Assembly: GCA_965208675.1 (NCBI GenBank)
Contig: OZ242351.1
Location: forward strand, 1,216,001 to 1,280,000
Direction of reading: 5' to 3'
Origin: Candidatus Poribacteria bacterium
Lineage (GTDB): Bacteria > Poribacteria > WGA-4E > PCPOR2b
Length of the DNA stretch: 64,000 bases
The notes under the pieces were generated by a model. It searched no databases. It saw nothing but the letters and a program-made list of their open reading frames with translations, and had not been told where the DNA came from. The translations under genes and the position numbers were made by a program. Positions 1 through 64,000 of this stretch are shown here, piece by piece. The number at the start of each line of letters is the position of its first letter. Position 1 is the stretch's first letter.

Positions 1-1
1 C

Positions 2-2794
2 GCGGCGACGGGGAAACTCAAACAGACCCTTAAGAAACATGAGGGTGGAGTTAATTCCGTAGTGTTTTCGCCTGATGGCAACTCTCTGGCCAGTGAGGGG
101 AGCACAACTCGGTTGTGGGATGTCACAACGGGACAACCTAAGCCGATTCGAAAAGGGCGCAAGGGCGGCTTCTCGGTAGCAATTTCTACGGATAGCCGAA
201 CGCTCGCCGCCGGAAGTTATAACGGTTCTATTCCGTTATGGAAAGCTGACACTGGCGATTACATTGGGTCGCTTGACGGACATAAGAAATGGGTCTATTC
301 TGTCGCCATTTCCCCGGATGGCAACACTCTCGCTAGTGGCAGCAAAGACAAGACGGTTCGACTGTGGAATGTGAATACGAGAGCGCACATACGGACACTA
401 AAAGGGCATAAAGGCGACGTTCGCTCAGTCGCGTTCTCCCCAGACGGATTCACCGTCGCCAGTGGAAGTGAAGACGAAAAAATTCGATTGTGGGATGTTG
501 TTACGGGGAACTGTAGGCGTATTATTGAAGGACACACTTATCAGATCAATGCCATCACGTTTTCACCTGATGGCGAATTCCTTGCGAGCGGGAGTCGTGG
601 CGATACGATTTGCTTGTGGGATGTAAACACAGGACGACGCATGCAGGTATTTAAGGGGCATAATGGTTGGGTAAATGGCATTGCATTCTCGCCAGATGGA
701 AATACTCTCGCCAGCAGCGGTAATGATAAGACTATTCGGCTGTGGGATTTGGAGACGGGTCACGACAAGCGTGCCCTAAAAGGACACACCGATGATGTCG
801 ATTCAGTCGCGTTCTCTCCTGATGGGAGAATTATTGCAAGTGGTAGCCGCGACGGCACAATTCTTATCTGGGCGGTTGACTCGGCGACTGTCTCGCCCCC
901 CGTGAAACTGCCTGAAAAAGTCTTCACACGCCAACCACCCGAAACGTACATAAGATGGAATCTGCCCCAAAATGCAAAATTCCGCCTCGGCAAGGGGATG
1001 ATGCACGACCTCACGTATTCACCAAACGGCTCACAACTCGTGGTGGCAAGCAGCATTGGGATTTGGCGCTACGATGCTCATACCGGTGTGGAAATCGACC
1101 TGCTCACTGGGCATAAAGGAAAGGTTAATTCCATCGCGTACTCTCCGGATGGCAAGAATTTAGTGAGCGTGAGCGATGACAAGACCATTCGGTTGTGGGA
1201 TGCGCTATCCGGAATACACCGTCGTACCCTTGAGGGACATAAGAGTCAGATCAATTCCGTAGCAATCTCATTTGATGGCGCAACGCTCGCTAGCGCCGCT
1301 TGGAATGAGATTGGGTTGTGGGACGCCGCTACAGGACAACTTAAGCAGACACTTCAAGGACATGAGAATCACGTCAAGACTCTCGCATTCGCTTTCACCA
1401 ATCATATCCTCGCGAGTGGGAGCTGGGACAAGACGATTTGCCTGTGGGATGCCGTGACGGGGGAACACAAGCATACACTAAAAGGGCATACGGATCACGT
1501 CAATTCCGTCGCGTTTTCACCGGACGGAAGCACCCTCGCCAGTGGTAGCGATGACAAGACAATATGCTTGTGGGATGTAACAACTGGCAAGCGCAAAACA
1601 ATCATTAAGAGAGGAATTCACAACGTAACTGATATATGGGATTTTGTGACGCGCAGGCGAACCCATAAATGGCATACTGAGGAGGTTCGTACAGTCGCTT
1701 TCTCACCTGACGGCGGCACACTTGCCAGTGGCAGTTCAGACTTCACGATACGTCTTTGGGAGGCCAACACGGGAGAATTCAAAAGAATGCATGAACGTGC
1801 CGGTTGGGCTGATACTATCGTTTACGCCCCCGACGGGGAAACTATAGCCATCGGGAGCGCATTCAACGATACAATTCGCATATTGGACCCTTCAACCGGC
1901 AATCACAAGGAAATTATTGAGAGGCATGAAGGAACCGTAAATTCCGTTGTGTTTTCCCCCGATGGCGACATCCTCGCTACAAGAGGAGCGACCATTCGGT
2001 TATGGGACGCGGACAGCGGAGCACTGAAACTGACATTTGTGAGAAACATTTGGTCCGATTCTCTTGCGTATGCGCCGGACGGGCGAACTGTCGCTAGTGC
2101 AAGTGCGCACAACAATACAATTAGCTTGTGGGACGCCGTGACCGGCGAACAAAGGGAAACTCTTGAAGGGCATACGGATTACATCAATGCCGTGGCATAT
2201 TCTCCGGACGGAAGTACTCTCGCCAGCGGCAGTCGGAACAAAATAATTCGTCTTTGGGATGCCACCTCAGCGACACACAAGGGAACCCTTGAGGGACACG
2301 CGGATGAAATCAATTCTGTCGCCTTTTCTCCGGATGGAAACACCCTCGCGAGTGGAAGTAAGGACAAGACAATTCGATTGTGGGATATCGGAACAGGGAA
2401 ACACAAGCTAGTTCTTAACGGACATTCACATGAGATTAGTTCCGTCGCGTTCTCACCAAATGGTCAAATCCTCGCTAGTGGGAGCTGGGACAAGACAATC
2501 CGATTGTGGGATGTCGTAACGGGAAAACACAAGGTAACCCTTGAAGGGCATGAAAGCATCGTCGAGTTCGTTACGTTCTCCCCAGATGGCAAATTGCTCG
2601 CCAGTGGAGGTTGGGACAAAACGGTTCGGTTGTGGAATGTCATTACCGCCAATCACACGCGGATATTTGAAGGACATACGGATTGGGTCAATTCGCTTGC
2701 ATTTTCCCCGGATGGCAAAACACTTGCCAGCGGGAGCAACGATGGAACGCTTCTTGTCTGGACGGTCAATCCATCGCCGATTTCTTCACAATAA
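2..2794 (+). CDS. Large WD40-repeat protein (about 20 repeats visible), 5'-truncated by the window edge
   Basis: Frame is open from position 2 (AATGKLKQTLKKHEGGVNSVVFSPDG...). Repeated GH..V.SVAFSPDG..LASGS.D.TIRLWD units; an internal linker followed by WNLPQNAKFRLGKG separates two propeller blocks. Confidence 0.95.
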   Translation, partial: AATGKLKQTLKKHEGGVNSVVFSPDGNSLASEGSTTRLWDVTTGQPKPIRKGRKGGFSVAISTDSRTLAAGSYNGSIPLWKADTGDYIGSLDGHKKWVYSVAISPDGNTLASGSKDKTVRLWNVNTRAHIRTLKGHKGDVRSVAFSPDGFTVASGSEDEKIRLWDVVTGNCRRIIEGHTYQINAITFSPDGEFLASGSRGDTICLWDVNTGRRMQVFKGHNGWVNGIAFSPDGNTLASSGNDKTIRLWDLETGHDKRALKGHTDDVDSVAFSPDGRIIASGSRDGTILIWAVDSATVSPPVKLPEKVFTRQPPETYIRWNLPQNAKFRLGKGMMHDLTYSPNGSQLVVASSIGIWRYDAHTGVEIDLLTGHKGKVNSIAYSPDGKNLVSVSDDKTIRLWDALSGIHRRTLEGHKSQINSVAISFDGATLASAAWNEIGLWDAATGQLKQTLQGHENHVKTLAFAFTNHILASGSWDKTICLWDAVTGEHKHTLKGHTDHVNSVAFSPDGSTLASGSDDKTICLWDVTTGKRKTIIKRGIHNVTDIWDFVTRRRTHKWHTEEVRTVAFSPDGGTLASGSSDFTIRLWEANTGEFKRMHERAGWADTIVYAPDGETIAIGSAFNDTIRILDPSTGNHKEIIERHEGTVNSVVFSPDGDILATRGATIRLWDADSGALKLTFVRNIWSDSLAYAPDGRTVASASAHNNTISLWDAVTGEQRETLEGHTDYINAVAYSPDGSTLASGSRNKIIRLWDATSATHKGTLEGHADEINSVAFSPDGNTLASGSKDKTIRLWDIGTGKHKLVLNGHSHEISSVAFSPNGQILASGSWDKTIRLWDVVTGKHKVTLEGHESIVEFVTFSPDGKLLASGGWDKTVRLWNVITANHTRIFEGHTDWVNSLAFSPDGKTLASGSNDGTLLVWTVNPSPISSQ

Positions 2795-2931
2795 CCTGTG
2801 AAGTCTCTGTCAGCAAGCTATTCAACTTTCCACGCATCACAAACATCAGCCGTCGTGACGATTCACTGATGGATAGGCGATTCGTCGACTCGCCGCCAGC
2901 GTTTATAACAAGGATAGAAAGCAAATTGCAC

Positions 2932-4722
2932 ATGAATCCAATCGAATTTGAAGTCATCCGAAATGCACTGGTCGAAGCCACGGAAGAGATGGCGATTGCG
3001 CTGCGTCGCAGTGCGTATTCCACCAACATCAAGACCAGAGCTGATTTCTCGTGCGCCTTTTTTGACCGCCAACTGCAACCCGTTGCCCAAGCATTTACGC
3101 AACCCGTTCACCTAGGATCGCTAACTGAATTCGTGCCGAGAGTTGTCCGGGAGTATGGACCAGAGAACCTCGAACCGGGCGATGCGATTCTCTCCAATCA
3201 CCCTTATCTGGGCGGCGTTCACCTGAACGATATCACGCTCATCTCTCCGGTGTATTGCCTAGCCCCCCGCACCGTAAATCCGGACAATTCTAAAGGTACA
3301 CTTTTTCAAGATAATGAGGAGCGTCAGGATTGGACGCCAGAACTCTTCGGTTACGTTGCGAATCTAGCGCATCATGTGGACGTGGGCGGCGGCGCGCCCG
3401 CGAGCATAGGCGCGTTCCGCGAGGTCTATCAAGAGGGAATTATCATCCCCCCGGTGAAGCTCGTACAGCGGGGAGAAATTGTTCAGGACATTTTCCGGCT
3501 AGTGCTAGGCCAGATTCGCTCCAAGCATGAGACCGCGGGAGATTTTCGCGCACAGATAGCGGCTAATAACACTGGTGTCCGCCGGCTGAACGCGCTTCTA
3601 GGGCGCACGGGCGCAGATAAAGTAGCCTTATGCGTCAATGAACTGCTTGAATACACCGAACGCCGAACTCGTGCCGAGTTGGCAAAACTCCCAAAGGGGA
3701 CGTTTGCCGCTGACGGTTATGTTGATAACGATGGTTTCACCGATAAACCCGTGCGCCTCGCCGCGAAGATGGTCATTGACGATGATGGCGTCCTTTTCGA
3801 TTTGACGGGTTCAGATCCGCAAAGGCGTGCCCCAGTAAATTCCACGTTTGCCCAGACCTATTCCGCCTGCGCGTATGTGCTCAAGAGTCTCCTCGATCCT
3901 GACATTCCGGTCAACGCTGGATTCTACCGTCTGGTCCGCATCGTGGCTCCGCCCGGAACGGTGGTCAACTGTACCTCGCCAGCGCCAGTGGTGGGCGGTT
4001 GGGAAACGCAAGTACGTCTCAGCGACATCCTGCTGAAGGCAATCGCACAGGTTCTACCCGACCGAATCCCTGCGGGAACAAAGGCAATGATGGCACAGGT
4101 AGGCTTTGGAGCTGCGCATCCTCGCACGGGCGAACTCTACGCTTTTTACGAAACGCTAGCTGGCGGCTATGGCGGTAGAACGTCGAGCGATGGACCTGAC
4201 GCGGTGCAGTGCCACGGTCAGAACACAGAAAATGCGCCTATTGAGGAAACTGAGATTAATTACCCGGTTCGTATAAACCGTTACGAACTCGTAGAAGACT
4301 CTGATGGGGCAGGCAAACATCGCGGCGGGTTGGGGTTGCGGCGAGACTATTTCTTTGATCATGAAGCCTCGTTCACAATCCTGTCTGATCGCGACAGATG
4401 GGGACCGCAGGGGCTTTTCGGTGGGCTGCCCGGAAAGGTGGCTAGCTATGTGCTGAACCCCGATACCGACGCCGTCACGCTCGGTTCCAAGGTAACAGTT
4501 CAACTCAAACCGGGAGACGTGGTGAGTTTTCGCACCTGCGGCGGCGGCGGTTACGGCCCGCCTGAAGACCGTGATCCGCAATTGGTTTTGAGCGATGTGC
4601 GTGACGGCAAAGTTAGTCCGGCGCGTGCGAGAAAAATCTATGGTGTATCCATCGACACAGACACATGGACAGCAGAGAAGGCGGATACCTCGATCCCGCA
4701 AACAAATAGTGCGGCGAAGTGA
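2932..4722 (+). CDS. Hydantoinase B/oxoprolinase family protein
   Basis: Start re-called at ATG 2932 (MNPIEFEVIRNAL). Motifs RRSAYSTNIK..ADFSCA, HPYLGGVHLND, HHVDVGG and GGGGYGPP. Confidence 0.93.
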   Translation: MNPIEFEVIRNALVEATEEMAIALRRSAYSTNIKTRADFSCAFFDRQLQPVAQAFTQPVHLGSLTEFVPRVVREYGPENLEPGDAILSNHPYLGGVHLNDITLISPVYCLAPRTVNPDNSKGTLFQDNEERQDWTPELFGYVANLAHHVDVGGGAPASIGAFREVYQEGIIIPPVKLVQRGEIVQDIFRLVLGQIRSKHETAGDFRAQIAANNTGVRRLNALLGRTGADKVALCVNELLEYTERRTRAELAKLPKGTFAADGYVDNDGFTDKPVRLAAKMVIDDDGVLFDLTGSDPQRRAPVNSTFAQTYSACAYVLKSLLDPDIPVNAGFYRLVRIVAPPGTVVNCTSPAPVVGGWETQVRLSDILLKAIAQVLPDRIPAGTKAMMAQVGFGAAHPRTGELYAFYETLAGGYGGRTSSDGPDAVQCHGQNTENAPIEETEINYPVRINRYELVEDSDGAGKHRGGLGLRRDYFFDHEASFTILSDRDRWGPQGLFGGLPGKVASYVLNPDTDAVTLGSKVTVQLKPGDVVSFRTCGGGGYGPPEDRDPQLVLSDVRDGKVSPARARKIYGVSIDTDTWTAEKADTSIPQTNSAAK

Positions 4723-4792
4723 GAATTAAAATAGAACATGATATGCTACTTTGTGATTGCTCAGCCAATCGTAGAATATGGAGGTACAGTGG

Positions 4793-6913
4793 GTGACTTG
4801 CAGATATCGTCTCGGCGTGGATATCGGCGGCACTTTCACGGATGCCATCCTGATTAACGAACGCATCGGCGAAATCCATGTCGGCAAGGTGCCATCGACG
4901 CCCAACGACCCTGCCCGAGGATTCATGGATGCGGCCCATCGCATGCTGCGCGATGCTGATATTTCGCCGGACCAGGTGCGGCTTGTCGTACACGGCACCA
5001 CCGTAGCAACGAATACCGTAATTGAGGGCAAGGTTGCCCGCACAGGCTTTATTGCCACTGACGGTTTTCGAGACCTATTAGAAATTCAGCGCCAGATTCG
5101 TCCGTCACTCTACGATTTGCAATTCGAAAAACCCCGTCCGCTAGTGCCTCGACGCCTCTGCTTCGGCGTGCCAGAGCGGCTCGACGCGCACGGAAACATA
5201 CTCACCCCACTTGATGAAAACGCGGTAGCACAGGTGGCAGAGCGGTTACGAAAAGACGGCGTCGAAGCTATTGCGGTCTGCTTCCTACACGCCTACGTCA
5301 ACCCAATTCATGAAACTCGGGCGGGGGAGATTCTGCGTGAAATCGTACCAAACGCAGCTGTGTCTTTATCGTCCGATGTCGCTCCAGAATTTCGGGAGTA
5401 TTTTAGAGCCAGCACCACCGTCATCAACGCTTGCATTCGCCCGATCGTGGCGCAGTATCTGCAGCGTATTGAAACACAACTGGTTAAGGAGGGGTTAAAC
5501 GCTGCATTGCTCGTCATGCAGAGCAGCGGCGGGGTTTTCACCTTCTCGGCAGCAAGCAAAAAGCCGGTCTTCATGGTGGAATCAGGCCCCGCGGCGGGTG
5601 TCATCGCGGCAACTCACCTGGGGACTGCGCTTGGATATGAAGATGTTATCTCCTTTGACATGGGGGGCACCACTGCAAAAGTTGGCCTGATCGAGAGTGG
5701 AACACCGCGAATAACCAAGGAATATGAGGTTGGTGCGACAGCCCGGTCGGGTTTGGGCGCCAACGCCGGCGGTGGATATCCTATACGCACGCCCGTTATC
5801 GACCTCGTCGAAATCGGCGCGGGCGGCGGCTCAATCGCTTGGGTGGACTCAGGCGGTGTTCTGCGTGTTGGTCCTCAAAGTGCGGGCGCTGATCCAGGTC
5901 CAGCCTGCTACGAAAACGGAGGTACAGCGCCCACCATAACGGATGCCAATTTGGTGTTGGGACGGCTGAACCCGAGCTACTTCTTGGGTGGCGAGATTAA
6001 TCTTAAAATTGATGCGGCATGGCGCGCAATTGAGGAAACCTGCGCCAAACCGTTGGGAATGGAAGTCGCCGATGCCGCTCACGGGATCGTGGAAATTGCT
6101 AATACGGCCATGGTGAACGCACTCCGCCTCGTTTCGGTACAGCGCGGTTATGACCCCAGGGAATTTGCCTTAATGGCGTTTGGCGGTGCCGGGCCGCTGC
6201 ACGCCAACCGCTTGGCGGATGAGATTGAAGCACGCGCTGTCATCGTTCCAATGAGCCCCGGTACTACATCCGCCATGGGGCTTTTGGTGACTGACCTCAA
6301 ACACGAGTATACCAAAACACTCATCCAGCGTGTCGCCCAACTCGACCTAAGGGAATTGGAGAAAACTTTCGAAGCACTCACCGAAAAAGGACGAAAGACC
6401 CTTGAGCGTGAGGGAATGGCGCAAGAAGACATCTCATTCGTCCGCAAAGTAGATATGCGCTACGTCGGACAGAGTTATGAACTGACTGTAACGTTGTCAG
6501 AGGGTCAAGGCGAACGCGCAGCACCTCCACTTAGCGAATCCGATATCCGTCTGGCTTTGGAGGCGTTCAACCTAGATCACGACCGAGCATACGGTTACAG
6601 CGCCCCGGACGAACCGGTCGAAATTGTCAATCTCCGGCTCACTGCCATAGGACAAATCACCAAGCCCCGGCAGCAAAAGTTGGAGGGAGGTGATACGGAC
6701 GCGGGAGAAGCTCAGAAAGCGACCCGGTCAGTCTACTTTGCAGAAAAGAACGGATATGTTGATTGCCCCATCTACAATCGCTACCGGTTGGGTGCCGGAT
6801 GCGTCTTAAGTGGCGCTGCGATAGTAGAAGAGGTCGATTCTACCACGGTCATCCACCCCGGTCACCAAGCCGAAGTAGACAAGTACGGCAACTTGATTTT
6901 GACCAAAATATGA
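4793..6913 (+). CDS. Hydantoinase A/oxoprolinase family protein (ATP-binding subunit)
   Basis: GTG 4793 follows GGAGG. Motifs GVDIGGTFTD, HGTTVATN, SGPAAG, DMGGTT, GAGGGS and GPQSAGADPGPACY. Confidence 0.93.
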   Translation: MTCRYRLGVDIGGTFTDAILINERIGEIHVGKVPSTPNDPARGFMDAAHRMLRDADISPDQVRLVVHGTTVATNTVIEGKVARTGFIATDGFRDLLEIQRQIRPSLYDLQFEKPRPLVPRRLCFGVPERLDAHGNILTPLDENAVAQVAERLRKDGVEAIAVCFLHAYVNPIHETRAGEILREIVPNAAVSLSSDVAPEFREYFRASTTVINACIRPIVAQYLQRIETQLVKEGLNAALLVMQSSGGVFTFSAASKKPVFMVESGPAAGVIAATHLGTALGYEDVISFDMGGTTAKVGLIESGTPRITKEYEVGATARSGLGANAGGGYPIRTPVIDLVEIGAGGGSIAWVDSGGVLRVGPQSAGADPGPACYENGGTAPTITDANLVLGRLNPSYFLGGEINLKIDAAWRAIEETCAKPLGMEVADAAHGIVEIANTAMVNALRLVSVQRGYDPREFALMAFGGAGPLHANRLADEIEARAVIVPMSPGTTSAMGLLVTDLKHEYTKTLIQRVAQLDLRELEKTFEALTEKGRKTLEREGMAQEDISFVRKVDMRYVGQSYELTVTLSEGQGERAAPPLSESDIRLALEAFNLDHDRAYGYSAPDEPVEIVNLRLTAIGQITKPRQQKLEGGDTDAGEAQKATRSVYFAEKNGYVDCPIYNRYRLGAGCVLSGAAIVEEVDSTTVIHPGHQAEVDKYGNLILTKI

Positions 6914-6995
6914 TGCGGTGGGGGAACTGTTTAAGCGTGGCGAGCAAGTTGTAAAGAATCAAAGATTTGGCAGGTAATTCATCTAACCCAAACCT

Positions 6996-8186
6996 TCATT
7001 TCATCGCGGCACGGTCAAAAATTATTTCTGCGATTTCTCGCTTGGACAGCAGGGGAAGCTGTTCATGTGAGCCGTCACGATTCAAAAGTGTCACAACGTT
7101 TGTATCGCCTTCAAACCCTGCGCCTTTTTCCAAGATGTTGTTTGCTACAATCAAATCCAAGTTCTTATCGGCTAACTTTTGCCGAGCATGACTCAAGATA
7201 TCGTCCGTTTCAGCCGCAAACCCTACGAGAATCTGATGCGATTTCCGCCTACCGAGCTCCAGCGCAATATCAGGGTTTTTTACGAGCGGAAACGTAAATT
7301 GATCGGCTTTTTTCTTGATTTTATGGGAAGAGACCGTTTCGGGACGGTAATCTGCAACTGCTGCCGTCATTATGACAAAATCTGCCTGATCGAATACTGC
7401 AAAAACTGCGTCGCGCATTTCCATCGCAGTTTCGACATAGCGGCAATCAATACCGGTGGGGGGAGGCACCGCTGTTGGACCGCTGATTAGAAAAACATCC
7501 GCGCCGCGGCGATACGCTGCTTCAGCAACCGCATAACCCATTTTGCCGCTGGATCGATTGCTGATGAAACGAACCGGGTCGAGATATTCCCGCGTCGGTC
7601 CCGCCGTGACTACAACTTTCTTGTTAATCATATCTCTTTTGCCGGACAATCGCCGTGTAATACGTTCTAGAATCACTTCAACCGTGTTCAAACGCCCGAT
7701 CCCCTGACGCCCAGAGCCAAGATCTCCGATGACAGGTTCAACAAATTCAACATCGTGATCTCTCAGACGCGTCATGTTTGCTTGCACGTAAGGGTTTTGG
7801 TACATGTGATCTTCCATTGCTGGGGCAATCAAAACGGGACAGTGGACGGAGATCGCGACGGTTGAGAGGACATCGTCCGCGATGCCATTTGCCATTTTCC
7901 CAATCACATTTGCGGTCGCAGGCGCAATCACCAGCAAATCCGCCTGTTCTGCGAGATCGATGTGGGCGGGCTTCCAATCCGATTCGGGGTTGAATAGATT
8001 TAGCATCACGGGGTTGCGGGAGATGACCTGGAATTGCAATGGTTGCACCAAGCGGGTGGCATTTTCCGTCATAACCACATGAACGGAAGCGCCGTGCTTA
8101 ACCAACTGACTCGCCAAATCGACAGATTTATGGATAGCGATACTGCCAGTGACTCCTAAGATGATTCGCCGCTCTTTCAATTCCAT
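6996..8186 (-). CDS. coaBC: Bifunctional phosphopantothenoylcysteine decarboxylase/ligase
   Basis: GVTGSIA, APATAN, PAM, TAGPTREYLDPVRFISNRSSGKMG, AAVADY and VGFAAET. Confidence 0.96.
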   Translation of the reverse strand: MELKERRIILGVTGSIAIHKSVDLASQLVKHGASVHVVMTENATRLVQPLQFQVISRNPVMLNLFNPESDWKPAHIDLAEQADLLVIAPATANVIGKMANGIADDVLSTVAISVHCPVLIAPAMEDHMYQNPYVQANMTRLRDHDVEFVEPVIGDLGSGRQGIGRLNTVEVILERITRRLSGKRDMINKKVVVTAGPTREYLDPVRFISNRSSGKMGYAVAEAAYRRGADVFLISGPTAVPPPTGIDCRYVETAMEMRDAVFAVFDQADFVIMTAAVADYRPETVSSHKIKKKADQFTFPLVKNPDIALELGRRKSHQILVGFAAETDDILSHARQKLADKNLDLIVANNILEKGAGFEGDTNVVTLLNRDGSHEQLPLLSKREIAEIIFDRAAMK

Positions 8187-8231
8187 TTCGTCATCGCCTC
8201 TAGAATCTCAATTTTCATCTCGTTTCTGAAT

Positions 8232-8260
8232 ATTTTACAGTATTCTGTGATTCATGTCTA
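8232..8260 (-). promoter_or_regulatory. Putative sigma70 promoter of coaBC
   Basis: Minus strand reads TAGACA-17 nt-TAAAAT about 45 nt upstream of the start codon. Confidence 0.5.
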
Positions 8261-8417
8261 CATTGTGTTGCGTACGATTCGTTCGTAATGACCGTTGACC
8301 GTTTTTCGACCTTTTTGCATATCTTCAACATTAGACAAATCCTAACCGCGTTTATCGGCACGGCATTCACAGCCATAGCAATAGAAACTTTTTATTTTAA
8401 CGCTTAAATTCTTGGCA

Positions 8418-9662
8418 ATGCACGCTAATAATTCAAAGATGCAACCGATTTTTCCTCGTCAAATCCTATTCGCCGCATTCGCAATAGCCGCCGCTGCCAG
8501 TTTTTTGCTGTGCGGATACGAATTCATCCGAGCCGTCTCAGACTCACTGTTTATCGGTGCCTATGGCGCTGAAAACCTGCCTTGGGTCATGGCTGCTGTG
8601 TTTCCCGGCGTTTACCTAATGATTTTCCTTTACGGCCGTCTCCTTTCGTGGGTCGGTGCAAACCGCGCGCTCATCGTGACATCGCTGCTTTCGGGAGTAA
8701 TGATCTTATCCGCCTATGGTCTGATTTTGAAAGGCTTTCCTATCGCCACAGCAATCATCTACGTCTTTCGCGAGGCGTACATCGTTCTCATTATCGAACA
8801 ATACTGGGCATTCGTCAACAGCACGCTAAGTCCCAACCAGGCACGCCGCATCAACGGTCCTTTTTGCGGCCTAGCATCGTTGGGATCGGTCGCGGGGGGA
8901 TTCCTCGCCGGACATTTGGCGGAACGGGTGGGTTCAGACACGCTGCTAATTTTCACGGCTGCGTCACTGCTGCCAGCCGCGGCATGTTCAGCTGCGGCTT
9001 ACGCCTTCGCTGGTACGCCGCAGCCATCTGAAGCTGAACGCGGCGGAAAATTTGGACACACCGGGCTGCGGGTGTTATTTCAATCCCGATATCTCATGTT
9101 CATCGGTTTGTTGGTCATAACTACGCAGATAGTTTCAACCGTGTTGGACCTTCGATTTAAAGGCCTAATTGAAATTGAAATACCGGAAATAGACGAGAGA
9201 ACCGCGTTCATCGGAAATTTTTACGGCACGCTTGGCGCCGTCGCCGCAACTCTCCAATTTGTGGTTACGCCACTATTGCTGCGATTTGTCCACATTCGCA
9301 TCGTGCACCTTGCCATTCCAATAATACATCTCATCACCTGCAGTGTCCTCACTGCCTCACCGTCGCTGTGGATTAGTGCTGCTGCGTTTTTAGTATTTAA
9401 AGGGCTTGATTACTCAATTTTCCGCGCCGGCAAAGAGATTTTTTACATCCCTTTGCCGTTCGATGCCCGATACCGGGCAAAGCAGATTATCGATTCTTTT
9501 GGCTATCGATCTGCAAAAAGCGGCAGTGCATTCATAATCGCCCTAACGCGTCTGCCCGCATCAGCGTTTTCCTTGGCTGCTATAATTGCGGCAACCATCT
9601 GGTCCGGTATTGTATCAAATTTAGCAACGCAGTATCAGACAGTGGAGAAAACTCAAGATTGA
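8418..9662 (+). CDS. NTT/Npt (TLC ATP/ADP translocase-like) nucleotide transporter family MFS protein
   Basis: About 12 hydrophobic segments. YEFIRAVSDSLFI..YGAENLPW and DYSIFRAGKEIFYIPLPFDARYRAKQIIDSFGYRSAK resemble NTT signatures. Start is uncertain (8412/8418/8439). Confidence 0.75.
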   Translation: MHANNSKMQPIFPRQILFAAFAIAAAASFLLCGYEFIRAVSDSLFIGAYGAENLPWVMAAVFPGVYLMIFLYGRLLSWVGANRALIVTSLLSGVMILSAYGLILKGFPIATAIIYVFREAYIVLIIEQYWAFVNSTLSPNQARRINGPFCGLASLGSVAGGFLAGHLAERVGSDTLLIFTAASLLPAAACSAAAYAFAGTPQPSEAERGGKFGHTGLRVLFQSRYLMFIGLLVITTQIVSTVLDLRFKGLIEIEIPEIDERTAFIGNFYGTLGAVAATLQFVVTPLLLRFVHIRIVHLAIPIIHLITCSVLTASPSLWISAAAFLVFKGLDYSIFRAGKEIFYIPLPFDARYRAKQIIDSFGYRSAKSGSAFIIALTRLPASAFSLAAIIAATIWSGIVSNLATQYQTVEKTQD

Positions 9663-9786
9663 GGGTAAGGTAATTGGGAATTCAGGGAAGTGAACTTGGA
9701 GTTAATGGAGCAGAGTTTCAGATGAATATGGGCAAATGCCGCTTCACCGTCGAACTCAGATTGTTCGCCACGCATTAAATCTGTCA

Positions 9787-11067
9787 TTAGGTAACGAAAA
9801 TTGCTCTCAACACGCTTTCCCGAACTCGATCATATGCTAGGGCTGCACCGGCGATATTTCCGCCCGCGGGACCAAGTTGAAGCTGCGCAATTACTCCCGA
9901 CCCAAAAAGACTCTCAACGGGGGTCAGTTGCAGTTTTTCATCGAGTACCGGCAACCCGCGCACGGTTGTTACGCCGTGTTGTTCGATCAGATTTGACAGA
10001 AATGCGTATTTGCGAAGATTAAATCGATACCCCGTTGCGAGGATAATTGCGTCAACCGCGTCAATCACTCCCAGTGAGGTTTTCACCTGTAATCGATCAA
10101 GCCGACTCGTTTTGTTGATGTCAAGCACTTCGGCGCCGATGCAGCGTTGGAATTTTTTGTTCGTAATGGCAAATTTTTCCAACGCTTCGGCAATGTCCGG
10201 CGTAACACTTCCCTCGCCCCTTGCCTGTTGGATAATTTCCCACCGTTTCTCCCAATCGGGTTCATCGTTGAACGCCTCAATTGTTTTCGGCCCCAACCAT
10301 GAAGGTTGAAAGTCAAATTGTTGAATTTTCAGCGGACTTCTCATAATGGACACTACCTGCGTGCCCTGCTCAACGAGGGATTTTGCAAGGGTGCCAGCCG
10401 TTAATCCGCCGCCGATTATGACGACTTTCTGCGCTTCCTTCGAAAGCTGTGTATGACCGAGGCGCTGTCCGAATTTCTGCAGATCGAAATCCCTCGAATG
10501 CAATATACGCTCCGGAAACCGATTTCGCCAACGCACGAATTCCGGCGGTATGTATGGGCAATCGTCAGAACCCACAGCCAGAATAACGCAACGCGCCCGA
10601 AACCCTTCATTGCGCTGCGAGATAATTCTGAACGGATACCGGCCGCTGCCTTTATCCCATCGCAATTCCGCGACATCAAAATGGTGATAGAACGAACCAA
10701 TCTGTTGTTGGTCGATTTCTCGGCGGCAAAAATCAAGAAAGAGACCCGTGGAAGGCTGTGAGTACGGTGGGGAAAGTTCATTGGTGCGCTGGTGAATTCT
10801 CGCGTGCTCTACGATTCCTAACGCATCCATTCCGACATGGTGCACAGCAGGAGATCTCAAGGAGTTCATTCCCTGCTTCTGTGTTTTTATCTGCCATGCC
10901 GTCAAGGGATGCGCATAACGATCTAGAATCGCGAGATATTTCACCGCTTCGGTTCCAAAAATCTGGTGTCTCGCAAAATCTCGAATTAACCGCGCCGCGA
11001 TTGATATACCGTGGATGCCGCCTCCAATGATTGCTACAGGGATATTTTGATGGCTGAGGTTCAACAT
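9787..11067 (-). CDS. FAD/NAD(P)-binding oxidoreductase (lysine/ornithine N-monooxygenase-like superfamily)
   Basis: Two Rossmann motifs (IIGGGIHG, IIGGGLTAG), plus LRSPAVHH and LATGY. Start is 11067 or 11100. Confidence 0.8.
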   Translation of the reverse strand: MLNLSHQNIPVAIIGGGIHGISIAARLIRDFARHQIFGTEAVKYLAILDRYAHPLTAWQIKTQKQGMNSLRSPAVHHVGMDALGIVEHARIHQRTNELSPPYSQPSTGLFLDFCRREIDQQQIGSFYHHFDVAELRWDKGSGRYPFRIISQRNEGFRARCVILAVGSDDCPYIPPEFVRWRNRFPERILHSRDFDLQKFGQRLGHTQLSKEAQKVVIIGGGLTAGTLAKSLVEQGTQVVSIMRSPLKIQQFDFQPSWLGPKTIEAFNDEPDWEKRWEIIQQARGEGSVTPDIAEALEKFAITNKKFQRCIGAEVLDINKTSRLDRLQVKTSLGVIDAVDAIILATGYRFNLRKYAFLSNLIEQHGVTTVRGLPVLDEKLQLTPVESLFGSGVIAQLQLGPAGGNIAGAALAYDRVRESVLRAIFVT

Positions 11068-11213
11068 GGCACAAACACAAGCGCCGCGATGATTGTGCAT
11101 GACTTCGCGTTTGCTTGTGCATCGCGTAGATGCGTCATCTAGGTGGGCAATTGACGCTCATGCAGCCTCAGGTTTACTCAGCGGCAAGCGATCGAAGCTG
11201 GTTTTATGTTCGG

Positions 11214-13490
11214 TCAATCGCTTAAGGATTCAGAAAAGTCGCACGACTCGTCGTAGCAGACACGTTGGCGCCCCTTTGATTTTGTTACTTTTTCAAGAAG
11301 GAACGGCGATTGGCACTGCGGGCAGGGTTGTGAAACGGGTTTATCCCAATGCACAAACCTACATTTCGGATAGTTGCTGCATCCATAGAAAACCTTCCCA
11401 CGCTTACTGCGGCGCTCCCCAAGGTAGCCGCCACAGCCATCCTCTGGACAATCAACACCGATATTAATCGGTTTTGCATTCCTGCACGCTGGGTATCCCG
11501 TACACGCGAGGAATCTGCCTCCAGCGCGGCTCGTTTTAATTGTCATTGGACGGCCGCACTTGTCGCAGATCTCATCCGTCGGTTCCTCTTCGGCAGGCTG
11601 TGTTTCGCTTTCCGTCAAGGGTTTTATGTTGCGGCACTCTGGAAACTTTGAACATCCGAGGAAACGTCCGTATCTACCCCATTTAATGATCATTGCCGAA
11701 CCACATTTATCACAAGTCTGATCGGTAGTCTCCTCCATCTCCTTCATCGCATGGTACATAACATCAGGTGCCTCGCTCAAGGCACTGCTGAAGGGGTCAT
11801 AAAATGTACTCAATGTCGCCACCCAATCCAATTTCCCGTCCTCAATGTCGTCGAGCTGTTGCTCCATCTTCGCCGTAAATTGGGCATCCACGATATTAGG
11901 AAAACCCTTAACCAAGAGTTGGTTGACCAGTATTCCAATATCTTGAGGAACAAACCGCCCTTTTTCTTTGAGGACGTATTCCCTTTCCTGAATTTTGGAG
12001 ATAATTTCGGCGTAAGTGCTCGGTCGGCCAATCTCCTTTGCTTCCAACTCTTTGACAAGCGTAGCCTCTGTATAACGAGGCGGCGGTTTAGTGTAATGCT
12101 GTTTTGGGATGGATTTGAGGAGCTCAAGGATATCGCCAACTTTTAATTCCGGCAGTATCGTCTCCTCGTCATTTTCGCCATCCTTGTTGCTGTCGCCCTC
12201 GTCGCGGCCCTCCATATAGACAGCCATGAATCCCTTGAACTTGATTATAGAGCCGGTCGCACGGAAGATATATTCACCCGCGGAAACGTCAATCGTTGTG
12301 ACATCCAAAAGCGCTGGGTTCATCTGGCTAGCAACAAATCGCTTCCAGATGAGGTCATAGAGCCGAAATTGCTCCGTGGACAAATGCGGCTTCATAGACT
12401 CGGGTGTTCGTTCAACGGACGTAGGCCGAATCGCTTCATGCGCATCTTGCGCACCCTTTTTGCCTCTATAGTGGACTGGTCGCGTCGGTAGATGATCGCC
12501 GCCATAAGTCTTTTTGATGTACGATCGAACTTCGGTAATGGCTTCGTTCGATACTCGTGTTGAATCGGTTCGCATATACGTAATCAGTCCGACGGAACCT
12601 CCTGCACCAATCTCCAACCCTTCATAGAGTTTCTGGGCAACGTCCATTGTGCGTTTCGCCGTAAATCTGCACTTACGCGCAGCGTCTTGCTGCAGAGTGC
12701 TCGTGATGAACGGCGGAACTGGTCTCCGTTTTCGCTCACGTCTCTGAACAGTTTTGACGACAAATTTTTTCGTTCTCGTATCCGCGACGATTTCATTCGC
12801 GCGCGTCTCATCAATCGGAAATCCGTACGTACTAATTGACCCCTTTTCATCTCCAATCTGAAGTAGCTTCACGTCAAACGGGTCGATCGGTTCGCCTTTC
12901 AGCGTCGCCGTAATCGTCCAATATTCCACGGGAACGAATGCTTCAATTTCTGCTTCCCGTTCACAGATGAGCCTTACGGCAACGGACTGAACTCGCCCCG
13001 CACTCAACCCCGGTTTCAGCGTCCTCCAAAGGAGTGGGCTAATCTGATAACCGACCAATCGATCAAGTATTCGACGTGCTTGCTGTGCCTCAAAAAGCTT
13101 TTCATTAACTCTTCCGGGGTTATCGATGGCGGCTTGGATGGCACTCTCCGTAACCTCATTGTATATGATTCGGTAAATTGGTTTCCTCGTTTTCCCCAGC
13201 TCATGGGCGAGATGCCAACATATCGCCTCCCCTTCTCGATCCAGGTCAGCGGCAAGATAAATTGAGTCTACGTTCTTTGCGGCAGTCTGCAGCTCCTTGA
13301 TTGTTTTCCCTTTTCCGCGAATCAGGGTGTACTTCGGGGTAAATCCGTTGTTGACATCAACGCCAAGCTCTTTAGGAGGCAAATCGCGGATATGCCCCAT
13401 AGAGGCTTTAACGATATAATTTCGGCCGAGAATTTTGTTTATCGTTTTCGCCTTCGCGGGCGATTCAACAACAACTAACGATTTCGGCAT
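11214..13490 (-). CDS. topA: DNA topoisomerase I
   Basis: VESPAKAKTI, DLDREGEAI, SAGRVQS, LITYMRTDS, DAHEAIRPT and C-terminal C4 zinc ribbons. Confidence 0.98.
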   Translation of the reverse strand: MPKSLVVVESPAKAKTINKILGRNYIVKASMGHIRDLPPKELGVDVNNGFTPKYTLIRGKGKTIKELQTAAKNVDSIYLAADLDREGEAICWHLAHELGKTRKPIYRIIYNEVTESAIQAAIDNPGRVNEKLFEAQQARRILDRLVGYQISPLLWRTLKPGLSAGRVQSVAVRLICEREAEIEAFVPVEYWTITATLKGEPIDPFDVKLLQIGDEKGSISTYGFPIDETRANEIVADTRTKKFVVKTVQRRERKRRPVPPFITSTLQQDAARKCRFTAKRTMDVAQKLYEGLEIGAGGSVGLITYMRTDSTRVSNEAITEVRSYIKKTYGGDHLPTRPVHYRGKKGAQDAHEAIRPTSVERTPESMKPHLSTEQFRLYDLIWKRFVASQMNPALLDVTTIDVSAGEYIFRATGSIIKFKGFMAVYMEGRDEGDSNKDGENDEETILPELKVGDILELLKSIPKQHYTKPPPRYTEATLVKELEAKEIGRPSTYAEIISKIQEREYVLKEKGRFVPQDIGILVNQLLVKGFPNIVDAQFTAKMEQQLDDIEDGKLDWVATLSTFYDPFSSALSEAPDVMYHAMKEMEETTDQTCDKCGSAMIIKWGRYGRFLGCSKFPECRNIKPLTESETQPAEEEPTDEICDKCGRPMTIKTSRAGGRFLACTGYPACRNAKPINIGVDCPEDGCGGYLGERRSKRGKVFYGCSNYPKCRFVHWDKPVSQPCPQCQSPFLLEKVTKSKGRQRVCYDESCDFSESLSD

Positions 13491-13492
13491 AG

Positions 13493-14302
13493 TTAAATCT
13501 CCGTATGCGATGCGGACGAAGGCTGAAGTCCGTCAGAATGAAAATCAAGAAGGTCGATAAGTAGCGATCGCATTTCACGGCGATGAACAATCGTATCAAT
13601 TAGCCCGTGTTCAAGCAAGAACTCGGCTTTCTGGAAATTGTCGGGCAGTTGCTCCCGGATACTTGCGACGGCTAAAGGACCCGCAAAGCCAATCCGCGCC
13701 CCCGGCTCTGCAACGATGATGTGCCCAAGCGACGCAAAGCTAGCGGTCGTCCCGCCAAACGTGGGGTCAGTCATTACCGATATGTAAAAGAGATTCGCTT
13801 TAGCGTGCTCAACACATGCGGCTGCTGTCTTCGCCATTTGCATCAGTGCTAACGTGCCCTCTTGCATCCGCATCCCGCCGCTCACCGACACCGTAATCAA
13901 TGGAAGCCTCTCCTCAGTCGCCCGCTCAATGCAGCGTGTCAACTTTTCACCGGCAACCGATCCAACCGTACCGCCTCTTATGGCGACATCCGCAATTCCA
14001 ACCGCCGTCGGGTATCCGCCAATCTTTGCAATGCCGGCGAGCACTTCGGATTTTAACCCCGTTTTGGCAAAGTCCTGCTGCAGTTTTGTCTCATAGTCCG
14101 GAAAATTCAACGGATTCAGCGAATACAACCCGTTATCGTAACTTTCAAAGCTGCCATCATCGACCAATAGCCTGAGTCGTTCATCTGCGCTCATGTAGTG
14201 ATGGTGGTCGCATTCTGGACAAACTTTATGGAACTCTTCGAACACAGACTCCTGAATTTCGGCGCCACAATTGCGGCAGGAGACTGACTTTGAAGCTGCC
14301 AT
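13493..14302 (-). CDS. accD: Acetyl-CoA carboxylase carboxyltransferase beta subunit
   Basis: N-terminal CxxC...CxxC zinc finger, GGMRMQEG, PTFGGTTASFA and FQKAEFLLEHGLID. Confidence 0.95.
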   Translation of the reverse strand: MAASKSVSCRNCGAEIQESVFEEFHKVCPECDHHHYMSADERLRLLVDDGSFESYDNGLYSLNPLNFPDYETKLQQDFAKTGLKSEVLAGIAKIGGYPTAVGIADVAIRGGTVGSVAGEKLTRCIERATEERLPLITVSVSGGMRMQEGTLALMQMAKTAAACVEHAKANLFYISVMTDPTFGGTTASFASLGHIIVAEPGARIGFAGPLAVASIREQLPDNFQKAEFLLEHGLIDTIVHRREMRSLLIDLLDFHSDGLQPSSASHTEI

Positions 14303-14362
14303 GCTTCTACTCCTAGTATCTCTCCCAAGCTATAATAGTAGGCGAACCTCTCAAAAAGGCGT

Positions 14363-14391
14363 ATAATACCTTTGGCGATGTGGATTGTCAA
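14363..14391 (-). promoter_or_regulatory. Putative sigma70 promoter of accD-topA
   Basis: Minus strand reads TTGACA-17 nt-TATTAT. Confidence 0.6.
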
Positions 14392-14524
14392 GCAAAAATG
14401 GTCTGCGGCGGGCTTTTAGCAGGTTGGTTGTGTGTGGTGCTTATTTTGCTCTCACACGTGGGAAACATATCCATATAACATCTCCTACGCGGATGTCTGA
14501 AATGCCCTATTCAAGAAGCGCAGG

Positions 14525-15952
14525 TTAATTGACCTCTATTCCCAGTTTCCTAATCTTCTGCAGCAAAGTTGTCCTGCTGATACCCAACAATTTCGCTGAT
14601 TTCGTCTGATTAGCATCTGCGCCATCGAGTATAATCCGGATTAGCGCGCCATCCACAGCATCAATTACTTCATTGTATAGCGAATCTCGATTGTCCGTTA
14701 CGGCGTCGTCAATAAATGGTCTCAAAGCAGATTCGAGTTGCTTCTCTAGTTCAGGACGATTTGAATGTTTGCTTTCTCTGTACCTTACAATCTCGGGAGG
14801 AAGGTGTTCCGGCAGGACAATATCCGACCTTGACAGCACAGCGGCGCTTTTGAGTGCGTTTTCTAACTCTCTCACATTGCCAGGCCAATCGTACCCCCGC
14901 AAATACTGCAGGCAACGGCTTGATAGCCCCCGAACAGGTTTACCAAGCTCCGCGCTAATCAGCATCAAGAAGTGGTCGACAAGCAGCGGAATGTCTTCAA
15001 CACGATCCCGCAACGGCGGCAGATGGATGGAGAGGCGTTTAAAGCGGTAGTACAGATCCTCACGGAACTTCCCAAGTCTGGAAGCCTCGCCAAGATCGCG
15101 GTTAGTTACGGCAATAATGCGGACATCAACGCCTATCGTCTCGGTTCCGCCTACCCTTTCGATTTCCTGTTCTTGTAGGGCGCGCTGCAATTTAACCTGC
15201 AGCGCCGGGCTCATATTCGACACTTCGTCAAGCAAAAGCGTCCCCCCGTCTGCAAGCTCAAATCTGCCCGGTTTTCCTTTTGCGCTTGCCCCGGTGAATG
15301 CGCCCGGGTCGTATCCAAAAAGTTCACTTTCTAACAGCTCATCCGGCAACGCACCGCAGTTGACCGCGACATACGGTTTGTCTCTACGAACACTATTGGC
15401 ATGAATCGCTTGCGCGATTAGCTCCTTCCCGGTTCCGCTCTCCCCCTCGATGAGCACCGTGATCGTGTTGGTTGACATTATGCCTATCAGTTTGTAAATT
15501 TCTTGCATTTGAACCGATTTACCAATCAGGCGAGGCCCCAAAAACGAGCTCGGCATTTGCGCCTCAGGAAATTGAAGCTCGCCCCGCGCAGCCTGCATCT
15601 GGATGGCACGATCAAGGACCACTTTCACTTTATCTAGATCAATTGGTTTGGGTAGAAAGTCAAATGCCTGCAACTTCATGGCTTGGATAGTCGTATCAAC
15701 GTCGTCATGCGCAGTCATCACCACAACAATCGCATCCGGCTGCATAGATTTAATCTGCTTCAAGGCGTCCAAGCCATTCATGCCCGGTAGTCGGACATCA
15801 AGCAAAACAATATCGGGGGTCTCAGATTCAATCTGCCGCAAACCCTCCTCTGCGTTATTGGCAATTATCGGTTTGTAGCCTTCCTCAGCCAAAAATTGCT
15901 CAAACGCCCAACAGATTTTTTCATCATCATCTACCACTAAAATTTTCTTCAT
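14525..15952 (-). CDS. NtrC-family sigma54-dependent response regulator (receiver, AAA+, Fis HTH); no adjacent kinase
   Basis: ILVVDDD/LLDVRLPG receiver, GESGTGKE, GAFTGA, WPGNVRELEN and C-terminal HTH. Confidence 0.95.
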   Translation of the reverse strand: MKKILVVDDDEKICWAFEQFLAEEGYKPIIANNAEEGLRQIESETPDIVLLDVRLPGMNGLDALKQIKSMQPDAIVVVMTAHDDVDTTIQAMKLQAFDFLPKPIDLDKVKVVLDRAIQMQAARGELQFPEAQMPSSFLGPRLIGKSVQMQEIYKLIGIMSTNTITVLIEGESGTGKELIAQAIHANSVRRDKPYVAVNCGALPDELLESELFGYDPGAFTGASAKGKPGRFELADGGTLLLDEVSNMSPALQVKLQRALQEQEIERVGGTETIGVDVRIIAVTNRDLGEASRLGKFREDLYYRFKRLSIHLPPLRDRVEDIPLLVDHFLMLISAELGKPVRGLSSRCLQYLRGYDWPGNVRELENALKSAAVLSRSDIVLPEHLPPEIVRYRESKHSNRPELEKQLESALRPFIDDAVTDNRDSLYNEVIDAVDGALIRIILDGADANQTKSAKLLGISRTTLLQKIRKLGIEVN

Positions 15953-16281
15953 AATGCACCAATGCCTACAAGTTTAACGGTTGTATCTTATCACGTTTCA
16001 ACGGAAATTTCAATCTGTTAATGTATCGTGTGAACGCCAGTCCCTCACTCTTCTCCGTCCAGCCGCCCAGACAATTATCTCGATCGCGGCCTCGCTCAAG
16101 TCTCACTTGATAACTTTGTATACATACCCAATGTTAAATGACCATGTCTTGAGTTTGGAAAAATTATATTGCATTTTAGCGGCGATACAGTTATTCTAAT
16201 TATGATTATGATCCGAACCACTTAATCACTAAAGATGAGAAAACTGAGTTCAAACTTGCTCTGAATTAGCTTAAGATAATC

Positions 16282-16959
16282 ATGCGTAAAGAAACATTGA
16301 AGCAACTCGCCGCCGAGGCAGCCGCCAAGAACGTGCAGGATGGAATGGTTGTCGGGCTAGGTACTGGCTCTACTATCTACTATGCTTTGCTGAAGCTAGG
16401 CGAGATGGTACGCGGCGGTCTTGATATTATCGGTATCCCAACATCGAAACAGACCGAAGAAATCGCGAATGCACATGGCATACCGCTATCAACGCCAGAA
16501 CAGCATCAGGTTATAGATGTAACCATTGACGGTGCAGACGAGGTTGATACCAACCTTCACCTGATTAAAGGCATGGGCGGTGCACTGGTGAGGGAAAAAA
16601 TTGTCGCCAATGCCTCCAATCAACTCATCATTGTTGCGGACGAAAGCAAACTGGTGGAAACATTAGGCACAAAATCTCCGCTGCCTGTGGAGGTTGTCCC
16701 ATTTGGTTGGCAGACCACGCAGCTTGCCTTGAATCAGCTCTGTGACAGAATTTCGTTGCGGCTTGTCAATAATGTGCCGTTCAACAGCGATAACGGTTTG
16801 TACATTTTGGACTGCCACTTCAATTCCATACCTCAGCCCGCACAAACCGAACAGATAATCAACAATATCCCCGGCGTAGTTGAAAACGGTCTTTTTGTGA
16901 ACCGTGCTGAGAAGGCAATCATTGGCACCGCTTCGGGCATCCAGATTAGAGAGAAGTGA
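16282..16959 (+). CDS. rpiA: Ribose-5-phosphate isomerase A
   Basis: GLGTGST, DGADEVD, IKGMGGALVREKIV and PGVVENGLF. Confidence 0.97.
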   Translation: MRKETLKQLAAEAAAKNVQDGMVVGLGTGSTIYYALLKLGEMVRGGLDIIGIPTSKQTEEIANAHGIPLSTPEQHQVIDVTIDGADEVDTNLHLIKGMGGALVREKIVANASNQLIIVADESKLVETLGTKSPLPVEVVPFGWQTTQLALNQLCDRISLRLVNNVPFNSDNGLYILDCHFNSIPQPAQTEQIINNIPGVVENGLFVNRAEKAIIGTASGIQIREK

Positions 16960-16960
16960 A

Positions 16961-17920
16961 TTGAAGAAGGTATTTCAAACTAGTTGGTCGCGGGAAAGAT
17001 TTCACAGGTTGACGCGCGATACAATACGTGTTGTGTATTGCGAATTGCGTGATGGCTCACCACGCGCCGCACGTCCATCCACGGTTCTACTTTCTCTCGC
17101 CATATTTTGGTCTACATGCTCCCTAATCCTACAGCCCTCTTGTTGGGCAGCGTCGTATTTTCGAGAAAGCGGATTGACCGACATACCGACGGGAAAAGTG
17201 GTCGAACACGGGATTTTCAACATTGGGACCTACTTTGCTTTTCGCAGCGAAGACGCAATCCAGCGCGACGAAGCCGCCGCTCGGTTCGATTTTGGCCTTT
17301 TCGATAGGATTGAAATCGGTTTGACCAGCACACGGCTGAATCAAGAGAGCCATTTATCAGGGAATCTAAAGCTACTCCTATTCCGCGAATCTGGCGCAGT
17401 CCCCAATGTAGCGGTTGGTGTTGAAAACGTTGGGAACACGATTGAGAATGGACTAAACGACGTATCTCGCTACAAACGCCAGTCTACTTTCCTCGCAATT
17501 AGCAAGGTGTTTAATTTACCCCGCGTTCATCTGATTTCTGGACACATCGGTATCGGAAACCGGCGTTTCGTTGATAATGTTGGCATGGGTAAGTGGTTAA
17601 ACGGGGTGTTTTTCGGGATTGGCAAGGATTTCCATCCCGCCTTCGCTAAGGGCGATCTCAATTTTAGCATCGAAGTCGATGGCAGAGGTGTTAACTCCGG
17701 TTTAAGACATACGGCAACTACCGGTCTGCAGGTCTACCTCGGTGTGGAAGCATTGAACGCGCTCACGAGCGATGAAGAAGAAATTCGATTTTTGGCGGGT
17801 GTAGCGTGGACAAACCGTTCTTTTATGAAACAAACCGAAGACTCTAAACGGTTGTCGGAACAAGCCGTTAAGATTGCGAATCAAGCCAAACGGAAGGCTG
17901 AAGAACAGTCAACAGATTAG
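16961..17920 (+). CDS. Outer-membrane beta-barrel protein, YjbH-like
   Basis: Hydrophobic signal-like segment, then SGLTDIPTG, FDFGLFDRIEIG, PNVAVGVEN and amphipathic beta strands. Start is uncertain. Confidence 0.55.
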   Translation: MKKVFQTSWSRERFHRLTRDTIRVVYCELRDGSPRAARPSTVLLSLAIFWSTCSLILQPSCWAASYFRESGLTDIPTGKVVEHGIFNIGTYFAFRSEDAIQRDEAAARFDFGLFDRIEIGLTSTRLNQESHLSGNLKLLLFRESGAVPNVAVGVENVGNTIENGLNDVSRYKRQSTFLAISKVFNLPRVHLISGHIGIGNRRFVDNVGMGKWLNGVFFGIGKDFHPAFAKGDLNFSIEVDGRGVNSGLRHTATTGLQVYLGVEALNALTSDEEEIRFLAGVAWTNRSFMKQTEDSKRLSEQAVKIANQAKRKAEEQSTD

Positions 17921-18066
17921 CCGTATTCCTGCTGTTTACACTCATAAATTTTACTGATGTAGACTGCGATTAGCTGCAATGCAGGAACTAACACTGTTAT
18001 AGTGCCGCCTCTCATTCGCCTCGCTAACACCCCGCACTTTAGCTGGTCACAACTTTTGCTCCATGG

Positions 18067-18912
18067 CTAGGCTCTTCGATCAATCCCTGCTTCAGCGAAT
18101 GCACGAGATAACACGCCATAAGAAAAATCCGATGCTAGGAACGGATCATAGTCCTTGCGGTCTTGTACCATCATACTTACTTCGGCGGTAATGAATCCGT
18201 CATAGCCGTGTGTTTGCATCGCATGTAGGTACGCTACAAAATCGAAATTTCCTTCCCCTGGAATGAGAAACTCAAAGTCCGGATAACGCCCACGCTGATC
18301 CTTGACATGAGCGTGGACAGAATGCGGTGCTAGGACTGAAACCGTTTCTTCGATGGTCATCCCGACGATGTCAAAGTGGCTGATATCGAAATTTACCTTG
18401 AGGTTTGGTGAATCTACTAGCTCCAGCAACTCAATCATTTTATCCGGCGTATCAATAATTGCGCCGACGTGCGGTTCCATCGCAATTGTCACACCATGCG
18501 ATTGTGCGTATTCAACGAGATCAGCTGTCCGTTCCACGAGTAACTGCTTCCGGTCTTCCCACTGTTCCGGTTTACCGCCCGGAGTCGTGTTAATAGCGGG
18601 AATCATATCTTCCTGCCCTAAATCCACCGCTAAATCTATAGCGCCCTTCAGTCTCCGCAAATTGCGTGTGTGCGCTTCGAAATCGGTTTCAAGCAAACTC
18701 GAATGCGCGGCAATTGCCGGCAACGCCAGATGATGCTTCCTTAACAAATTGGCAATCCGTTTACGTTTATCGCTGTCAAGCGCGCTCAATTCTGTCGTGT
18801 AACGCGGAATGACCGTCAGTTCAATACCGTCAAACCCAAGTTGTGCAATATGGCGTATTGCCGTTTCAACGGGCACGCTCGGCATTCCCCACGTACTATA
18901 ACCGAGTTTCAT
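18067..18912 (-). CDS. Sugar phosphate isomerase/epimerase (xylose isomerase-like TIM barrel)
   Basis: GFDGIEL, AMEPH, NFDISH, HAHVKD, PGEG and GYDGFITAE. Confidence 0.92.
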   Translation of the reverse strand: MKLGYSTWGMPSVPVETAIRHIAQLGFDGIELTVIPRYTTELSALDSDKRKRIANLLRKHHLALPAIAAHSSLLETDFEAHTRNLRRLKGAIDLAVDLGQEDMIPAINTTPGGKPEQWEDRKQLLVERTADLVEYAQSHGVTIAMEPHVGAIIDTPDKMIELLELVDSPNLKVNFDISHFDIVGMTIEETVSVLAPHSVHAHVKDQRGRYPDFEFLIPGEGNFDFVAYLHAMQTHGYDGFITAEVSMMVQDRKDYDPFLASDFSYGVLSRAFAEAGIDRRA

Positions 18913-18931
18913 ACTTACGCTCCGTCATACG

Positions 18932-19717
18932 TTAGGGCCAAACCTGCGGGAAATACTGTCCCTTCAACAATTCCCCGTCCTCCACTTCTACGAACGGCTT
19001 CATTACGTGTTCACCGCTGGCATCGAACCGCGTTTCTTGCGTCATATAGTGTATCGCAATTGCCCGCCGCGGCCCCGCGCTAGTATTAGCGTGAGATGCG
19101 TGCCACGTCATCCCGTGGTGGTAGTGTACCTCTCCCATTCGCACAGGGCACCGCAATGCCTCCACTTTGCGCCCGTTGAATTCAGCAGGCAGGTCCTCAA
19201 ACGTGTCCAATTTTTGCTGGAGAAATTCAATCTGATCGCCCCAGCGGTACGAACCTGAAACCATACTCATGCAGCCATTGGATTCATCGACATCATCTAA
19301 AGCCGTCCAAGCAGTGACTTGTGTCTTCGGGTGCAGGATCGGCCACAGCGGTGCGTCTTGATGCCATCGATTAACGCCCCCTACTTCAGGAGGTTTGTAC
19401 TGAATCTGATCATGCCATACCCGCAGTTCGCTAGCCCGTGTCAACTGGGCAATCTCCTCGACAATCTTCCGATTACTCAACAGCGCCCGGAATACATCGC
19501 TCACCTCCCAAATATTGACAATTTGCCAGACTAACTTGTTTGGCGCGCTCGTCGCATTACGCTGCAAGAGAGGCTGCGCGGTATCGGCGTCATCTCTGTT
19601 ATCAATGACTCGCGTGAGCTCACGCCGCAACGCCTCCACCTGATCTCGATCCAACGCAAGTCCGCCATTGAGAAACCCCTTTGCGTCGAATTCCTCTACT
19701 TGTGATTCGGTCAACAT
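18932..19717 (-). CDS. Phytanoyl-CoA dioxygenase (PhyH) family Fe(II)/2-oxoglutarate oxygenase
   Basis: LTESQVEEF..KGF start, WHQD, WTALDD..ESNGC and HASHANTS..PRR. Confidence 0.92.
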   Translation of the reverse strand: MLTESQVEEFDAKGFLNGGLALDRDQVEALRRELTRVIDNRDDADTAQPLLQRNATSAPNKLVWQIVNIWEVSDVFRALLSNRKIVEEIAQLTRASELRVWHDQIQYKPPEVGGVNRWHQDAPLWPILHPKTQVTAWTALDDVDESNGCMSMVSGSYRWGDQIEFLQQKLDTFEDLPAEFNGRKVEALRCPVRMGEVHYHHGMTWHASHANTSAGPRRAIAIHYMTQETRFDASGEHVMKPFVEVEDGELLKGQYFPQVWP

Positions 19718-19862
19718 CAGTGACTCCCTCCCATTCAGAATAATATGCTATCTACAGTTACACGATGTACCGAATGTGCAGTTAATGGCTTTTCAATAAG
19801 ATAAAGTGAATGTGAAAGCCGCACTTGCCTATAGATTAATCCCTGCGGTTTTGGGCAACACC

Positions 19863-21137
19863 TCACACACTTAGAATTCCCAAACTGTCGTTGATTTCTT
19901 GTTGATAAGATTTGACCTTCTCGCTGATTACTTCGTCCACCGAAACAGGATGTCCAATCTCATTGGATTCCAGCATCGCATAAGAGACAGCAACAGATCG
20001 CGTGCCATGCTCGGCATCCACTTCAACATCCCCTTCACCCAAGATGGATGCTGCAAAATTCCCGTATTCAATTGCGATGTTCTTTCGATCTGTTTCAGAA
20101 AATGGGAATTGGTAATGCCAAAGCCGATCTCCACCAAACAGACCGGCTGTTATTGTATCAAGATGAAAATCTGGAACTAGATTTAGCATTCTCTCGTCAT
20201 CGAAAACATCCTCTCCCTCAATGTTAAGAATTATAGTGCCCCCGCTCCGATCCTGCGGCAAAGTCATCGATCCTCGGGAGCCGTGAATGCGCCTCGTCCA
20301 TATACCCTGGCCATACCCGGCGTGATCTTCAACGTACTGTCCGACAACGCCGCTCTTGAACGTCAGTGTAGCGTAAGCGGCATCTTCTGCAGTGGCTTCA
20401 AATTCGGCTGGCATCTGTTTCTGCCATTGCTCATAAACGCGGCTGGGGTTATTTTTAGGGCTACCTCCTTTAGCCGCGGGGTTTTTGCGGGTGCGCTCGT
20501 GCAGTCTCGTTTCCGCATAGACCGTATCTATTTCGCCCAGCAAGTATTCCATCATGTCAGTGAAATGCACGCCGACATCAAGAAGTATCCCCCCTTGGTT
20601 CTTTTGGTGGCGCCACGCCGTGATTATCATCTGATCCCGGCCTCCAACGGAATGATGGATGAGAAAGCGTGGCTCCCCGATGACGCCAGCGTCCAGAAGT
20701 GCTTTTGCCAACCGGTTGATGGGATCGCGGCGGTAATTCTCCGCCACACTCAAAATTGCATTGTTGTTCTCTGCAGCACGCCAAATTATGTTGCACGCCC
20801 GGACTGTAACACCCATCGGCTTTTCAACCATGGTGTGCCACCCGCGATTCAGTGTTTCAACAACGAGCGTATGATGATATCGCGGCGTTGAGGTCACACT
20901 GACCGCTTCAACACCGATTGCAGCCAATTCATCCAAATCACTGACGACGGTCGGATGGGTGCCAAAATCTCTCGCAGCCTGATTCGCAAGGGATGCCGCG
21001 TTCTCTCGTACCGGATCGCATGCGCCAACTAGCTCAAAGCCTTCCCACCCGATACGTCGGAGTTCTGCAAGGCCGTACAGATGGCGGTGTCCCATACCCC
21101 CACAGCCAACAATTGCCAATCGAATCTGCCGACTCAC
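19863..21137 (-). CDS. Gfo/Idh/MocA family oxidoreductase
   Basis: AIVGCGGMG, VEKPM, ENYR and GGILLDVGVH. GTG 21137 chosen because it has an SD and lies downstream of the promoter. Confidence 0.92.
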   Translation of the reverse strand: MSRQIRLAIVGCGGMGHRHLYGLAELRRIGWEGFELVGACDPVRENAASLANQAARDFGTHPTVVSDLDELAAIGVEAVSVTSTPRYHHTLVVETLNRGWHTMVEKPMGVTVRACNIIWRAAENNNAILSVAENYRRDPINRLAKALLDAGVIGEPRFLIHHSVGGRDQMIITAWRHQKNQGGILLDVGVHFTDMMEYLLGEIDTVYAETRLHERTRKNPAAKGGSPKNNPSRVYEQWQKQMPAEFEATAEDAAYATLTFKSGVVGQYVEDHAGYGQGIWTRRIHGSRGSMTLPQDRSGGTIILNIEGEDVFDDERMLNLVPDFHLDTITAGLFGGDRLWHYQFPFSETDRKNIAIEYGNFAASILGEGDVEVDAEHGTRSVAVSYAMLESNEIGHPVSVDEVISEKVKSYQQEINDSLGILSV

Positions 21138-21181
21138 TATTACCTGTCTCCATAAAACGGAATTAATGATTTGGTTCGCCA

Positions 21182-21210
21182 ATTATAGCGGTGTCATAGG
21201 TACATGTCAA
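21182..21210 (-). promoter_or_regulatory. Perfect-consensus sigma70 promoter for the Gfo/Idh/MocA gene (and possibly PhyH and the TIM-barrel gene)
   Basis: Minus strand reads TTGACA-17 nt-TATAAT. Confidence 0.75.
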
Positions 21211-21261
21211 TGACAAAAGGATTCCAAATCTGTCGGCGTGCCGTTCCAACCGACAATCATC

Positions 21262-21291
21262 TTGCATTGCGTCTTTGGTTTTTGATAAAAT
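21262..21291 (+). promoter_or_regulatory. Putative sigma70 promoter of the LOG-terpenoid cluster
   Basis: TTGCAT-18 nt-TAAAAT with an extended -10 TG. Implies a 5' leader of about 200 nt. Confidence 0.5.
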
Positions 21292-21496
21292 CTATAAAAT
21301 TAACCCATTCGCACTCCAGAATGTAGTTGCTAGATTCATCGGGAGTCAATGGGCATGTTCAGACGCTACACCCATCGTAGGCAGGGCATCTTGCTTCGCG
21401 TTCGTGATGAAAAACCGTAATAAATCACCAAATCGTTAAACCGCGTTAATCCTAAAAAAAAAAATTGAACTGAACAATGCGAGAAAGTGTGATGAA

Positions 21497-22045
21497 ATGA
21501 AACGCGTGTGCGTATTCTGCGGATCCAGCATGGGAAGGAATCCGGTGTATGCTGAAGCCGCAAAGCAGTTAGGCAACGTCTTGGCAAACAGAAACCTAGG
21601 ACTCGTTTACGGCGGCGCGAATATAGGCATGATGGGTGTGCTTGCCAACGCCGCCATCGATGCTGGCGGGGAAGTGATTGGCGTCGTACCAACGATATTC
21701 GTCGAGAAGGAAATCGCCCATGCCGCACTTTCTGACTTGCGAATCGTTGACTCGATGCACGAACGAAAAGCGCTTATGGCAGAACTTTCTGATGCGTTTG
21801 TTGCTCTCCCTGGCGGATTCGGCACCCTCGACGAATTCTTCGAAATGGTTACGTGGACGCAACTTGGGCTGCACCATAAACCCTGCGGTGTTCTTAACGC
21901 GTGTGGGTATTACAGCAAATTGACGGATTTCTTAGATTATGCGGTTTCGGAGGGGTTCATTAAGCCGCGTCATGGTTCATTGATACACATTGACGAAAGT
22001 CCGGAGGCGTTGCTTGAGAATTTTGAAAAGTTTATGCACTATTGA
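21497..22045 (+). CDS. LOG family (TIGR00730) nucleotide 5'-monophosphate phosphoribohydrolase
   Basis: CVFCGSS, LVYGG..GMMG, MHERKALM and PGGFGTLDE. Confidence 0.95.
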   Translation: MKRVCVFCGSSMGRNPVYAEAAKQLGNVLANRNLGLVYGGANIGMMGVLANAAIDAGGEVIGVVPTIFVEKEIAHAALSDLRIVDSMHERKALMAELSDAFVALPGGFGTLDEFFEMVTWTQLGLHHKPCGVLNACGYYSKLTDFLDYAVSEGFIKPRHGSLIHIDESPEALLENFEKFMHY

Positions 22046-23097
22046 CTTACTCACACGAATACTGCGAGGAGAGGATTATAAAAGCCGTAGTCTTTCAAGA
22101 AATTGGCAAATTATGCGTACAAGATAAACCGGTGCCGACGCTTTATACAGGCGACGTCCTAGTCAAGGTCAACCTTTGCGGTATCTGTGCATCAGACTTG
22201 GCAGCGCTCAACGGGGACATCACCGATTACTCACCGCCCGTCGTCATGGGGCATGAACTCGCAGGAATTGTCGTTGAAAGCCGACATCCCAACGCGACAG
22301 TAGGCGAAAACGTGACCGTGAATCCAATGCTGTCCTGTGGTAACTGTGATTATTGCCGGGCAGATTTGGACAAGTATTGCTCGCAAATTGAGGGAATCGG
22401 ACACGACATTGACGGCGGTTACGCTGAATACCTCCGGATGCCAAAACACGGAATTGATACAGGCAAACTCATCTCTGTACCAGATACGATTCCGCCGGAA
22501 GAGCTAATTTTTCTGGAGCCGTTAGGATGCTGTATCAATGCGATGCGCGAAACCATCTTCGATAAGAGCTTGGCAATCTTGGGGGCAGGCCCCATTGGTC
22601 TAATGTTCGTTAAACTAGCCAATAAGGCGGGATTGCGGACGTTTGTTCTTGAACCGCATGCGCATCGGCGGAGCGCCGCAAATGAATTAGGCGCAGACGC
22701 CGCTTTTGATATTACACCAGAGCAGGTCGAGGCGTTCATAGATAAGACTAACGGCGGCGTGAATACTGTTATCTCTGCGACTGTCAACAATCAGCGCGCG
22801 ATAAATCTCGCCTTCGCGGTTGTGCGGCGAGGAGGCTGTATAAATTTCTTTGGATTGGCACCAGGCGATCAGGAACTGCGGATTAACCTCGAACATTTTC
22901 ATTACTCAGGTCACAAACTAATGGCATCCTGGGCATTCTCCCGCTGGAGTTTGCGTGAAGCTAGTCGAATGATTGTTGATGGAACGATTGACATCAAGCC
23001 TTTGTTAACGCATAGATTTCCAATCGAAAAGGCTATTGAGGGGTTTGAAAACGCCCGGCAGCGGCACGGCGTGAAAACCGCAATGCACAGCGGATAA
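22042..23097 (+). CDS. Zinc-dependent medium-chain alcohol/polyol dehydrogenase
   Basis: CGICASD, GHE, structural Zn motif CGNCDYC..C and GAGPIG. Start is either TTG 22042 or non-canonical ATA 22078. Confidence 0.9.
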   Translation: MTYSHEYCEERIIKAVVFQEIGKLCVQDKPVPTLYTGDVLVKVNLCGICASDLAALNGDITDYSPPVVMGHELAGIVVESRHPNATVGENVTVNPMLSCGNCDYCRADLDKYCSQIEGIGHDIDGGYAEYLRMPKHGIDTGKLISVPDTIPPEELIFLEPLGCCINAMRETIFDKSLAILGAGPIGLMFVKLANKAGLRTFVLEPHAHRRSAANELGADAAFDITPEQVEAFIDKTNGGVNTVISATVNNQRAINLAFAVVRRGGCINFFGLAPGDQELRINLEHFHYSGHKLMASWAFSRWSLREASRMIVDGTIDIKPLLTHRFPIEKAIEGFENARQRHGVKTAMHSG

Positions 23098-23150
23098 ATA
23101 CTTGGGCGATGTTACTCCAAGCAACTTCTCCTACTTGATAACAAATCATC

Positions 23151-24071
23151 ATGAACACATTAAAGGCATACCTTGAACTCATTCGTTATCCCCTCTTCGC
23201 CATCCCGATCGTTGCAACGCTACCCGGCGCATTGATTGCTTCAGAGGGTGCGTGGAGTTGGCGTGTCGGACTAACGCTCCTTATTGCGATGCTCGGTTAC
23301 TTCGCAGGCATGATGAAGAACGACTATTTCCACCGCGATCAGGACTATATTGTAAATCCGAACCGCCCGATTCCGTCGCACCGTCTCACACCTCGCCAGG
23401 TAATGATTACCGCAAGCGGCATTTACATCATCTGCGTCATTTTGGGTTTCACGCTCCACATCAAAGCCGGACTTCTGGTGATTGCCCTAGTGATGATTTC
23501 GCATTCTTATAACGCCATCTTCAAGGAACGCGGAATACTGGGAAGCATTAGCCTTCCCATTGGCATCGGTCTCCTCAATATTTTTGGCGCGTTAGCCGTA
23601 AGCGGCGGCGTGCCGCGTTTGGTCTGGTATGCGTTCGCCGCGACAACGCTCTACGACTGCGGCACGCACATCACCACAACATTCAAGGACATAGAGCGTG
23701 ACAAAAAAATTGGCATTACCACCACCCCTTTACAATTGGGAATCAAACCTGCGCTTGTCATTTCCGGCGTGGCAACAATCCTCGCTTTTATTGCCGCCGC
23801 TCTGCCATACTGGATAGAAGGTGTTGGTTGGCATTATACGGTGTGGATTGTTTTTGCATTGATTGCAACAAGTATCACCCGTCTTCCGCTTTACCTGAAT
23901 CCGAATGAAAAGAACGGCTATCTTGCCCTTCAGGGTTCCATGATTGGCGCAGTTACGTTTTTCCCTTGCTTCGCTAGCATTCAGATTTCCCTCTGGGGTT
24001 CGGCGCTGTTAATCTTGCCCTTGCTGTTGGTGACCATGACGCTGCTGAAAGTGACCAAGCGGGAGGTCTAA
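23151..24071 (+). CDS. UbiA-family membrane prenyltransferase with an atypical first Asp-rich motif
   Basis: YLELIR, NDYFHRDQD...RPIPS and KDIERDKKIG; about 9 TM segments. Confidence 0.9.
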   Translation: MNTLKAYLELIRYPLFAIPIVATLPGALIASEGAWSWRVGLTLLIAMLGYFAGMMKNDYFHRDQDYIVNPNRPIPSHRLTPRQVMITASGIYIICVILGFTLHIKAGLLVIALVMISHSYNAIFKERGILGSISLPIGIGLLNIFGALAVSGGVPRLVWYAFAATTLYDCGTHITTTFKDIERDKKIGITTTPLQLGIKPALVISGVATILAFIAAALPYWIEGVGWHYTVWIVFALIATSITRLPLYLNPNEKNGYLALQGSMIGAVTFFPCFASIQISLWGSALLILPLLLVTMTLLKVTKREV

Positions 24072-24179
24072 TTCGAAACCGGCTTCTTTCTCAAACCATT
24101 TCGACACTGCAGAAAAGTCAGTGTCTTTGCAATAGCCCAACTCCTTCACAGCCAAAAAGGTTTAAAACACAACTAAAAC

Positions 24180-25853
24180 ATGAAAAAGCTCGCCGAATCC
24201 GCCCTACATCGAGGTTCCGCCCATTTACTCAGGCAACAAAATTCAACAGGCAGCTTTGAAGGAAAGCTTTCCTCAAGCACATTTCCCACCTGCGCTTACG
24301 CTTGGGTAATGTTTGCTCAAAACCAACTGCCCGATCAAATGTTAATTGATTGGATCCTAAATAACCAGAACCCGGACGGAACATGGGGGCTTGATGCTGC
24401 CAATCAGCCAAATCGCGAAGCTACATTATTTGCGAAACTCATATTAAGTCAAGTTGCCAAGCAGAATCCAAATCCGCAGATTACAGAAGCCTTAAAGCGC
24501 ACCCCTGATTATCCTTTAGCGCTTGCATTGAACAAATTGGCTTATGCAGCATTCGGCGAGTACAACTGGGACAAGCTGACCATTCCAAGGCGTATGCTCC
24601 CTGTAATGACGCTGACAAAAAAGGTGCTAGCCAGATTCCCATCACTGCGGTCCTTCCTAAAACCCCCGAGGAACGTCCTCCCTCCCGTAGACCTCTTCAA
24701 TTCACCTATGTTTGGAAACCTATTTATCGCGGAGCAATATACACTCGTCGCTGTTTTTACCATGATTGAACTGAATACCCGGCGACGCCCAAAAGTAATC
24801 AAATCGCTTGTCAATTGGCTCAAGGTACACATGCTACCCGACAATAGTTGGTTTCGTGTAAATTACATAACTGCGCTATCCGTATTAGCCCTAGTGGAAC
24901 TTCAGAAAGTACAAGGCATTGACGAAGACACCCAGTTGATAATCGATCGAGGAATTTCCTGGCTTCAATCCACGCGAAATACCGATGGCGGGTGCCGTGA
25001 GGCCTTAAACCTTAACGTGTGGGATACCGCCCTTAGCATAATCTCGCTTCTAGAAATTAACGGCATCAACGGAAACAGCGCGATCCAAATTGCATGCAAA
25101 TGGTTAATCGAAAATCAGAACACGGATGGCGGTTGGGCGTTTTCTCGAATGCGCCCAAACGAAAACCTCCCGAGCGATGCTGACGACACGGCTTTAGCCA
25201 CGCTGGCATTAATCCAATCGAAAACGCCGCCGACTGCCGCAGCAATTCAAAACGGATTGAATTGGCTAACCGCGAACCAAACATCCGATGGATGCTGGAG
25301 TACATATCTTCCCGGTCAGGGCGATGTCGGGTGCGTAAGCATCACCGCACACGCAATCGAGGCATTGCACGAAGTACCCGGTACTGAAGCGCAGATTTCG
25401 CGGGCAACCCACTGGATTAAGGGTCAAATTTCATCTGACGGATATTGGACGGATTTATGGTTAGCCAAACGAACTTATGGGACAGCCTGTGCCGTTATTG
25501 CCTTAAACAAAGTGGGAATGAAGGACACGACGGAAGTTTCACGGGGAGTGCATTGGCTTGAATCCGTACAAAACAGCGACGGCGGGTGGGGAGAAGATAT
25601 GTTTGGTAACCGGAGGGATAGCACAATCGAACAAACGGCGTGGTGCACCCACGCGCTCCTACTCGCCAACCCTGGAAACCAAGCCGCCAAAAATGGGTTA
25701 AACCACCTCCTAAACCGCCAAAAATCGGACGGTTCCTGGGACGCGAGTTGCGTGGGCATCTACTGGGAAATCATCGGCGGCTACGCCGATCCGATTTACG
25801 CTTCCGTGTTTCCCCTGCGCGCACTGAATCAGTATTTGAAAGGTTCAAAATAG
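24180..25853 (+). CDS. Squalene-hopene-cyclase-like class II terpene cyclase (shortened)
   Basis: Multiple QW repeats (QNPDGTW, QNTDGGW, QTSDGCW, QNSDGGWGE, QKSDGSW), VWDTAL and the catalytic DADDTA. Confidence 0.9.
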   Translation: MKKLAESALHRGSAHLLRQQNSTGSFEGKLSSSTFPTCAYAWVMFAQNQLPDQMLIDWILNNQNPDGTWGLDAANQPNREATLFAKLILSQVAKQNPNPQITEALKRTPDYPLALALNKLAYAAFGEYNWDKLTIPRRMLPVMTLTKKVLARFPSLRSFLKPPRNVLPPVDLFNSPMFGNLFIAEQYTLVAVFTMIELNTRRRPKVIKSLVNWLKVHMLPDNSWFRVNYITALSVLALVELQKVQGIDEDTQLIIDRGISWLQSTRNTDGGCREALNLNVWDTALSIISLLEINGINGNSAIQIACKWLIENQNTDGGWAFSRMRPNENLPSDADDTALATLALIQSKTPPTAAAIQNGLNWLTANQTSDGCWSTYLPGQGDVGCVSITAHAIEALHEVPGTEAQISRATHWIKGQISSDGYWTDLWLAKRTYGTACAVIALNKVGMKDTTEVSRGVHWLESVQNSDGGWGEDMFGNRRDSTIEQTAWCTHALLLANPGNQAAKNGLNHLLNRQKSDGSWDASCVGIYWEIIGGYADPIYASVFPLRALNQYLKGSK

Positions 25854-25918
25854 AAATAATCCGTACACGCTGCTAAAACTCACGTCGCACAAGGGCAATC
25901 ACCTCATGTCTGGCTAAA

Positions 25919-26590
25919 ATGATTTCTGTCATCATTCCAATTCTCAACGAAGCGAAAATCTTGGAACAGTCGCTCTCCCAACTCACTCAACAACTGCAAA
26001 GTCATCAGCTAATTATCGTCGACGGCGGCAGTTCAGATGGAAGTCTTTTCATTGCGAAAAAATTCGGACAAGCATTATCTTCTCCCCAAGGAAGAGCCAG
26101 TCAAATGAATGCCGGCGCTGCCGCTGCAAACGGAGACATTCTGCTGTTTTTGCATGCTGACGTTTGGCTGGAGTTCGGCGCAATCAACGGAGTCGAAACA
26201 GCAATCGCAACAGGATACGTGGGCGGTGCGTTTAAACAGCGCATCGAAGGCGGGCATATTCTATATCGCCTAATTGAGCGAGGTGCGAACTTTAGAGCAC
26301 AACGCCTACAGCTTTTTTACGGCGACGGAGGGATTTTTATACGTAAGCGCCACTTCTACCAAATCGGCGGCTTCCCCAATGTTCCTATCCTTGAAGAGAT
26401 GGAATTTTCTCGAAAACTCCGACACCTCGGTAAAACCACACTTGTTGAGCCAGGAATTCGAATCTCCTCCCGGCGCTGGAAGAAGAGCGGGATCGTTCGA
26501 ACGACCACCCTCAATTGGTTTATCACTGCGCTGTTTTCTCTGGGTGTATCCCCGGTCCGGCTCGCGAGATTGTATCGTCATATCCGTTAA
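25919..26590 (+). CDS. GT2 glycosyltransferase (TIGR04283-like)
   Basis: ISVIIPILNE, VDGGSSD, GRASQMNAGA, FLHAD, YGD, GGFP..ILEE and SSRRW. Confidence 0.88.
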   Translation: MISVIIPILNEAKILEQSLSQLTQQLQSHQLIIVDGGSSDGSLFIAKKFGQALSSPQGRASQMNAGAAAANGDILLFLHADVWLEFGAINGVETAIATGYVGGAFKQRIEGGHILYRLIERGANFRAQRLQLFYGDGGIFIRKRHFYQIGGFPNVPILEEMEFSRKLRHLGKTTLVEPGIRISSRRWKKSGIVRTTTLNWFITALFSLGVSPVRLARLYRHIR

Positions 26591-26766
26591 TTGCGGAAAT
26601 TCACCCATCGCCATTAGCTCAAAGTCGAAATGCGTCAAACCCGATTGCATGGTACCACATCCACACCGGTAGTTACATAGTAAATGATCGTCCTTAAAAT
26701 CGCGCAAACAGACTCGAATTGAATTCCCTTCGTTGCCCTTGTACCGTCAGGTACTAACACACGATC

Positions 26767-27348
26767 TCATCTCTGATTCCGGTAGATTGTCACCTCCATA
26801 GCGTCCCGATTGACCCACGGCAAATCAATCTCAAACCAGTGGGTCTGACTTTCGTATAGAGAACGAACAAGATTCAGGTAATCCGCCATCTCTGACGCAC
26901 CGATCGCTACGTTGTCCGCAACCACCGTCGCACCATCAAGGAGACGCGATTCAATTGCCCGAAAAGAGGAGTAATATGCGCCGAAACTGTTGTCTAGCAG
27001 TAGAAAATCTATGTCGTCATTAACTACTTTCAGGACGTCTGCGGCATCCCCAATCCGCGAATCAACTTGCTCGCTGAAACCGGCGCGCGCGAAGTTCTCT
27101 TGGGCTTCATGGGCGCGGTCGGCATCAATCTCAACAGTGATTAGCCTGCCCTTGCCCATCGCTTGCAATCTCGACGCTATCCACAATCCGGAATAGCCGA
27201 TTGCGGTACCGCATTCTACAATTAGTGACGGTTTTACCTGCTCAATGAGGTCGGTGAGAAATTCAGCCTTTTCGCGTCCGAGCATAGGAATATGCCGCTG
27301 CCGGCATTGGCTATCCACTTTCTGCAACACCTGATCGAATTGGGTCAT
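26767..27348 (-). CDS. Class I SAM-dependent O-methyltransferase (caffeoyl-CoA OMT-like)
   Basis: ECGTAIGYSGLW, ITVEID, RIGDA and VVADN. Confidence 0.9.
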   Translation of the reverse strand: MTQFDQVLQKVDSQCRQRHIPMLGREKAEFLTDLIEQVKPSLIVECGTAIGYSGLWIASRLQAMGKGRLITVEIDADRAHEAQENFARAGFSEQVDSRIGDAADVLKVVNDDIDFLLLDNSFGAYYSSFRAIESRLLDGATVVADNVAIGASEMADYLNLVRSLYESQTHWFEIDLPWVNRDAMEVTIYRNQR

Positions 27349-27382
27349 CGGTTTATCCTTCCCTTACATGGGGTTCATTCGC

Positions 27383-27409
27383 TGTAGGGGCAACCCTTGC
27401 GGTTGCCCT
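27383..27409 (+). repeat. GTAG-type REP palindrome, copy 1
   Basis: TGTAG-GGGCAACC-CTTGC-GGTTGCCC-T; 25/27 identical to the copy at 32516. Confidence 0.75.
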
Positions 27410-27955
27410 CATCGCCGCTCCAGTAGCCATAGCCACAGTCCCAGAGAGACCGAAGGTACATAGAAATTATAGCAACAGATCGACATCAAGCCCCAGAAGG
27501 GATCTTCGATCATCTAATCGACGATAGCCATTTCAGGTATATAGAATATTATCGCGCCACCCAGCCAGACTTCTTGTCGGCGTTGCTCATTCTCATGGTG
27601 TACATGCCAACTCACAAATCTCAATAAATTTAGCCATAGTTGACAGCTCTTCAGTGTACGCGGGTACTACATTCGCGCCAAAGCCCACGCATATCTGAAG
27701 CGTACTCTGAAATTCTCGTACCGCGGCCAATTTTGAAAGATGATAACATAGGTTTCGCAGATTGTGCATGCGAAAAATGACTCGTACAAATTCTATGCTC
27801 CGCTCCCCAATGTATCACTATTCGCACATGTTCTTACGAGAAAAGCCGCGCACGCCGTGACATAATCTCAAGACACGGTTGAGGTCGTGCTGATTAGAAC
27901 ATTAAACGGAATTCAGAATCGGCTTCCGAACCTCCAATTCCCGTAGCTTTTTGGC

Positions 27956-27984
27956 TTGACGATCTACATGGCGTTGTGTAGAAT
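27956..27984 (+). promoter_or_regulatory. Putative sigma70 promoter of the TPR lipoprotein gene
   Basis: TTGACG-17 nt-TAGAAT with an extended -10 TG. Confidence 0.6.
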
Positions 27985-28008
27985 ATTACCATGAATGGGG
28001 TAATAAAG

Positions 28009-28425
28009 ATGCCCTTCCGATTCCTTTTCTTTCTGGGTGCCGTTTCCTTTCTTGCATCGGGATGCTCGCCGCTACAACATCACGCTACCATTGACCAATA
28101 CAATGAATTTGCAATAGAGGCGGCTGAATTGCAATTATGGAACGAAGCTGTGTTCCGATGGGAACGCGTCATTGAAATTGACCCACAGTACGCGCGAGCA
28201 CACAATAATTTAGGAGTCGCTTACGAAGCGTTGGGAAAGACCGATGAAGCCATTGAAGCCTACAAACGGGCGACGGAATTAGATTCATCCAACAAGTTTT
28301 ACCGTTTCAACTATAGAAAGTGCCGTCTCAACGTTCAACGCAATATCAAAAGGCAACCTGATACAGAGGATGAGGCCGTTCAAGAAGATGAAGATACCGA
28401 AAAGGAACGCCAAGGCAAATCTTGA
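28009..28425 (+). CDS. TPR-repeat lipoprotein
   Basis: Lipobox LASGC and TPR ARAHNNLGVAYEALGKTDEAIEAYKRA. ATG 28009 has an SD (alternative start 27991). Confidence 0.85.
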   Translation: MPFRFLFFLGAVSFLASGCSPLQHHATIDQYNEFAIEAAELQLWNEAVFRWERVIEIDPQYARAHNNLGVAYEALGKTDEAIEAYKRATELDSSNKFYRFNYRKCRLNVQRNIKRQPDTEDEAVQEDEDTEKERQGKS

Positions 28426-28585
28426 ATCGCCGCTGTTAACTTTTTGTGATTCACTCCAATATGTGCCTCCGCGAGCGCCAAGGATTAAGTGTGCGGCTAA
28501 ATTATTCATCGTAAGCGTACCCTCGGCGGAATTAACCTCACATACCGTAGGCATGAATTAATGAGTTCCTTATCCATCTAGACTT

Positions 28586-29464
28586 TTGTTAAAATACATA
28601 TACTCCCACGAGCGTCCGCCGTGTATGAAAGTTGCTACTGTAAAATCCACTCCGTGGACTCGCAAACAAAGTTTCGCCCTCAGCACGTTCCTTGCGTGCA
28701 TTTTGACAGTTGCAACTTCCATTTTTTGTCTAAGGATAACCAGAGACAAATTCGGCGTTAATCTGCTGATGGTTGTGATGTGTATCTGTTTTTACTGCGG
28801 CTGCGGTGGTCCGATTGCACGGGTCTCGATTCCCATCAAGGTTCAATCAGAATTAAACGTGAGTCAGTATTCAAGTTTTGTGGTCTTGCCATTTTTTGAT
28901 GAACGACCGGACGGAGAAACGACATCTGCAGCTAAAGAGACAGAGGAGGAGATTGCGTCCCTAATGCGGCGGAGACTTGGGCAACAAAAAAACCTTAACA
29001 TACTTGGTACACAGGAAACGCTGCGAATGCTAGATGGCGAACCACTGGGTCTCAATCTTTTGAATGACCCTAGCCAGATTTTCCAATATGGAGAACTATT
29101 TGAGGTTGATGCAGTCGTTCTAGGAAGCTATAAATTTTATACCGTGAGCAGGTCTCGACGCTACTATGGTGAACGATATTCTAGGACGATGCAACGCTAT
29201 GTGACCGACTATCAGGATTACCTGCAGAAAAACTATATCTTCTCGTTGCGAGTTGTCATTGCGGATGCAGAATCTGAAGAAGTCGTTTGGGATGAAAAAT
29301 ACGAACGTGCGGCGGCTGAAGCCCACACCCTCGGTTCCTTTCTGGTGTCACAAGCTACTCCCGACGAAAGCACCTTAAAAAACCTAGCAAAACAAGCAAT
29401 CACAGAATTTACACGCAAAATTGCACCTCACTATCAAACTGAAGAAAGATTTCTGGTGAGATAA
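28586..29464 (+). CDS. Putative lipoprotein, CsgG/TolB-N-like fold
   Basis: Hydrophobic stretch ending in CGC, then VVLPFFD, VDAVVLGS and LRVVIADAESEEVVW. The true start is probably downstream of 28586. Confidence 0.55.
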   Translation: MLKYIYSHERPPCMKVATVKSTPWTRKQSFALSTFLACILTVATSIFCLRITRDKFGVNLLMVVMCICFYCGCGGPIARVSIPIKVQSELNVSQYSSFVVLPFFDERPDGETTSAAKETEEEIASLMRRRLGQQKNLNILGTQETLRMLDGEPLGLNLLNDPSQIFQYGELFEVDAVVLGSYKFYTVSRSRRYYGERYSRTMQRYVTDYQDYLQKNYIFSLRVVIADAESEEVVWDEKYERAAAEAHTLGSFLVSQATPDESTLKNLAKQAITEFTRKIAPHYQTEERFLVR

Positions 29465-29486
29465 CATTGTAATTGGGCGAAGTAGA

Positions 29487-32408
29487 ATGATTACATTGAT
29501 ACAATTGTTCATAACACGCTTCAAGTTTTTTATCGTGCGTCGCAATTCGCGCATTACACCGGCTTCACCGGCGATTTCATTGTTCTTCTTATGCCTGTCC
29601 ACAATTCTTTTTCACTCCCAAACTAGTTGGGCGCAGGGATTTGGCAAAAACAAAGTCACCGATGAACCTTTCGACTGGAAAATTCACCGCACAGAACATT
29701 TTGATATTCATTACTACCCTAGCGGAGAGCGGCTTGTTCCGATTATGGCAGACATTGCGGAAGAAGCGTATGAAAAGCACAGCGAAGATTTTGACCACGA
29801 AATCAAAGATCGCACACCGCTAATCCTATATCAATCCCACAAAGACTTTCAGGAGACCAATATTATACTGCAGGAGATTCACGAAGGCATTGGCGGTTTC
29901 GCTGAAATATTTAAGCGGCGTATGGTAATTCCCTTCACTGGTTCAATGGAAGCGTTTCGAGAAGTCATATTTCACGAATTAGTGCATATCTTTCAATACG
30001 ATATTATCTATCAGAAACCTGCGGCTCATATCTATAGCGGCGAATTTCTCTATTCACCTCCAATCTGGTTTATTGAAGGATCGGCAGACTACTTTGGCGA
30101 AGACAATGACACGATCGGAGAGATGGTTTTACGAGATGCAAGCCTCGCCAACTACATCGTGCCGTTGACCCGCCTTCAAGATTTCCGCGTTCTTGGCCCG
30201 CATGTCTTTCTCGGGTATAAGATGGGGCAATCCGCAGTTGGGTACTTGGTGGAAACTTATGGGCGAGACAAAGTGGGGCAGATTATGCATGAATTAAGGC
30301 ACATCCGAACAAAAGATATCGACATTGCCTTCAAAAATGTGCTCGGCATTGGTCTCGAAGAGTTCGATAAAAGTTGGCGCCGCGTCGTTCAGAAAAAATA
30401 TTGGCCCCTGGTTGAGCACAAGGATACGCCAGATACCATTGCCAAAAGCCTGACTGAAAAATCCCGATATTCCAGCAACGTTAAGCCGGCTTGGTCGCCA
30501 AGCGGCGACATCATCGCCTACATTACCGGCAGCGACGGATTTGGCGAAATCGTCCTCGTATCCGCAAAGAGCGGGAAAAGACTTGCCCGAATTAGCAAAC
30601 GTTTCTTTGGAAGTAAATACGAAGACCTCCGCATGGACGGCAGCGGAATTGCTTGGTCGCCTGATGGTGATTGTATTGCATGTATTGCCAAGCATCACGG
30701 AACGGATTATCTATTGGAGATTGATATCATAACCAAAAAACTAAAGCGCCGCTTAAAACTCGACTTTGATGCAGCATATTCACCGAGCTATGATGGAAAC
30801 GGTGACCGCATCGTTTTTGCTGCATTAGACAAAGGACAATCCGATTTATATGTCATTGAGCTTTTAACCGGAGAGATTACTCGGTTGACAAACGACCCCT
30901 TCGATGATAACCACCCTTCATGGCACCCAACAACAGAAGAAATCATCTATGCCTCAGAGCGCGAGAGCAAGAACAAGCTAGTCATCTTTGATGTGAGTAA
31001 CCGCACACAACGGCAGTTGACATACGGCGAACACAACGCCGTGAGTCCAAAATGGTCGCCCGATGGGGAAAAAATAATTTTCTGCTCGGACCTGCACGGC
31101 GTCTACGATTTGCACACGATTAAACCGGATGGAGCGGATTTTACGAGACTGACAAGTATTATCACAGGGTGCTTCAACCCTAGCCTTGACCCCCATCAGA
31201 GAAATATCGTCTTTACTGCGTATCAAAATGGAAGACAGGACATCTATCTCATGGACACGGCAAAGGCGATGGATGACAAGATTGACATGCCGCCTTTGGA
31301 GGTACAGCCGATAATTGCGGACGCTTCGACACCGCCGCCGCGCCGCATTGGCCGCAGGAAATACGATACCAACATTGCCTTGGACGCTATTTTCACGAAC
31401 TTTAATTTGGGCGCTGACGGTCTTCTGCGGAACACGACGGAGTTCATCGGGAGCGATATGATGGGTAATCATCGGTTGGGAGCAAGTTTGATAAATCAAT
31501 CAGGCTTCCTGGCACCGGATTTCATACTACGATACGGATTTCTCGCACGTCGCAGCGATATTGGTGCCGCCCTTTTTAACTACCACCAATATTACCTCTT
31601 GGGTACAACTCGCGATCGCCGCGGGTATTTGCAGCGGACAACTGGCTTTCTAGGATACATGAGTTATCCATTCAATCGCTATCGTCGGTTAGATTTCAAC
31701 CTCTTAATGTACTCTACCCCGTTTTCTTTCAACTTTGAACCTAATCCGACGCGCAATTTTGGCGACAACCGTGCAATCCTTTTTCTCGGAACACTCTCTC
31801 TCGTGGGTGATACCACGATGTGGAAAGTGTTTGGGCCCCATACTGGCACACGCTACAAACTTACATTCGAGAAGTCGTTCCGGGCTTTAGGCAGCGAACT
31901 ACAATTGACGAATCTAGTCTTCGACTATCGCCGATATTTTAAACTTGGCAGGCGTTCAACATTTGCAACCCGTTTGCTGCTAGGTGGCAGCTTTGGCTCG
32001 GATAAATCCCTCTTTTATCTCGGCGGCATTGATACGCTCAGGGGATATCGCTACCAGGACCTAATCGGTACGCGTATGGGACTAATGAATTTTGAGATTC
32101 GAATCCCATTCATTGACGAGCTGAGGTTTGGTTGGCCCTTCCCATGGGCAATCAGCGGGATTCGTGGTATTGCTTTCTCTGATTTTGGCACTGTTTGGTC
32201 GGAGGCGCTCCACCACGACAATCCATATCACGTCTTTCATAAGGAGAATAACCGCTATCGCCTTGATGATGTCAAAGGTTCTGTTGGCATTGGACTCCGA
32301 TTACAGCTTGGGTTCTTCTCTCTTGATTTCGATGTAGCGCGTCGAACCGACCTCGCCGAGATTAATCCGGACACAATGTTCCACTTTGGACTAAGCCAAG
32401 CCTTTTGA
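29487..32408 (+). CDS. Omp85/BamA-family outer-membrane protein with N-terminal HExxH peptidase-like domain and PD40/TolB propeller
   Basis: FGKNKV, HELVH...WFIEG, PAWSP/PKWSPDG repeats, LGG.DTLRGY lid motif and C-terminal FHFGLSQAF. Confidence 0.85.
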   Translation: MITLIQLFITRFKFFIVRRNSRITPASPAISLFFLCLSTILFHSQTSWAQGFGKNKVTDEPFDWKIHRTEHFDIHYYPSGERLVPIMADIAEEAYEKHSEDFDHEIKDRTPLILYQSHKDFQETNIILQEIHEGIGGFAEIFKRRMVIPFTGSMEAFREVIFHELVHIFQYDIIYQKPAAHIYSGEFLYSPPIWFIEGSADYFGEDNDTIGEMVLRDASLANYIVPLTRLQDFRVLGPHVFLGYKMGQSAVGYLVETYGRDKVGQIMHELRHIRTKDIDIAFKNVLGIGLEEFDKSWRRVVQKKYWPLVEHKDTPDTIAKSLTEKSRYSSNVKPAWSPSGDIIAYITGSDGFGEIVLVSAKSGKRLARISKRFFGSKYEDLRMDGSGIAWSPDGDCIACIAKHHGTDYLLEIDIITKKLKRRLKLDFDAAYSPSYDGNGDRIVFAALDKGQSDLYVIELLTGEITRLTNDPFDDNHPSWHPTTEEIIYASERESKNKLVIFDVSNRTQRQLTYGEHNAVSPKWSPDGEKIIFCSDLHGVYDLHTIKPDGADFTRLTSIITGCFNPSLDPHQRNIVFTAYQNGRQDIYLMDTAKAMDDKIDMPPLEVQPIIADASTPPPRRIGRRKYDTNIALDAIFTNFNLGADGLLRNTTEFIGSDMMGNHRLGASLINQSGFLAPDFILRYGFLARRSDIGAALFNYHQYYLLGTTRDRRGYLQRTTGFLGYMSYPFNRYRRLDFNLLMYSTPFSFNFEPNPTRNFGDNRAILFLGTLSLVGDTTMWKVFGPHTGTRYKLTFEKSFRALGSELQLTNLVFDYRRYFKLGRRSTFATRLLLGGSFGSDKSLFYLGGIDTLRGYRYQDLIGTRMGLMNFEIRIPFIDELRFGWPFPWAISGIRGIAFSDFGTVWSEALHHDNPYHVFHKENNRYRLDDVKGSVGIGLRLQLGFFSLDFDVARRTDLAEINPDTMFHFGLSQAF

Positions 32409-32477
32409 ATTTTGGAAAATGCAATAAGTATTATTAATATGTGAAAAATTGAACATATCTGCGTTCCGAGCGATTTG

Positions 32478-32542
32478 AACAGGAACAAGACTTGTCCCTG
32501 CATTGAAGCAACCCTTGTAGAGGCAACCCATGCGGTTGCCCT
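32478..32542 (+). repeat. REP doublet: degenerate inverted partner (32478-32501) plus GTAG-type REP copy 2 (32516-32542)
   Basis: TGTAG-AGGCAACC-CATGC-GGTTGCCC-T preceded by ACAGG-AACAAGA-CTTGT-CCCTGC. Confidence 0.65.
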
Positions 32543-32805
32543 GCTGTAGATCGGCCGTCTCGCGAGACTTGTGCAAATCCGCGCCGGCTGGGAGAAGAAG
32601 CCACACCTACTATTGTTGAATTGGGTATTAGGCGAAACAACCAATCGTATGTTGAATTGGCAACGCCAAAATGTCAACACGCCCTAGTTTAGACATCATC
32701 TTCACCTAAAAGACTCGAAAAGTTCACAACCCCTTTGAACCTCCGGAGGGAAATCACATTGCGAATTCACAGTTCGCGTTAGCCATTAACTGAAGGTAGG
32801 TACGC

Positions 32806-35800
32806 ATGCACTCACGTTTTAAACGACTCATTGTTCTCGCTGCGGTATTAGCGGTCATCGTCAGCATTATCGCAATTTTCGTCAATATTTACCCCAATGT
32901 ACTTTGGTTTAATATGGTCGGCTACGTTTCAGTCTTTACGGAAATTCTATTGGCGAAAGTTGCATTGGGCGCTGCCGTCGGGGGGCTATTTCTGGTCATC
33001 CTTCTCGTCAACCTCTATCTGATTTGGCGTTTCACTCCCTCGCAACTAAGCCCCACCCTTCTTGAATCAATCCCAATCAGCGGCGAATTCGATTTCGATC
33101 TGCGCAAAATGATTTACGTAGTGTTGGCGCTTCTCGCCATTGCATTTAGCGCACTCATGGGATACACAGCGGCAGATCGCTGGGAAATCGCACTTCGATA
33201 TTTCAAAGCAGACGACCTCGCCTTTCAATCGGCTAGCCGCTTATCCGAAACTGTTGAACGCGGCAACACTGATGTTTTAATTTCTCAGTTGGATGTCGAA
33301 GCCAAGGGATTAAAGATAGGAGATAAGGTTGTTATTGAGCAGGAAAATCAAAGCCACGAAGCAAATGTCAATTCTATTAACAGCGCTGGCAACGGTAGAA
33401 GCAAGATTACGTTGAGCCGTCCTCTCGATTTCACCACGACGGAAAAAGCCGTGTTAACCGCGGCTGCCCGCGATCCAATCTTCGACAAAAACGTGAGTTA
33501 TTACGTTTTCAGAATGCCGTTTGAACGCTTTATTTGCGGCAATTTAGTTGGACTGTTTCTGCTAATGACAATCTTTTCCGCTGTGCTCTACTTTTTCCAC
33601 GGCTCTTTAATTGGCGATAATAATCGCTTCGATCCGCCGCAGCGTGTGAAGACACACCTCTTTGTGTTAGTCGGCATTACACTGCTGACTCGCGCTTGGA
33701 ATTACCGCTTTACAATGTTTGACCTGCTCTACGCTACCAACGATGTTGTCCGCGGCGGCGGCGGATATGCAGCCATCCAAGCGCGGTTGCTTGTACTGGA
33801 AATTTTGCTGGCGCTCTCAATCATCTGTGCCATAGTGTTCCTAATCAGCATCTTCTTGCGGCGAATCTCACCCGCTGTCGGTGGTGTTGTAATCCTATTG
33901 ATTGTTGGCTTCTTTGGTCAGGTCTATCCTAGGCTCATTCAAAGGCTCAAGGTCGAACCCAATAAACAGGAGCTTGAATCCAAATACATAAACTTTAACA
34001 TAAAGGCAACTTTATTCGCTTATGATTTGGAAGATAACACCGTGACGGAAGAAGAATATCCCTTGACCGGCGAGTTATCCTACGAGCAGATTACGAATGA
34101 GGAAAATTCCGCAGTCGTAAACAGCGTACGGCTTTGGGATTGGCGTCCGCTCAGGCGTACATTTCGTCAATTACAAGAACTGCGTCGTCAGTATGATTTT
34201 GCCGACGTAGACATTGACCGCTACCCAATGGAAGACGGCGAAGCGCGCCAGGTGATGCTCTCTACACGTGAGTTGGATTTGAACGAACTTCGAAATGAAG
34301 ATTGGTATAAGCGGACCTACGTCTATACTCACGGTTATGGCGCCGTGATGAGCCCCGTCAATGAGATCGATGACGGAAAACCCAAAATGTACATTGAGGA
34401 CATCCCAGTCAATTATGCAGCCGAATGGACGGATAATCGGTTTAATGCCGCGCCAGGACCGCGTATATACTACGGAGAACTCACACCGCATTACGCAATC
34501 GTCCATCCAGGGCGTGATGACAAACTGGAGTTTGATTACCCTGAACAGGGGCAGGGCTATGCCAAATATTCGTACACTGGACAGGGCGGGGTTCAACTCG
34601 CATCATTCTTGCGCAGGTTCGTTTACATGCTGAAATTTAACAATGAGCTAAATTTCATCCTATCGAGAGAAATTACATCTACTAGTCGGGTGCTCTATCA
34701 TCGAAACATACAAGAGCGTGTTCAAAAAATTGCACCGTTCTTACGATTCGATAAAGACCCCTATGCGGTTATTCACAACGGCAGGCTTATCTGGATGATC
34801 GACGCATACACGACAACGAGACGTTATCCGTATTCCGCCCCCATGCCGGATGTGGTGCGGGCAACTATTGCGGAACGGCAGGGAAGACGCGCGGCAAGCC
34901 GAATCGTCGGCAGCGAACAACCGTGGGATGGAAATTATATTCGAAATGCCGTAAAGGTGACTGTGGACGCCTACGATGGCACTGTGGATTTCTATCTCAT
35001 GAAGCGCGAAAACGACCCCATCGTAGAGTGCTACAACCGTATTTTCCCCAATCTCTTCAAACCATTTGACGACATGCCCGAAGATCTCAAAAGCCACATC
35101 CGCTATCCAACCACAATGTTCCTCATTCAAGCTCGGATGTATCAGGATTATCACATGAAAGACCCAACGACCTTCTATGCACAAGAAGACCCCTGGGAAA
35201 TCGGTAAAGAGGTTTACGACACGACTGAACGCCCCCGTAATCAGCCTATTGCGCCGCCCAGTCCCTTCCCGACCCAACAAGTGAGCCCACAGCCGCTCTT
35301 GACAAATGAACAAGAAGTCGCACCCTATTACGTTGTAATAAAACTGCCGGGCGAAGAACAGGCGGAATTCATGCTCATGCTTCCTTTCACCCCAAAGAGC
35401 AAGTTAAATCTCACCGCTTGGCTCGCTGCAAGATGCGATTTGCCGCAATACGGCCAACTGCTCGTTTATCGTTTTCCAAAAGGAAAACTTGCCCCTGGAC
35501 CAATGCAGGTCGAAAATTTCATTACCCAAAAACCTGAAATTTCCGAACAGATTAGCTTATGGAATAGGGAAGGATCGCGCGTGTTGCGTGGAAATTTGTT
35601 AATTATCCCCATGCACAACGCCCTATTGTACGTAGAGCCAATCTACATTCAATCGGAGAATGAGGATTCGGCAATACCTGAACTCCGTCGTGTCGTCATC
35701 GGCTATAAAGAAAACGTCGTCTGGGGCGCGAGTTTTGACGAAGCCTTGGTCAAGATGTTTGGAAGAACCGCGGCAGCGGGCGTCCCCCCGGCGGCGGAAC

Positions 35801-36006
35801 TCGAAACTGTCGAACAGAAAAAAGACGTAGAGCAAGTAATCGCCCACGCCTCAAATCAAATCTCAATTTCCGAACTGGCGAAAGATGCAAACCGATACTT
35901 TGAACGGGCCGAAGCAGCGAGAAGAGCGGGGAAGTGGGATGAATACGGGCGTTTTCACAATCTGCTGGAGCAGACATTGAAGCAGTTGGACGAAAACGCA
36001 AATTAG
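32806..36006 (+). CDS. UPF0182 family membrane protein
   Basis: LWFNMVGY, DPIF..NVSYYVF, VRLWDWRP, DVDIDRY, YTHGYG, NYIRNAVK.TVDAYDG, RGNLLIIP and LLYVEPIY. Confidence 0.95.
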   Translation: MHSRFKRLIVLAAVLAVIVSIIAIFVNIYPNVLWFNMVGYVSVFTEILLAKVALGAAVGGLFLVILLVNLYLIWRFTPSQLSPTLLESIPISGEFDFDLRKMIYVVLALLAIAFSALMGYTAADRWEIALRYFKADDLAFQSASRLSETVERGNTDVLISQLDVEAKGLKIGDKVVIEQENQSHEANVNSINSAGNGRSKITLSRPLDFTTTEKAVLTAAARDPIFDKNVSYYVFRMPFERFICGNLVGLFLLMTIFSAVLYFFHGSLIGDNNRFDPPQRVKTHLFVLVGITLLTRAWNYRFTMFDLLYATNDVVRGGGGYAAIQARLLVLEILLALSIICAIVFLISIFLRRISPAVGGVVILLIVGFFGQVYPRLIQRLKVEPNKQELESKYINFNIKATLFAYDLEDNTVTEEEYPLTGELSYEQITNEENSAVVNSVRLWDWRPLRRTFRQLQELRRQYDFADVDIDRYPMEDGEARQVMLSTRELDLNELRNEDWYKRTYVYTHGYGAVMSPVNEIDDGKPKMYIEDIPVNYAAEWTDNRFNAAPGPRIYYGELTPHYAIVHPGRDDKLEFDYPEQGQGYAKYSYTGQGGVQLASFLRRFVYMLKFNNELNFILSREITSTSRVLYHRNIQERVQKIAPFLRFDKDPYAVIHNGRLIWMIDAYTTTRRYPYSAPMPDVVRATIAERQGRRAASRIVGSEQPWDGNYIRNAVKVTVDAYDGTVDFYLMKRENDPIVECYNRIFPNLFKPFDDMPEDLKSHIRYPTTMFLIQARMYQDYHMKDPTTFYAQEDPWEIGKEVYDTTERPRNQPIAPPSPFPTQQVSPQPLLTNEQEVAPYYVVIKLPGEEQAEFMLMLPFTPKSKLNLTAWLAARCDLPQYGQLLVYRFPKGKLAPGPMQVENFITQKPEISEQISLWNREGSRVLRGNLLIIPMHNALLYVEPIYIQSENEDSAIPELRRVVIGYKENVVWGASFDEALVKMFGRTAAAGVPPAAELETVEQKKDVEQVIAHASNQISISELAKDANRYFERAEAARRAGKWDEYGRFHNLLEQTLKQLDENAN

Positions 36007-36036
36007 CAACCAACAACTAACACGGAGGTGACTCAA

Positions 36037-36291
36037 ATGGGACTCGACTGGAAACCGCGTCACCGGGATTTAGTCATTGGCGGCATTCCTTGGCTTGCCC
36101 GAATCACGGATAAAGCGCGCGCCAAATTGAACGGGACTATCGGCGACTACATTTACCCGTGACCAATGGATCAATCAGTATTCCTGGAGGAATACAAGCT
36201 CACAGGCGACGAGTTTATTGAAATCGTAAAAAATAATCCGTCAGACGATGACATGATTGCTGCGATTCGTTCGCTGGCGAAAGAACAATAA
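36037..36291 (+). CDS. Small DUF5069-like protein with in-frame TGA (candidate selenoprotein, 84 aa)
   Basis: Strong SD GGAGGTG (36024-36030). Translation MGLDWKPRHRDLVIGGIPWLARITDKARAKLNGTIGDYIYP-[TGA 36160]-PMDQSVFLEEYKLTGDEFIEIVKNNPSDDDMIAAIRSLAKEQ. Family resemblance continues on both sides of the TGA. Confidence 0.8.
36178..36195 (+). promoter_or_regulatory. Bacterial SECIS-like stem-loop
   Basis: GTATTCC-TGGA-GGAATAC is a perfect 7-bp stem. The loop starts 23 nt after the UGA and has G at loop position 2. Confidence 0.6.
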
Positions 36292-36342
36292 TTCGAGTTG
36301 TTATCGTAACAAGTGCATTACTCATGTTGGAGATGTCTTTAA

Positions 36343-37407
36343 TTGAATCTGGCAGACTACCGAAATCAGATCGATCAACTTGATGATCAAATCTTGGATC
36401 TCTTGCTTCAACGCGCGCGAATTGCCAAAAAGGTAGGAGACTTCAAAGAAAGCGCAAACACGGGGACTGTGTATGCGCCGCACCGTGAAAAAGAGATTCT
36501 GACTCGGTTGAAGGCGCGCAACAGGGATGGATTTCCACCCATTGCCCTTGAGAAAATTTATAAAGAGATTATTTCGGCTTGCAGATTTTTAGAAAAGCCA
36601 TTGCGCATTGCATACCTCGGCCCCGTTGGTAGTTTTGGGCATGCAGCCAGCCTGCGCCATTTTGGCGGCTCGGCAAATTTCATTCCGCAATCGCCTCAAA
36701 CCGATATCTTCGTAGAGGTCGAAGCTAGCAGGGCCGATTACGGAGTGGTTGCAATCGAAAATTCCACATACGGTAGTGTGCGCGACGTTTTGGAAATGTT
36801 CCAGCACTCGCAGTTGCAAATTTGCGCCGAAATCTTCCTGCCAATTGATCACAACCTGCTCTCAAATTCTCCACTGAACGAAGTCGTTAAAGTCTACTCA
36901 CATCCGCAACCCTTTGCGCAATGCAGAAAATGGCTTCATCAAAACTTGGAAGGTGTTCAACAAATTGAAGTCGCAAGTACGTCTGAGGCCGCGCGAATAG
37001 CCGCCGACCAACACGGTGCCGCGGCAATCGCTAGCAAGCTGGCAGCGGAAATCTATGATTTGCCTATTTCCAACCCGTCAATCATGGACGACCCAAGTAA
37101 CACAACCCGCTTCCTTGTTATTGGATGGCACGCCGCGGAAAGAAGCGGAAACGACCGGACATCAATCCTTTTCGCTATTAAAGACAAAGTCGGTGCGCTC
37201 TATGAAGTCCTCAGTGTCTTGGAGCGCAAAGGTATCAATATGAGTCGGATTGAATCCTTGCCCGCCCGAACAAAAGCTTGGGAGTACGTTTTCTTTGTTG
37301 ATTTTGATGGGCACCCCGAAGATGAAAACGTCCGAACCGCTCTAGACGAGATTGAAGAGCTATGCGTGCTCGCAAAAATCCTTGGGGTTTATCCGTGTGC
37401 TTCCTAG
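36343..37407 (+). CDS. pheA: Chorismate mutase/prephenate dehydratase (P-protein)
   Basis: RNQIDQLD, AYLGP.GSF, IENST.GSV, SHPQPFAQC, NTTRF and ACT domain with IESLP. Confidence 0.96.
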   Translation: MNLADYRNQIDQLDDQILDLLLQRARIAKKVGDFKESANTGTVYAPHREKEILTRLKARNRDGFPPIALEKIYKEIISACRFLEKPLRIAYLGPVGSFGHAASLRHFGGSANFIPQSPQTDIFVEVEASRADYGVVAIENSTYGSVRDVLEMFQHSQLQICAEIFLPIDHNLLSNSPLNEVVKVYSHPQPFAQCRKWLHQNLEGVQQIEVASTSEAARIAADQHGAAAIASKLAAEIYDLPISNPSIMDDPSNTTRFLVIGWHAAERSGNDRTSILFAIKDKVGALYEVLSVLERKGINMSRIESLPARTKAWEYVFFVDFDGHPEDENVRTALDEIEELCVLAKILGVYPCAS

Positions 37408-37416
37408 GTTGGTAAA

Positions 37417-38481
37417 TTATCTATACCATATGACAACCGAAATCAGGTTCACAAAACTATGTGTAATGATCGCAGGAATAATTGACTTCGTTCTAACAGA
37501 CAGCGCGGCGTAGGTTAGACCCATAACAAATATTGGGATGAATCGTAGTACGGACCCATGGAGAAGAGCAAACAAAAGAGAACTCAACAAAAGCCCCTTC
37601 TGATTCCCGAATCGATCGGACAAGGCGCTGTACATTATCCCTCGGAATAAAATTTCCTCGCCGACCGGCGTCAGAACAAGTAATACAAAACCCATGAGCA
37701 CCACAGAGGCGTCACGAAGATGTTCTGGCATGCCGGTCGCTTGGCGCTCTTCTTCCATCTTTATTAGAGATTCTACCGCACTGGACGATATTATGCCGTT
37801 TAATCCGGTTATCACCTGCATTCCGGCTTCTGAGATCAACACCAAAACCGGACCAAGTAGAAAGGGTAAACCGAATATCTTAATATCGCCGCTGAATCTC
37901 AGCCCAACGGCGGCAAGTGGTCTACGATAACGCACGGTCACACAATGGAGGCATAACCAAATCAGAACATTCCGTACAATCAGCTCAATAATCCAAACGT
38001 GAGAAGGTGGAAGCGTCAATATATATGAAGCGATGTCTTGTGGCTCCAATAACTTCTCCGCACCCTCCGAAAACCCAATCGCCGCAAACAGGGCAAAATT
38101 GTGAACCAATAGAGCGGCCAAGATGATAACAATTGCGTCTGATGGCTCAAAATACCCGTGTAACTTCGATATTGTTTCCTCTACGGTGTAAGACCGATTA
38201 CAGTATCTACACTGGCGCGTGGTGGCGCGGTTTTTTCGATGACAATCGCGGCATGTCCAAATAAGTTCTGGAGGTCGATTCCAAAAATATAGCGGGAAAA
38301 ACGCCTCTGGGACGAAAAGGACGCCTAAAATCCATAGCATCGACCGCTCCCGAAGCTTGATATCGCGGTACGTCCAAAGCGCCAAACCGACATGAATTAG
38401 CATCCGAACCAATAGCCCGATTATCTCCAACAAATCACGCACTCCCGCCAATGATTGAGCGTCGCGCATAGTAGCACGCAC
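37417..38481 (-). CDS. CPBP/CAAX (Abi) intramembrane protease with N-terminal RanBP2-type zinc finger
   Basis: EEILFRG, LFALLH and H...N motifs, plus WTCRDCHRKNRATTRQCRYC. Confidence 0.85.
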   Translation of the reverse strand: MRATMRDAQSLAGVRDLLEIIGLLVRMLIHVGLALWTYRDIKLRERSMLWILGVLFVPEAFFPLYFWNRPPELIWTCRDCHRKNRATTRQCRYCNRSYTVEETISKLHGYFEPSDAIVIILAALLVHNFALFAAIGFSEGAEKLLEPQDIASYILTLPPSHVWIIELIVRNVLIWLCLHCVTVRYRRPLAAVGLRFSGDIKIFGLPFLLGPVLVLISEAGMQVITGLNGIISSSAVESLIKMEEERQATGMPEHLRDASVVLMGFVLLVLTPVGEEILFRGIMYSALSDRFGNQKGLLLSSLLFALLHGSVLRFIPIFVMGLTYAALSVRTKSIIPAIITHSFVNLISVVIWYR

Positions 38482-38668
38482 ATGTCTTTTTTGTCAACCG
38501 CCTTCACGTTTCCAATCGCCCAGTTTCTATGTAACTTTCTACGCTGTACCTCCACAAATCGTCGTCGTATGACGCATACCGGTTCAGTTTCTGGCACCAG
38601 TCGTCAATCAGCAGTGCGGTCGGCACTTGAACTGTCCGCGGAACGAAAAAATAGGGCAAAAAAAGGGT

Positions 38669-39793
38669 ATGAGCCTAACAGAGCAAATTAAAGATTTCGC
38701 GCAAAAACTTGGATTCAGTCTTGTCGGTATTGCCCCGGCGGAACCCAGCCAAACAATCGATCGCTACGAGAGGTGGTTGGAGAGCGGTTACGGCGGGGAA
38801 ATGCGTTATCTCGAAAGACATTCGCCGTTGAAACAGAATGTTCGGAATCTACTACCGGAAGCCAAATCAATCATAACGTTAGGATTCAATTACTATACTA
38901 TCGATCCACCCGCATCGCTCGCTGACGATTCATCCCGGGGGCAAATTTCCCGATATGCGTGGGGAACGGATTACCACGATATTATTCAAAAGAAACTTCG
39001 TCGGTTGGCGCAGTTCATTAAAGCGGCTGCACAGGAACAGGTTAAAAGCAGAGTCTATGTCGATTCGGGCCCAATTCTTGAGCGCGAATACGCGCAGAAA
39101 GCGGGAATCGGTTGGATCGGCAAAAACACTAACTTGATTAACTGGCAATCGGGATCGTGGTATTTTCTTGCAGAACTGCTCGTCAGCGTCGCATTGGACC
39201 ATGATTACCTGCCGCCGCGCGGCGATTGCGGTACATGCACACTCTGTATCGAAGCATGCCCAACGGACGCCATTATTTCGCCAAATCTCCTCGATTCCCG
39301 CCTCTGCATCTCATACCTCACCATTGAATTAAAAGGCAGCATCCCTCGAAATCTGCGGCCGCAAATGGAAAACTTAATCTTCGGCTGCGACATCTGCCAA
39401 GAAGTTTGCCCGTGGAACAGCAAAGCAAAACCTACACAGGAACGCGGTTTTTACCCGCGGAAGGGCAACCTTGCGCCCAAACTGATTTCGCTTATCAACA
39501 TGACCCAAGAGGAGTTTAGCAAACGCTTCAAGAACAGCCCAATTAAGCGAGCTAAGCGGAAGGGGTTTTTACGGAATGTCGCCGTCGCGCTAGGGAATTG
39601 GAAGAGTCGTGCGGCGGTGCCTGCTCTCAAAACCGCACTGAACGACGATGAACCGTTGGTGCGTGCACATGCCGCGTGGGCGCTCGGACAAATCAACGTT
39701 AAATCCGCCAAAACGGCATTACGGGAACGGATAAAAGTGGAATCAAAAACAGCCGTCATTGACGAAATTAACGACGCCCTGCGCGTAAGTTGA
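38669..39793 (+). CDS. queG: tRNA epoxyqueuosine(34) reductase
   Basis: ISRYAWGTDYH, DSGPILER, CGTCTLCIEACPT, CISYLTIE, GCDICQEVCPWN and a C-terminal HEAT repeat. Confidence 0.96.
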   Translation: MSLTEQIKDFAQKLGFSLVGIAPAEPSQTIDRYERWLESGYGGEMRYLERHSPLKQNVRNLLPEAKSIITLGFNYYTIDPPASLADDSSRGQISRYAWGTDYHDIIQKKLRRLAQFIKAAAQEQVKSRVYVDSGPILEREYAQKAGIGWIGKNTNLINWQSGSWYFLAELLVSVALDHDYLPPRGDCGTCTLCIEACPTDAIISPNLLDSRLCISYLTIELKGSIPRNLRPQMENLIFGCDICQEVCPWNSKAKPTQERGFYPRKGNLAPKLISLINMTQEEFSKRFKNSPIKRAKRKGFLRNVAVALGNWKSRAAVPALKTALNDDEPLVRAHAAWALGQINVKSAKTALRERIKVESKTAVIDEINDALRVS

Positions 39794-39891
39794 CCGCCCA
39801 AGCCGACACAAAAAACCGCAGGAAGCGGCATTATACGTACTCGTTCTCCCTGCGGTGTAGAAGGATTATCGCACTCAACAGTTGTGTGTGA

Positions 39892-39963
39892 TGCCGGTGC
39901 GGAGAGTTGAACTCCGGACAACACGATTATGAGTCGTGTGCTCTACCACTGAGCTACACCGGC
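39892..39963 (-). tRNA. tRNA with CAT anticodon, most likely elongator tRNA-Met (Ile2 not excluded)
   Basis: Cloverleaf: acceptor GCCGGTG/CACCGGC, D arm GCTC/GAGC, anticodon arm CACGA-CTCATAA-TCGTG, T arm CGGAG-TTCAACT-CTCCG. CCA is not encoded. Confidence 0.93.
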
Positions 39964-39969
39964 GGTGTG

Positions 39970-40005
39970 AAAAAAGGGAAACGCGCACATAGAGCGCATT
40001 TCCCT
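39970..40005 (-). terminator. Intrinsic terminator-like hairpin between tRNA-fMet and tRNA-Met
   Basis: Minus strand AGGGAAATGCGC-TCTATGT-GCGCGTTTCCCT-TTTTT (12-bp stem with one G-U pair, then a U tract). Confidence 0.6.
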
Positions 40006-40010
40006 CAAAA

Positions 40011-40085
<75 letters not shown>

Positions 40086-40107
40086 CAAGTGTCGCGAAGG
40101 ACACATA

Positions 40108-40192
40108 TGGGCGAGGAGGGATTCGAACCCTCACACCCGGTTATGGGCGATGGATTTTAAGTCCATTGTGTCTGCCATTCCACCACTCGCCC
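40108..40192 (-). tRNA. tRNA-Leu (TAA)
   Basis: Acceptor GGGCGAG/CTCGCCC, anticodon arm ATGGA-CTTAAAA-TCCAT, long variable arm and TTCGAAT T loop. Confidence 0.95.
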
Positions 40193-40241
40193 GCTGGCGC
40201 AAGGGCACATAAACGCTGCTCCCCCGATGCTGCCATGATAT

Positions 40242-40271
40242 ATTGTAATCTAATGCCCTCTGATTTGTCAA
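40242..40271 (-). promoter_or_regulatory. Putative sigma70 promoter of the tRNA operon
   Basis: Minus strand reads TTGACA-18 nt-TACAAT about 50 nt upstream of tRNA-Leu. Confidence 0.65.
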
Positions 40272-40505
40272 GCCTTAATTTGTTTGAGTCCGTCGGTCAT
40301 TTCGATATTGTGAAAACGGCAAACTTTGACAGGTGAATCCATTTACCGTTCCCACCCTCGCCAGTTGGCAATCTCTCCAGGCCAACCGTCTAGCTTGTAT
40401 GTTAAATCCCGCCGAGATTTGCAATCCAACTCGCCGCCTCAAAGTTCAAATGTGAATTACTGCAGACATGAGCGGTCATCCAAAAGCAAATTCGAAATAT
40501 AACTA

Positions 40506-41321
40506 TCATGAGCCCGTGCTGTGATAGTGCAGCATTCCGATGCGCCAGAGTGCATAACAACAAAGCAACATCGCGACCGCAACGGCCGGGGCGCCGAATT
40601 GAAAGTATGCAGGCATACCCAAGAATTGGTCTTTTCCCAGTAGATTCAGCGCGGGATAATATGTCACAAATGCCACGGGAAGAATGAATGTCAAAAGCAG
40701 TCGCACAGCGAGAGGATAAATCGAGATGGGAAACGTGGCAGCCTCTTTGCTTGCGGTGATGAGGATATCGGTGAGTTTACCGGATTTTGTGGCTAATAGC
40801 GCGACGGATGCGCTGACAAGCATAAATGCAAACATGATTATGCCGCCGCTTACAACAGTGATGATTGTAAATAAACCGCGTGCGACCGTCAACCGAATCT
40901 GCGCCATGTGAAAAGCGGCGCCGAATATTACAATACTCGTCAACAACCGTGACGCATGATGGAGTTCCACCCGGCTAGCGAGGACGTAAAATAAGGGTGG
41001 AACCGGTTTAATCAATACAGTGTCCAAATCGCCGCGAACGACATATCGGTCGAAATCGTCCAATTGATTCCCCACTATTTTCATCAAAGCGAACGCTAAC
41101 GACGCTAAGCTGTATAGAAACATGATATCGGGCAAAGCCCATCCGTTTACCGTGCGAAACTTCGTGAATAAGACGCCGAGTAAGCCTATCAGACACGCTT
41201 CCCCGGCAACGACCGCTGCGCACATGAGACCGAAAGACAGCCTGTATTGAAGTCTAGACCGCACATATGCACCGGCGAGAAGCAGATAAAGTCTGCTGTA
41301 ACGCACTATCGGGTTGCTCAT
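40506..41321 (-). CDS. ABC-2 family transporter permease (DUF990-type)
   Basis: LQYRLSF, V.GW, GDLD.VLIKP, FPISIYP and YHSTGS end. Confidence 0.9.
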   Translation of the reverse strand: MSNPIVRYSRLYLLLAGAYVRSRLQYRLSFGLMCAAVVAGEACLIGLLGVLFTKFRTVNGWALPDIMFLYSLASLAFALMKIVGNQLDDFDRYVVRGDLDTVLIKPVPPLFYVLASRVELHHASRLLTSIVIFGAAFHMAQIRLTVARGLFTIITVVSGGIIMFAFMLVSASVALLATKSGKLTDILITASKEAATFPISIYPLAVRLLLTFILPVAFVTYYPALNLLGKDQFLGMPAYFQFGAPAVAVAMLLCCYALWRIGMLHYHSTGS

Positions 41322-41322
41322 T

Positions 41323-42120
41323 TTATCCGCCTTGAATCACCAATTTTCGCAGGGCGGCTAGGTAGGCAAATCGTCCAAGCCCCATTAACGCAACTGTCCA
41401 GAATAGTTGAATTAGGAGCACAACTATCACAGCGTTTCCAGTAATTCCGCCAACATAGATTGCTGTCGGAGAATAGATTATCGCTTGGAAGGGCAAATAC
41501 TCAGCCATTTTGGCTAGAAGGGCGGGATAATGCTCCAAAGGGAGAAAGTAGCCCGAAAAAAACCAGGAAACGCCCCATATCACGGCGAAATAGATACCGC
41601 GTATTTCAACCACCCAGAATGCAAGAATCCCAATGAGAAATTCAATGTTGAACAAGATGACGAATCCCAACATCACACTGACTATAAACGCCCCCACGGT
41701 CAATATAGAGCCGGGCAGCAAAAGACTCAAACCGCCATAAAACAACAAGAGTTTTGGAAGCATGTTGAATAGCACTGTGTGAAATGAAGTTCCCACCCCC
41801 GTGGCAAGCAGCATTAACTGAAAGTCAACCGGCTTCATCAAATCGGTTACGACTTCGCCGGTGCGAACCTTTTCTTCTATGACTCGTGCAATCCGTAACG
41901 TAAAGTGAAAAGACAATAGCGTTTGCGACACAACGATGTACGTCAGAATACGAGTAAGGTCGTACCCTGCTACGGCGGACTTCCCGATGTAGAGTGCCTT
42001 CCAAAGATACACATAGATTAGCATGAACAACACATTGATAAACAACTCAACCCACAGCTCAAATCGATAGGTCAGCGTTCTCTGAAAGGCGTTTGCAGCA
42101 AAAGCCAGGTATTTTCGCAC
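41323..42120 (-). CDS. ABC-2 family transporter permease (DUF990-type)
   Basis: LTYRFE, VRTGEV..DLMKP, LPFQAIIYSP and LVIQGG end. Confidence 0.9.
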   Translation of the reverse strand: MRKYLAFAANAFQRTLTYRFELWVELFINVLFMLIYVYLWKALYIGKSAVAGYDLTRILTYIVVSQTLLSFHFTLRIARVIEEKVRTGEVVTDLMKPVDFQLMLLATGVGTSFHTVLFNMLPKLLLFYGGLSLLLPGSILTVGAFIVSVMLGFVILFNIEFLIGILAFWVVEIRGIYFAVIWGVSWFFSGYFLPLEHYPALLAKMAEYLPFQAIIYSPTAIYVGGITGNAVIVVLLIQLFWTVALMGLGRFAYLAALRKLVIQGG

Positions 42121-42130
42121 GATGAGTCCT

Positions 42131-43108
42131 TCAAATTGCCATGCCGGTCTGATAGATTTGCCTCACAATTTCCTCAATTTCCGGCTCGGAAATCGTTAAA
42201 TCCTGAATTTCATACTGCGCCGTCACTCGCGTCATGACTTCGGAAGCTGAGATAGTGTCCCTGTCAAACGCGAGCCAGATACGATTTCCCTCTCGTCGAA
42301 TTACATCCACATTCTCAATCTGAATTTCAAGATAGGCTTGTGCGAGGTCCACGATGAGCATCCGCGTTCTGCCGTAGCGCTGTTTCAATGCCTCGATACC
42401 ACCATCATAGATGATGCGGCCGGTGTCAATTATCATCAGCCGTTGACAGATCTTTTCCACGTCATTGAGGTCATGTGTTGTCAGAATCACCGTCACCTTC
42501 CGTTCAGCGTTAACCCGTTGGAGAAATTGGCGAACCTGTTCTTTGGCAACTACGTCTAAACCGATGGTAGGTTCGTCCAAAAAAAGAATTTCGGGGTTAT
42601 GCAATAGGGCGGCGGTCAGGTCGCATCGCATCCGTTCACCGAGGCTCAATGTCCGGACCGGCATAGATGTTAGATGATCCAGTTGTAACAATTCGCTGAA
42701 AAACGCCAGATTTTGCTTGTATGTATGCTGGGGAATCTCGTAGATGTGCTTAAGCAGTTCGAAAGAGTCCATCACGGGCAAATCCCACCAGAGTTGGGTT
42801 CGTTGTCCAAACACCACGCCGATTCGCCGCGTGTACTCTCTTCGATGCTGATGCGGCGTCAATCCCATGACATCAACCTTTCCCGACGTCGGCACGAGAA
42901 TCCCAGTCAGCATTTTGATAGTCGTAGACTTCCCCGCACCGTTGGCGCCGATGTATCCCACCAATTCTCCGCGTTGCAGGGCGAAATTCACATCGTCGAC
43001 TGCCTGGATAATACGGTGTGTCCGCGAAAACAGGCCGCGCCAAAATCCGACCGGGCGTTCGCGTACCTTGAATTGTTTGCAGAGGTGTTCAACCTTGATG
43101 ATGGACAT
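42131..43108 (-). CDS. ABC transporter ATP-binding protein
   Basis: GANGAGKST, VFGQRTQLWWDLP, LSLGERMR and LFLDEPTIGLD. Confidence 0.95.
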   Translation of the reverse strand: MSIIKVEHLCKQFKVRERPVGFWRGLFSRTHRIIQAVDDVNFALQRGELVGYIGANGAGKSTTIKMLTGILVPTSGKVDVMGLTPHQHRREYTRRIGVVFGQRTQLWWDLPVMDSFELLKHIYEIPQHTYKQNLAFFSELLQLDHLTSMPVRTLSLGERMRCDLTAALLHNPEILFLDEPTIGLDVVAKEQVRQFLQRVNAERKVTVILTTHDLNDVEKICQRLMIIDTGRIIYDGGIEALKQRYGRTRMLIVDLAQAYLEIQIENVDVIRREGNRIWLAFDRDTISASEVMTRVTAQYEIQDLTISEPEIEEIVRQIYQTGMAI

Positions 43109-43495
43109 ATTCGCGCAGGGCAGGAGGGTGTCTGTGCCCGAATTATACCAATTGTGGGAAATTGGGAAGGCTTTAAGCTAATGTGGGGGAGGGTATTGTG
43201 CTGACCAATGGTTGCTTAGCATGTCACTCACCGCGCCCGCGACGGGTCGGTTACGATGGGTAGTAAGAACATCTACCGTGGTCGGAAACAGTTTAATCGG
43301 AACTCGGGTTACGCCTGAATCACGGACCTGGCGTCTAGCCAAACCGCCCTGCAGCTTAACGGGACGGCGAATGGTTGTGGCGCACCAAACAGGTTAATCT
43401 ACCATTATCAACGGATATTCCGTTGCCCTTTGATTGGGAAAGATTCGACGTGGACAAGCCGCGCCGGTGCCATCCGCCCCAAAAAGAAGTGGGCA

Positions 43496-44224
43496 TTAGT
43501 GGCCGCCCACTTTGCCAATCTCGATTTCAATTTCGTCTCGATTTCGGATACGTTCTATCATGCCGTCCCTAATGTTGACGACCCGATCAGATACGTCGAG
43601 CATTTTTGGGTCGTGCGTCGCCGAAATCACGGTCACTTTGTGCCGAACATTGAGCTCTTTGATCAGATTAATAATTTCACGGCCCGTTGTCATATCTAAA
43701 TTCGCAGTAGGTTCGTCCGCCAGAATTATCGTGGGGTCATTTGCGAGCGCCCTAGCGATCGCCACGCGCTGGCATTGTCCGCCCGACAACTCATCCGGTC
43801 TGTGGTGGGTTCGATCGCCCAATCCAACCATCGTGAGGAGTTCCGTGCCCTTGTCGTTCCGTTCGCTCACCGATAACCCCGCGAATATCATCGGCAAGGT
43901 CACGTTTTCTAACGCCGTCATCACATACAGCAGGTTGTAGTTTTGAAAGATGTATCCAACACGGTGGCAACGGAACCAAGCAATTTGAGACATACTCAAT
44001 TGTGACATGTTCTGGCGGTCAATGTAGATACTTCCCCCCGTCGGGTGATCCAAAGCACCGATCATGTTGAACAGCGTAGACTTTCCTGATCCAGAAGGCC
44101 CCATCAGTGAAATGTACTCTCCTCGTACGATTTCTAAATTGACCCCGTTTAGCGCCTTTACTACATTGCTACCCATCCGATACTCTTTGATAACCTCTTC
44201 AGCCCTAACTACAATGTCTGCCAT
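43496..44224 (-). CDS. ABC transporter ATP-binding protein (LolD/MacB-like)
   Basis: ATG 44224 follows GGAGG. GPSGSGKST, LSGGQCQRVAIARAL and ADEPTANLD. Confidence 0.93.
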   Translation of the reverse strand: MADIVVRAEEVIKEYRMGSNVVKALNGVNLEIVRGEYISLMGPSGSGKSTLFNMIGALDHPTGGSIYIDRQNMSQLSMSQIAWFRCHRVGYIFQNYNLLYVMTALENVTLPMIFAGLSVSERNDKGTELLTMVGLGDRTHHRPDELSGGQCQRVAIARALANDPTIILADEPTANLDMTTGREIINLIKELNVRHKVTVISATHDPKMLDVSDRVVNIRDGMIERIRNRDEIEIEIGKVGGH

Positions 44225-44237
44225 GAATCCTCCCAAA

Positions 44238-44924
44238 TTAGACCTCAGTCCGCATCGCTTCGGCAGGAGGCAGTTTCGCAGCGCGCCACGCCGGAAACGC
44301 TGCGCCAATGACCGCTAAAATCATGCCGAGCACACAGCCGCCAAGAATAATCAGTAGTACGCCGTATCTAACAGCACCATCGTCACCAACCGCTGGTAAA
44401 AACGGGAAATAAAAGAATACATCCAACCCGAAATCTTTGAGATTCAGTAGAATCGATCCAATGCAGCCAATCAAAGCGCCGACAACCGCGCCAGCTAGTC
44501 CTTGGAATCCCGATTCTAACAAAAACAACCTGACCACGAAACGGTCTAATGCGCCGAGGCACTTCATCGTACCAATTTCTCGGAATCGCTCCGTGACTGC
44601 CATCAGCATTGAGTTCGCAATTCCGACTACACAGACAATTAAGGACATCAGGATTAGCCACCTATCTTTGATTGAAATTCCGCCCGTCGACTCTTCTTCC
44701 TCAAAACTGGCTATCTGGTCGGTGCGGCCGCTCGATTTCATCGCCTCGCCAATTTCGCTATTTGTCCAGACTGATACGAGAAAGGCAATCCCCAAAGTAA
44801 TGCCCGCTGTCGTGATAATCGAACGCCAAAAACGGATCATCAGACTCTGAAAACTGATACGCACCGACTCTACGAACGGGAGTTCAATTTGCTGTTCAAT
44901 TTGACCCTGGTCGTGTTGTACCAA
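44238..44924 (-). CDS. FtsX-like ABC permease (short)
   Basis: TTG 44924 follows GGAGG. GIANSMLMAVTERFREIGTMKCLGA and PAWRAAKLPPAEAMR. Confidence 0.9.
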   Translation of the reverse strand: MVQHDQGQIEQQIELPFVESVRISFQSLMIRFWRSIITTAGITLGIAFLVSVWTNSEIGEAMKSSGRTDQIASFEEEESTGGISIKDRWLILMSLIVCVVGIANSMLMAVTERFREIGTMKCLGALDRFVVRLFLLESGFQGLAGAVVGALIGCIGSILLNLKDFGLDVFFYFPFLPAVGDDGAVRYGVLLIILGGCVLGMILAVIGAAFPAWRAAKLPPAEAMRTEV

Positions 44925-44959
44925 ACTGTTTACCTCCAGATTCCTAAACTCTCGACTGC

Positions 44960-44988
44960 ATTTTATCACGCCAAGAAAATAAAGTCAA
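44960..44988 (-). promoter_or_regulatory. Putative sigma70 promoter of the FtsX-like permease/ATPase pair
   Basis: Minus strand reads TTGACT-17 nt-TAAAAT with an extended -10 TG. Confidence 0.65.
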
Positions 44989-45183
44989 GCCTTGCAACCC
45001 ATTCTCGCCAAACTTAGGCGTCGAAGAAAGGGCATTTGGCCTTAGTACCAAAATTTCACTAGCCATGGCTGCAATGACAGTAATTCAATCGCTGTTGAAA
45101 TCTTTCCAAAATAATCCCAGAGCCCGATGGCGACTGCGTACTGTCCCCCACATTAAGCCAAATAGGCTAGATGTCCAACGCAG

Positions 45184-46719
45184 TCACCGTCTCCAGAAAC
45201 TGCGATCCAAACTCCGGTATTGAATCGCCTCTGAAGTGTGCTCAGCCTCTATGGTGGAGCTTTCGGCGAGATCCGCAATCGTGCGCGCCACCTTCAATAC
45301 TCGATCGTACGCACGTGCACTGAGTCCAAGCTGAGTGATTGCCACGCGCAGCAATTCCTGTGCGTCAGGCTGCATCTGACAGTATTCGCGGATATGCCGC
45401 GTTTCCATATTTGCGTTACAGAAAATTTTAGTGTCCGAAAATCGCTCCTGCTGAATGCCCCGCGCAGCCTGCACTCGTTTACGAATGGCTGTAGAGGCTT
45501 CCCCCGTAAAATCGCTGGACAAATCCTTGTATTTAACCGCAGGCACCTCTACCTGCAAATCTATTCTGTCCAACAGTGGTCCAGAGATTCGAGATACGTA
45601 GCTCTGGATCTGAGTCGGTGTACATCGGCAATTCCGGGTAGGATCGCCGAAGAAACCGCAGGGACATGGGTTCATCGAAGCCACAAGCATAAAATTGGCG
45701 GGATAGGTGTAGGAGGCAGCCGCGCGGGAAATTGTCACTTGCAAGTCCTCAAGCGGTTGACGCATGGCTTCAAGTACGTTTTTCCGGAATTCAGGGAGCT
45801 CGTCGAGAAAAAGCACGCCGTTATGCGAAAGACTCACTTCGCCTGGGCGAGGATATCTGCCGCCGCCGATAAGCCCTGCATCGGAAATCGTATGATGCGG
45901 CGACCGGCATGGGCGCGTTGCGATTAAGGGTACATCACCATGAAGCATGCCTACAATACTATGTATCTTCGTCGTTTCGAGTGCTTCTTCAAGCGTCATA
46001 TCCGGCAATATCGTCGGAATCCGTCTGGCGACCATCGTTTTGCCGGAACCCGGCGGGCCAATCATAATCAGATTGTGTCCGCCCGATGTCGCAACTTCAA
46101 TGGCTCGTTTGACATGCTCCTGGCCCTTGACATCTGAGAAGTCGATTGTATACTCCGCAAACTGGTCAAATGCATCCTGAATATTGTACTCGAAAGGCTG
46201 AATGGTTTGCTCGGCATTTAAGAAATCAACCGCCTCTCGTAGAGATTCTACAGGATAAATATCTAATCCATCAACAATCGCCGCTTCCTTGGCATTCGAT
46301 TTCGGCAGGATAACGCCTTTGTACTGATTCTCCTTGGCTGCAACTGCAACCGGTAGACACCCGTGAACGGATCTGACACTTCCATCAAGTGCCAACTCCC
46401 CTAACATCAATGTATGCTCAATGAAATCCGTCCGAACTTGCCCAGTTGCTGCAATGACGCCGACAGCCATTGGAAGATCGAACGCCGACCCCTCTTTCCG
46501 TACATCCGCGGGGGCAAGATTTGCGGTTATTCGGCTGCTCGGGAAATAAAACCCTGAATTCTTGATTGCCGCGGTAACCCGTTCGCGGCTTTCTTTAACG
46601 GCGTTGTCTGGAAGTCCAACCGTGGCGAATGCTGGCAAGCCGTCAGAGATGTCAATCTCCACTTTGACGATATATGCATCAATCCCCATCAGTGCACTAC
46701 TAAGAACGCTCGCAAGCAT
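45184..46719 (-). CDS. comM: YifB/ComM family Mg-chelatase-like AAA+ ATPase
   Basis: VGLPD.AVKESRERV, NLAPAD.RKEG, GPPGSGKTM, RPGEVSLSHNGVLFLDE and NPCPCG. Confidence 0.93.
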   Translation of the reverse strand: MLASVLSSALMGIDAYIVKVEIDISDGLPAFATVGLPDNAVKESRERVTAAIKNSGFYFPSSRITANLAPADVRKEGSAFDLPMAVGVIAATGQVRTDFIEHTLMLGELALDGSVRSVHGCLPVAVAAKENQYKGVILPKSNAKEAAIVDGLDIYPVESLREAVDFLNAEQTIQPFEYNIQDAFDQFAEYTIDFSDVKGQEHVKRAIEVATSGGHNLIMIGPPGSGKTMVARRIPTILPDMTLEEALETTKIHSIVGMLHGDVPLIATRPCRSPHHTISDAGLIGGGRYPRPGEVSLSHNGVLFLDELPEFRKNVLEAMRQPLEDLQVTISRAAASYTYPANFMLVASMNPCPCGFFGDPTRNCRCTPTQIQSYVSRISGPLLDRIDLQVEVPAVKYKDLSSDFTGEASTAIRKRVQAARGIQQERFSDTKIFCNANMETRHIREYCQMQPDAQELLRVAITQLGLSARAYDRVLKVARTIADLAESSTIEAEHTSEAIQYRSLDRSFWRR

Positions 46720-47023
46720 ATGCATGTCCTCAAAATTGTGTTCTACGTACTTCTAAACGTATGAATGCTTATCGTGTATTATACTATAGCATAGCTTTCA
46801 GCGGAACGCAATCCCATAATGATCGAAACGAAATTTCTCCTGAACTCTATCAATTGAACCATTTCACAGCTTTGCGTCAAAATTGATTGTTTGCAATAAA
46901 TCCGTAAATTGACCGGGACTTGTCGAAATGAGAGTTGCGCGGAATGATGGGATTGATGCGTTACCTCTGTTGAGATGGTAAATTACCTCCATTGTTGTCT
47001 CGTTACTTTCGCGAGAATTTCAG

Positions 47024-47053
47024 TTGATAAAGCGGCGAAGGATATGATATAAT
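47024..47053 (+). promoter_or_regulatory. sigma70 promoter of rpsF
   Basis: TTGATA-18 nt-TATAAT with an extended -10 TG. Confidence 0.7.
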
Positions 47054-47060
47054 TTAAAAT

Positions 47061-47158
47061 CTTTGCTCCATAATTTTGCGGATTCAAGTCGGTCAGAATT
47101 CGTTGTGTTTACCGGTAAATTCCGTTCTGATATGGAGCCATAGGGCCAAAAAGGGAGG
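47061..47158 (+). ncRNA. Putative S6:S18 ribosomal-protein leader
   Basis: CTTT-GCTCCATA...TATGGAGC-CATAGGGCCAA-AAAGGGAGG forms a long stem whose base abuts the rpsF SD. Position and shape match the known S6:S18 autoregulatory leader. Confidence 0.6.
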
Positions 47159-47166
47159 CAAAAATA

Positions 47167-47523
47167 TTGCGTCATTACGAAACGATTTTTATTGTTAATC
47201 CAGATCTTGAAGAAAACGAGACCAACAACGTCATCAACGGCGTCAAAACGGCCATTGAAACTAACGGCGGTAGAATTTTAACAACAGATTTATGGGGCAA
47301 GCGCAGGCTTGCTTATCCGATTAAACGCCACAAAGACGGTTACTATGCGTTATTGGTTTTTGAGAGCGATCCTAAATTTGTACGCGAACTTAATACATAC
47401 TACCGGATCGCGGAACCGATCATTAAGTATATGGTAGTGAATTTTGAAGGGGAAATCAGTGAAAGCCAAGAGGATGTCCCGGTATCAAAGGGCAATGAGG
47501 ACGCTGACGAGTCTAGGGAGTAA
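47167..47523 (+). CDS. rpsF: 30S ribosomal protein S6
   Basis: MRHYETIFI and WGKRRLAYPI; TTG start after GGGAGG. Confidence 0.97.
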   Translation: MRHYETIFIVNPDLEENETNNVINGVKTAIETNGGRILTTDLWGKRRLAYPIKRHKDGYYALLVFESDPKFVRELNTYYRIAEPIIKYMVVNFEGEISESQEDVPVSKGNEDADESRE

Positions 47524-47589
47524 GCTCACTGATGAAAGCCGAGCTTGAGACACTGTGTGACATCAAATCGGCGTGAAGGAGAAAAAATA

Positions 47590-48018
47590 ATGGCGAGTTA
47601 CAACAAGGTTATTCTGATGGGGAACCTTACGCGTGATCCGGAATTGAAGTACCTTCCGAGTGGCACCGCAGTCGCTAGATTGGGTTTGGCGGTGAATCGC
47701 ACTTATACGGATCGTCAGTCCGGTGAAAAAAAAGAGGAGGTCTGTTTTGTGGATCTCAGTGCTTTTGCACGGACCGCTGAAGTTATGAACGAATATCTTC
47801 AAAAAGGCAATCCCGTTTTTATTGAGGGACGGCTTCAATTCCAGCAGTGGGAAACCGACGACGGTCAAAGGCGAAGCAAACACGAGGTCATAGTTGAGCG
47901 GTTTGAGTTTGTGGGTGGTCGTCAAGGCGATCAGGACTCGCTCCGTGATGAGGGCGCGGGATACGCTAGCCCTACTGAAGCATCGCCTACAAATACAGAA
48001 GATGACATTCCGTTTTAA
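47590..48018 (+). CDS. ssb: Single-stranded DNA-binding protein
   Basis: NKVILMGNLTRDPEL and C-terminal DDIPF. Confidence 0.97.
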   Translation: MASYNKVILMGNLTRDPELKYLPSGTAVARLGLAVNRTYTDRQSGEKKEEVCFVDLSAFARTAEVMNEYLQKGNPVFIEGRLQFQQWETDDGQRRSKHEVIVERFEFVGGRQGDQDSLRDEGAGYASPTEASPTNTEDDIPF

Positions 48019-48050
48019 CAACCCAAAGGAAAATATTCCCGGAAATCACA

Positions 48051-48083
48051 GAAAAAGCGGGTGAAATTCACGCCCGCTTTTTC
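48051..48083 (+). terminator. Intrinsic (possibly bidirectional) terminator after ssb
   Basis: GAAAAAGCGGGTG-AAATTCA-CGCCCGCTTTTTC. Confidence 0.65.
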
Positions 48084-48233
48084 CACGTCTATTCATTAAC
48101 AATTTCCCGAATTCAATTAAAGTCGCCGGCTTCTCGGATTCTCACATTAAACGGCGAGTAAAAGTTAATCTTAAGGAAGGAGAAGCGGTAGCCTCTCACG
48201 TTTAATGCGGAGAGACTTCACCGCGATTGTATT

Positions 48234-48470
48234 ATGGAGAATGGTCCACGCAGGACATTTTCGGTTCGGCGAAAACGCTGCCGGCTATGTGCAGAAAAGC
48301 TAAAATTCATTGATTACAAAAATGTTACGCTGCTGAGGAATTTTATTACAGAGCGCGGAAAGATTATCCCGCGGCGCGTTGTTGGGAACTGCGCAAAGCA
48401 CCAAAGACAGGTCAACCGGGCAATTAAGCGGGCTCGTAACATTGCGCTTGTGCCTTTTACCCGACAGTAA
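48234..48470 (+). CDS. rpsR: 30S ribosomal protein S18 (zinc-binding type)
   Basis: [20 protein letters not shown] and CAKHQR..AIKRAR. Confidence 0.97.
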
Positions 48471-48660
48471 TCCGTAGTTGAATATTCGCAATGCGGTTGG
48501 GTTCTACATTAGCGTCTATTTCCGATAGTTTAGCCTGTTTCGACCGGCGGGTATATCGGCGTTGTTATTGCGCGTCAGTAGACGCGCAGTCAACCCGGCC
48601 AAAGCTGAGGTATATTTTTTGAAAAACACAGATATCATGCTAAATTGAGGTAGAAATTCC

Positions 48661-49107
48661 ATGGAGATTATTCTAAGGCACACCGTTGAAGGACTCGGCA
48701 AAGAAGGGGCGGTATTAAACGTTGCTGACGGTTACGCACGCAACTATCTGATTCCAAAGCAACTCGCTGTTCTGGCAACAGAAAAGAACCGGCGTCTGCT
48801 AGAACATGAGCGGCGTGTATTAACCGTTAAGCACATCAAAGGAAAGCAAGAGGCCGAAAAACTGGCAGCTCAAATCGCAGATACGTCATGTACAATCCAA
48901 AGGCGGGCAGGCGAAGGTGATCGGCTCTTTGGGTCTGTAACCGCCGCGGATCTCGCCGAAGCGCTTGCCGCGCAATCTGTTGAAATCGATCGCCGTCAGA
49001 TTGAACTTGAAGCGCCCATTAGGGATCTTGGAGTTTTCATGGTTCCCATCCGACTTCATTCAGATGTCATCGCTAACCTTCAAGTTTTCGTTGTTCGTGA
49101 AGAGTAG
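48661..49107 (+). CDS. rplI: 50S ribosomal protein L9
   Basis: LG..G..V.V.DGYARNYLIP and LFGSVT. Confidence 0.97.
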   Translation: MEIILRHTVEGLGKEGAVLNVADGYARNYLIPKQLAVLATEKNRRLLEHERRVLTVKHIKGKQEAEKLAAQIADTSCTIQRRAGEGDRLFGSVTAADLAEALAAQSVEIDRRQIELEAPIRDLGVFMVPIRLHSDVIANLQVFVVREE

Positions 49108-49251
49108 TTTGTTAATCGAAAATAGAGATAATCTTAATCGCCGCCGCACACCTACGATGTTCGTCAGATTCATCAATGCACACTAATACACTGCGACAGG
49201 TTTTGGCAAAAGGTCGGATACCCATTACAAGCCCCATTTTACTATTGAGCC

Positions 49252-50583
49252 GTGCAATCCGAACCCAGAGACACACTTCATGATAAAGAAGCTGAACAGG
49301 CTGTTCTCGGCGCAATGATGACCGACCGAGCAGTTATTCCGCGTGTTGTGTCAGCGCTCGGCCACACGGCGGAACCCTTTTTCACAACAGATCATCAGCT
49401 TATCTACGCGGCGATTCATTCGAGCTACGAGCGTCATAATCAGGTCGATCCACTACTCGTCGCAAATGAACTTGAAAAAATAGATCAACTGAATCGGGCC
49501 GGCGGTGCGGTTTACCTTTACGACCTTCAGGCGCAGATCGTCGAAACTGAAAGCACTGAACTGTATGCGCAGATTGTAAAAGAAAAGTGGATGCGGCGCC
49601 AGTTGGTTCGCGCTGGGCAGCAGATCGACGCACTCGCTAACGATCAAGAACGGGAACTCAACGATGTTTTAAGCCAAGCGCAAGAGGAAGTGTTTCGTCT
49701 CAGTCATGCCGATGCCAGACGCGGCTCGATGTCGATTGCACCGCTTGTTAAGCAAACCCTTGAGGAAATTGAAAGCCTATATCATAAAGAAGAACAGATT
49801 CTCGGCGTGTCCACAGGCTTCTTTAATCTTGACGTAATGACATCAGGATTGCAGCCCGGTGATTTGAGTATTATTGCAGCGCGCCCCAGTATGGGCAAGT
49901 CAACTCTCGTGTTGAACATTGCTCAAAACATTGCCAGAAATAATCTGCCGGTCTTAATCTTTAGCCTTGAAATGCCTGCAAGGCACGTGGTGATGCGGAT
50001 GCTCGCTGCAGAAACAGGAATTGATTTTGGCCGCATCCGCACCGGTAAACTGACCGATGAACACTGGGAATCCTTGACACAAGGAACAAGCAGCTTAATC
50101 TCCGTTCCGATTTTCATCAACGATGCGCGAGGCTTGACTGTACATGAATTGCGCGCCGAAGGGAGAAGGTTAAAGGGCGAACGCGAAGATCTCGCAGTTA
50201 TAATCGTGGACTACTTGCAGTTGCTCAGCGGCACTAGTAAATACCACGGACGAGTCGAAGAAATTTCTGATATTTCACGCTCCCTCAAAACTCTCGCTTG
50301 GGAGTTAAACGTTCCGATTGTAGCATGTTCCCAACTCAGCCGTGAAGTCGAAAGGCGGCCGGATAAACGGCCTCAACTCTCCGATTTAAGGGAATCCGGC
50401 GCTATAGAGCAAGATGCCGACGTAGTCGCCTTTTTGTACAGGGAAGATTATTATGATGACCAGACCGAAGAGGACCAAGGGCTGGCTGATTTGATAATTA
50501 AAAAACAGCGAAATGGACCAACCGGTACGATTCAACTGGAATTCCATAAGAGGCTGATGCGATTCGCCGATATTCCTGCTTAA
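49252..50583 (+). CDS. dnaB: Replicative DNA helicase (no intein)
   Basis: AEQAVLG, AARPSMGKS, FSLEM, VDYLQL and SQLSR..RPQLSDLRESGAIEQDAD. Confidence 0.97.
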   Translation: MQSEPRDTLHDKEAEQAVLGAMMTDRAVIPRVVSALGHTAEPFFTTDHQLIYAAIHSSYERHNQVDPLLVANELEKIDQLNRAGGAVYLYDLQAQIVETESTELYAQIVKEKWMRRQLVRAGQQIDALANDQERELNDVLSQAQEEVFRLSHADARRGSMSIAPLVKQTLEEIESLYHKEEQILGVSTGFFNLDVMTSGLQPGDLSIIAARPSMGKSTLVLNIAQNIARNNLPVLIFSLEMPARHVVMRMLAAETGIDFGRIRTGKLTDEHWESLTQGTSSLISVPIFINDARGLTVHELRAEGRRLKGEREDLAVIIVDYLQLLSGTSKYHGRVEEISDISRSLKTLAWELNVPIVACSQLSREVERRPDKRPQLSDLRESGAIEQDADVVAFLYREDYYDDQTEEDQGLADLIIKKQRNGPTGTIQLEFHKRLMRFADIPA

Positions 50584-50678
50584 GGCGATTGACGGCTTTC
50601 GGTACACTTAAAATTTGGGAAAATCAATGCTCCACAATCTAATATTGTTGTAAACTAAAGATTTTTCATTTTAACTTT

Positions 50679-51533
50679 ATGGCTTCAATGGGCAATGACG
50701 AGGAACAATCAATCCCGACCCAACCGCATCGCCGCTCGGATTCAGTCCGTGTTGTAGATTTTGCCGGTGGTTGGATATTGAAGAAGTTACATGGAATTGG
50801 CGGCGCAGTTACATTTGTCTGTTCAATCCTTTCTCTAATTTTCAGACGCCCGTTTCAATTCAACCTGCTTGTTCGACAGTTACTGTTGGTTGGCGTAAAC
50901 TCTCTGCCGGTTGTGTTGGTCTCTGGAATCTTCACGGGAATGGTATTGGCAACGCAGGGATATCACCAACTGAAGGACCTTTCAGCGGAAGGCTCTGTCG
51001 GAAGATTTGTCAGCGTATCGGTAGTCAAAGAGCTAGGCCCCATGGTTACAGCCTTCATCTTGGCAGGCCGCATAGGCGCCTCAATCACGGCAGAACTTGG
51101 CACAATGAAGGTGACCGAGCAGATTGATGCGTTAGAAGTAATGGCGACTAGCCCGGTAAAATACCTCGTTGTACCGCGGTTCCTAGCCTGTGCAATAATG
51201 CTTCCACTCCTGACGACGTTCTCGATTGTCTTCGGGATTGCAGGAGGCTATTTCACATCCGTTTACATCTTGCCCTTCAAAATGAACGGCCGCTTTTTTT
51301 TGGAGCAGGCTAGTACTTACATTTTCATAAGCAGTGTTGTTGTTAGCCTCATCAAATCTTCAACCTTCGGAATGGCAATCGCGTCCGTAGGATGTTATAA
51401 AGGATTCACAATATCTTCTGCCGGCGGTGCAGAGGGTGTCGGTAAAGCCACAACAGGCTCAGCGGTCACTTCTCTGATTGCCATTTTAATCTTGGACTTC
51501 GTTCTGAATCATGTGCTCTATACAATCTGGTGA
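50679..51533 (+). CDS. mlaE: MlaE family ABC permease
   Basis: KELGP, AGRIGASITAELGTMKVTEQIDAL and GAEGVGKATT. Confidence 0.93.
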   Translation: MASMGNDEEQSIPTQPHRRSDSVRVVDFAGGWILKKLHGIGGAVTFVCSILSLIFRRPFQFNLLVRQLLLVGVNSLPVVLVSGIFTGMVLATQGYHQLKDLSAEGSVGRFVSVSVVKELGPMVTAFILAGRIGASITAELGTMKVTEQIDALEVMATSPVKYLVVPRFLACAIMLPLLTTFSIVFGIAGGYFTSVYILPFKMNGRFFLEQASTYIFISSVVVSLIKSSTFGMAIASVGCYKGFTISSAGGAEGVGKATTGSAVTSLIAILILDFVLNHVLYTIW

Positions 51534-51604
51534 ATCCCATCGTTGCGAGGTGTTTTGAGCGGCATGAGGTTTCCAACCCCGCGGCGGATTCAGGAAGTTG
51601 TTGA

Positions 51605-52318
51605 ATGATCCACGTTGAAAATCTGTGGAAACACTTTGGAGACAAAGCAGTCCTCAAGGGTTTGAACCTTCACATCCCTCGCGGCGAAACGTCAATCGTA
51701 ATTGGAAGAAGTGGATGTGGGAAAAGTGTTTTGCTCAAGCTGGTTACTGGGCTGATGCAGCCTGATGGTGGGGAAATCCGAATTGATGGTGAGGCAATCT
51801 CCAGCGTCAAAGATTTAAATCGGATTCGCCGAAAAATTGGCATGCTTTTCCAATCGGCGGCGTTGTTTGATTCGATGACGGTTGAGGAAAATGTTGGCTT
51901 CATGTTGTCTCAACATACAAATCTCAGCAAACGCGAAATTGAGGGAATTGTCGCGGAAAAGCTCCAGTTGGTCGATCTTGACGGCGTTCAGAAGCTGAGA
52001 CCTGCAGAACTGAGTGGGGGCATGCGAAAACGCGTCGGGCTTGCACGAGCCATCGCGTTCAATCCGGAGGTGATTCTATATGATGAGCCGACGACCGGTT
52101 TAGACCCTATAACGGGGTCAGAAATCAATCGGTTAATTCGCAATCTCCACGCGAAACTAAAGGTCACGTCGGTTGTTGTAACCCATGACATGGATAGCGC
52201 CTTCTCAGTTGGTACAAGGATGGCAATGATACACGCGGGACAAGTTATTGCATCCGGTTCTCTCGATGAAATCCGGAGGATTGATAATGCGATTCTCCAA
52301 CAGTTTATTTCTGAGTGA
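51605..52318 (+). CDS. mlaF: MlaF family ABC ATPase
   Basis: GRSGCGKS, FQSAALFDSM, LSGGMRKRVGLARA and YDEPTTGLDP. Confidence 0.93.
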   Translation: MIHVENLWKHFGDKAVLKGLNLHIPRGETSIVIGRSGCGKSVLLKLVTGLMQPDGGEIRIDGEAISSVKDLNRIRRKIGMLFQSAALFDSMTVEENVGFMLSQHTNLSKREIEGIVAEKLQLVDLDGVQKLRPAELSGGMRKRVGLARAIAFNPEVILYDEPTTGLDPITGSEINRLIRNLHAKLKVTSVVVTHDMDSAFSVGTRMAMIHAGQVIASGSLDEIRRIDNAILQQFISE

Positions 52319-52347
52319 CGGCGGCGGTTAGTCAAAAGGGGGCATTG

Positions 52348-53910
52348 GTGGCAAAGTGGAATGAGCAAGTTAAAGTGGGGCTCGTGGCTGTTATCGGCTT
52401 AGCTTTACTTGTCGTTCTGCTGTTCAATGCATCGAATTGGCCGTGGAGTGTAAGTGGTGACGTTTTGCAGGTTCATTTTGGCGCTGTAAACGACCTGCAC
52501 CTAGGCGCTGGAGTTCAATTGTCAGGCGTAAAGGTTGGAAAAGTCACGGGGATAGAACTTAAAGCGGACGAAAATATAATTGACGTTCAATTTCGCGTCA
52601 AGGACGGATTTCGGCGGTTACGCAAAGGTTGTAGAGTCAGGATTGGGACAATCGGATTTGTAGGTGAAACCTACATTGACATTACAAACGGTCCTGTGGG
52701 GAATCCGCCCCTACAGCCGGACGACCTCCCTTTGGTCGGCGAAGACCCAAAGAGCATCGTAGACCTCCTTGAAATCGCCGAGCAAGCTGTCACGCAAGCG
52801 GCTCAGGTTGCCCAGTCCGCAAATGCACTAATAGCTTCGAACCACATCGGCGTCAGTGAGGGAATCAAAGAAGTACGCGAATTGGTTGTACAAACCGGCG
52901 CCGCCTTAGAGTCGGTCGTCAGAAACACCGAAAAATCCGTCGACACCCTAACTAGGCTTGCGTCCGATAACGACTCGCGTTTGCAACAGGTTTTTAATCA
53001 AATGAACCGGTTGCTTGAAAAGTTGGAAAGCGATGCTTCAGCGCTCAGCAATGATGCGGGAGAGATTACACAGTCCGTAAGTGGTTTTATCGGCCGCAAC
53101 TCGGAGACGGTCGATGAGATTGTTAGTGATTTACACGTGAGTGCTTCCAATTTTCGAGAAATGTCCCAATCGCTGCACACGGATGTCGCCGCCCTAAAAT
53201 CTGAGATGTCGAATCTCATTCTCAAGAGTGAGGAAATTATTGACGCCGAATCACCTAAAATCGGCCGGCTGCTAGAAAACCTTACTGCCGTCTCCGCGGA
53301 TTTGGCTGGATTGCGCGAAAACTTCGCCCAATTACTGGACAAAGTGCAAAGTGGGGAGGGCAGCGTTGCTGCCTTAATTAACACGCCCGATACACACAAT
53401 AAAGCACAAGATGTGCTGCAATCGGCGGATGAAACATTCGGTGAGGTTAAAGAACTAATCCAGACGTTTAATGAAAAATCAGAGAGTTTTAAGTTTCCCG
53501 ATGTAGCTTGGGATTACGAACTCCGATCTGTGAACCTGGAGGAACGCCTCCATAACGAGTTGGCGGTTTTGTTATTGCCCGCACATAATCAGCGGTACCG
53601 ATTCGGCTTTGGCATCCGCGAGGAAGAATTGAAGTTTGAACTTCAATTCGGTTATGATTTCAACAACCATTTAAGCGGTCGTTTGGGGTTCATGCGTTCA
53701 ACACCCGGATTGGGAATCGATTTATGGCTGCTTTCGAAGAAACTCGGTGTCACAATAGAAGCGGCTCGATTGACGAGCGGTCGGCCCGAAGTGGATACGG
53801 AACTGTCGTGGAGGGTATTTCCCCATGGACACGTTATCATCGGCGCGGAAAACTTAATCGATGATATCCGTTACACAGCCGGATTTCGGCTGGCAGCAAA
53901 AAATTGGTAA
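52348..53910 (+). CDS. mlaD: MlaD/MCE protein with long helical region and C-terminal beta-barrel-like domain
   Basis: N-terminal TM segment, MCE motif GAGVQLSGVKVGKV, about 240 aa of heptad-like helix, then amphipathic beta strands ending in W. Confidence 0.88.
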   Translation: MAKWNEQVKVGLVAVIGLALLVVLLFNASNWPWSVSGDVLQVHFGAVNDLHLGAGVQLSGVKVGKVTGIELKADENIIDVQFRVKDGFRRLRKGCRVRIGTIGFVGETYIDITNGPVGNPPLQPDDLPLVGEDPKSIVDLLEIAEQAVTQAAQVAQSANALIASNHIGVSEGIKEVRELVVQTGAALESVVRNTEKSVDTLTRLASDNDSRLQQVFNQMNRLLEKLESDASALSNDAGEITQSVSGFIGRNSETVDEIVSDLHVSASNFREMSQSLHTDVAALKSEMSNLILKSEEIIDAESPKIGRLLENLTAVSADLAGLRENFAQLLDKVQSGEGSVAALINTPDTHNKAQDVLQSADETFGEVKELIQTFNEKSESFKFPDVAWDYELRSVNLEERLHNELAVLLLPAHNQRYRFGFGIREEELKFELQFGYDFNNHLSGRLGFMRSTPGLGIDLWLLSKKLGVTIEAARLTSGRPEVDTELSWRVFPHGHVIIGAENLIDDIRYTAGFRLAAKNW

Positions 53911-53975
53911 CCTACAGACTAGAGGTTCAATGCCAATAGCCGTTTAACATTATTCCTCCCCTAATAATCGTTAAA

Positions 53976-55340
53976 ATGTCAAAAGAACGTCGCCAGTTCG
54001 TTTGTCGCGAATGTGGTTACAGTTCAGCAAAATGGCTCGGGCGCTGTCCGGCATGTGAACAGTGGAACTCCTTGGTTGAAGAAGTTCAGAGTTTCACACC
54101 GAAAAAAACATCACGACGGCATCTAGGTCAGCCGGCGAGCCTTCCAGAGCCGATTACACAAATCACGGCTAGCGACGCTGACCGCCTCCACTCCGGCATC
54201 GCGGAATTCGATCGGGTACTTGGCGGGGGGTTTGTGCCTGGTTCGGTCGTCCTCCTCGGCGGAGATCCGGGTATCGGAAAATCCACGCTCCTGTTGCAAA
54301 CAAGTAACGCCCTTAGCAGTACCTATGGGAGTGTACTCTATGTCTCTGGCGAAGAGTCGGTGACACAGATGAAATTGAGGGCAAATCGTCTAGGCATTAA
54401 TTCTGATTCGCTGTACGTTATTTGTGAAAACAATCTTGAACAAATTGAAGCGCATGTTGCGTCGCTTCAACCTCATATTGTCATTATCGATTCTATTCAA
54501 TCCGTTTACGTTCCAGAAATTCAAGCAGCACCGGGTAGTATTACTCAGGTTCGTGAGAGTGCGGTCCAACTGCTGATTACCGCTAAGAACAAAAATGTCC
54601 CAATCGTGCTGGTTGGGCATGTGACAAAAGAGGGGGCTTTAGCGGGACCTCGCGTTCTTGAGCACATGGTTGACACAGTTCTATATTTTGAAGGCGAAAG
54701 CCGTCTCATTTACCGTGTGCTGCGGGCTGTCAAAAACCGATTTGGATCTACCAACGAAATCGGAATCTTCGAGATGTTGAGCAACGATCTTGTTGAAGTC
54801 AAAAATCCGTCAGCCATGTTCATTGGCGAACGGCAAGAGAATATCTCTGGATCGGTCGTCGTATCGACCATGGAGGGAACGCGCCCTTTACTTTTGGAAC
54901 TTCAAGCTCTGGTTTCGCCGGCTAGCTCTGGAATTCCGCGCAATACCGCGGCAGGCGTGGATCGGCATCGCATTGCGCTGCTCCTCGCTGTACTTCAGAA
55001 ACGTGCCGGGGTTGACATTGGCGGGTCAGATGTCTTTGTCAATATTACCGGCGGTATGCGGTTGGATGAACCGGGGATTGATCTCGGCACAGCCATAGCC
55101 ATTACATCAAACCACCGAGATATTGCCGTCGACCCGCGTACCGTTGTCATCGGTGAGGTCGGATTGGGTGGAGAAGTTCGTCCTGTTAATCATATTGAAA
55201 AGCGGTTGAGCGAAGCAGCAAAGTTGGGATTCAATCGGGCGATATTCCCCGAATACAATCGCAATAACCTGGATTTGAAGCAAGATATTAACTTAGTTGG
55301 AGTGAAGAATCTTCATGGCGCACTCAGCGAGTTACTATAA
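53976..55340 (+). CDS. radA: DNA repair protein RadA/Sms
   Basis: C4 zinc finger, GDPGIGKSTLL and KNRFG. Confidence 0.97.
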   Translation: MSKERRQFVCRECGYSSAKWLGRCPACEQWNSLVEEVQSFTPKKTSRRHLGQPASLPEPITQITASDADRLHSGIAEFDRVLGGGFVPGSVVLLGGDPGIGKSTLLLQTSNALSSTYGSVLYVSGEESVTQMKLRANRLGINSDSLYVICENNLEQIEAHVASLQPHIVIIDSIQSVYVPEIQAAPGSITQVRESAVQLLITAKNKNVPIVLVGHVTKEGALAGPRVLEHMVDTVLYFEGESRLIYRVLRAVKNRFGSTNEIGIFEMLSNDLVEVKNPSAMFIGERQENISGSVVVSTMEGTRPLLLELQALVSPASSGIPRNTAAGVDRHRIALLLAVLQKRAGVDIGGSDVFVNITGGMRLDEPGIDLGTAIAITSNHRDIAVDPRTVVIGEVGLGGEVRPVNHIEKRLSEAAKLGFNRAIFPEYNRNNLDLKQDINLVGVKNLHGALSELL

Positions 55341-55366
55341 TCAAAATTATAATCATATGAAAGTGG

Positions 55367-56413
55367 GTGACTCCGATGCAAATTTGGTTCATCCGGGCTT
55401 CCTTTATTTTATTTGGTGCAATTTTTGGCTTTATCACAGGAGATTGGGAGGGCTGCGGAACAGCGCTCGTCCTAGCCTCCATCTTAGTCGGCGCCGAATC
55501 ATTAATACGGCGGCCAATGTTACGGGATCTGTTCGCTTGCTTGGTCGGATTGGTTTTTGGGTTGATTGTGGCTGCTCTGATTATTTACATTGTTTCCCAA
55601 ACAACCAATATCACAAACTTAGTCAAAGCCTGCATAACGCTCTTATTCGCTTATGCGGGAATAATGATAATCTATCGAAGGCGGGAAGCTTTTGGTTTAT
55701 TTTCCCTGACAGCACAGGGCTTACAATCTACTTCCCCGGCTTTCAAAATTTTGGACACGAGTGTTATCATTGATGGGCGAATTCGCGACATCTGCGAAAC
55801 GGGGTTTATTGATGGCATCGTTGTGGTTCCGAGATTTGTACTCAATGAATTGCAGCACATTGCCGACTCTCCCGATCCCCTTCGCCGGAACAAGGGCAGA
55901 CGGGGTTTCGAGATTCTGGAAGACCTACAGCAGAATCCAAAAATCAATGTCGAGATGACGGAGGACGATTTCCCCGATGTGGCAGAAGTCGACGCAAAAT
56001 TAATCCATCTTGCCCGCAAAATACAGGCGAAAATTATTACGAACGACTTCAATTTAAATAAGGTCGCAGAACTACAAGGTGTAACCGTTCTCAACATCAA
56101 TGTGCTCGCAAATGCTATACGGCCGATTGTTGTCGCTGGCGAAGTAATCAAGGTGCGAGTAATTCGCGAGGGCAAAGAACCAAATCAAGGCGTCGGTTAT
56201 CTTGACGACGGTACGATGGTTATTGTCGAAAACGGCAAGCACTATATTGGGCAGACCGTTGAAGTGGTCATCACACAGGCACTGCAAACGAGTGCAGGCC
56301 GCATGATTTTTAGCCGCCGTAAACTCGGTGAAACGGATCGTGATGAATCGGAAGGTGAGCGTTCTTATTCCCGCAGCTGGCAGCGGAAGCCGGATGGGAC
56401 ATCGTCTTATTAG
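55367..56413 (+). CDS. Membrane PIN/TRAM domain protein (YacL-like)
   Basis: TM segments, ILDTSVIIDGRI, TNDFNLNKVA, GYLDDGTMV and QTSAGRMIF. Confidence 0.93.
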   Translation: MTPMQIWFIRASFILFGAIFGFITGDWEGCGTALVLASILVGAESLIRRPMLRDLFACLVGLVFGLIVAALIIYIVSQTTNITNLVKACITLLFAYAGIMIIYRRREAFGLFSLTAQGLQSTSPAFKILDTSVIIDGRIRDICETGFIDGIVVVPRFVLNELQHIADSPDPLRRNKGRRGFEILEDLQQNPKINVEMTEDDFPDVAEVDAKLIHLARKIQAKIITNDFNLNKVAELQGVTVLNINVLANAIRPIVVAGEVIKVRVIREGKEPNQGVGYLDDGTMVIVENGKHYIGQTVEVVITQALQTSAGRMIFSRRKLGETDRDESEGERSYSRSWQRKPDGTSSY

Positions 56414-57545
56414 AAAACCGTATTTACAACTACACGGTAAACCGATTCTCGCGCATACCATTAGTGTTTTCGATAATAACCCTGTCGTAGACTCGATATT
56501 TGTCATCGTCAATGATTCGGATCTTGAGTTGTGTGAATCAATGTCGATAAAGCCGTACGGCTTCCGAAAAGTGGCGAATCTAATCCCCGGCGGAGAAACT
56601 CGTCAAGATTCTGTTTTCAATGGCTTGCGGTTGCTTCCTAGTGATACAGATTTTGTAATTGTACATGACGGCGTCCGCCCTTTTGTCACCGGCGACTTAA
56701 TTGACTCTTGTCTTGAAGCGGTGGAGGAATGGGGGGCGGCGGTTGCCGCTGTTCCGGTCCAAGATACTATCAAGGTCGCTGATACGGACGGGTTTATTGT
56801 TGACACCCCAAACCGCAGCAAACTTTGGGCGGTGCAGACCCCTCAAGGCTTCAGGAGAGATGTGCTAATGGAAGCGCACCAACAGGCGCGGCAGACAGGG
56901 TTGCGTGCAACTGATGATGCCGCGCTCGTTGAACAACTCGGTCGCAGAATCAAGTTGATAACGGGAAATCATCGTAACCTAAAGATTACAACCGCGGAAG
57001 ATCTTCTCATCGCTGAAGCTTTTTGCACCGGTGAAAATTCAAAGTTCGCTGACCATATTCAACTTAAAAATATGCGTGTCGGAATTGGATACGATGTCCA
57101 CCGGCTGGTGGAAAATCAAAAGCTGGTTTTAGGTGGAGTTCAGATTCCTTATGCAAAAGGACTCTTGGGACACTCCGACGCTGATGTATTGACACACGCG
57201 GTTTGCGACGCAATATTGGGAGCGGCAGGCCTAGGTGATATTGGCGTACACTTTCCCGATACGGACGAAGCATACGCGGATGTCAATAGCCTTGTATTGT
57301 TGAAACACGTCAAGACACTCGTTGAACGGGACTATTCTTTCTTAAATGTGGACAGCACTATTATCGCGCAACGTCCAAAGCTTGCCGCTTACATTCCAAA
57401 AATGCGTCAGCAACTCGCTGATACGTTGTCCGTACCCGTAGATCGAATCAACATAAAAGCCACTACATCAGAAGGGCTCGGATTCATTGGCAAGGAAAAA
57501 GCGATTGCCGCGCAAGCGATTGTCAGCTTAGACGTTAGGCATTAG
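56343..57545 (+). CDS. ispDF: Bifunctional IspD/IspF (MEP pathway)
   Basis: PAAGSGSRM, HDGVRP, QTPQ and KITT, then GIGYDVH, GHSDADV, GDIG.HFP and KATT.EGLG. Confidence 0.95.
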   Translation: MNRKVSVLIPAAGSGSRMGHRLIRKPYLQLHGKPILAHTISVFDNNPVVDSIFVIVNDSDLELCESMSIKPYGFRKVANLIPGGETRQDSVFNGLRLLPSDTDFVIVHDGVRPFVTGDLIDSCLEAVEEWGAAVAAVPVQDTIKVADTDGFIVDTPNRSKLWAVQTPQGFRRDVLMEAHQQARQTGLRATDDAALVEQLGRRIKLITGNHRNLKITTAEDLLIAEAFCTGENSKFADHIQLKNMRVGIGYDVHRLVENQKLVLGGVQIPYAKGLLGHSDADVLTHAVCDAILGAAGLGDIGVHFPDTDEAYADVNSLVLLKHVKTLVERDYSFLNVDSTIIAQRPKLAAYIPKMRQQLADTLSVPVDRINIKATTSEGLGFIGKEKAIAAQAIVSLDVRH

Positions 57546-57614
57546 GTTTCGGATATGATTTCGCATATTTCCAATGCTTGGCACGATAAAACGCACCTCT
57601 AAATTGGAAAAACA

Positions 57615-59075
57615 TTGGCATTAAGAATTTATAACTCTCTCACGAGACGGTTGGAAGAATTTACCCCATTGCAAGAGGGAAAGGTGCGGATGTATACCTG
57701 CGGTCCTACCGTCTACGATTACTTTCACATCGGTAACGCTCGCACATTCCTCGTTTCTGACGTTGTGCGCCGCTATCTCGAATTTCAGGGCTACCAAGTC
57801 AAACTAGTTCAGAACATCACCGACATTGACGATAAAATTATCAATCGCGCAAACAAATCTGGAATTGATGCGAAACAGCTTTCCCAGAAATATGCCGCTG
57901 CGTATTTTGAAGATTCGCAGCGCCTTGGGATTCGTCCTGCAGATGTTCATCCTCGAGCAACCGATCATGTGCCCGAAATTCTTGAATTGCTTCAGACGTT
58001 GATTGACAAAGGTGCGGCGTATGAACGCAGCGGAGATTTGTATTACCGCATCAACCGTTTCCCAAACTACGGCAAACTTTCAAACCGCGATGTTAACGAC
58101 GTGCGCGCCGGTGCCAGAGTCGCGGTGAACGAACAAAAAGAAGATCCGCGCGATTTCGATCTCTGGAAGACGGCTAAACCCGGTGAACCGTCGTGGGAAA
58201 GCCCCTGGGGACGGGGACGGCCGGGATGGCATATCGAGTGCTCGGCAATGGCAATGAAGCATCTCGGTGAAACATTAGACATTCACGCCGGAGGGCAAGA
58301 CCTCCAATTTCCCCATCACGAAAATGAGATTGCCCAGAGCGAATTGGCTACGGGAAAGCCGTTTGCCCGGTATTGGATGCATGTCGCATTCTTGCGAACC
58401 GGAGGAAGGAGAATGGGAAAGTCCGAGCAGAATTTTATCCTAGTGCGCGACGCCCTTCAAGATTACGCTCCCGAAGCAATCCGCCATTTCTTAATCTCTG
58501 CTCAATACCGCCATCCACTTGATTTCAATGACACCAGCTTAAAGGAATCGAGCAGCGCCATCCGGCGGTTGGACAACTGTCTGCGGGAGTTACGGCAATA
58601 CCAAGACTACCACGGGGATAAATCTCTTGATGGAGATGAACGCAGCCACGATGAAACCGCTTTGATTGAATCCGTCGATACTATGTGTCATGAATTTAAA
58701 GTCGCAATGGATGATGATTTTAACACTGCCGGAGCAATAGGCGCGATTTTCAAATTCGTCGGAGACGTCAACCCCTTTCTAGCAGCAAAAGAGCCCCACC
58801 CATCGTATCTGATGAACACGGTGCTTGGAAACGCCTACCGTAAGCTCGCCGAATTGTGCGGTGTGTTGGGATTAAATGTCCAGAAATCCGCTGCCCGCGG
58901 CGACCATCCCGGGTTGGTTGGCCACTTGATGGATCTCATTTTGGAGGTGCGTCAAGAGGCACGGATGCGTAAAGATTGGGAAGTATCGGATAAAATCCGC
59001 GACCGGTTAAAGCAATTGAATATTGAGCTGAAGGACTCTCGATTGGGAACTACCTGGCAACAAAACGATGCATGA
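57615..59075 (+). CDS. cysS: Cysteine--tRNA ligase
   Basis: CGPTVYD..HIGNAR, GRPGWHIECSAM, FPHHENE, RMGKS (KMSKS-equivalent) and DDFNT. Confidence 0.97.
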   Translation: MALRIYNSLTRRLEEFTPLQEGKVRMYTCGPTVYDYFHIGNARTFLVSDVVRRYLEFQGYQVKLVQNITDIDDKIINRANKSGIDAKQLSQKYAAAYFEDSQRLGIRPADVHPRATDHVPEILELLQTLIDKGAAYERSGDLYYRINRFPNYGKLSNRDVNDVRAGARVAVNEQKEDPRDFDLWKTAKPGEPSWESPWGRGRPGWHIECSAMAMKHLGETLDIHAGGQDLQFPHHENEIAQSELATGKPFARYWMHVAFLRTGGRRMGKSEQNFILVRDALQDYAPEAIRHFLISAQYRHPLDFNDTSLKESSSAIRRLDNCLRELRQYQDYHGDKSLDGDERSHDETALIESVDTMCHEFKVAMDDDFNTAGAIGAIFKFVGDVNPFLAAKEPHPSYLMNTVLGNAYRKLAELCGVLGLNVQKSAARGDHPGLVGHLMDLILEVRQEARMRKDWEVSDKIRDRLKQLNIELKDSRLGTTWQQNDA

Positions 59076-59116
59076 ATTACTAACCCACACCAATTTCACA
59101 AGGAGCGTGATAACAA

Positions 59117-59737
59117 ATGTACCGCTTTATACCCATATTGTTGGTTTGTCTAACTGGCTGCAATATTGCTAGCAAGCTCGTGTCCAAGCAAGAACTCAGC
59201 GAAAATTATGCGCTGATGGAAGGGGTTAGGGCAACAACCCCTGAAATGATAGACGGCAACTTGAGGACAGTCGGAGAAGCTGCATTGCCTGAAGGCGCAG
59301 AAGGTGCTTTCGGTATGTCTCCTGCTACTGAAGCGCTCATTACCCTGCCCGAAAAAAAGGTCATAAGCCGAATGGTAATCCATTCGAAGAACTTGAAGCA
59401 GTTTGACGTATGGGCGGATAAGGGAAACAGCGATTGGGTAGTGCTTAAAGAGGTCAAGGGCACTAAAACAAACCCAATAGTGCTATCAGGGCTACGGGCG
59501 CATTTTCCTACTGACAGAATCCGAATCCGTGTGTTAGGTACAACGGATGACGCCGAACTCCGGCGCCGAGAGAGAGCACGAGGCGGCTTTCAGGCCGTGG
59601 GCTTCGGTTACAGCCGCGCACCGGGTAAGTTTTATGAGATTGAACTCTACGGTTACAGGTCATCGGAGGATGCCGAAATGAAACAGGAAGTAGAAAAGCG
59701 GGAACAGGAACTGGATGACCTATTGGAATTAAAGTAA
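59117..59737 (+). CDS. Lipoprotein, discoidin/galactose-binding-like fold (putative)
   Basis: Lipobox LTGC, SENYAL..MIDGNLRT, TDRIRIRV and EIELYG. Confidence 0.6.
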   Translation: MYRFIPILLVCLTGCNIASKLVSKQELSENYALMEGVRATTPEMIDGNLRTVGEAALPEGAEGAFGMSPATEALITLPEKKVISRMVIHSKNLKQFDVWADKGNSDWVVLKEVKGTKTNPIVLSGLRAHFPTDRIRIRVLGTTDDAELRRRERARGGFQAVGFGYSRAPGKFYEIELYGYRSSEDAEMKQEVEKREQELDDLLELK

Positions 59738-59848
59738 CTCGAAAATTCCACCTCAACTCTCTCTTTATATTACGGTACAATATTTTTAAAATAGATGCTC
59801 TGCTTTTGCAGAAAGCAATCCGCAATAAAACTAGAATAGGAGGACAAC

Positions 59849-60439
59849 ATGCGATACGCCGCGTATACACTGATAATTCTGACAATGGTTTCATGCATCG
59901 GTTGTTTGGCCTCGTCCACCTCATCCATCAGATGGAGCGAGAACATCGCTATCTCAGCAACGGCGGACGATCCGAAGCTGAATGACGGTAACCTCTATAC
60001 AGTTGGCGAAACAAGCCCGATTAGGGATGATCCGAACAACCCGGACTCATACAAAGAAGCTGACGAATACAGCCAGGCTGTAATTCAATGGGGCAGACCC
60101 CAACAGGTCCAACGCATCATTATCATTGCAAGGGAAGGGCAACTGGAGTTTTTCGAAATCCAGTACGAGGACGAAATCGGGAAATGGAAGACTGTCAGAA
60201 GTGTCAGGGATCACTTGAGACCGGAATACAAATATACCAGCAAGGAACCAATCACGACTCGCAAAGTCCGCTTAAAAGTCCCGCGCAGATGGGATTCTCG
60301 CCGAGTGGGGGGTGAGAAACGACGAACGGTAACGGATGGCGGCGCGCCGGTTGTACGAAATCGAAAGATTCAAGAGATTGAAGTCTATTATGCGCTGCCG
60401 CCGGCAGAACCAGTTGTTCCCGAAACATCTGACCAGTGA
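59849..60439 (+). CDS. Lipoprotein paralogous to the upstream gene
   Basis: Lipobox CIGC, SENIAI..LNDGNLYTVGE, TRKVRLKV and EIEVYY. Confidence 0.6.
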   Translation: MRYAAYTLIILTMVSCIGCLASSTSSIRWSENIAISATADDPKLNDGNLYTVGETSPIRDDPNNPDSYKEADEYSQAVIQWGRPQQVQRIIIIAREGQLEFFEIQYEDEIGKWKTVRSVRDHLRPEYKYTSKEPITTRKVRLKVPRRWDSRRVGGEKRRTVTDGGAPVVRNRKIQEIEVYYALPPAEPVVPETSDQ

Positions 60440-60448
60440 GAACCGTAG

Positions 60449-61648
60449 ATGATGTTATCTGATGAAGTGAAGAACTTGATTCATCTCAACATCATCCCCG
60501 GTGTTGGGAGTCAATCAATTCGATGTCTGATGGCGGCGTTTGGATCCGCGGAGAGGGCTTTAACGGCAACATCGGAGGAATTGGTTCAGATAGAGGGGCT
60601 TACGCGTAATGCGCGCCAACGACTAGTCAACGGCAGGTCGCACGTCTCTTTGAATCGGGAACTTGAACTCATTCAATCCCATCAGTGTCACATCGTTACA
60701 TACGAGGATGAAGCTTATCCACCCCTTCTCAAACAGATTAGCGACCCGCCGCTGGTACTTTATGTCAAACGGCGGATGCCTCCGCAAGACGCACTGAGCA
60801 TAGCAATTGTGGGGTCGCGGAGTCCAACACATTATGGCAAAACCACCTGTCAGCAACTTAGCCGGCAGCTTGCAGCGCGGGGAGTCACCATTGTCAGCGG
60901 GTTTGCGCGAGGCATAGATACCGTTGCGCACCGCGGCGCACTAGAAGCGGGCGGCCGTACAATTGCTGTCATGGGAAATGGGTTGCATCATGTATACCCG
61001 GAGGAAAATCGGCATCTCGCTGATGAAATTCTTGAATCGGGCGGCGCACTTATTTCTGAATTCCCGATGACCGTGCCGCCAATGGGAACAAACTTCCCGC
61101 TTCGAAATCGCGTTATCAGCGGCTTGACGTCCGGAACTCTCGTTGTCGAAGCCTCTGAACGCAGCGGTTCTCTGATTACCGCCCGGCTTGCCGCCGAACA
61201 AGGGCGCGAAGTATTCGCCGTGCCAGGACAAATCTTTTCAAAACTCTCTCAAGGCACGCACAAACTTATCAATCAAGGAGCCACCCTCATACACTCCGTT
61301 GACGACCTCTTTGATGAACTGCCTCAGACCTTTACAGGATTGGCAGCCCCATCATCCGCGGCCTCTCAGCCCCATGAGCAACATCCGCTCCCCGATTCAA
61401 CAATCAGCCATTCCCGCCAATTGACGCTAGATAATTTGCCGCAGGCGGAGGACAAGCCTGCGCCGTCTGTACAACTGACACCGGATGAAGACGTAGTTCT
61501 CTCGGTGATAGATGCGTCCACCTCACACATTGATCAGATTGTCCGAACAGCACAGCTCCCCATTAACCGAGTGTCCAGTGTTCTCCTCACCCTTGAACTG
61601 AAAGGTATTGTCGAACAGTTGCCGGGCAAACATTTTGCGAAAAAATAA
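60449..61648 (+). CDS. dprA: DNA-processing protein DprA
   Basis: YP.LLKQI.DPP, AIVGSR, VSGFARGID, FPLRNRVISGL, SGSLITA and a winged-helix C-terminus. Confidence 0.96.
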   Translation: MMLSDEVKNLIHLNIIPGVGSQSIRCLMAAFGSAERALTATSEELVQIEGLTRNARQRLVNGRSHVSLNRELELIQSHQCHIVTYEDEAYPPLLKQISDPPLVLYVKRRMPPQDALSIAIVGSRSPTHYGKTTCQQLSRQLAARGVTIVSGFARGIDTVAHRGALEAGGRTIAVMGNGLHHVYPEENRHLADEILESGGALISEFPMTVPPMGTNFPLRNRVISGLTSGTLVVEASERSGSLITARLAAEQGREVFAVPGQIFSKLSQGTHKLINQGATLIHSVDDLFDELPQTFTGLAAPSSAASQPHEQHPLPDSTISHSRQLTLDNLPQAEDKPAPSVQLTPDEDVVLSVIDASTSHIDQIVRTAQLPINRVSSVLLTLELKGIVEQLPGKHFAKK

Positions 61649-61660
61649 GAGATTGACACT

Positions 61661-62632
61661 ATGCGTTCGAAAAATTTGGACTTTGAAAAACCGCTCATCG
61701 AGTTAGGTCAACACATAGAACAACTGAAATCATTCGCCGAAGAAAATCCGGAATCGAGTATTGCTGAAAACATAAAAGCGCTCGAAGCCGATGCCGATCG
61801 ATTTACCCGGCACACCTTTCAAAAGTTGACCCGGTGGGATAAGGTTTGGCTGGCGCGGCACGAAGAACGTCCGCAAACGCCAATATACATCAATGCGCTC
61901 TTCGATGATCCCATTGAACTCCACGGAGACAAGCTGTTTGACGACGATCAAGCGTTAAATGGCGGTCTGGCTTGGTTCGACGGGCGTCCAATTGTCTACC
62001 TGGCGCATCAGAAGGGAAAGAACCTGAAAGAGCGGCAAGCTGTCAATTTTGGAATGCCGCACCCGGAAGGTTATCGAAAGGCACGGCGGTTGATGAAATT
62101 TGCGGAAAAGTTCAACCGGCCGATAATCAGCTTTGTCGACACGCCCGCGGCGCATTTTGATAGAGACTCGGAAGAGCGTGGACAAGCCATGGCAATTGCC
62201 GAAAATTTGGCAGAGATGTCGCGTTTGCAGGTCCCAATGGTTGTTGTTCTGATTGGCGAAGGAGGCAGCGGCGGCGCGTTAGCCATCGCAATGGGCGATC
62301 GTGTGCTCATGATGGAATACGCCATTTATTGTGTAGCCCCTCCGGAGGCGTGTAGCAGTATCGTGTGGAAGGACGATGGCACACACGCGCCGCAAGCCGC
62401 AGAAGCGCTAAAACCCACAGCTGTGGATCTGCTCGAATTCGGAATCATTGATGGAATAATTCGCGAGCCGCTCGGCGGAGCGCATCGAGATTTTCCGCTG
62501 GCTGCCAAGCGCGTCAAATCTGCAATTCGAAAACACCTGAAAGAATTGATGCAACTCGATCGAGATGTGTTGCTTCAACAGCGAAGTGAACGCTACCGGA
62601 GAATAGGAATCTACGGTGAAGAAAATTTGTGA
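61661..62632 (+). CDS. accA: Acetyl-CoA carboxylase carboxyltransferase alpha subunit
   Basis: LDFEKP, NFGMPHPEGYRKA, EERGQ and GEGGSGGALA. Confidence 0.96.
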   Translation: MRSKNLDFEKPLIELGQHIEQLKSFAEENPESSIAENIKALEADADRFTRHTFQKLTRWDKVWLARHEERPQTPIYINALFDDPIELHGDKLFDDDQALNGGLAWFDGRPIVYLAHQKGKNLKERQAVNFGMPHPEGYRKARRLMKFAEKFNRPIISFVDTPAAHFDRDSEERGQAMAIAENLAEMSRLQVPMVVVLIGEGGSGGALAIAMGDRVLMMEYAIYCVAPPEACSSIVWKDDGTHAPQAAEALKPTAVDLLEFGIIDGIIREPLGGAHRDFPLAAKRVKSAIRKHLKELMQLDRDVLLQQRSERYRRIGIYGEENL

Positions 62633-62655
62633 ATGGTGAATAAGGCGGGTGTCAA

Positions 62656-64000
62656 GTGTCGCGCTTAAGGACGGCCTATCAATCGTTAATTGTCTCCCTA
62701 CTAATTCATGCGCTAATCGCCTTCGTCTTGGGGGTGTTCTTGATAACTCGGACGCGCGCGTTTCGCGATCTCATTGACGCCAGCATTCTACAACCCGCCG
62801 AACCTCCCAAGCCGATGATCCGCAAGCCGATACTTAAACCAGCGGTAAAGCCTATTGTTCCCGTTCAATCAATAATAGTTGTCGACCAAATTCAAACTAC
62901 ACCACGCGTCACAACATCGGTAAGCCATGAAAGCCACCGCGTTACCGCCGAACAAACGGTTGCATTTTCGAATCGCCGCTTAAAGCTGAATTTAACGGCA
63001 ACTCCACAAACACCAAGCGTTGTAAACTCCAATCAACCGACTTCCCATGTAATCACCCACGTGAACCTCCCCATCGCCGACTCGCAGGGTGCGTCGGCTT
63101 TTTCCCCATCTGTTTCGCCGGGAGGCGGTAGCGCAAACCGGTTTAGCCGACGCGGGATTCATTCTGCACATCACGGCATTCCAATCGGACAGAATTCTCG
63201 CCGCATGGCATCCGGTATAAAATCCATAGTCAATGCTACTGGAGCCGAACCGTCCGCACTAAATGCTTTAAACCGCGAGATTCAATTGGGAAATCAACTC
63301 ATGGTGCCACTTAAGGCGAACGAATTAGGTGCTCGAATTTACACCGACCCCCACACTGGTATGCCTACCGGCTATTTCCATATCTGCTACGTCCGTTTTC
63401 GTCAGCGTGGCATGAATGAATTTTTTGAAGTTGACCCGACCGCACTTTACTTTTTGGTGAGATGGATGACGCAAAGCACACACATCAAAGGTCGAATCGC
63501 CGGTCGAACGCTTTTTCTTGATGACCCCGGAATTCATGAATCGCCTATGCTCTATATGAATGGCACCCGTGCAGCTCGCCTACTGCCTGCGGAAAAATGG
63601 AACCTCAGACGTTATATCGTTGAGAAAGGCGGCTTCATCTTTGTTGACGACGATATGGGGCAAGGTAGCGCATCCGTACGGGCATTTGCGCGTTCATTGC
63701 GCGCCCAATTTCGAGAGATTATCCTCGGCGCTGGTGGTAGAGAACTCATGAAGATTCCAAACGATCATCCAATCTGGAATGAACCGTTTAAGCTCGGCGG
63801 GCAACCTGCAAGTCCCAATCCTTACAGCCGGCCGACCCTTCCGATGACCGCGTTTGAACTGAATGGACGCCTCTCCGTTGTCATCAGTTATGACGATTAT
63901 AACAACGGATGGGAAGCTCCCGGCAGGGGTATGGGCGGGATTGATTTTGTGCCCTCAATCTTACGCATGGGTGCAAATTTTATGTTCTATGCTGGAACAC
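62656..64000 (+). CDS. DUF4159 domain protein with N-terminal membrane anchor, 3'-truncated by the window edge (absent from the ORF track)
   Basis: GTG 62656 starts MSRLRTAYQSLIVSLLIHALIAFVLGVFLI, followed by a Pro-rich linker and DPTAL, ESPMLYMNG, NLRRYIVEKGGFIFVDD and DHPIW. No stop was seen before 64000. Confidence 0.8.
   Translation, partial: MSRLRTAYQSLIVSLLIHALIAFVLGVFLITRTRAFRDLIDASILQPAEPPKPMIRKPILKPAVKPIVPVQSIIVVDQIQTTPRVTTSVSHESHRVTAEQTVAFSNRRLKLNLTATPQTPSVVNSNQPTSHVITHVNLPIADSQGASAFSPSVSPGGGSANRFSRRGIHSAHHGIPIGQNSRRMASGIKSIVNATGAEPSALNALNREIQLGNQLMVPLKANELGARIYTDPHTGMPTGYFHICYVRFRQRGMNEFFEVDPTALYFLVRWMTQSTHIKGRIAGRTLFLDDPGIHESPMLYMNGTRAARLLPAEKWNLRRYIVEKGGFIFVDDDMGQGSASVRAFARSLRAQFREIILGAGGRELMKIPNDHPIWNEPFKLGGQPASPNPYSRPTLPMTAFELNGRLSVVISYDDYNNGWEAPGRGMGGIDFVPSILRMGANFMFYAGT

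Follow-up and report, generated by a model that had tools for sequence, protein, structure and literature searches.

The squalene-hopene cyclase (SHC) of Alicyclobacillus acidocaldarius (PDB 1gsz/2sqc; TIGR01507) has a βγ two-domain alpha/alpha-barrel fold and a DxDD general-acid motif. The βγ fold and the motif are also found in the bacterial class II sesqui- and diterpene cyclases, such as SsDMS (7xq4/7xr7), ent-CPP synthase (5bp8) and Rv3377c (6vpt), enzymes of about 500–560 aa which use prenyl diphosphates and produce few rings from the prenyl chain. The merosterol pathway combines a UbiA-type enzyme with MstE (PDB 6sbb), a single-domain cyclase of 367 aa, and the Bacillus sesquarterpene pathway (HepS/HepT, YtpB, SqhC) is a non-squalene route whose SHC-family cyclase takes a long prenyl-derived chain as its substrate. 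The TIGR04282, TIGR04283 and ArsS (TIGR04167) trio is, in turn, associated with arsenosugars.

In this study, we report a DxDD cyclase locus of Candidatus Poribacteria, which are sponge-associated bacteria. The window, that is, the whole stretch of DNA analysed, comprised 64,000 nucleotides of a genome (G000) of 4.89 Mb in a single contig and 96.4% complete. Parts of it were present in runs labelled as sponge metagenome (0.20–0.46 of its sampled words in 12 runs from 8 studies), in agreement with the sponge association considered in the original prediction. The phylum sample consisted of 151 Candidatus Poribacteria genomes from nine families (f1–f9).

ORF calls and Pfam/NCBIfam profiles confirmed the six predicted genes and their domains. 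On the + strand, a LOG protein (TIGR00730 family phosphoribohydrolase-like; 21497–22045; PF03641; TIGR00730 196 bits, cut-off 96) with a PGGFGTLDE motif is followed by a Zn-dependent polyol/alcohol dehydrogenase family protein (ZnADH; 22042–23097; ADH_N and ADH_zinc_N), whose best NCBIfam matches, IolM-like (163 bits) and Tdh-like (156 bits), were both far under their cut-offs. Next on the same strand are a UbiA-family prenyltransferase of 306 aa (23151–24071; PF01040 126 bits, cut-off 34), the class II terpenoid cyclase of 557 aa (24180–25853; SQHop_cyclase_C, PF13243, 161 bits) and a TIGR04283-type family-2 glycosyltransferase (GT2) of 223 aa (25919–26590; PF00535; TIGR04283 228 bits, cut-off 182). 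A SAM-dependent methyltransferase (26767–27348, − strand; Methyltransf_24 and Methyltransf_3) converges on GT2 across 176 nt. The gaps between the five co-oriented genes were −4, 53, 108 and 65 nt, as previously measured. The ZnADH start codon, TTG, is uncertain, since the alignment of its relatives begins only at residue 10–13, and the 4-nt overlap with LOG may therefore be unreal. The single promoter that had been placed ahead of these genes was not recovered, as a simple scan of 21183–21496 gave no promoter-like site on the + strand. Terminator-like sites were no more frequent than in shuffled sequence (9 against a mean of 8.7).

The cyclase, found in 149 of the 151 genomes, is a core gene of the phylum with one copy per genome and sits in ever-changing housekeeping neighbourhoods. 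GT2 was present in 138 (99/100 in f2), never without the cyclase, while 11 genomes had the cyclase without GT2. Of the 138 genomes with both genes, 135 have GT2 immediately downstream of the cyclase and co-oriented with it (median gap 47 nt). The sampled genomes are related and these counts overstate independence, although the adjacent pair occurs in five families (f1, f2, f3, f5 and f7). The flanks of the pair vary by family and include DnaK, BipA, PurN, PurQ and transporters. Gene order thus shows the conserved functional unit, as read from sequence, to be a putative operon of two genes, in which the TIGR04283-type GT2 comes after the Poribacteria-specific class II cyclase.

The remaining genes of the row belong to other neighbourhoods. 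Only 3 of 18 cyclase loci, all from the genus of G000, had a methyltransferase homolog next to GT2; this gene is confined to that genus and lies outside the conserved unit. ZnADH and LOG travel with UbiA rather than with the cyclase. ZnADH adjoins UbiA in 9 of the 14 UbiA loci examined (families f1 and f3), and LOG is next to ZnADH-UbiA in only 4 of the 14, all from genus g5 (in G002 it lies 1.1 kb from ZnADH); LOG is probably unrelated to the cyclase. UbiA itself, with orthologs in 147/151 genomes, has its own conserved neighbours, among them ZnADH, PhyH-family, DAO and EamA genes, and in several relatives ZnADH and UbiA are separated by inserted restriction-modification genes (G003, G005, G006, G017 and G021) or toxin-antitoxin-like genes. 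The gene row in the window was shown to bring together, at the level of a genus, units that are conserved separately, and the neighbourhood of the five-gene "cluster" is local and due to chance.

These results bear directly on the original prediction, which had proposed one meroterpenoid-type pathway. In that scheme UbiA would prenylate an acceptor and the cyclase would then cyclise the chain or, in a variant considered here, UbiA would transfer a cyclic prenyl diphosphate made by the cyclase, with ZnADH oxidising, GT2 glycosylating and the methyltransferase methylating the product. The co-oriented, tightly spaced genes of G000 speak for it, as does the position of UbiA directly 5' of the cyclase in G000–G003, G005, G006 and G009. 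In the merosterol pathway, too, a UbiA-type enzyme is paired with a DxDD cyclase, and MstE was detected by the cyclase family profile (73 bits). In addition, UbiA and the cyclase are both near-universal and so could co-operate from separate loci; beyond this near-universality, the sole argument for such co-operation is local adjacency. Against it, UbiA and the cyclase lay at most 5 kb apart in just 5 of 146 genomes, while in 67 the two genes shared a contig but were at least 36.7 kb apart. The insertions beside UbiA and the restricted occurrence of LOG and the methyltransferase point in the same direction, and neither a UbiA nor a GT2 domain was found in any of the 19 long fused cyclase relatives examined. 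Moreover, the Pfam/NCBIfam domain calls identified no aromatic-acceptor biosynthesis gene within the row. UbiA is DGGGP-synthase-like and not clearly an aromatic prenyltransferase: its closest solved relative was DGGGP synthase 6m31 (E 1.8e-16), its best NCBIfam match was PRK12884 (126 bits, cut-off 269), and the motifs NDYFHRDQD and DIERD were read in it. The poribacterial cyclase also has two domains, unlike MstE. The prediction of a single five- or six-gene pathway fails because relatives do not conserve its genes together, the outcome it had itself named as contrary, and only the cyclase and GT2 were retained as a pair. What stands of the meroterpenoid reading is a non-SHC class II cyclase with a DxDD motif in a genome without squalene synthase; the unity of the cluster is weakly supported, and we regard the pathway as a whole as quite unlikely.

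The cyclase is a βγ class II enzyme of the SHC superfamily, in a Poribacteria-specific clade, and not an ordinary squalene-hopene cyclase. Its DxDD motif is DADD (residues 333–336), and D333, D335, D336, H391 and W427 were invariant in 40 aligned sequences. It fell under every NCBIfam cyclase cut-off, including those of TIGR01507 (141 bits, cut-off 431) and TIGR01787 (176 bits, cut-off 323). Among representatives at 50% clustering, only three full-length proteins exceeded 40% identity, and the next had 34% (199 bits). In the tree, the 22 poribacterial rows formed one clade (SH-aLRT 100), and a branch with support of 99 parted it from the side that contains every one of the 22 proteins scoring above the TIGR01507 cut-off. 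The phylogeny places the enzyme outside the ordinary SHCs, in line with the original prediction. The AlphaFold model (pLDDT 92.4) was matched best by SHC in Foldseek (TMq 0.80); for drimenyl diphosphate synthase SsDMS, TMq was 0.72–0.74. Some JGI records label relatives as 'squalene cyclase'.

One alternative, which we consider unlikely, is a divergent squalene-hopene-type triterpene cyclase making hopanoid-like lipids, decorated by GT2, from squalene provided by the sponge host or by an unrecognised synthase. SHC was the best solved match by sequence as well (115.8 bits for the single sequence and 382.5 bits for the family profile), the JGI naming and the sponge-metagenome runs are in line with this alternative, and the proton-donor network is retained at the aligned positions. 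Specifically, the positions aligned to SHC H451, W489, Y495, W312, F365 and Y420 and to the three DxDD aspartates were invariant in 29 poribacterial sequences. However, the enzyme is about 75 residues shorter than SHC, and positions of the distal cavity and terminal water network were replaced in all or nearly all of the 29. E45→A, E93→F, W169→A, F437→V, D447→S and F601→I were fixed (29/29), R127→L occurred in 28/29, Q262→N in 27/29 and F605→I or V in 29/29, while the F434 position falls in a deletion; the roles assigned to distal-cavity and other residues follow the literature on SHC.

Substrate supply also weighs against squalene. The absence of squalene-synthesis genes, first observed in the window, extends to the whole 4.89-Mb genome, in which squalene/phytoene synthase (PF00494) had no match, while the control matched in 8 of 14 genomes. 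A PF00494 gene was present in 5 of 41 relatives and in 48 of the 151 phylum genomes, which favours a squalene route, but it was not found in the other 103 and, where present, lies far from the cyclase in the coordinates listed (in G058, 3.76 Mb against 4.39 Mb). No HpnH over the cut-off was found in G000, nor in the control genomes. A phylum-core gene dependent on host squalene would fit poorly with the nine families sampled.

With somewhat more confidence than doubt, we propose instead that a core pathway of the whole phylum leads to a cyclised isoprenoid lipid that does not derive from squalene and is glycosylated in most lineages; its substrate and product are inferred. The cyclase would protonate an endogenous all-trans prenyl chain at its terminal double bond, and this chain, C20 GGPP-derived or a longer polyprenyl, would come from prenyl diphosphate synthases encoded in the genome itself, of which G000 has one short-chain (GGPP/IdsA-like) and one long-chain enzyme. 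Fewer rings than in hopene cyclase would probably be made, because the residues aligned to the distal SHC cavity are replaced; this pattern is incomplete, because W489, a residue that serves the late rings in SHC, is retained. Few-ring formation, as in the sesqui- and diterpene cyclases, which the poribacterial enzyme resembles in fold, motif and length, serves as the working model, although the family-profile match to them was 138.7 bits as against 382.5 bits to SHC, and diphosphate-binding residues were not identified. The non-squalene route would recall the Bacillus sesquarterpene pathway, but YtpB (PF10776) was not found in G000, with the control matched in B. subtilis, and the cyclase is not SqhC-like by score. 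No class I partner was evident; the PF19086 search did not match any control genome either. Because the gene is core and vertically inherited, a membrane lipid seems likelier than a natural product peculiar to single strains; such a lipid might stand in functionally for hopanoids.

Omega-cyclised quinones are known from Nocardia, and the poribacterial cyclase might likewise act on menaquinone or a precursor of it, at the all-trans polyprenyl tail. In G045, a VitK2_biosynth gene (MqnA/D family), an amidohydrolase and the cyclase follow one another on one strand, separated by 16 and 3 nt; in G044 the order is amidohydrolase, cyclase, GT2. In G000–G003 roughly 1 kb separates the TIGR04282 gene from a PF02621 gene, and the genome studied here has, besides its long-chain prenyl diphosphate synthase, an MqnP-like UbiA. 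Nevertheless, the link at the cyclase was seen in only two genera, TIGR04282 is far from the best PF02621 match in other genomes among the matches listed, and in families f6, f8 and f9 the cyclase was present in 5/5 genomes and PF02621 in 0/5, which makes a quinone product very improbable.

In the preferred pathway, that of a glycosylated isoprenoid lipid, GT2 would then glycosylate the cyclised product in most lineages. Glycosylation is not obligatory, because four families keep the cyclase while GT2 is absent. The GT2 model (pLDDT 89.5) had a GT-A fold, for which the fold search returned generic GT-A matches only (TMq 0.6–0.7). NCBIfam names GT2 as an arsenosugar-pathway glycosyltransferase, in which case its place behind the cyclase would have no functional meaning. 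It is the sole TIGR04283 member over the cut-off in its genome, where ArsS (427 bits, cut-off 300) and TIGR04282 (178 bits, cut-off 134) are also encoded, at other loci. Yet ArsS was present in only 35 of the 151 genomes (0/100 in f2), so that most genomes bearing GT2 lack it, and the fixed neighbour of GT2 is a terpenoid cyclase. An arsenosugar role is, in consequence, hardly credible. The distribution of GT2 follows that of the cyclase and of TIGR04282 and not that of ArsS. The unlinked TIGR04282 protein, which probably acts with GT2 in the glycosylation, shares its family pattern, being present in f1, f2, f3, f5 and f7 and not found in f4, f6, f8 and f9.

The six open reading frames of the row were found in the window as first described, with gaps of -4, 53, 108 and 65 nt, and every family was confirmed by Pfam and NCBIfam. 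On the plus strand, the row consisted of a LOG gene (21497-22045; TIGR00730, 195.9 bits versus a cut-off of 96.35), whose translation reads PGGFGTLDE, a Zn-dehydrogenase gene (ZnADH; 22042-23097; Pfam and NCBIfam), a UbiA gene (23151-24071; PF01040, 126 bits versus a cut-off of 34), the cyclase gene (24180-25853), with DADD at residues 333-336, and a GT2 glycosyltransferase gene (25919-26590; TIGR04283, 228.4 bits versus a cut-off of 182). The methyltransferase gene (26767-27348) is on the minus strand, convergent with the row. The TTG start assigned to ZnADH is uncertain because the alignments of its relatives begin only at residue 10-13. Against the cytokinin-specific equivalog NF058542, LOG scored 137 bits, below the cut-off of 300. 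The source genome is a single 4.89-Mb contig, 96.4% complete, in which the window occupies G000:C1:1216001-1280000, and 12 sequencing runs labelled as sponge metagenomes, from 8 studies, each contained a fraction of 0.20-0.46 of the stretch's sampled words; none of the runs matching 21400-27400 was an RNA run.

The single promoter proposed for the row was not borne out. A consensus scan of approximately 7 kb around it gave no plus-strand site upstream of LOG, and the numbers of promoter-like sites (12, versus a shuffle mean of 8.4) and terminator-like sites (9 versus 8.7) were like those of shuffled sequence. Only one site in this sequence matched at all 12 positions, a perfect TTGACA-17-TATAAT on the minus strand (21182-21210), directly upstream of a GFO/IDH/MocA oxidoreductase gene (19863-21182, minus). 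This gene forms part of a divergent, sugar/inositol-type group upstream of LOG (18067-21182, minus), together with genes for a xylose-isomerase-like TIM barrel and a PhyH-family dioxygenase. The best NCBIfam match of ZnADH was scyllo-inosose 3-dehydrogenase-like and, given this match and these neighbors, ZnADH may have a role in carbohydrate metabolism rather than in terpenoid metabolism.

The window proteins were used to search the neighborhoods of 18 cyclase loci, which represent four families within the order. GT2 adjoined the cyclase in 14 of them, while UbiA did so in five (genomes G001, G002, G003, G005, and G006) and the methyltransferase was found in three, all from the own genus. The comparison was extended to a phylum sample of 151 genomes in nine families (f1 to f9), the source genome included. 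The cyclase was present in 149 of these genomes and GT2 (E ≤ 1e-30) in 138, and no genome among the 151 carried GT2 without the cyclase. Both genes occurred together in 138 genomes, and in 135 of these GT2 was directly downstream of the cyclase on the same strand, at a median gap of 47 nt (range -1 to 1424); these counts are not independent events, since the sampled genomes are related. The exceptions were one genome with the genes 307 kb apart and two with the genes on different contigs. The adjacency covered five families, and the 11 genomes with a cyclase and no GT2 belonged to f4, f6, f8, f9, parts of f5 and, in one case, f2. In f8 and f9, both devoid of GT2, it is a DUF123 gene that shares the last 4 nt of the cyclase gene (L053:5663-6040 and L054:8617-9021 in the fetched loci).

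The distribution of UbiA was different in its linkage. An ortholog was found in 39 of 41 relatives (66-92% identity), mostly megabases from the cyclase, and in 147 of the 151 phylum genomes. The two genes were within 5 kb of each other in 5/146 genomes, on the same contig and at least 36.7 kb apart in 67/146, and on different contigs in 74/146. Around the 14 UbiA loci examined, ZnADH adjoined UbiA in nine (families f1 and f3), LOG was nearby in four (all from one genus, g5), and PhyH-family, DAO and EamA genes were recurrent. From these separate neighborhoods in the relatives, the row in the window is therefore read as a LOG-ZnADH-UbiA block placed beside a cyclase-GT2 block in one sub-lineage. 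Of the five- or six-gene cluster originally predicted, synteny thus retained only the cyclase and GT2, and there is a small probability that the whole row is a meroterpenoid cluster; its six gene families are in place in the window, while UbiA and the methyltransferase are seldom kept beside the cyclase. The notable object is the putative cyclase-GT2 operon found throughout the phylum, with fewer genes and a wider occurrence than the cluster claimed.

In some relatives (G003, G005, G006, G017, and G021) a XamI-type restriction enzyme and methylase were found between ZnADH and UbiA. The methylase, of approximately 530 aa, has a stop that overlaps the UbiA start (L014:4471-7016, L016:3387-6782, L019:4149-6706, L033:5536-7128, and L034:5491-7128), and the XamI-type endonuclease gene precedes it in L014, L016, and L019. 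The XamI assignment comes from a test of the L014 gene and the Eco57I/N6_Mtase assignment from tests of those in L014 and L033, and clustering placed the remaining copies.

With respect to the nature of the cyclase, its domains (PF13243, 161 bits; PF13249, 70 bits) were over the superfamily cut-offs, DADD was invariant in the alignment, and the AlphaFold model was a βγ double barrel (pLDDT 92.4), with TMq values of 0.80 to squalene-hopene cyclase (SHC), 0.78 to OSC and 0.72-0.74 to drimenyl diphosphate synthase. By domains, DxDD motif and predicted fold, the protein is a member of the class II terpenoid cyclase superfamily, and it is predicted to turn over an isoprenoid. It fell far under every curated cyclase cut-off in NCBIfam, with 141.3 bits against the SHC equivalog TIGR01507 (cut-off 431.1) and 176.2 bits against TIGR01787 (cut-off 322.7). 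Its best solved relative was SHC (E 2e-32, single sequence), and a 40-sequence family profile scored 382.5 bits to SHC, 187 to lanosterol synthase, 139 to drimenyl diphosphate synthase and 73 to the merosterol cyclase MstE. Only three full-length proteins among 1.84 billion representatives exceeded 40% identity, the next one having 34% (199 bits), and the five of its 120 best relatives that bore an organism name were all Candidatus Poribacteria bacterium. A search of genome contigs with four sequences, for the gene context of the closest non-poribacterial cyclases, gave only hits of at most 32% identity, of which the best were titled Candidatus Poribacteria and the following were generic SHC-like, and a metagenome-contig search with three sister sequences gave hits of at most 35% only. 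Neither search recovered the sister clades (relatives of P0158, P0166, and P0174).

Looked up by cluster, twenty distant relatives yielded hardly any names; their JGI labels read ‘squalene cyclase’ and ‘prenyltransferase beta subunit’, and one protein came from Candidatus Methanoperedens. The latter, P0274, is a 560-aa sub-cut-off SHC-like protein of this archaeon, according to its NCBI source, and the representative of its cluster, P0136, had 392 bits to TIGR01507 versus a cut-off of 431. In addition, the source genome encodes a 319-aa protein composed of squalene-cyclase-type repeats only (G000:C1:3745851-3746810; L052:3851-4810, minus), with weak matches to SCO2321_fam (99 bits) and TIGR01787 (94 bits), and a comparable second hit of approximately 320-370 aa was present in most of the 41 relatives. 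When 19 long cyclase relatives (691-1733 aa) were searched for fusions, no GT2 or UbiA domain was found; the added domains were MacB/FtsX, subtilase, BamB-like, DUF116 or TetR. In five metagenomic proteins (P0165, P0168, and P0171, of approximately 1170 aa, and P0196 and P0199, of approximately 1120 aa), a complete SHC-like domain pair was joined either with a permease module of the MacB/FtsX type or with a subtilase at the N-terminus, and such fusions suggest that the fold has roles other than that of a soluble cyclase.

The cyclase did not group with ordinary SHCs in a phylogeny, as the original prediction required. NCBIfam labels were placed on 76 of 148 listed distant representatives, chosen by length, and these (with P0121 counted as poribacterial) were combined with 21 further poribacterial sequences in an unrooted tree of 97 rows, obtained in a quick IQ-TREE run under LG+G4. 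The 22 poribacterial rows came together in a single clade (SH-aLRT 100), embedded in superfamily members that carry no label. A branch with support 99 parted this clade from every one of the 22 proteins that exceed the TIGR01507 cut-off, from the four that resemble tetrahymanol synthase and from 19 of the 20 SHC-like proteins below the cut-off.

The active site was compared by aligning 29 poribacterial sequences to the SHC structure 1gsz. All 29 sequences keep the three aspartates of DxDD, the counterparts of H451, Y495, W489, W312, F365, and Y420, and Y609 (Y535). These residues presumably surround the proton donor and the first rings of SHC, with the exception of W489, which we take to be a late-ring residue. 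The distal-cavity aromatics and water-network residues of SHC were not retained in the 29 sequences, the replacements being fixed in 27 to 29 of them. Substitutions fixed throughout were E45 to A, E93 to F, W169 to A, I261 to V, F437 to V, D447 to S, and F601 to I; R127 was replaced by L and P263 by Y in 28/29 and Q262 by N in 27/29, F605 was changed to I or V, and the position of F434 was deleted. We take W169, F434, F437, F601, and F605 as the distal-cavity aromatics and E45, E93, R127, and Q262 as the terminal water network; most of the lost set would line the far end of the SHC cavity and this network. Because the replacements are strictly conserved, the alignment shows a distinct active site that is under selection. 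From these residues, we infer that the enzyme would form fewer rings than SHC.

The absence of squalene-synthesis genes, initially noted for the window, extended to the whole source genome, in which the PF00494 search (squalene/phytoene synthase) did not give any match; in the phylum sample this domain was found in 48/151 genomes. The trans-prenyl diphosphate synthases of the source genome were one GGPP/IdsA-like and one long-chain enzyme, the latter in a haem gene cluster. YtpB was not found in this genome, with the control matched, and nothing was over the HpnH cut-off, which no control genome exceeded either; nor did any control genome match in the search for class I terpene synthases (PF19086). 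There were five UbiA paralogs, namely an MqnP-like copy with UbiX, haem O synthase, a DGGGPS-like pair adjoining GGGP synthase and geranylgeranyl reductase, and the window copy. By PF01040 and two Asp-rich motifs in its translation (NDYFHRDQD and DIERD), the window copy is a member of the UbiA prenyltransferase superfamily. Its identification as a DGGGP synthase (PRK12882/PRK12884) was rejected, as it scored 126 bits to PRK12884 (cut-off 269) and 107 bits to PRK12882 (cut-off 296), with a better DGGGPS-like paralog elsewhere in the genome (237 bits).

It must be noted that an archaeal-type ether-lipid gene set was found in this bacterium about 63 kb upstream of the window (G000:C1:1148293-1153413; L047:1293-6413, minus), with a GGGP synthase (NF003198, 274 bits; cut-off 247), a geranylgeranyl reductase family protein (TIGR02032, 168 bits; cut-off 159) and, beside them, a DGGGP-synthase-like UbiA (PRK12884, 237 bits; cut-off 269) and a 355-aa UbiA-like gene. 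GGGP synthase was over its cut-off in 121/151 phylum genomes. A dependence of the cyclase on these lipids was considered and discarded, since genus g5 keeps the cyclase and UbiA (ortholog in 20/20 genomes) with GGGP synthase in only 1/20; therefore, the ether-lipid genes are needed for neither.

Gene order in a few genomes suggests a link of the cyclase to menaquinone. In G045 a VitK2_biosynth gene and an amidohydrolase gene precede the cyclase in the same orientation, in G044 the amidohydrolase precedes it, and in G000-G003 a TIGR04282 gene is approximately 1 kb from a PF02621 gene. PF02621, of the futalosine pathway, was found in 146/151 genomes; however, these arrangements are limited to two genera, and families f6, f8, and f9 have the cyclase and no PF02621 match.

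GT2 was the sole TIGR04283 member over the cut-off in the source genome, and sequence and fold searches related it only to generic GT-A enzymes (WrtF, PcManGT, GpgS, and DPMS; TMq 0.58-0.70). TIGR04282 was found in 140/151 genomes (in the source genome at G000:C1:4358988-4359566) and shared the family pattern of GT2, with matches in f1, f2, f3, f5, and f7 but no match in f4, f6, f8, or f9. The arsenosugar radical SAM enzyme ArsS (TIGR04167) did not follow GT2 in its distribution (35/151 versus 138/151 genomes): it was found in 24/25 genomes of f1, 10/10 of f3 and 0/100 of f2, where GT2 was in 99/100. Given that GT2 tracks the cyclase and TIGR04282 and not ArsS, the name ‘arsenosugar’ misfits its role in most Poribacteria. 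Within the sample ArsS was confined to f1 and f3, and the source genome carries an ArsS-type gene (G000:C1:599053-599946; L050:4048-5001, minus; TIGR04167, 427 bits, cut-off 300) that diverges from the gene of an MTA phosphorylase.

The uncultured Poribacteria live in sponges as abundant symbionts, and their hosts contain many terpenoids whose origin is unclear. A single-copy cyclase in 149/151 genomes of a phylum mostly devoid of squalene/phytoene synthases implies that an isoprenoid lipid, so far unrecognised, is important to these cells in general, and the cyclase-GT2 pair probably serves a cyclic non-squalene isoprenoid (glyco)lipid. A fuller scheme, which we consider possible although on balance doubtful, is that the phylum makes such an undescribed lipid as a hopanoid surrogate: cyclisation of a C20-to-C40 prenyl chain by the lineage-specific class II cyclase would give a product with few rings, to which the TIGR04283/TIGR04282 pair would attach a sugar. 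If so, the lipid would be a hopanoid surrogate and a potential biomarker of these sponge symbionts, and the TIGR04282/TIGR04283 pair would have its first biochemical role outside the arsenosugar context. Confirmation of such a lipid would establish the substrate of the new cyclase clade, assign a role to a widespread GT2 family named so far only via arsenosugars and perhaps supply the phylum with a lipid marker. Within the papers covered by the full-text literature search, no description of the cyclase or of the pair was found, and nothing was retrieved for TIGR04283. The strain-level picture of an ‘orphan BGC’ is corrected to that of a core gene, and any genome-mining tool that treats an SQHop_cyclase hit as a terpene cluster will list it for each genome of the Poribacteria.

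Finally, downstream of the row, the window encodes on the plus strand a 973-aa protein of unusual architecture (29487-32408), which joins a peptidase MA domain and beta-propeller repeats of the TolB type to an Omp85 barrel at its C-terminus and is kept in this downstream position in the own genus.

Follow-up and report, generated by a model that had tools for sequence, protein, structure and literature searches.

The insertion of selenocysteine (Sec) comes at a high cost, and proteins generally retain it only at reactive positions. In bacterial genes that are decoded by SelB with the help of a SECIS element, such as fdhF of Escherichia coli, an in-frame UGA stands at a Cys position and a hairpin lies just 3' of it, within the coding sequence. 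An inventory of prokaryotic selenoproteins published in 2026 (PMC13188914) names 119 families and subfamilies together with their domain identifiers. The sections of it used here give a consensus for the bacterial SECIS element, namely a loop of 3-9 nt with a G in the first two loop positions, a stem of 4-16 bp, a spacing of 16-37 nt and an MFE of at most -7.5 kcal/mol. The selenoproteins listed in these sections are mostly CxxU or UxxC proteins or have a thioredoxin-like fold, features that are absent from the protein described here.

We analyzed a stretch of 64,000 nt (the window), in which an initial annotation had pointed to the gap between a UPF0182 gene and pheA as the site of a hidden selenoprotein gene; Pfam identified the two flanking genes as such (Table 1). 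The gene in this gap resembles the known SelB/SECIS genes in its in-frame UGA at a Cys position, in the hairpin that follows just 3' within the coding sequence, in the 4-nt loop of that hairpin with a G in second place and another G after it, and in the presence of selA, selB, selC and selD in the genome. It differs from them in the very small size of the hairpin (five invariant pairs, seven in the window), which taken alone falls short of the energy limit in the quoted part of the consensus. The decoding mechanism is the known bacterial one. From the sequence comparisons described below, it is very probable that the gene encodes a true selenoprotein, namely a short form of DUF5069 in which Sec stands in for the family's only invariant Cys.

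The short DUF5069 gene and its relatives

The frame 36037-36291 consists of 84 sense codons followed by TAA and contains a single in-frame TGA. The initial annotation had described a GGAGGTG, an ATG at 36037 and a frame broken only by a TGA at codon 42, and each of these is found at the position given. The sequence ahead of the ATG is GGAGGTGA in 28 of 30 orthologous loci and GCGAGGTA in the remaining two. When compared with Pfam, the read-through product matched PF16798 (DUF5069) with an E-value of 5.7e-15 and 56.1 bits, which is above the cut-off of 27 bits and confirms the suspected family, over profile positions 4-78 of 133. A genome-wide search with PF16798 returned the gene at 50.7 bits, with 1 TGA. 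The product is a short DUF5069 form that corresponds to 75 of the 133 positions in the profile, those at the N-terminal end. Longer paralogues free of stops occur in relatives, some of them with two or three query matches per frame of 285-460 aa, and the window genome itself has one distant paralogue of 148 aa with Cys at the aligned place.

Table 1. Positions of the gene, its signals and its neighbours in the window.
Feature	Position	Strand	Details and basis
UPF0182 family gene, 1066 aa	32806..36006	+	Pfam PF03699, 816 bits; ends 30 nt ahead of the start codon
Shine-Dalgarno GGAGGTG	36024..36030	+	Read directly; 6 nt to start codon ATG 36037
Predicted short DUF5069 selenoprotein gene	36037..36291	+	84 residues, Sec at 42, stop TAA 36289-36291; translation, Pfam match, orthologues
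In-frame TGA, predicted to be read as selenocysteine	36160..36162	+	Codon 42; context ...GDYIYP-U-PMDQ...; aligned with the invariant Cys
SECIS-like hairpin GUAUUCC/GGAAUAC, apical loop UGGA	36178..36195	+	7-bp stem; folding, covariation
Invariant hairpin core TTCCTGGAGGAA	36181..36192	+	Codons Phe-Leu-Glu-Glu; no synonymous change
pheA (chorismate mutase, prephenate dehydratase, ACT)	36343..37407	+	Pfam

The DUF5069 family has Cys where the window protein would have Sec. When the product was aligned with 37 homologues of the Cys form, all 37 had Cys in the TGA column, which was one of ten invariant columns (P7, R8, R22, D25, K26, R28, P41, C42, D45 and F60). Likewise, the YNCPLDQ of the crystal structure 3OMD was aligned with the YPUPMDQ of the product. 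The proposal that the TGA falls on the conserved Cys of DUF5069 is thus borne out by the Pfam match, the Cys column and the 3OMD alignment.

The TGA is kept among relatives. A sample of 41 genomes of the same order covered four families and 14 genera, and in every one of them the sequence that best matched the product contained exactly one TGA, with an identity of 65-99% over at least residues 1-80. In the wider phylum, named Candidatus Poribacteria after the record titles of relatives, 145 of 151 genomes had an orthologue at an E-value of 1e-15 or better. The TGA was present in 140 of these orthologues, and the other five, which all belong to one family, had Cys and no stop; the remaining six genomes gave no match with the window product as query. 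Since the genomes are related, these counts overstate independence. The TGA was codon 42, following ...Y-I/V-Y-P, in all 30 orthologous loci compared.

Selection was estimated from 42 distinct orthologous coding sequences. The dN/dS was 0.083 upstream of the TGA (codons 2-41; 512 of 861 pairs) and 0.126 downstream of it (codons 43-79 with the four hairpin codons excluded; 478 of 861 pairs), for non-independent pairs with a dS between 0.05 and 3. The low downstream value indicates that the stretch past the TGA is translated. We also compared the window with contigs from four public runs over positions 35950-36400. One run is possibly the source of the window and three come from other sponge-metagenome studies. 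Individual contigs had as many as 24 differences from the window, but none at 36160-36162. Judged by comparison of orthologous sequences, the gene is real and its UGA is under selection.

The initial annotation had also raised the question of whether the TGA alternates with TGC or TGT in relatives, and it does. Named genome records yielded 52 loci, of which 36 had TGA and 16 had TGC or TGT. By record title, the TGA forms came from Poribacteria (30), Latescibacterota (2), Gemmatimonadota, Planctomycetota, Limnochordia and one uncultured bacterium, so that six of them lay outside the Poribacteria-titled records. Cys forms were found in Poribacteria, Chloroflexota, Latescibacterota, Handelsmanbacteria, Bacillota, Gemmatimonas and Eremiobacterota. 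When 95 rows (43 Sec, with W-called database rows counted as Sec, and 52 Cys) were placed in a maximum-likelihood tree, four switches between Sec and Cys were needed, and at least three were forced by well-supported branches; many forks of the tree are open because the alignment has only 83 columns.

The downstream hairpin, the Sec machinery and other readings of the UGA

The initial annotation had reported a hairpin, GTATTCC-TGGA-GGAATAC, starting 15 nt past the TGA. This hairpin is present and perfect, with its parts at 36178-36184, 36185-36188 and 36189-36195. Relative to the consensus in the quoted sections of PMC13188914, its loop has 4 nt with a G in second place followed by G, its stem is 7 bp and its spacing is 22 nt; the limit of -7.5 kcal/mol is reached by the 45 nt from the UGA onwards (-9.2 kcal/mol) and missed by the hairpin alone (-6.6 kcal/mol). 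In most orthologues the distance from the UGA to the loop is 19 nt, and only five positions are invariantly paired. The fold energy of the single sequence is no better than chance (z -1.14; 25 of 200 shuffles fold as well), and Rfam gave no family at an E-value up to 1 within 35900-36450. It is the comparison across orthologues, and only this comparison, that sets the hairpin apart from chance.

In all 42 distinct orthologous coding sequences, the Phe-Leu-Glu-Glu of the hairpin core was encoded by TTC CTG GAG GAA, while in the same sequences the other invariant Leu codons had an entropy of 1.66-2.07 bits and the codon of Phe59 one of 0.96 bits. The core TTCCTGGAGGAA was identical in 33 of 34 distinct Sec forms, was found in none of the 16 Cys forms, and had a single occurrence in the 4.89-Mb genome. 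As the same 12-mer encodes the conserved Phe-Leu-Glu-Glu, it is in part conserved at the protein level. The pair that closes the four-pair core was G-C in 26 sequences, C-G in five, A-U in one (the window) and G-U in another. Roughly half of the sequences also form the two outer pairs, which are of several types and are unpaired in 17 and 15 of the 34. The resulting covariation score was 0.184, compared with 0.063 in shuffles, and was reached by none of 500 shuffles; it fell to 0.12 or less when the pairing partner was slid, and RNAalifold retained a five-pair hairpin. Covariation, which the initial annotation had proposed to test, was thus found for the closing pair, in addition to the conservation at the nucleotide level. 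The Sec form from Limnochordia lacks the 12-mer; a hairpin of another sequence, also with 7 bp, was recognized by eye at the corresponding site (GGUUUCU-GGC-AGAAGCC). These comparisons of aligned orthologues show the hairpin to be under selection at the RNA level.

Two further candidates for SECIS structure were discarded. A lower stem, in which the codons right past the UGA would pair with a GCUG ∼30 nt on, appeared in some orthologue folds only and was dropped by RNAalifold. A SECIS motif common to the selenoprotein genes of the genome was rejected as well, since the hairpin of selD is unlike that of the DUF5069 gene and the 12-mer occurs only at the latter.

All of the machinery looked for, selA, selB, selC and selD, was found in the genome, which is a single contig. 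The tRNA-Sec scored 77.5 bits, has the anticodon TCA and is adjoined by selB and selA. SelA scored 527 bits, the wing domain of SelB 67.7 bits, and selD, which contains an in-frame TGA of its own, 376 bits. SelA was also present in five of five Sec-form genomes of other phyla and in five of five Cys-form genomes tested. The presence of the machinery therefore does not set the choice between Sec and Cys. The genetic code is standard, since the window has 36 ORFs with a length of at least 250 aa and 14 of them terminate in TGA.

With Sec at codon 42, the ribosome would start at ATG 36037 and the small hairpin 15 nt past the UGA would recruit SelB with Sec-tRNA(Sec) at UGA 36160-36162. Selenocysteine would be inserted, and translation would run on to the TAA at 36289 to yield a protein of 84 residues. 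Sec insertion as such, and with it a redox or catalytic role for residue 42, is what we infer for this gene.

Other readings of the UGA can be weighed against the same data. Gene callers treat the locus as a broken gene, and public protein sets contain products cut at ...YIYP. Nonetheless, the probability that a Cys-type DUF5069 gene acquired the TGA by nonsense mutation or through faulty assembly is next to negligible. All 41 genomes of the order and 140 of the 145 orthologues of the phylum retain the TGA, as do other phyla, and the dN/dS past it is 0.126, which rules out a private nonsense allele; agreement at 36160-36162 with contigs of three other metagenome studies rules out an error of assembly. 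It is also extremely improbable that the locus holds two small genes, one for a 41-residue peptide ending at the TGA and the other for a second peptide starting at ATG 36166. This ATG (Met44) does stand one codon past the TGA, and 36166-36291 forms an ORF of 41 aa, but the ATG is limited to the genus of the window, other orthologues having Gln or Ala in its place (CAG, CAA, GCG, GCT), and there is no ribosome site ahead of it. Moreover, the two halves form one domain that superposes on one 3OMD chain (Z 12.4, 81 residues).

A very improbable reading, finally, is that the UGA is read through as another amino acid, by a near-cognate tRNA (Trp, Cys, Arg) or under a changed code. It would account for the Trp that stands at this position in 11 of the 32 public homologues fetched. 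These W calls, however, were made on contigs of 531 to about 1100 bases (599 for homologue P0002), which fits a caller switching tables, and the standard code of the genome, the dedicated hairpin and the full Sec machinery all speak against such a reading. In addition, every homologue without the TGA has Cys, the pattern expected for Sec. The central proposal of the initial annotation, a Sec-containing member of DUF5069, is accordingly supported, as none of the tests run that could have contradicted it did so.

Fold, possible function and gene neighbourhood

An AlphaFold model of the product (pLDDT 86.4, pTM 0.73) is mostly helical, with four helices (20-32, 43-50, 57-66 and 70-83) and two 2-residue strands. 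As helix 2 starts at residue 43 in the model, residue 42 would directly precede it, within the motif Y-P-U/C-P-x-D. The sole structural relative is 3OMD, an uncharacterized protein of Leptospirillum rubarum, found by Foldseek with an E-value of 3.3e-4 and a TM of 0.80 at 38-43% identity, and in a VIA comparison with a Z of 12.4 and an rmsd of 1.8 over 81 aligned residues, the next chain having a Z of 3.6. The two proteins have in common the fold, the HMM match and the Cys position; they differ in that the chain of 3OMD has 145 residues, of which the window protein spans residues 4-84. Beyond 3OMD, the remaining rows had E-values of 5 or more in Foldseek and a Z of 3.6 or less in VIA. The ESM Atlas, searched with the natural Cys homologue P0020, returned DUF5069 clusters only, none of which scored above 0.85 or gave a clue to function. 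The product contains no second Cys and is therefore not a CxxU or UxxC protein. Of the traits of thioredoxin-fold redox selenoproteins, it has neither the second Cys two residues away nor the thioredoxin-like fold.

Tentatively, and with clearly less than even confidence, we suggest that the selenol is the reactive centre (nucleophilic or redox) that is helped by the start of a helix, acts on an anionic substrate or partner and depends on an external thiol for its recycling. Four of the invariant residues are basic (R8, R22, K26 and R28) and, whether or not they lie close to Sec in space, may point to the anionic substrate or partner; because there is no second Cys, recycling would presumably fall to an external thiol system. 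The glutaredoxin-coupled arsenate reductase ArsC is a single-cysteine oxyanion reductase, and enzymes of this type can serve as a working analogy, with one catalytic Cys or Sec, several invariant Arg or Lys residues and recycling by an external thiol. A fusion of glutaredoxin and thioredoxin reductase does adjoin the DUF5069 gene, but only in 2 of 30 loci. In contrast to these likenesses, ArsC has no similarity to the window protein in sequence or fold, so that the analogy concerns residue types alone.

We regard it as unlikely that Sec, instead of being a redox or nucleophilic centre, binds a metal or cofactor or has a structural role. There are precedents in formate dehydrogenase and [NiFeSe] hydrogenase, where Sec is a metal ligand according to the quoted sections of PMC13188914, and a single Cys or Sec in the protein, with no resolving Cys, would fit such a role. 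A single ligand, however, is not enough to hold a metal, and neither a conserved His nor another Cys is nearby; tandem or oligomeric forms could add ligands. Returning to the selenol as a reactive centre, a more elaborate version is also rather improbable: DUF5069 would be a new single-selenol enzyme with its own fold and an APH-like partner outside the phylum, the two working as a two-step system. In this version, Sec would be ancestral in the short form, because Sec forms of several phyla share the SECIS core TTCCTGGAGGAA, and the Cys forms would have arisen by repeated loss of Sec. As an example of the two steps, the APH-like kinase would phosphorylate a substrate that the selenol then attacks.

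The neighbourhood of the gene differs between lineages, and no neighbour was common to all of them. In the 30 related Sec-form loci of the window's phylum, UPF0182 is directly upstream in 28, and in the other two this place is taken by the glutaredoxin-thioredoxin reductase fusion (TIGR01292, 373 bits, plus a Grx domain), which is itself preceded by a dodecin gene. pheA is downstream in 20 of the 30 and in three of three closely related Cys-form loci. No terminator-like site was seen on the + strand between the UPF0182 gene and the selenoprotein gene. As a guide to function this neighbourhood was set aside, since UPF0182 and pheA accompany the gene only in the window's phylum, where their synteny may have been inherited. 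Other neighbours are sulfatase, glycosyltransferase and enolase-superfamily genes, each limited to a few related loci.

Outside the phylum, a protein of ∼340 aa is encoded directly upstream on the same strand in 11 of 19 loci, with a mutual identity of 38-61%, and three further non-phylum loci have a relative of it at 25-27% identity. This protein has a weak match to APH phosphotransferases; an unlinked copy of the APH-like gene in the window genome reaches 36 bits against a cut-off of 23.2. In one locus (L085), the APH-like stop overlaps the DUF5069 start as ATGA, in the one junction that was read. We take the APH-like protein as a lead to a DUF5069 partner, not as a finding.

Public records and place among known selenoproteins

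That gene callers would miss or split the gene, as foreseen, is apparent from the public records, in which the Sec forms are UGA-cut stubs or Trp calls. There were 54 database homologues, and in the 32 that were fetched the position was Trp in 11, a stop at ...YIYP in four and Cys in 17. The stubs cut at ...YIYP were P0043 (46 aa, 20 member sequences), P0049, P0050 and P0053. There were also 286 cluster representatives, and among the best 150 of these, 12 have an end that coincides exactly with query residue 41. The names in the source records, 'DUF5069 domain-containing protein' or 'hypothetical protein', are attached to Cys forms only.

The window gene shares with the listed selenoprotein families the Sec/Cys pair, homologues with TGA, a SECIS-like hairpin and the kind of evidence that goes with the 'predicted with high confidence' grade of PMC13188914. 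PF16798/DUF5069, the single Pfam hit of the product, is missing from Table 1 of that inventory, which lists the 119 families and subfamilies. The read-through product had no match at an E-value up to 1 in NCBIfam release 20.0, which has curated selenoprotein models, and neither 'DUF5069' nor 'PF16798' is mentioned in the text-searchable literature. The searchable literature on selenoproteins or selenocysteine in Poribacteria contains nothing on DUF5069 at the level of its listing and abstracts. A 'hypothetical protein GOS_A' with two Sec sequences, 155 Cys homologues and no domain is described in the consulted part of PMC2398784; it, too, is missing from Table 1 of PMC13188914. Measured against this table, NCBIfam and the searchable text, DUF5069 is very probably a new selenoprotein family, with GOS_A entering the comparison by its description only.

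In public protein sets, every Sec form is either a stub that breaks off at the UGA or carries a Trp from the wrong code table. In the genomes searched, the family is present in almost every species of one sponge-associated candidate phylum and is also scattered over at least four other phyla. The tiny hairpin is the same across phyla and lends itself, as a minimal element, to questions of SelB recognition in these lineages. Given the cost of Sec and its retention at reactive positions, Sec would mark the one invariant Cys of DUF5069 as its functional centre. The Sec position is thus the first functional handle on DUF5069, whose crystal structure dates from 2010 and to which no function is assigned.

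Selenocysteine machinery and tRNA genes

The genome that carries the window encodes selA, selB and selC in one cluster. Its selD gene contains a single in-frame TGA and also encodes a selenoprotein. Inside the window, a weak match to the tRNA-Sec model (42.5 bits) corresponds to the tRNA-Leu gene of a small tRNA cluster. In relative G164, whose DUF5069 gene (locus L095) is of the Cys form, the SelA match was broken in two, with one part covering profile positions 1-221 and the part next to it, in another frame, covering positions 214-366; this break may reflect a frameshift or a decaying selA gene.

Features in the window, its genome (G000) and related genomes (other G numbers; C, contig; L, extracted locus with its own coordinates)
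Feature	Location	Strand	Remarks
selA, selB, selC	G000:C1:2131409-2134655 (L001, L009, L010)	-	clustered
selD	G000:C1:4649539-4650462 (L011)		VKCAGU...
Two tRNA-Met (CAT), one tRNA-Leu (TAA)	window 39892-40192	-	
Split SelA match	G164:C9:139000-140077		
Rce1-like CAAX protease family	window 37417-38481	-	after pheA
Epoxyqueuosine reductase QueG	window 38627-39793	+	after pheA
Glutaredoxin-thioredoxin reductase fusion	L048 2203-3979		
Glutaredoxin-thioredoxin reductase fusion	L072 2234-3978		
Second DUF5069 paralogue	G000:C1:689389-689679 (L098 1447-1893)		148 aa, 27.8 bits
Multi-match DUF5069 frame	G006:C1:4807985-4808593		example
Multi-match DUF5069 frame	G026:C7:15002-15637		example
Multi-match DUF5069 frame	G025:C102:9884-10948		example
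APH-like gene	L085 2970-3986		
Short DUF5069 gene	L085 3983-4252		
APH-like gene copy	G000:C1:3621666-3622691 (L096 1471-2562)		

Gene neighbourhoods and further DUF5069 copies

In two lineages of the phylum (L048 and L072), the gene upstream of the selenoprotein gene was not UPF0182 but a glutaredoxin-thioredoxin reductase fusion, which is preceded by a dodecin gene and ends 22-23 nt before the selenoprotein start. The Rce1-like and QueG families found beyond pheA in the window also recurred downstream in related loci (L059 and L058, respectively).

Of 19 loci outside the phylum, 11 (L079-L081, L083, L085, L086, L088, L090-L092 and L094) had a gene for an uncharacterised protein of ∼340 aa immediately upstream of short DUF5069. 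This protein has kinase-type motifs (VAK, DYNxRN and IEFAK) and a weak match to APH (PF01636), and in L085 its stop codon overlaps the DUF5069 start (ATGA). The copy in the window's genome is unlinked to the selenoprotein gene and neighbours genes for a Cu/Zn superoxide dismutase, a TPR protein and a methyltransferase.

That genome also encodes a second, distant DUF5069 paralogue, in which Cys occupies the aligned position (...DYDECGMGFDQ...) and whose gene has a BatA/VWA gene downstream. In genomes of relatives, the DUF5069 query matched stop-free frames of 285-460 aa two or three times in succession, so that these frames resemble paralogues built of tandem repeats of the domain.

Sec forms in public protein collections

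The Sec forms are misrepresented in public protein collections in two ways. Entries with Trp at the Sec position (P0002-P0004, P0006, P0007, P0009, P0010, P0014, P0017, P0019 and P0021) are gene calls from short contigs, the Trp apparently resulting from a translation table in which TGA encodes Trp, while others (P0043, P0049, P0050 and P0053) are stubs ending at ...YIYP. Such paired Trp and stub shapes could help to detect further missed selenoproteins.
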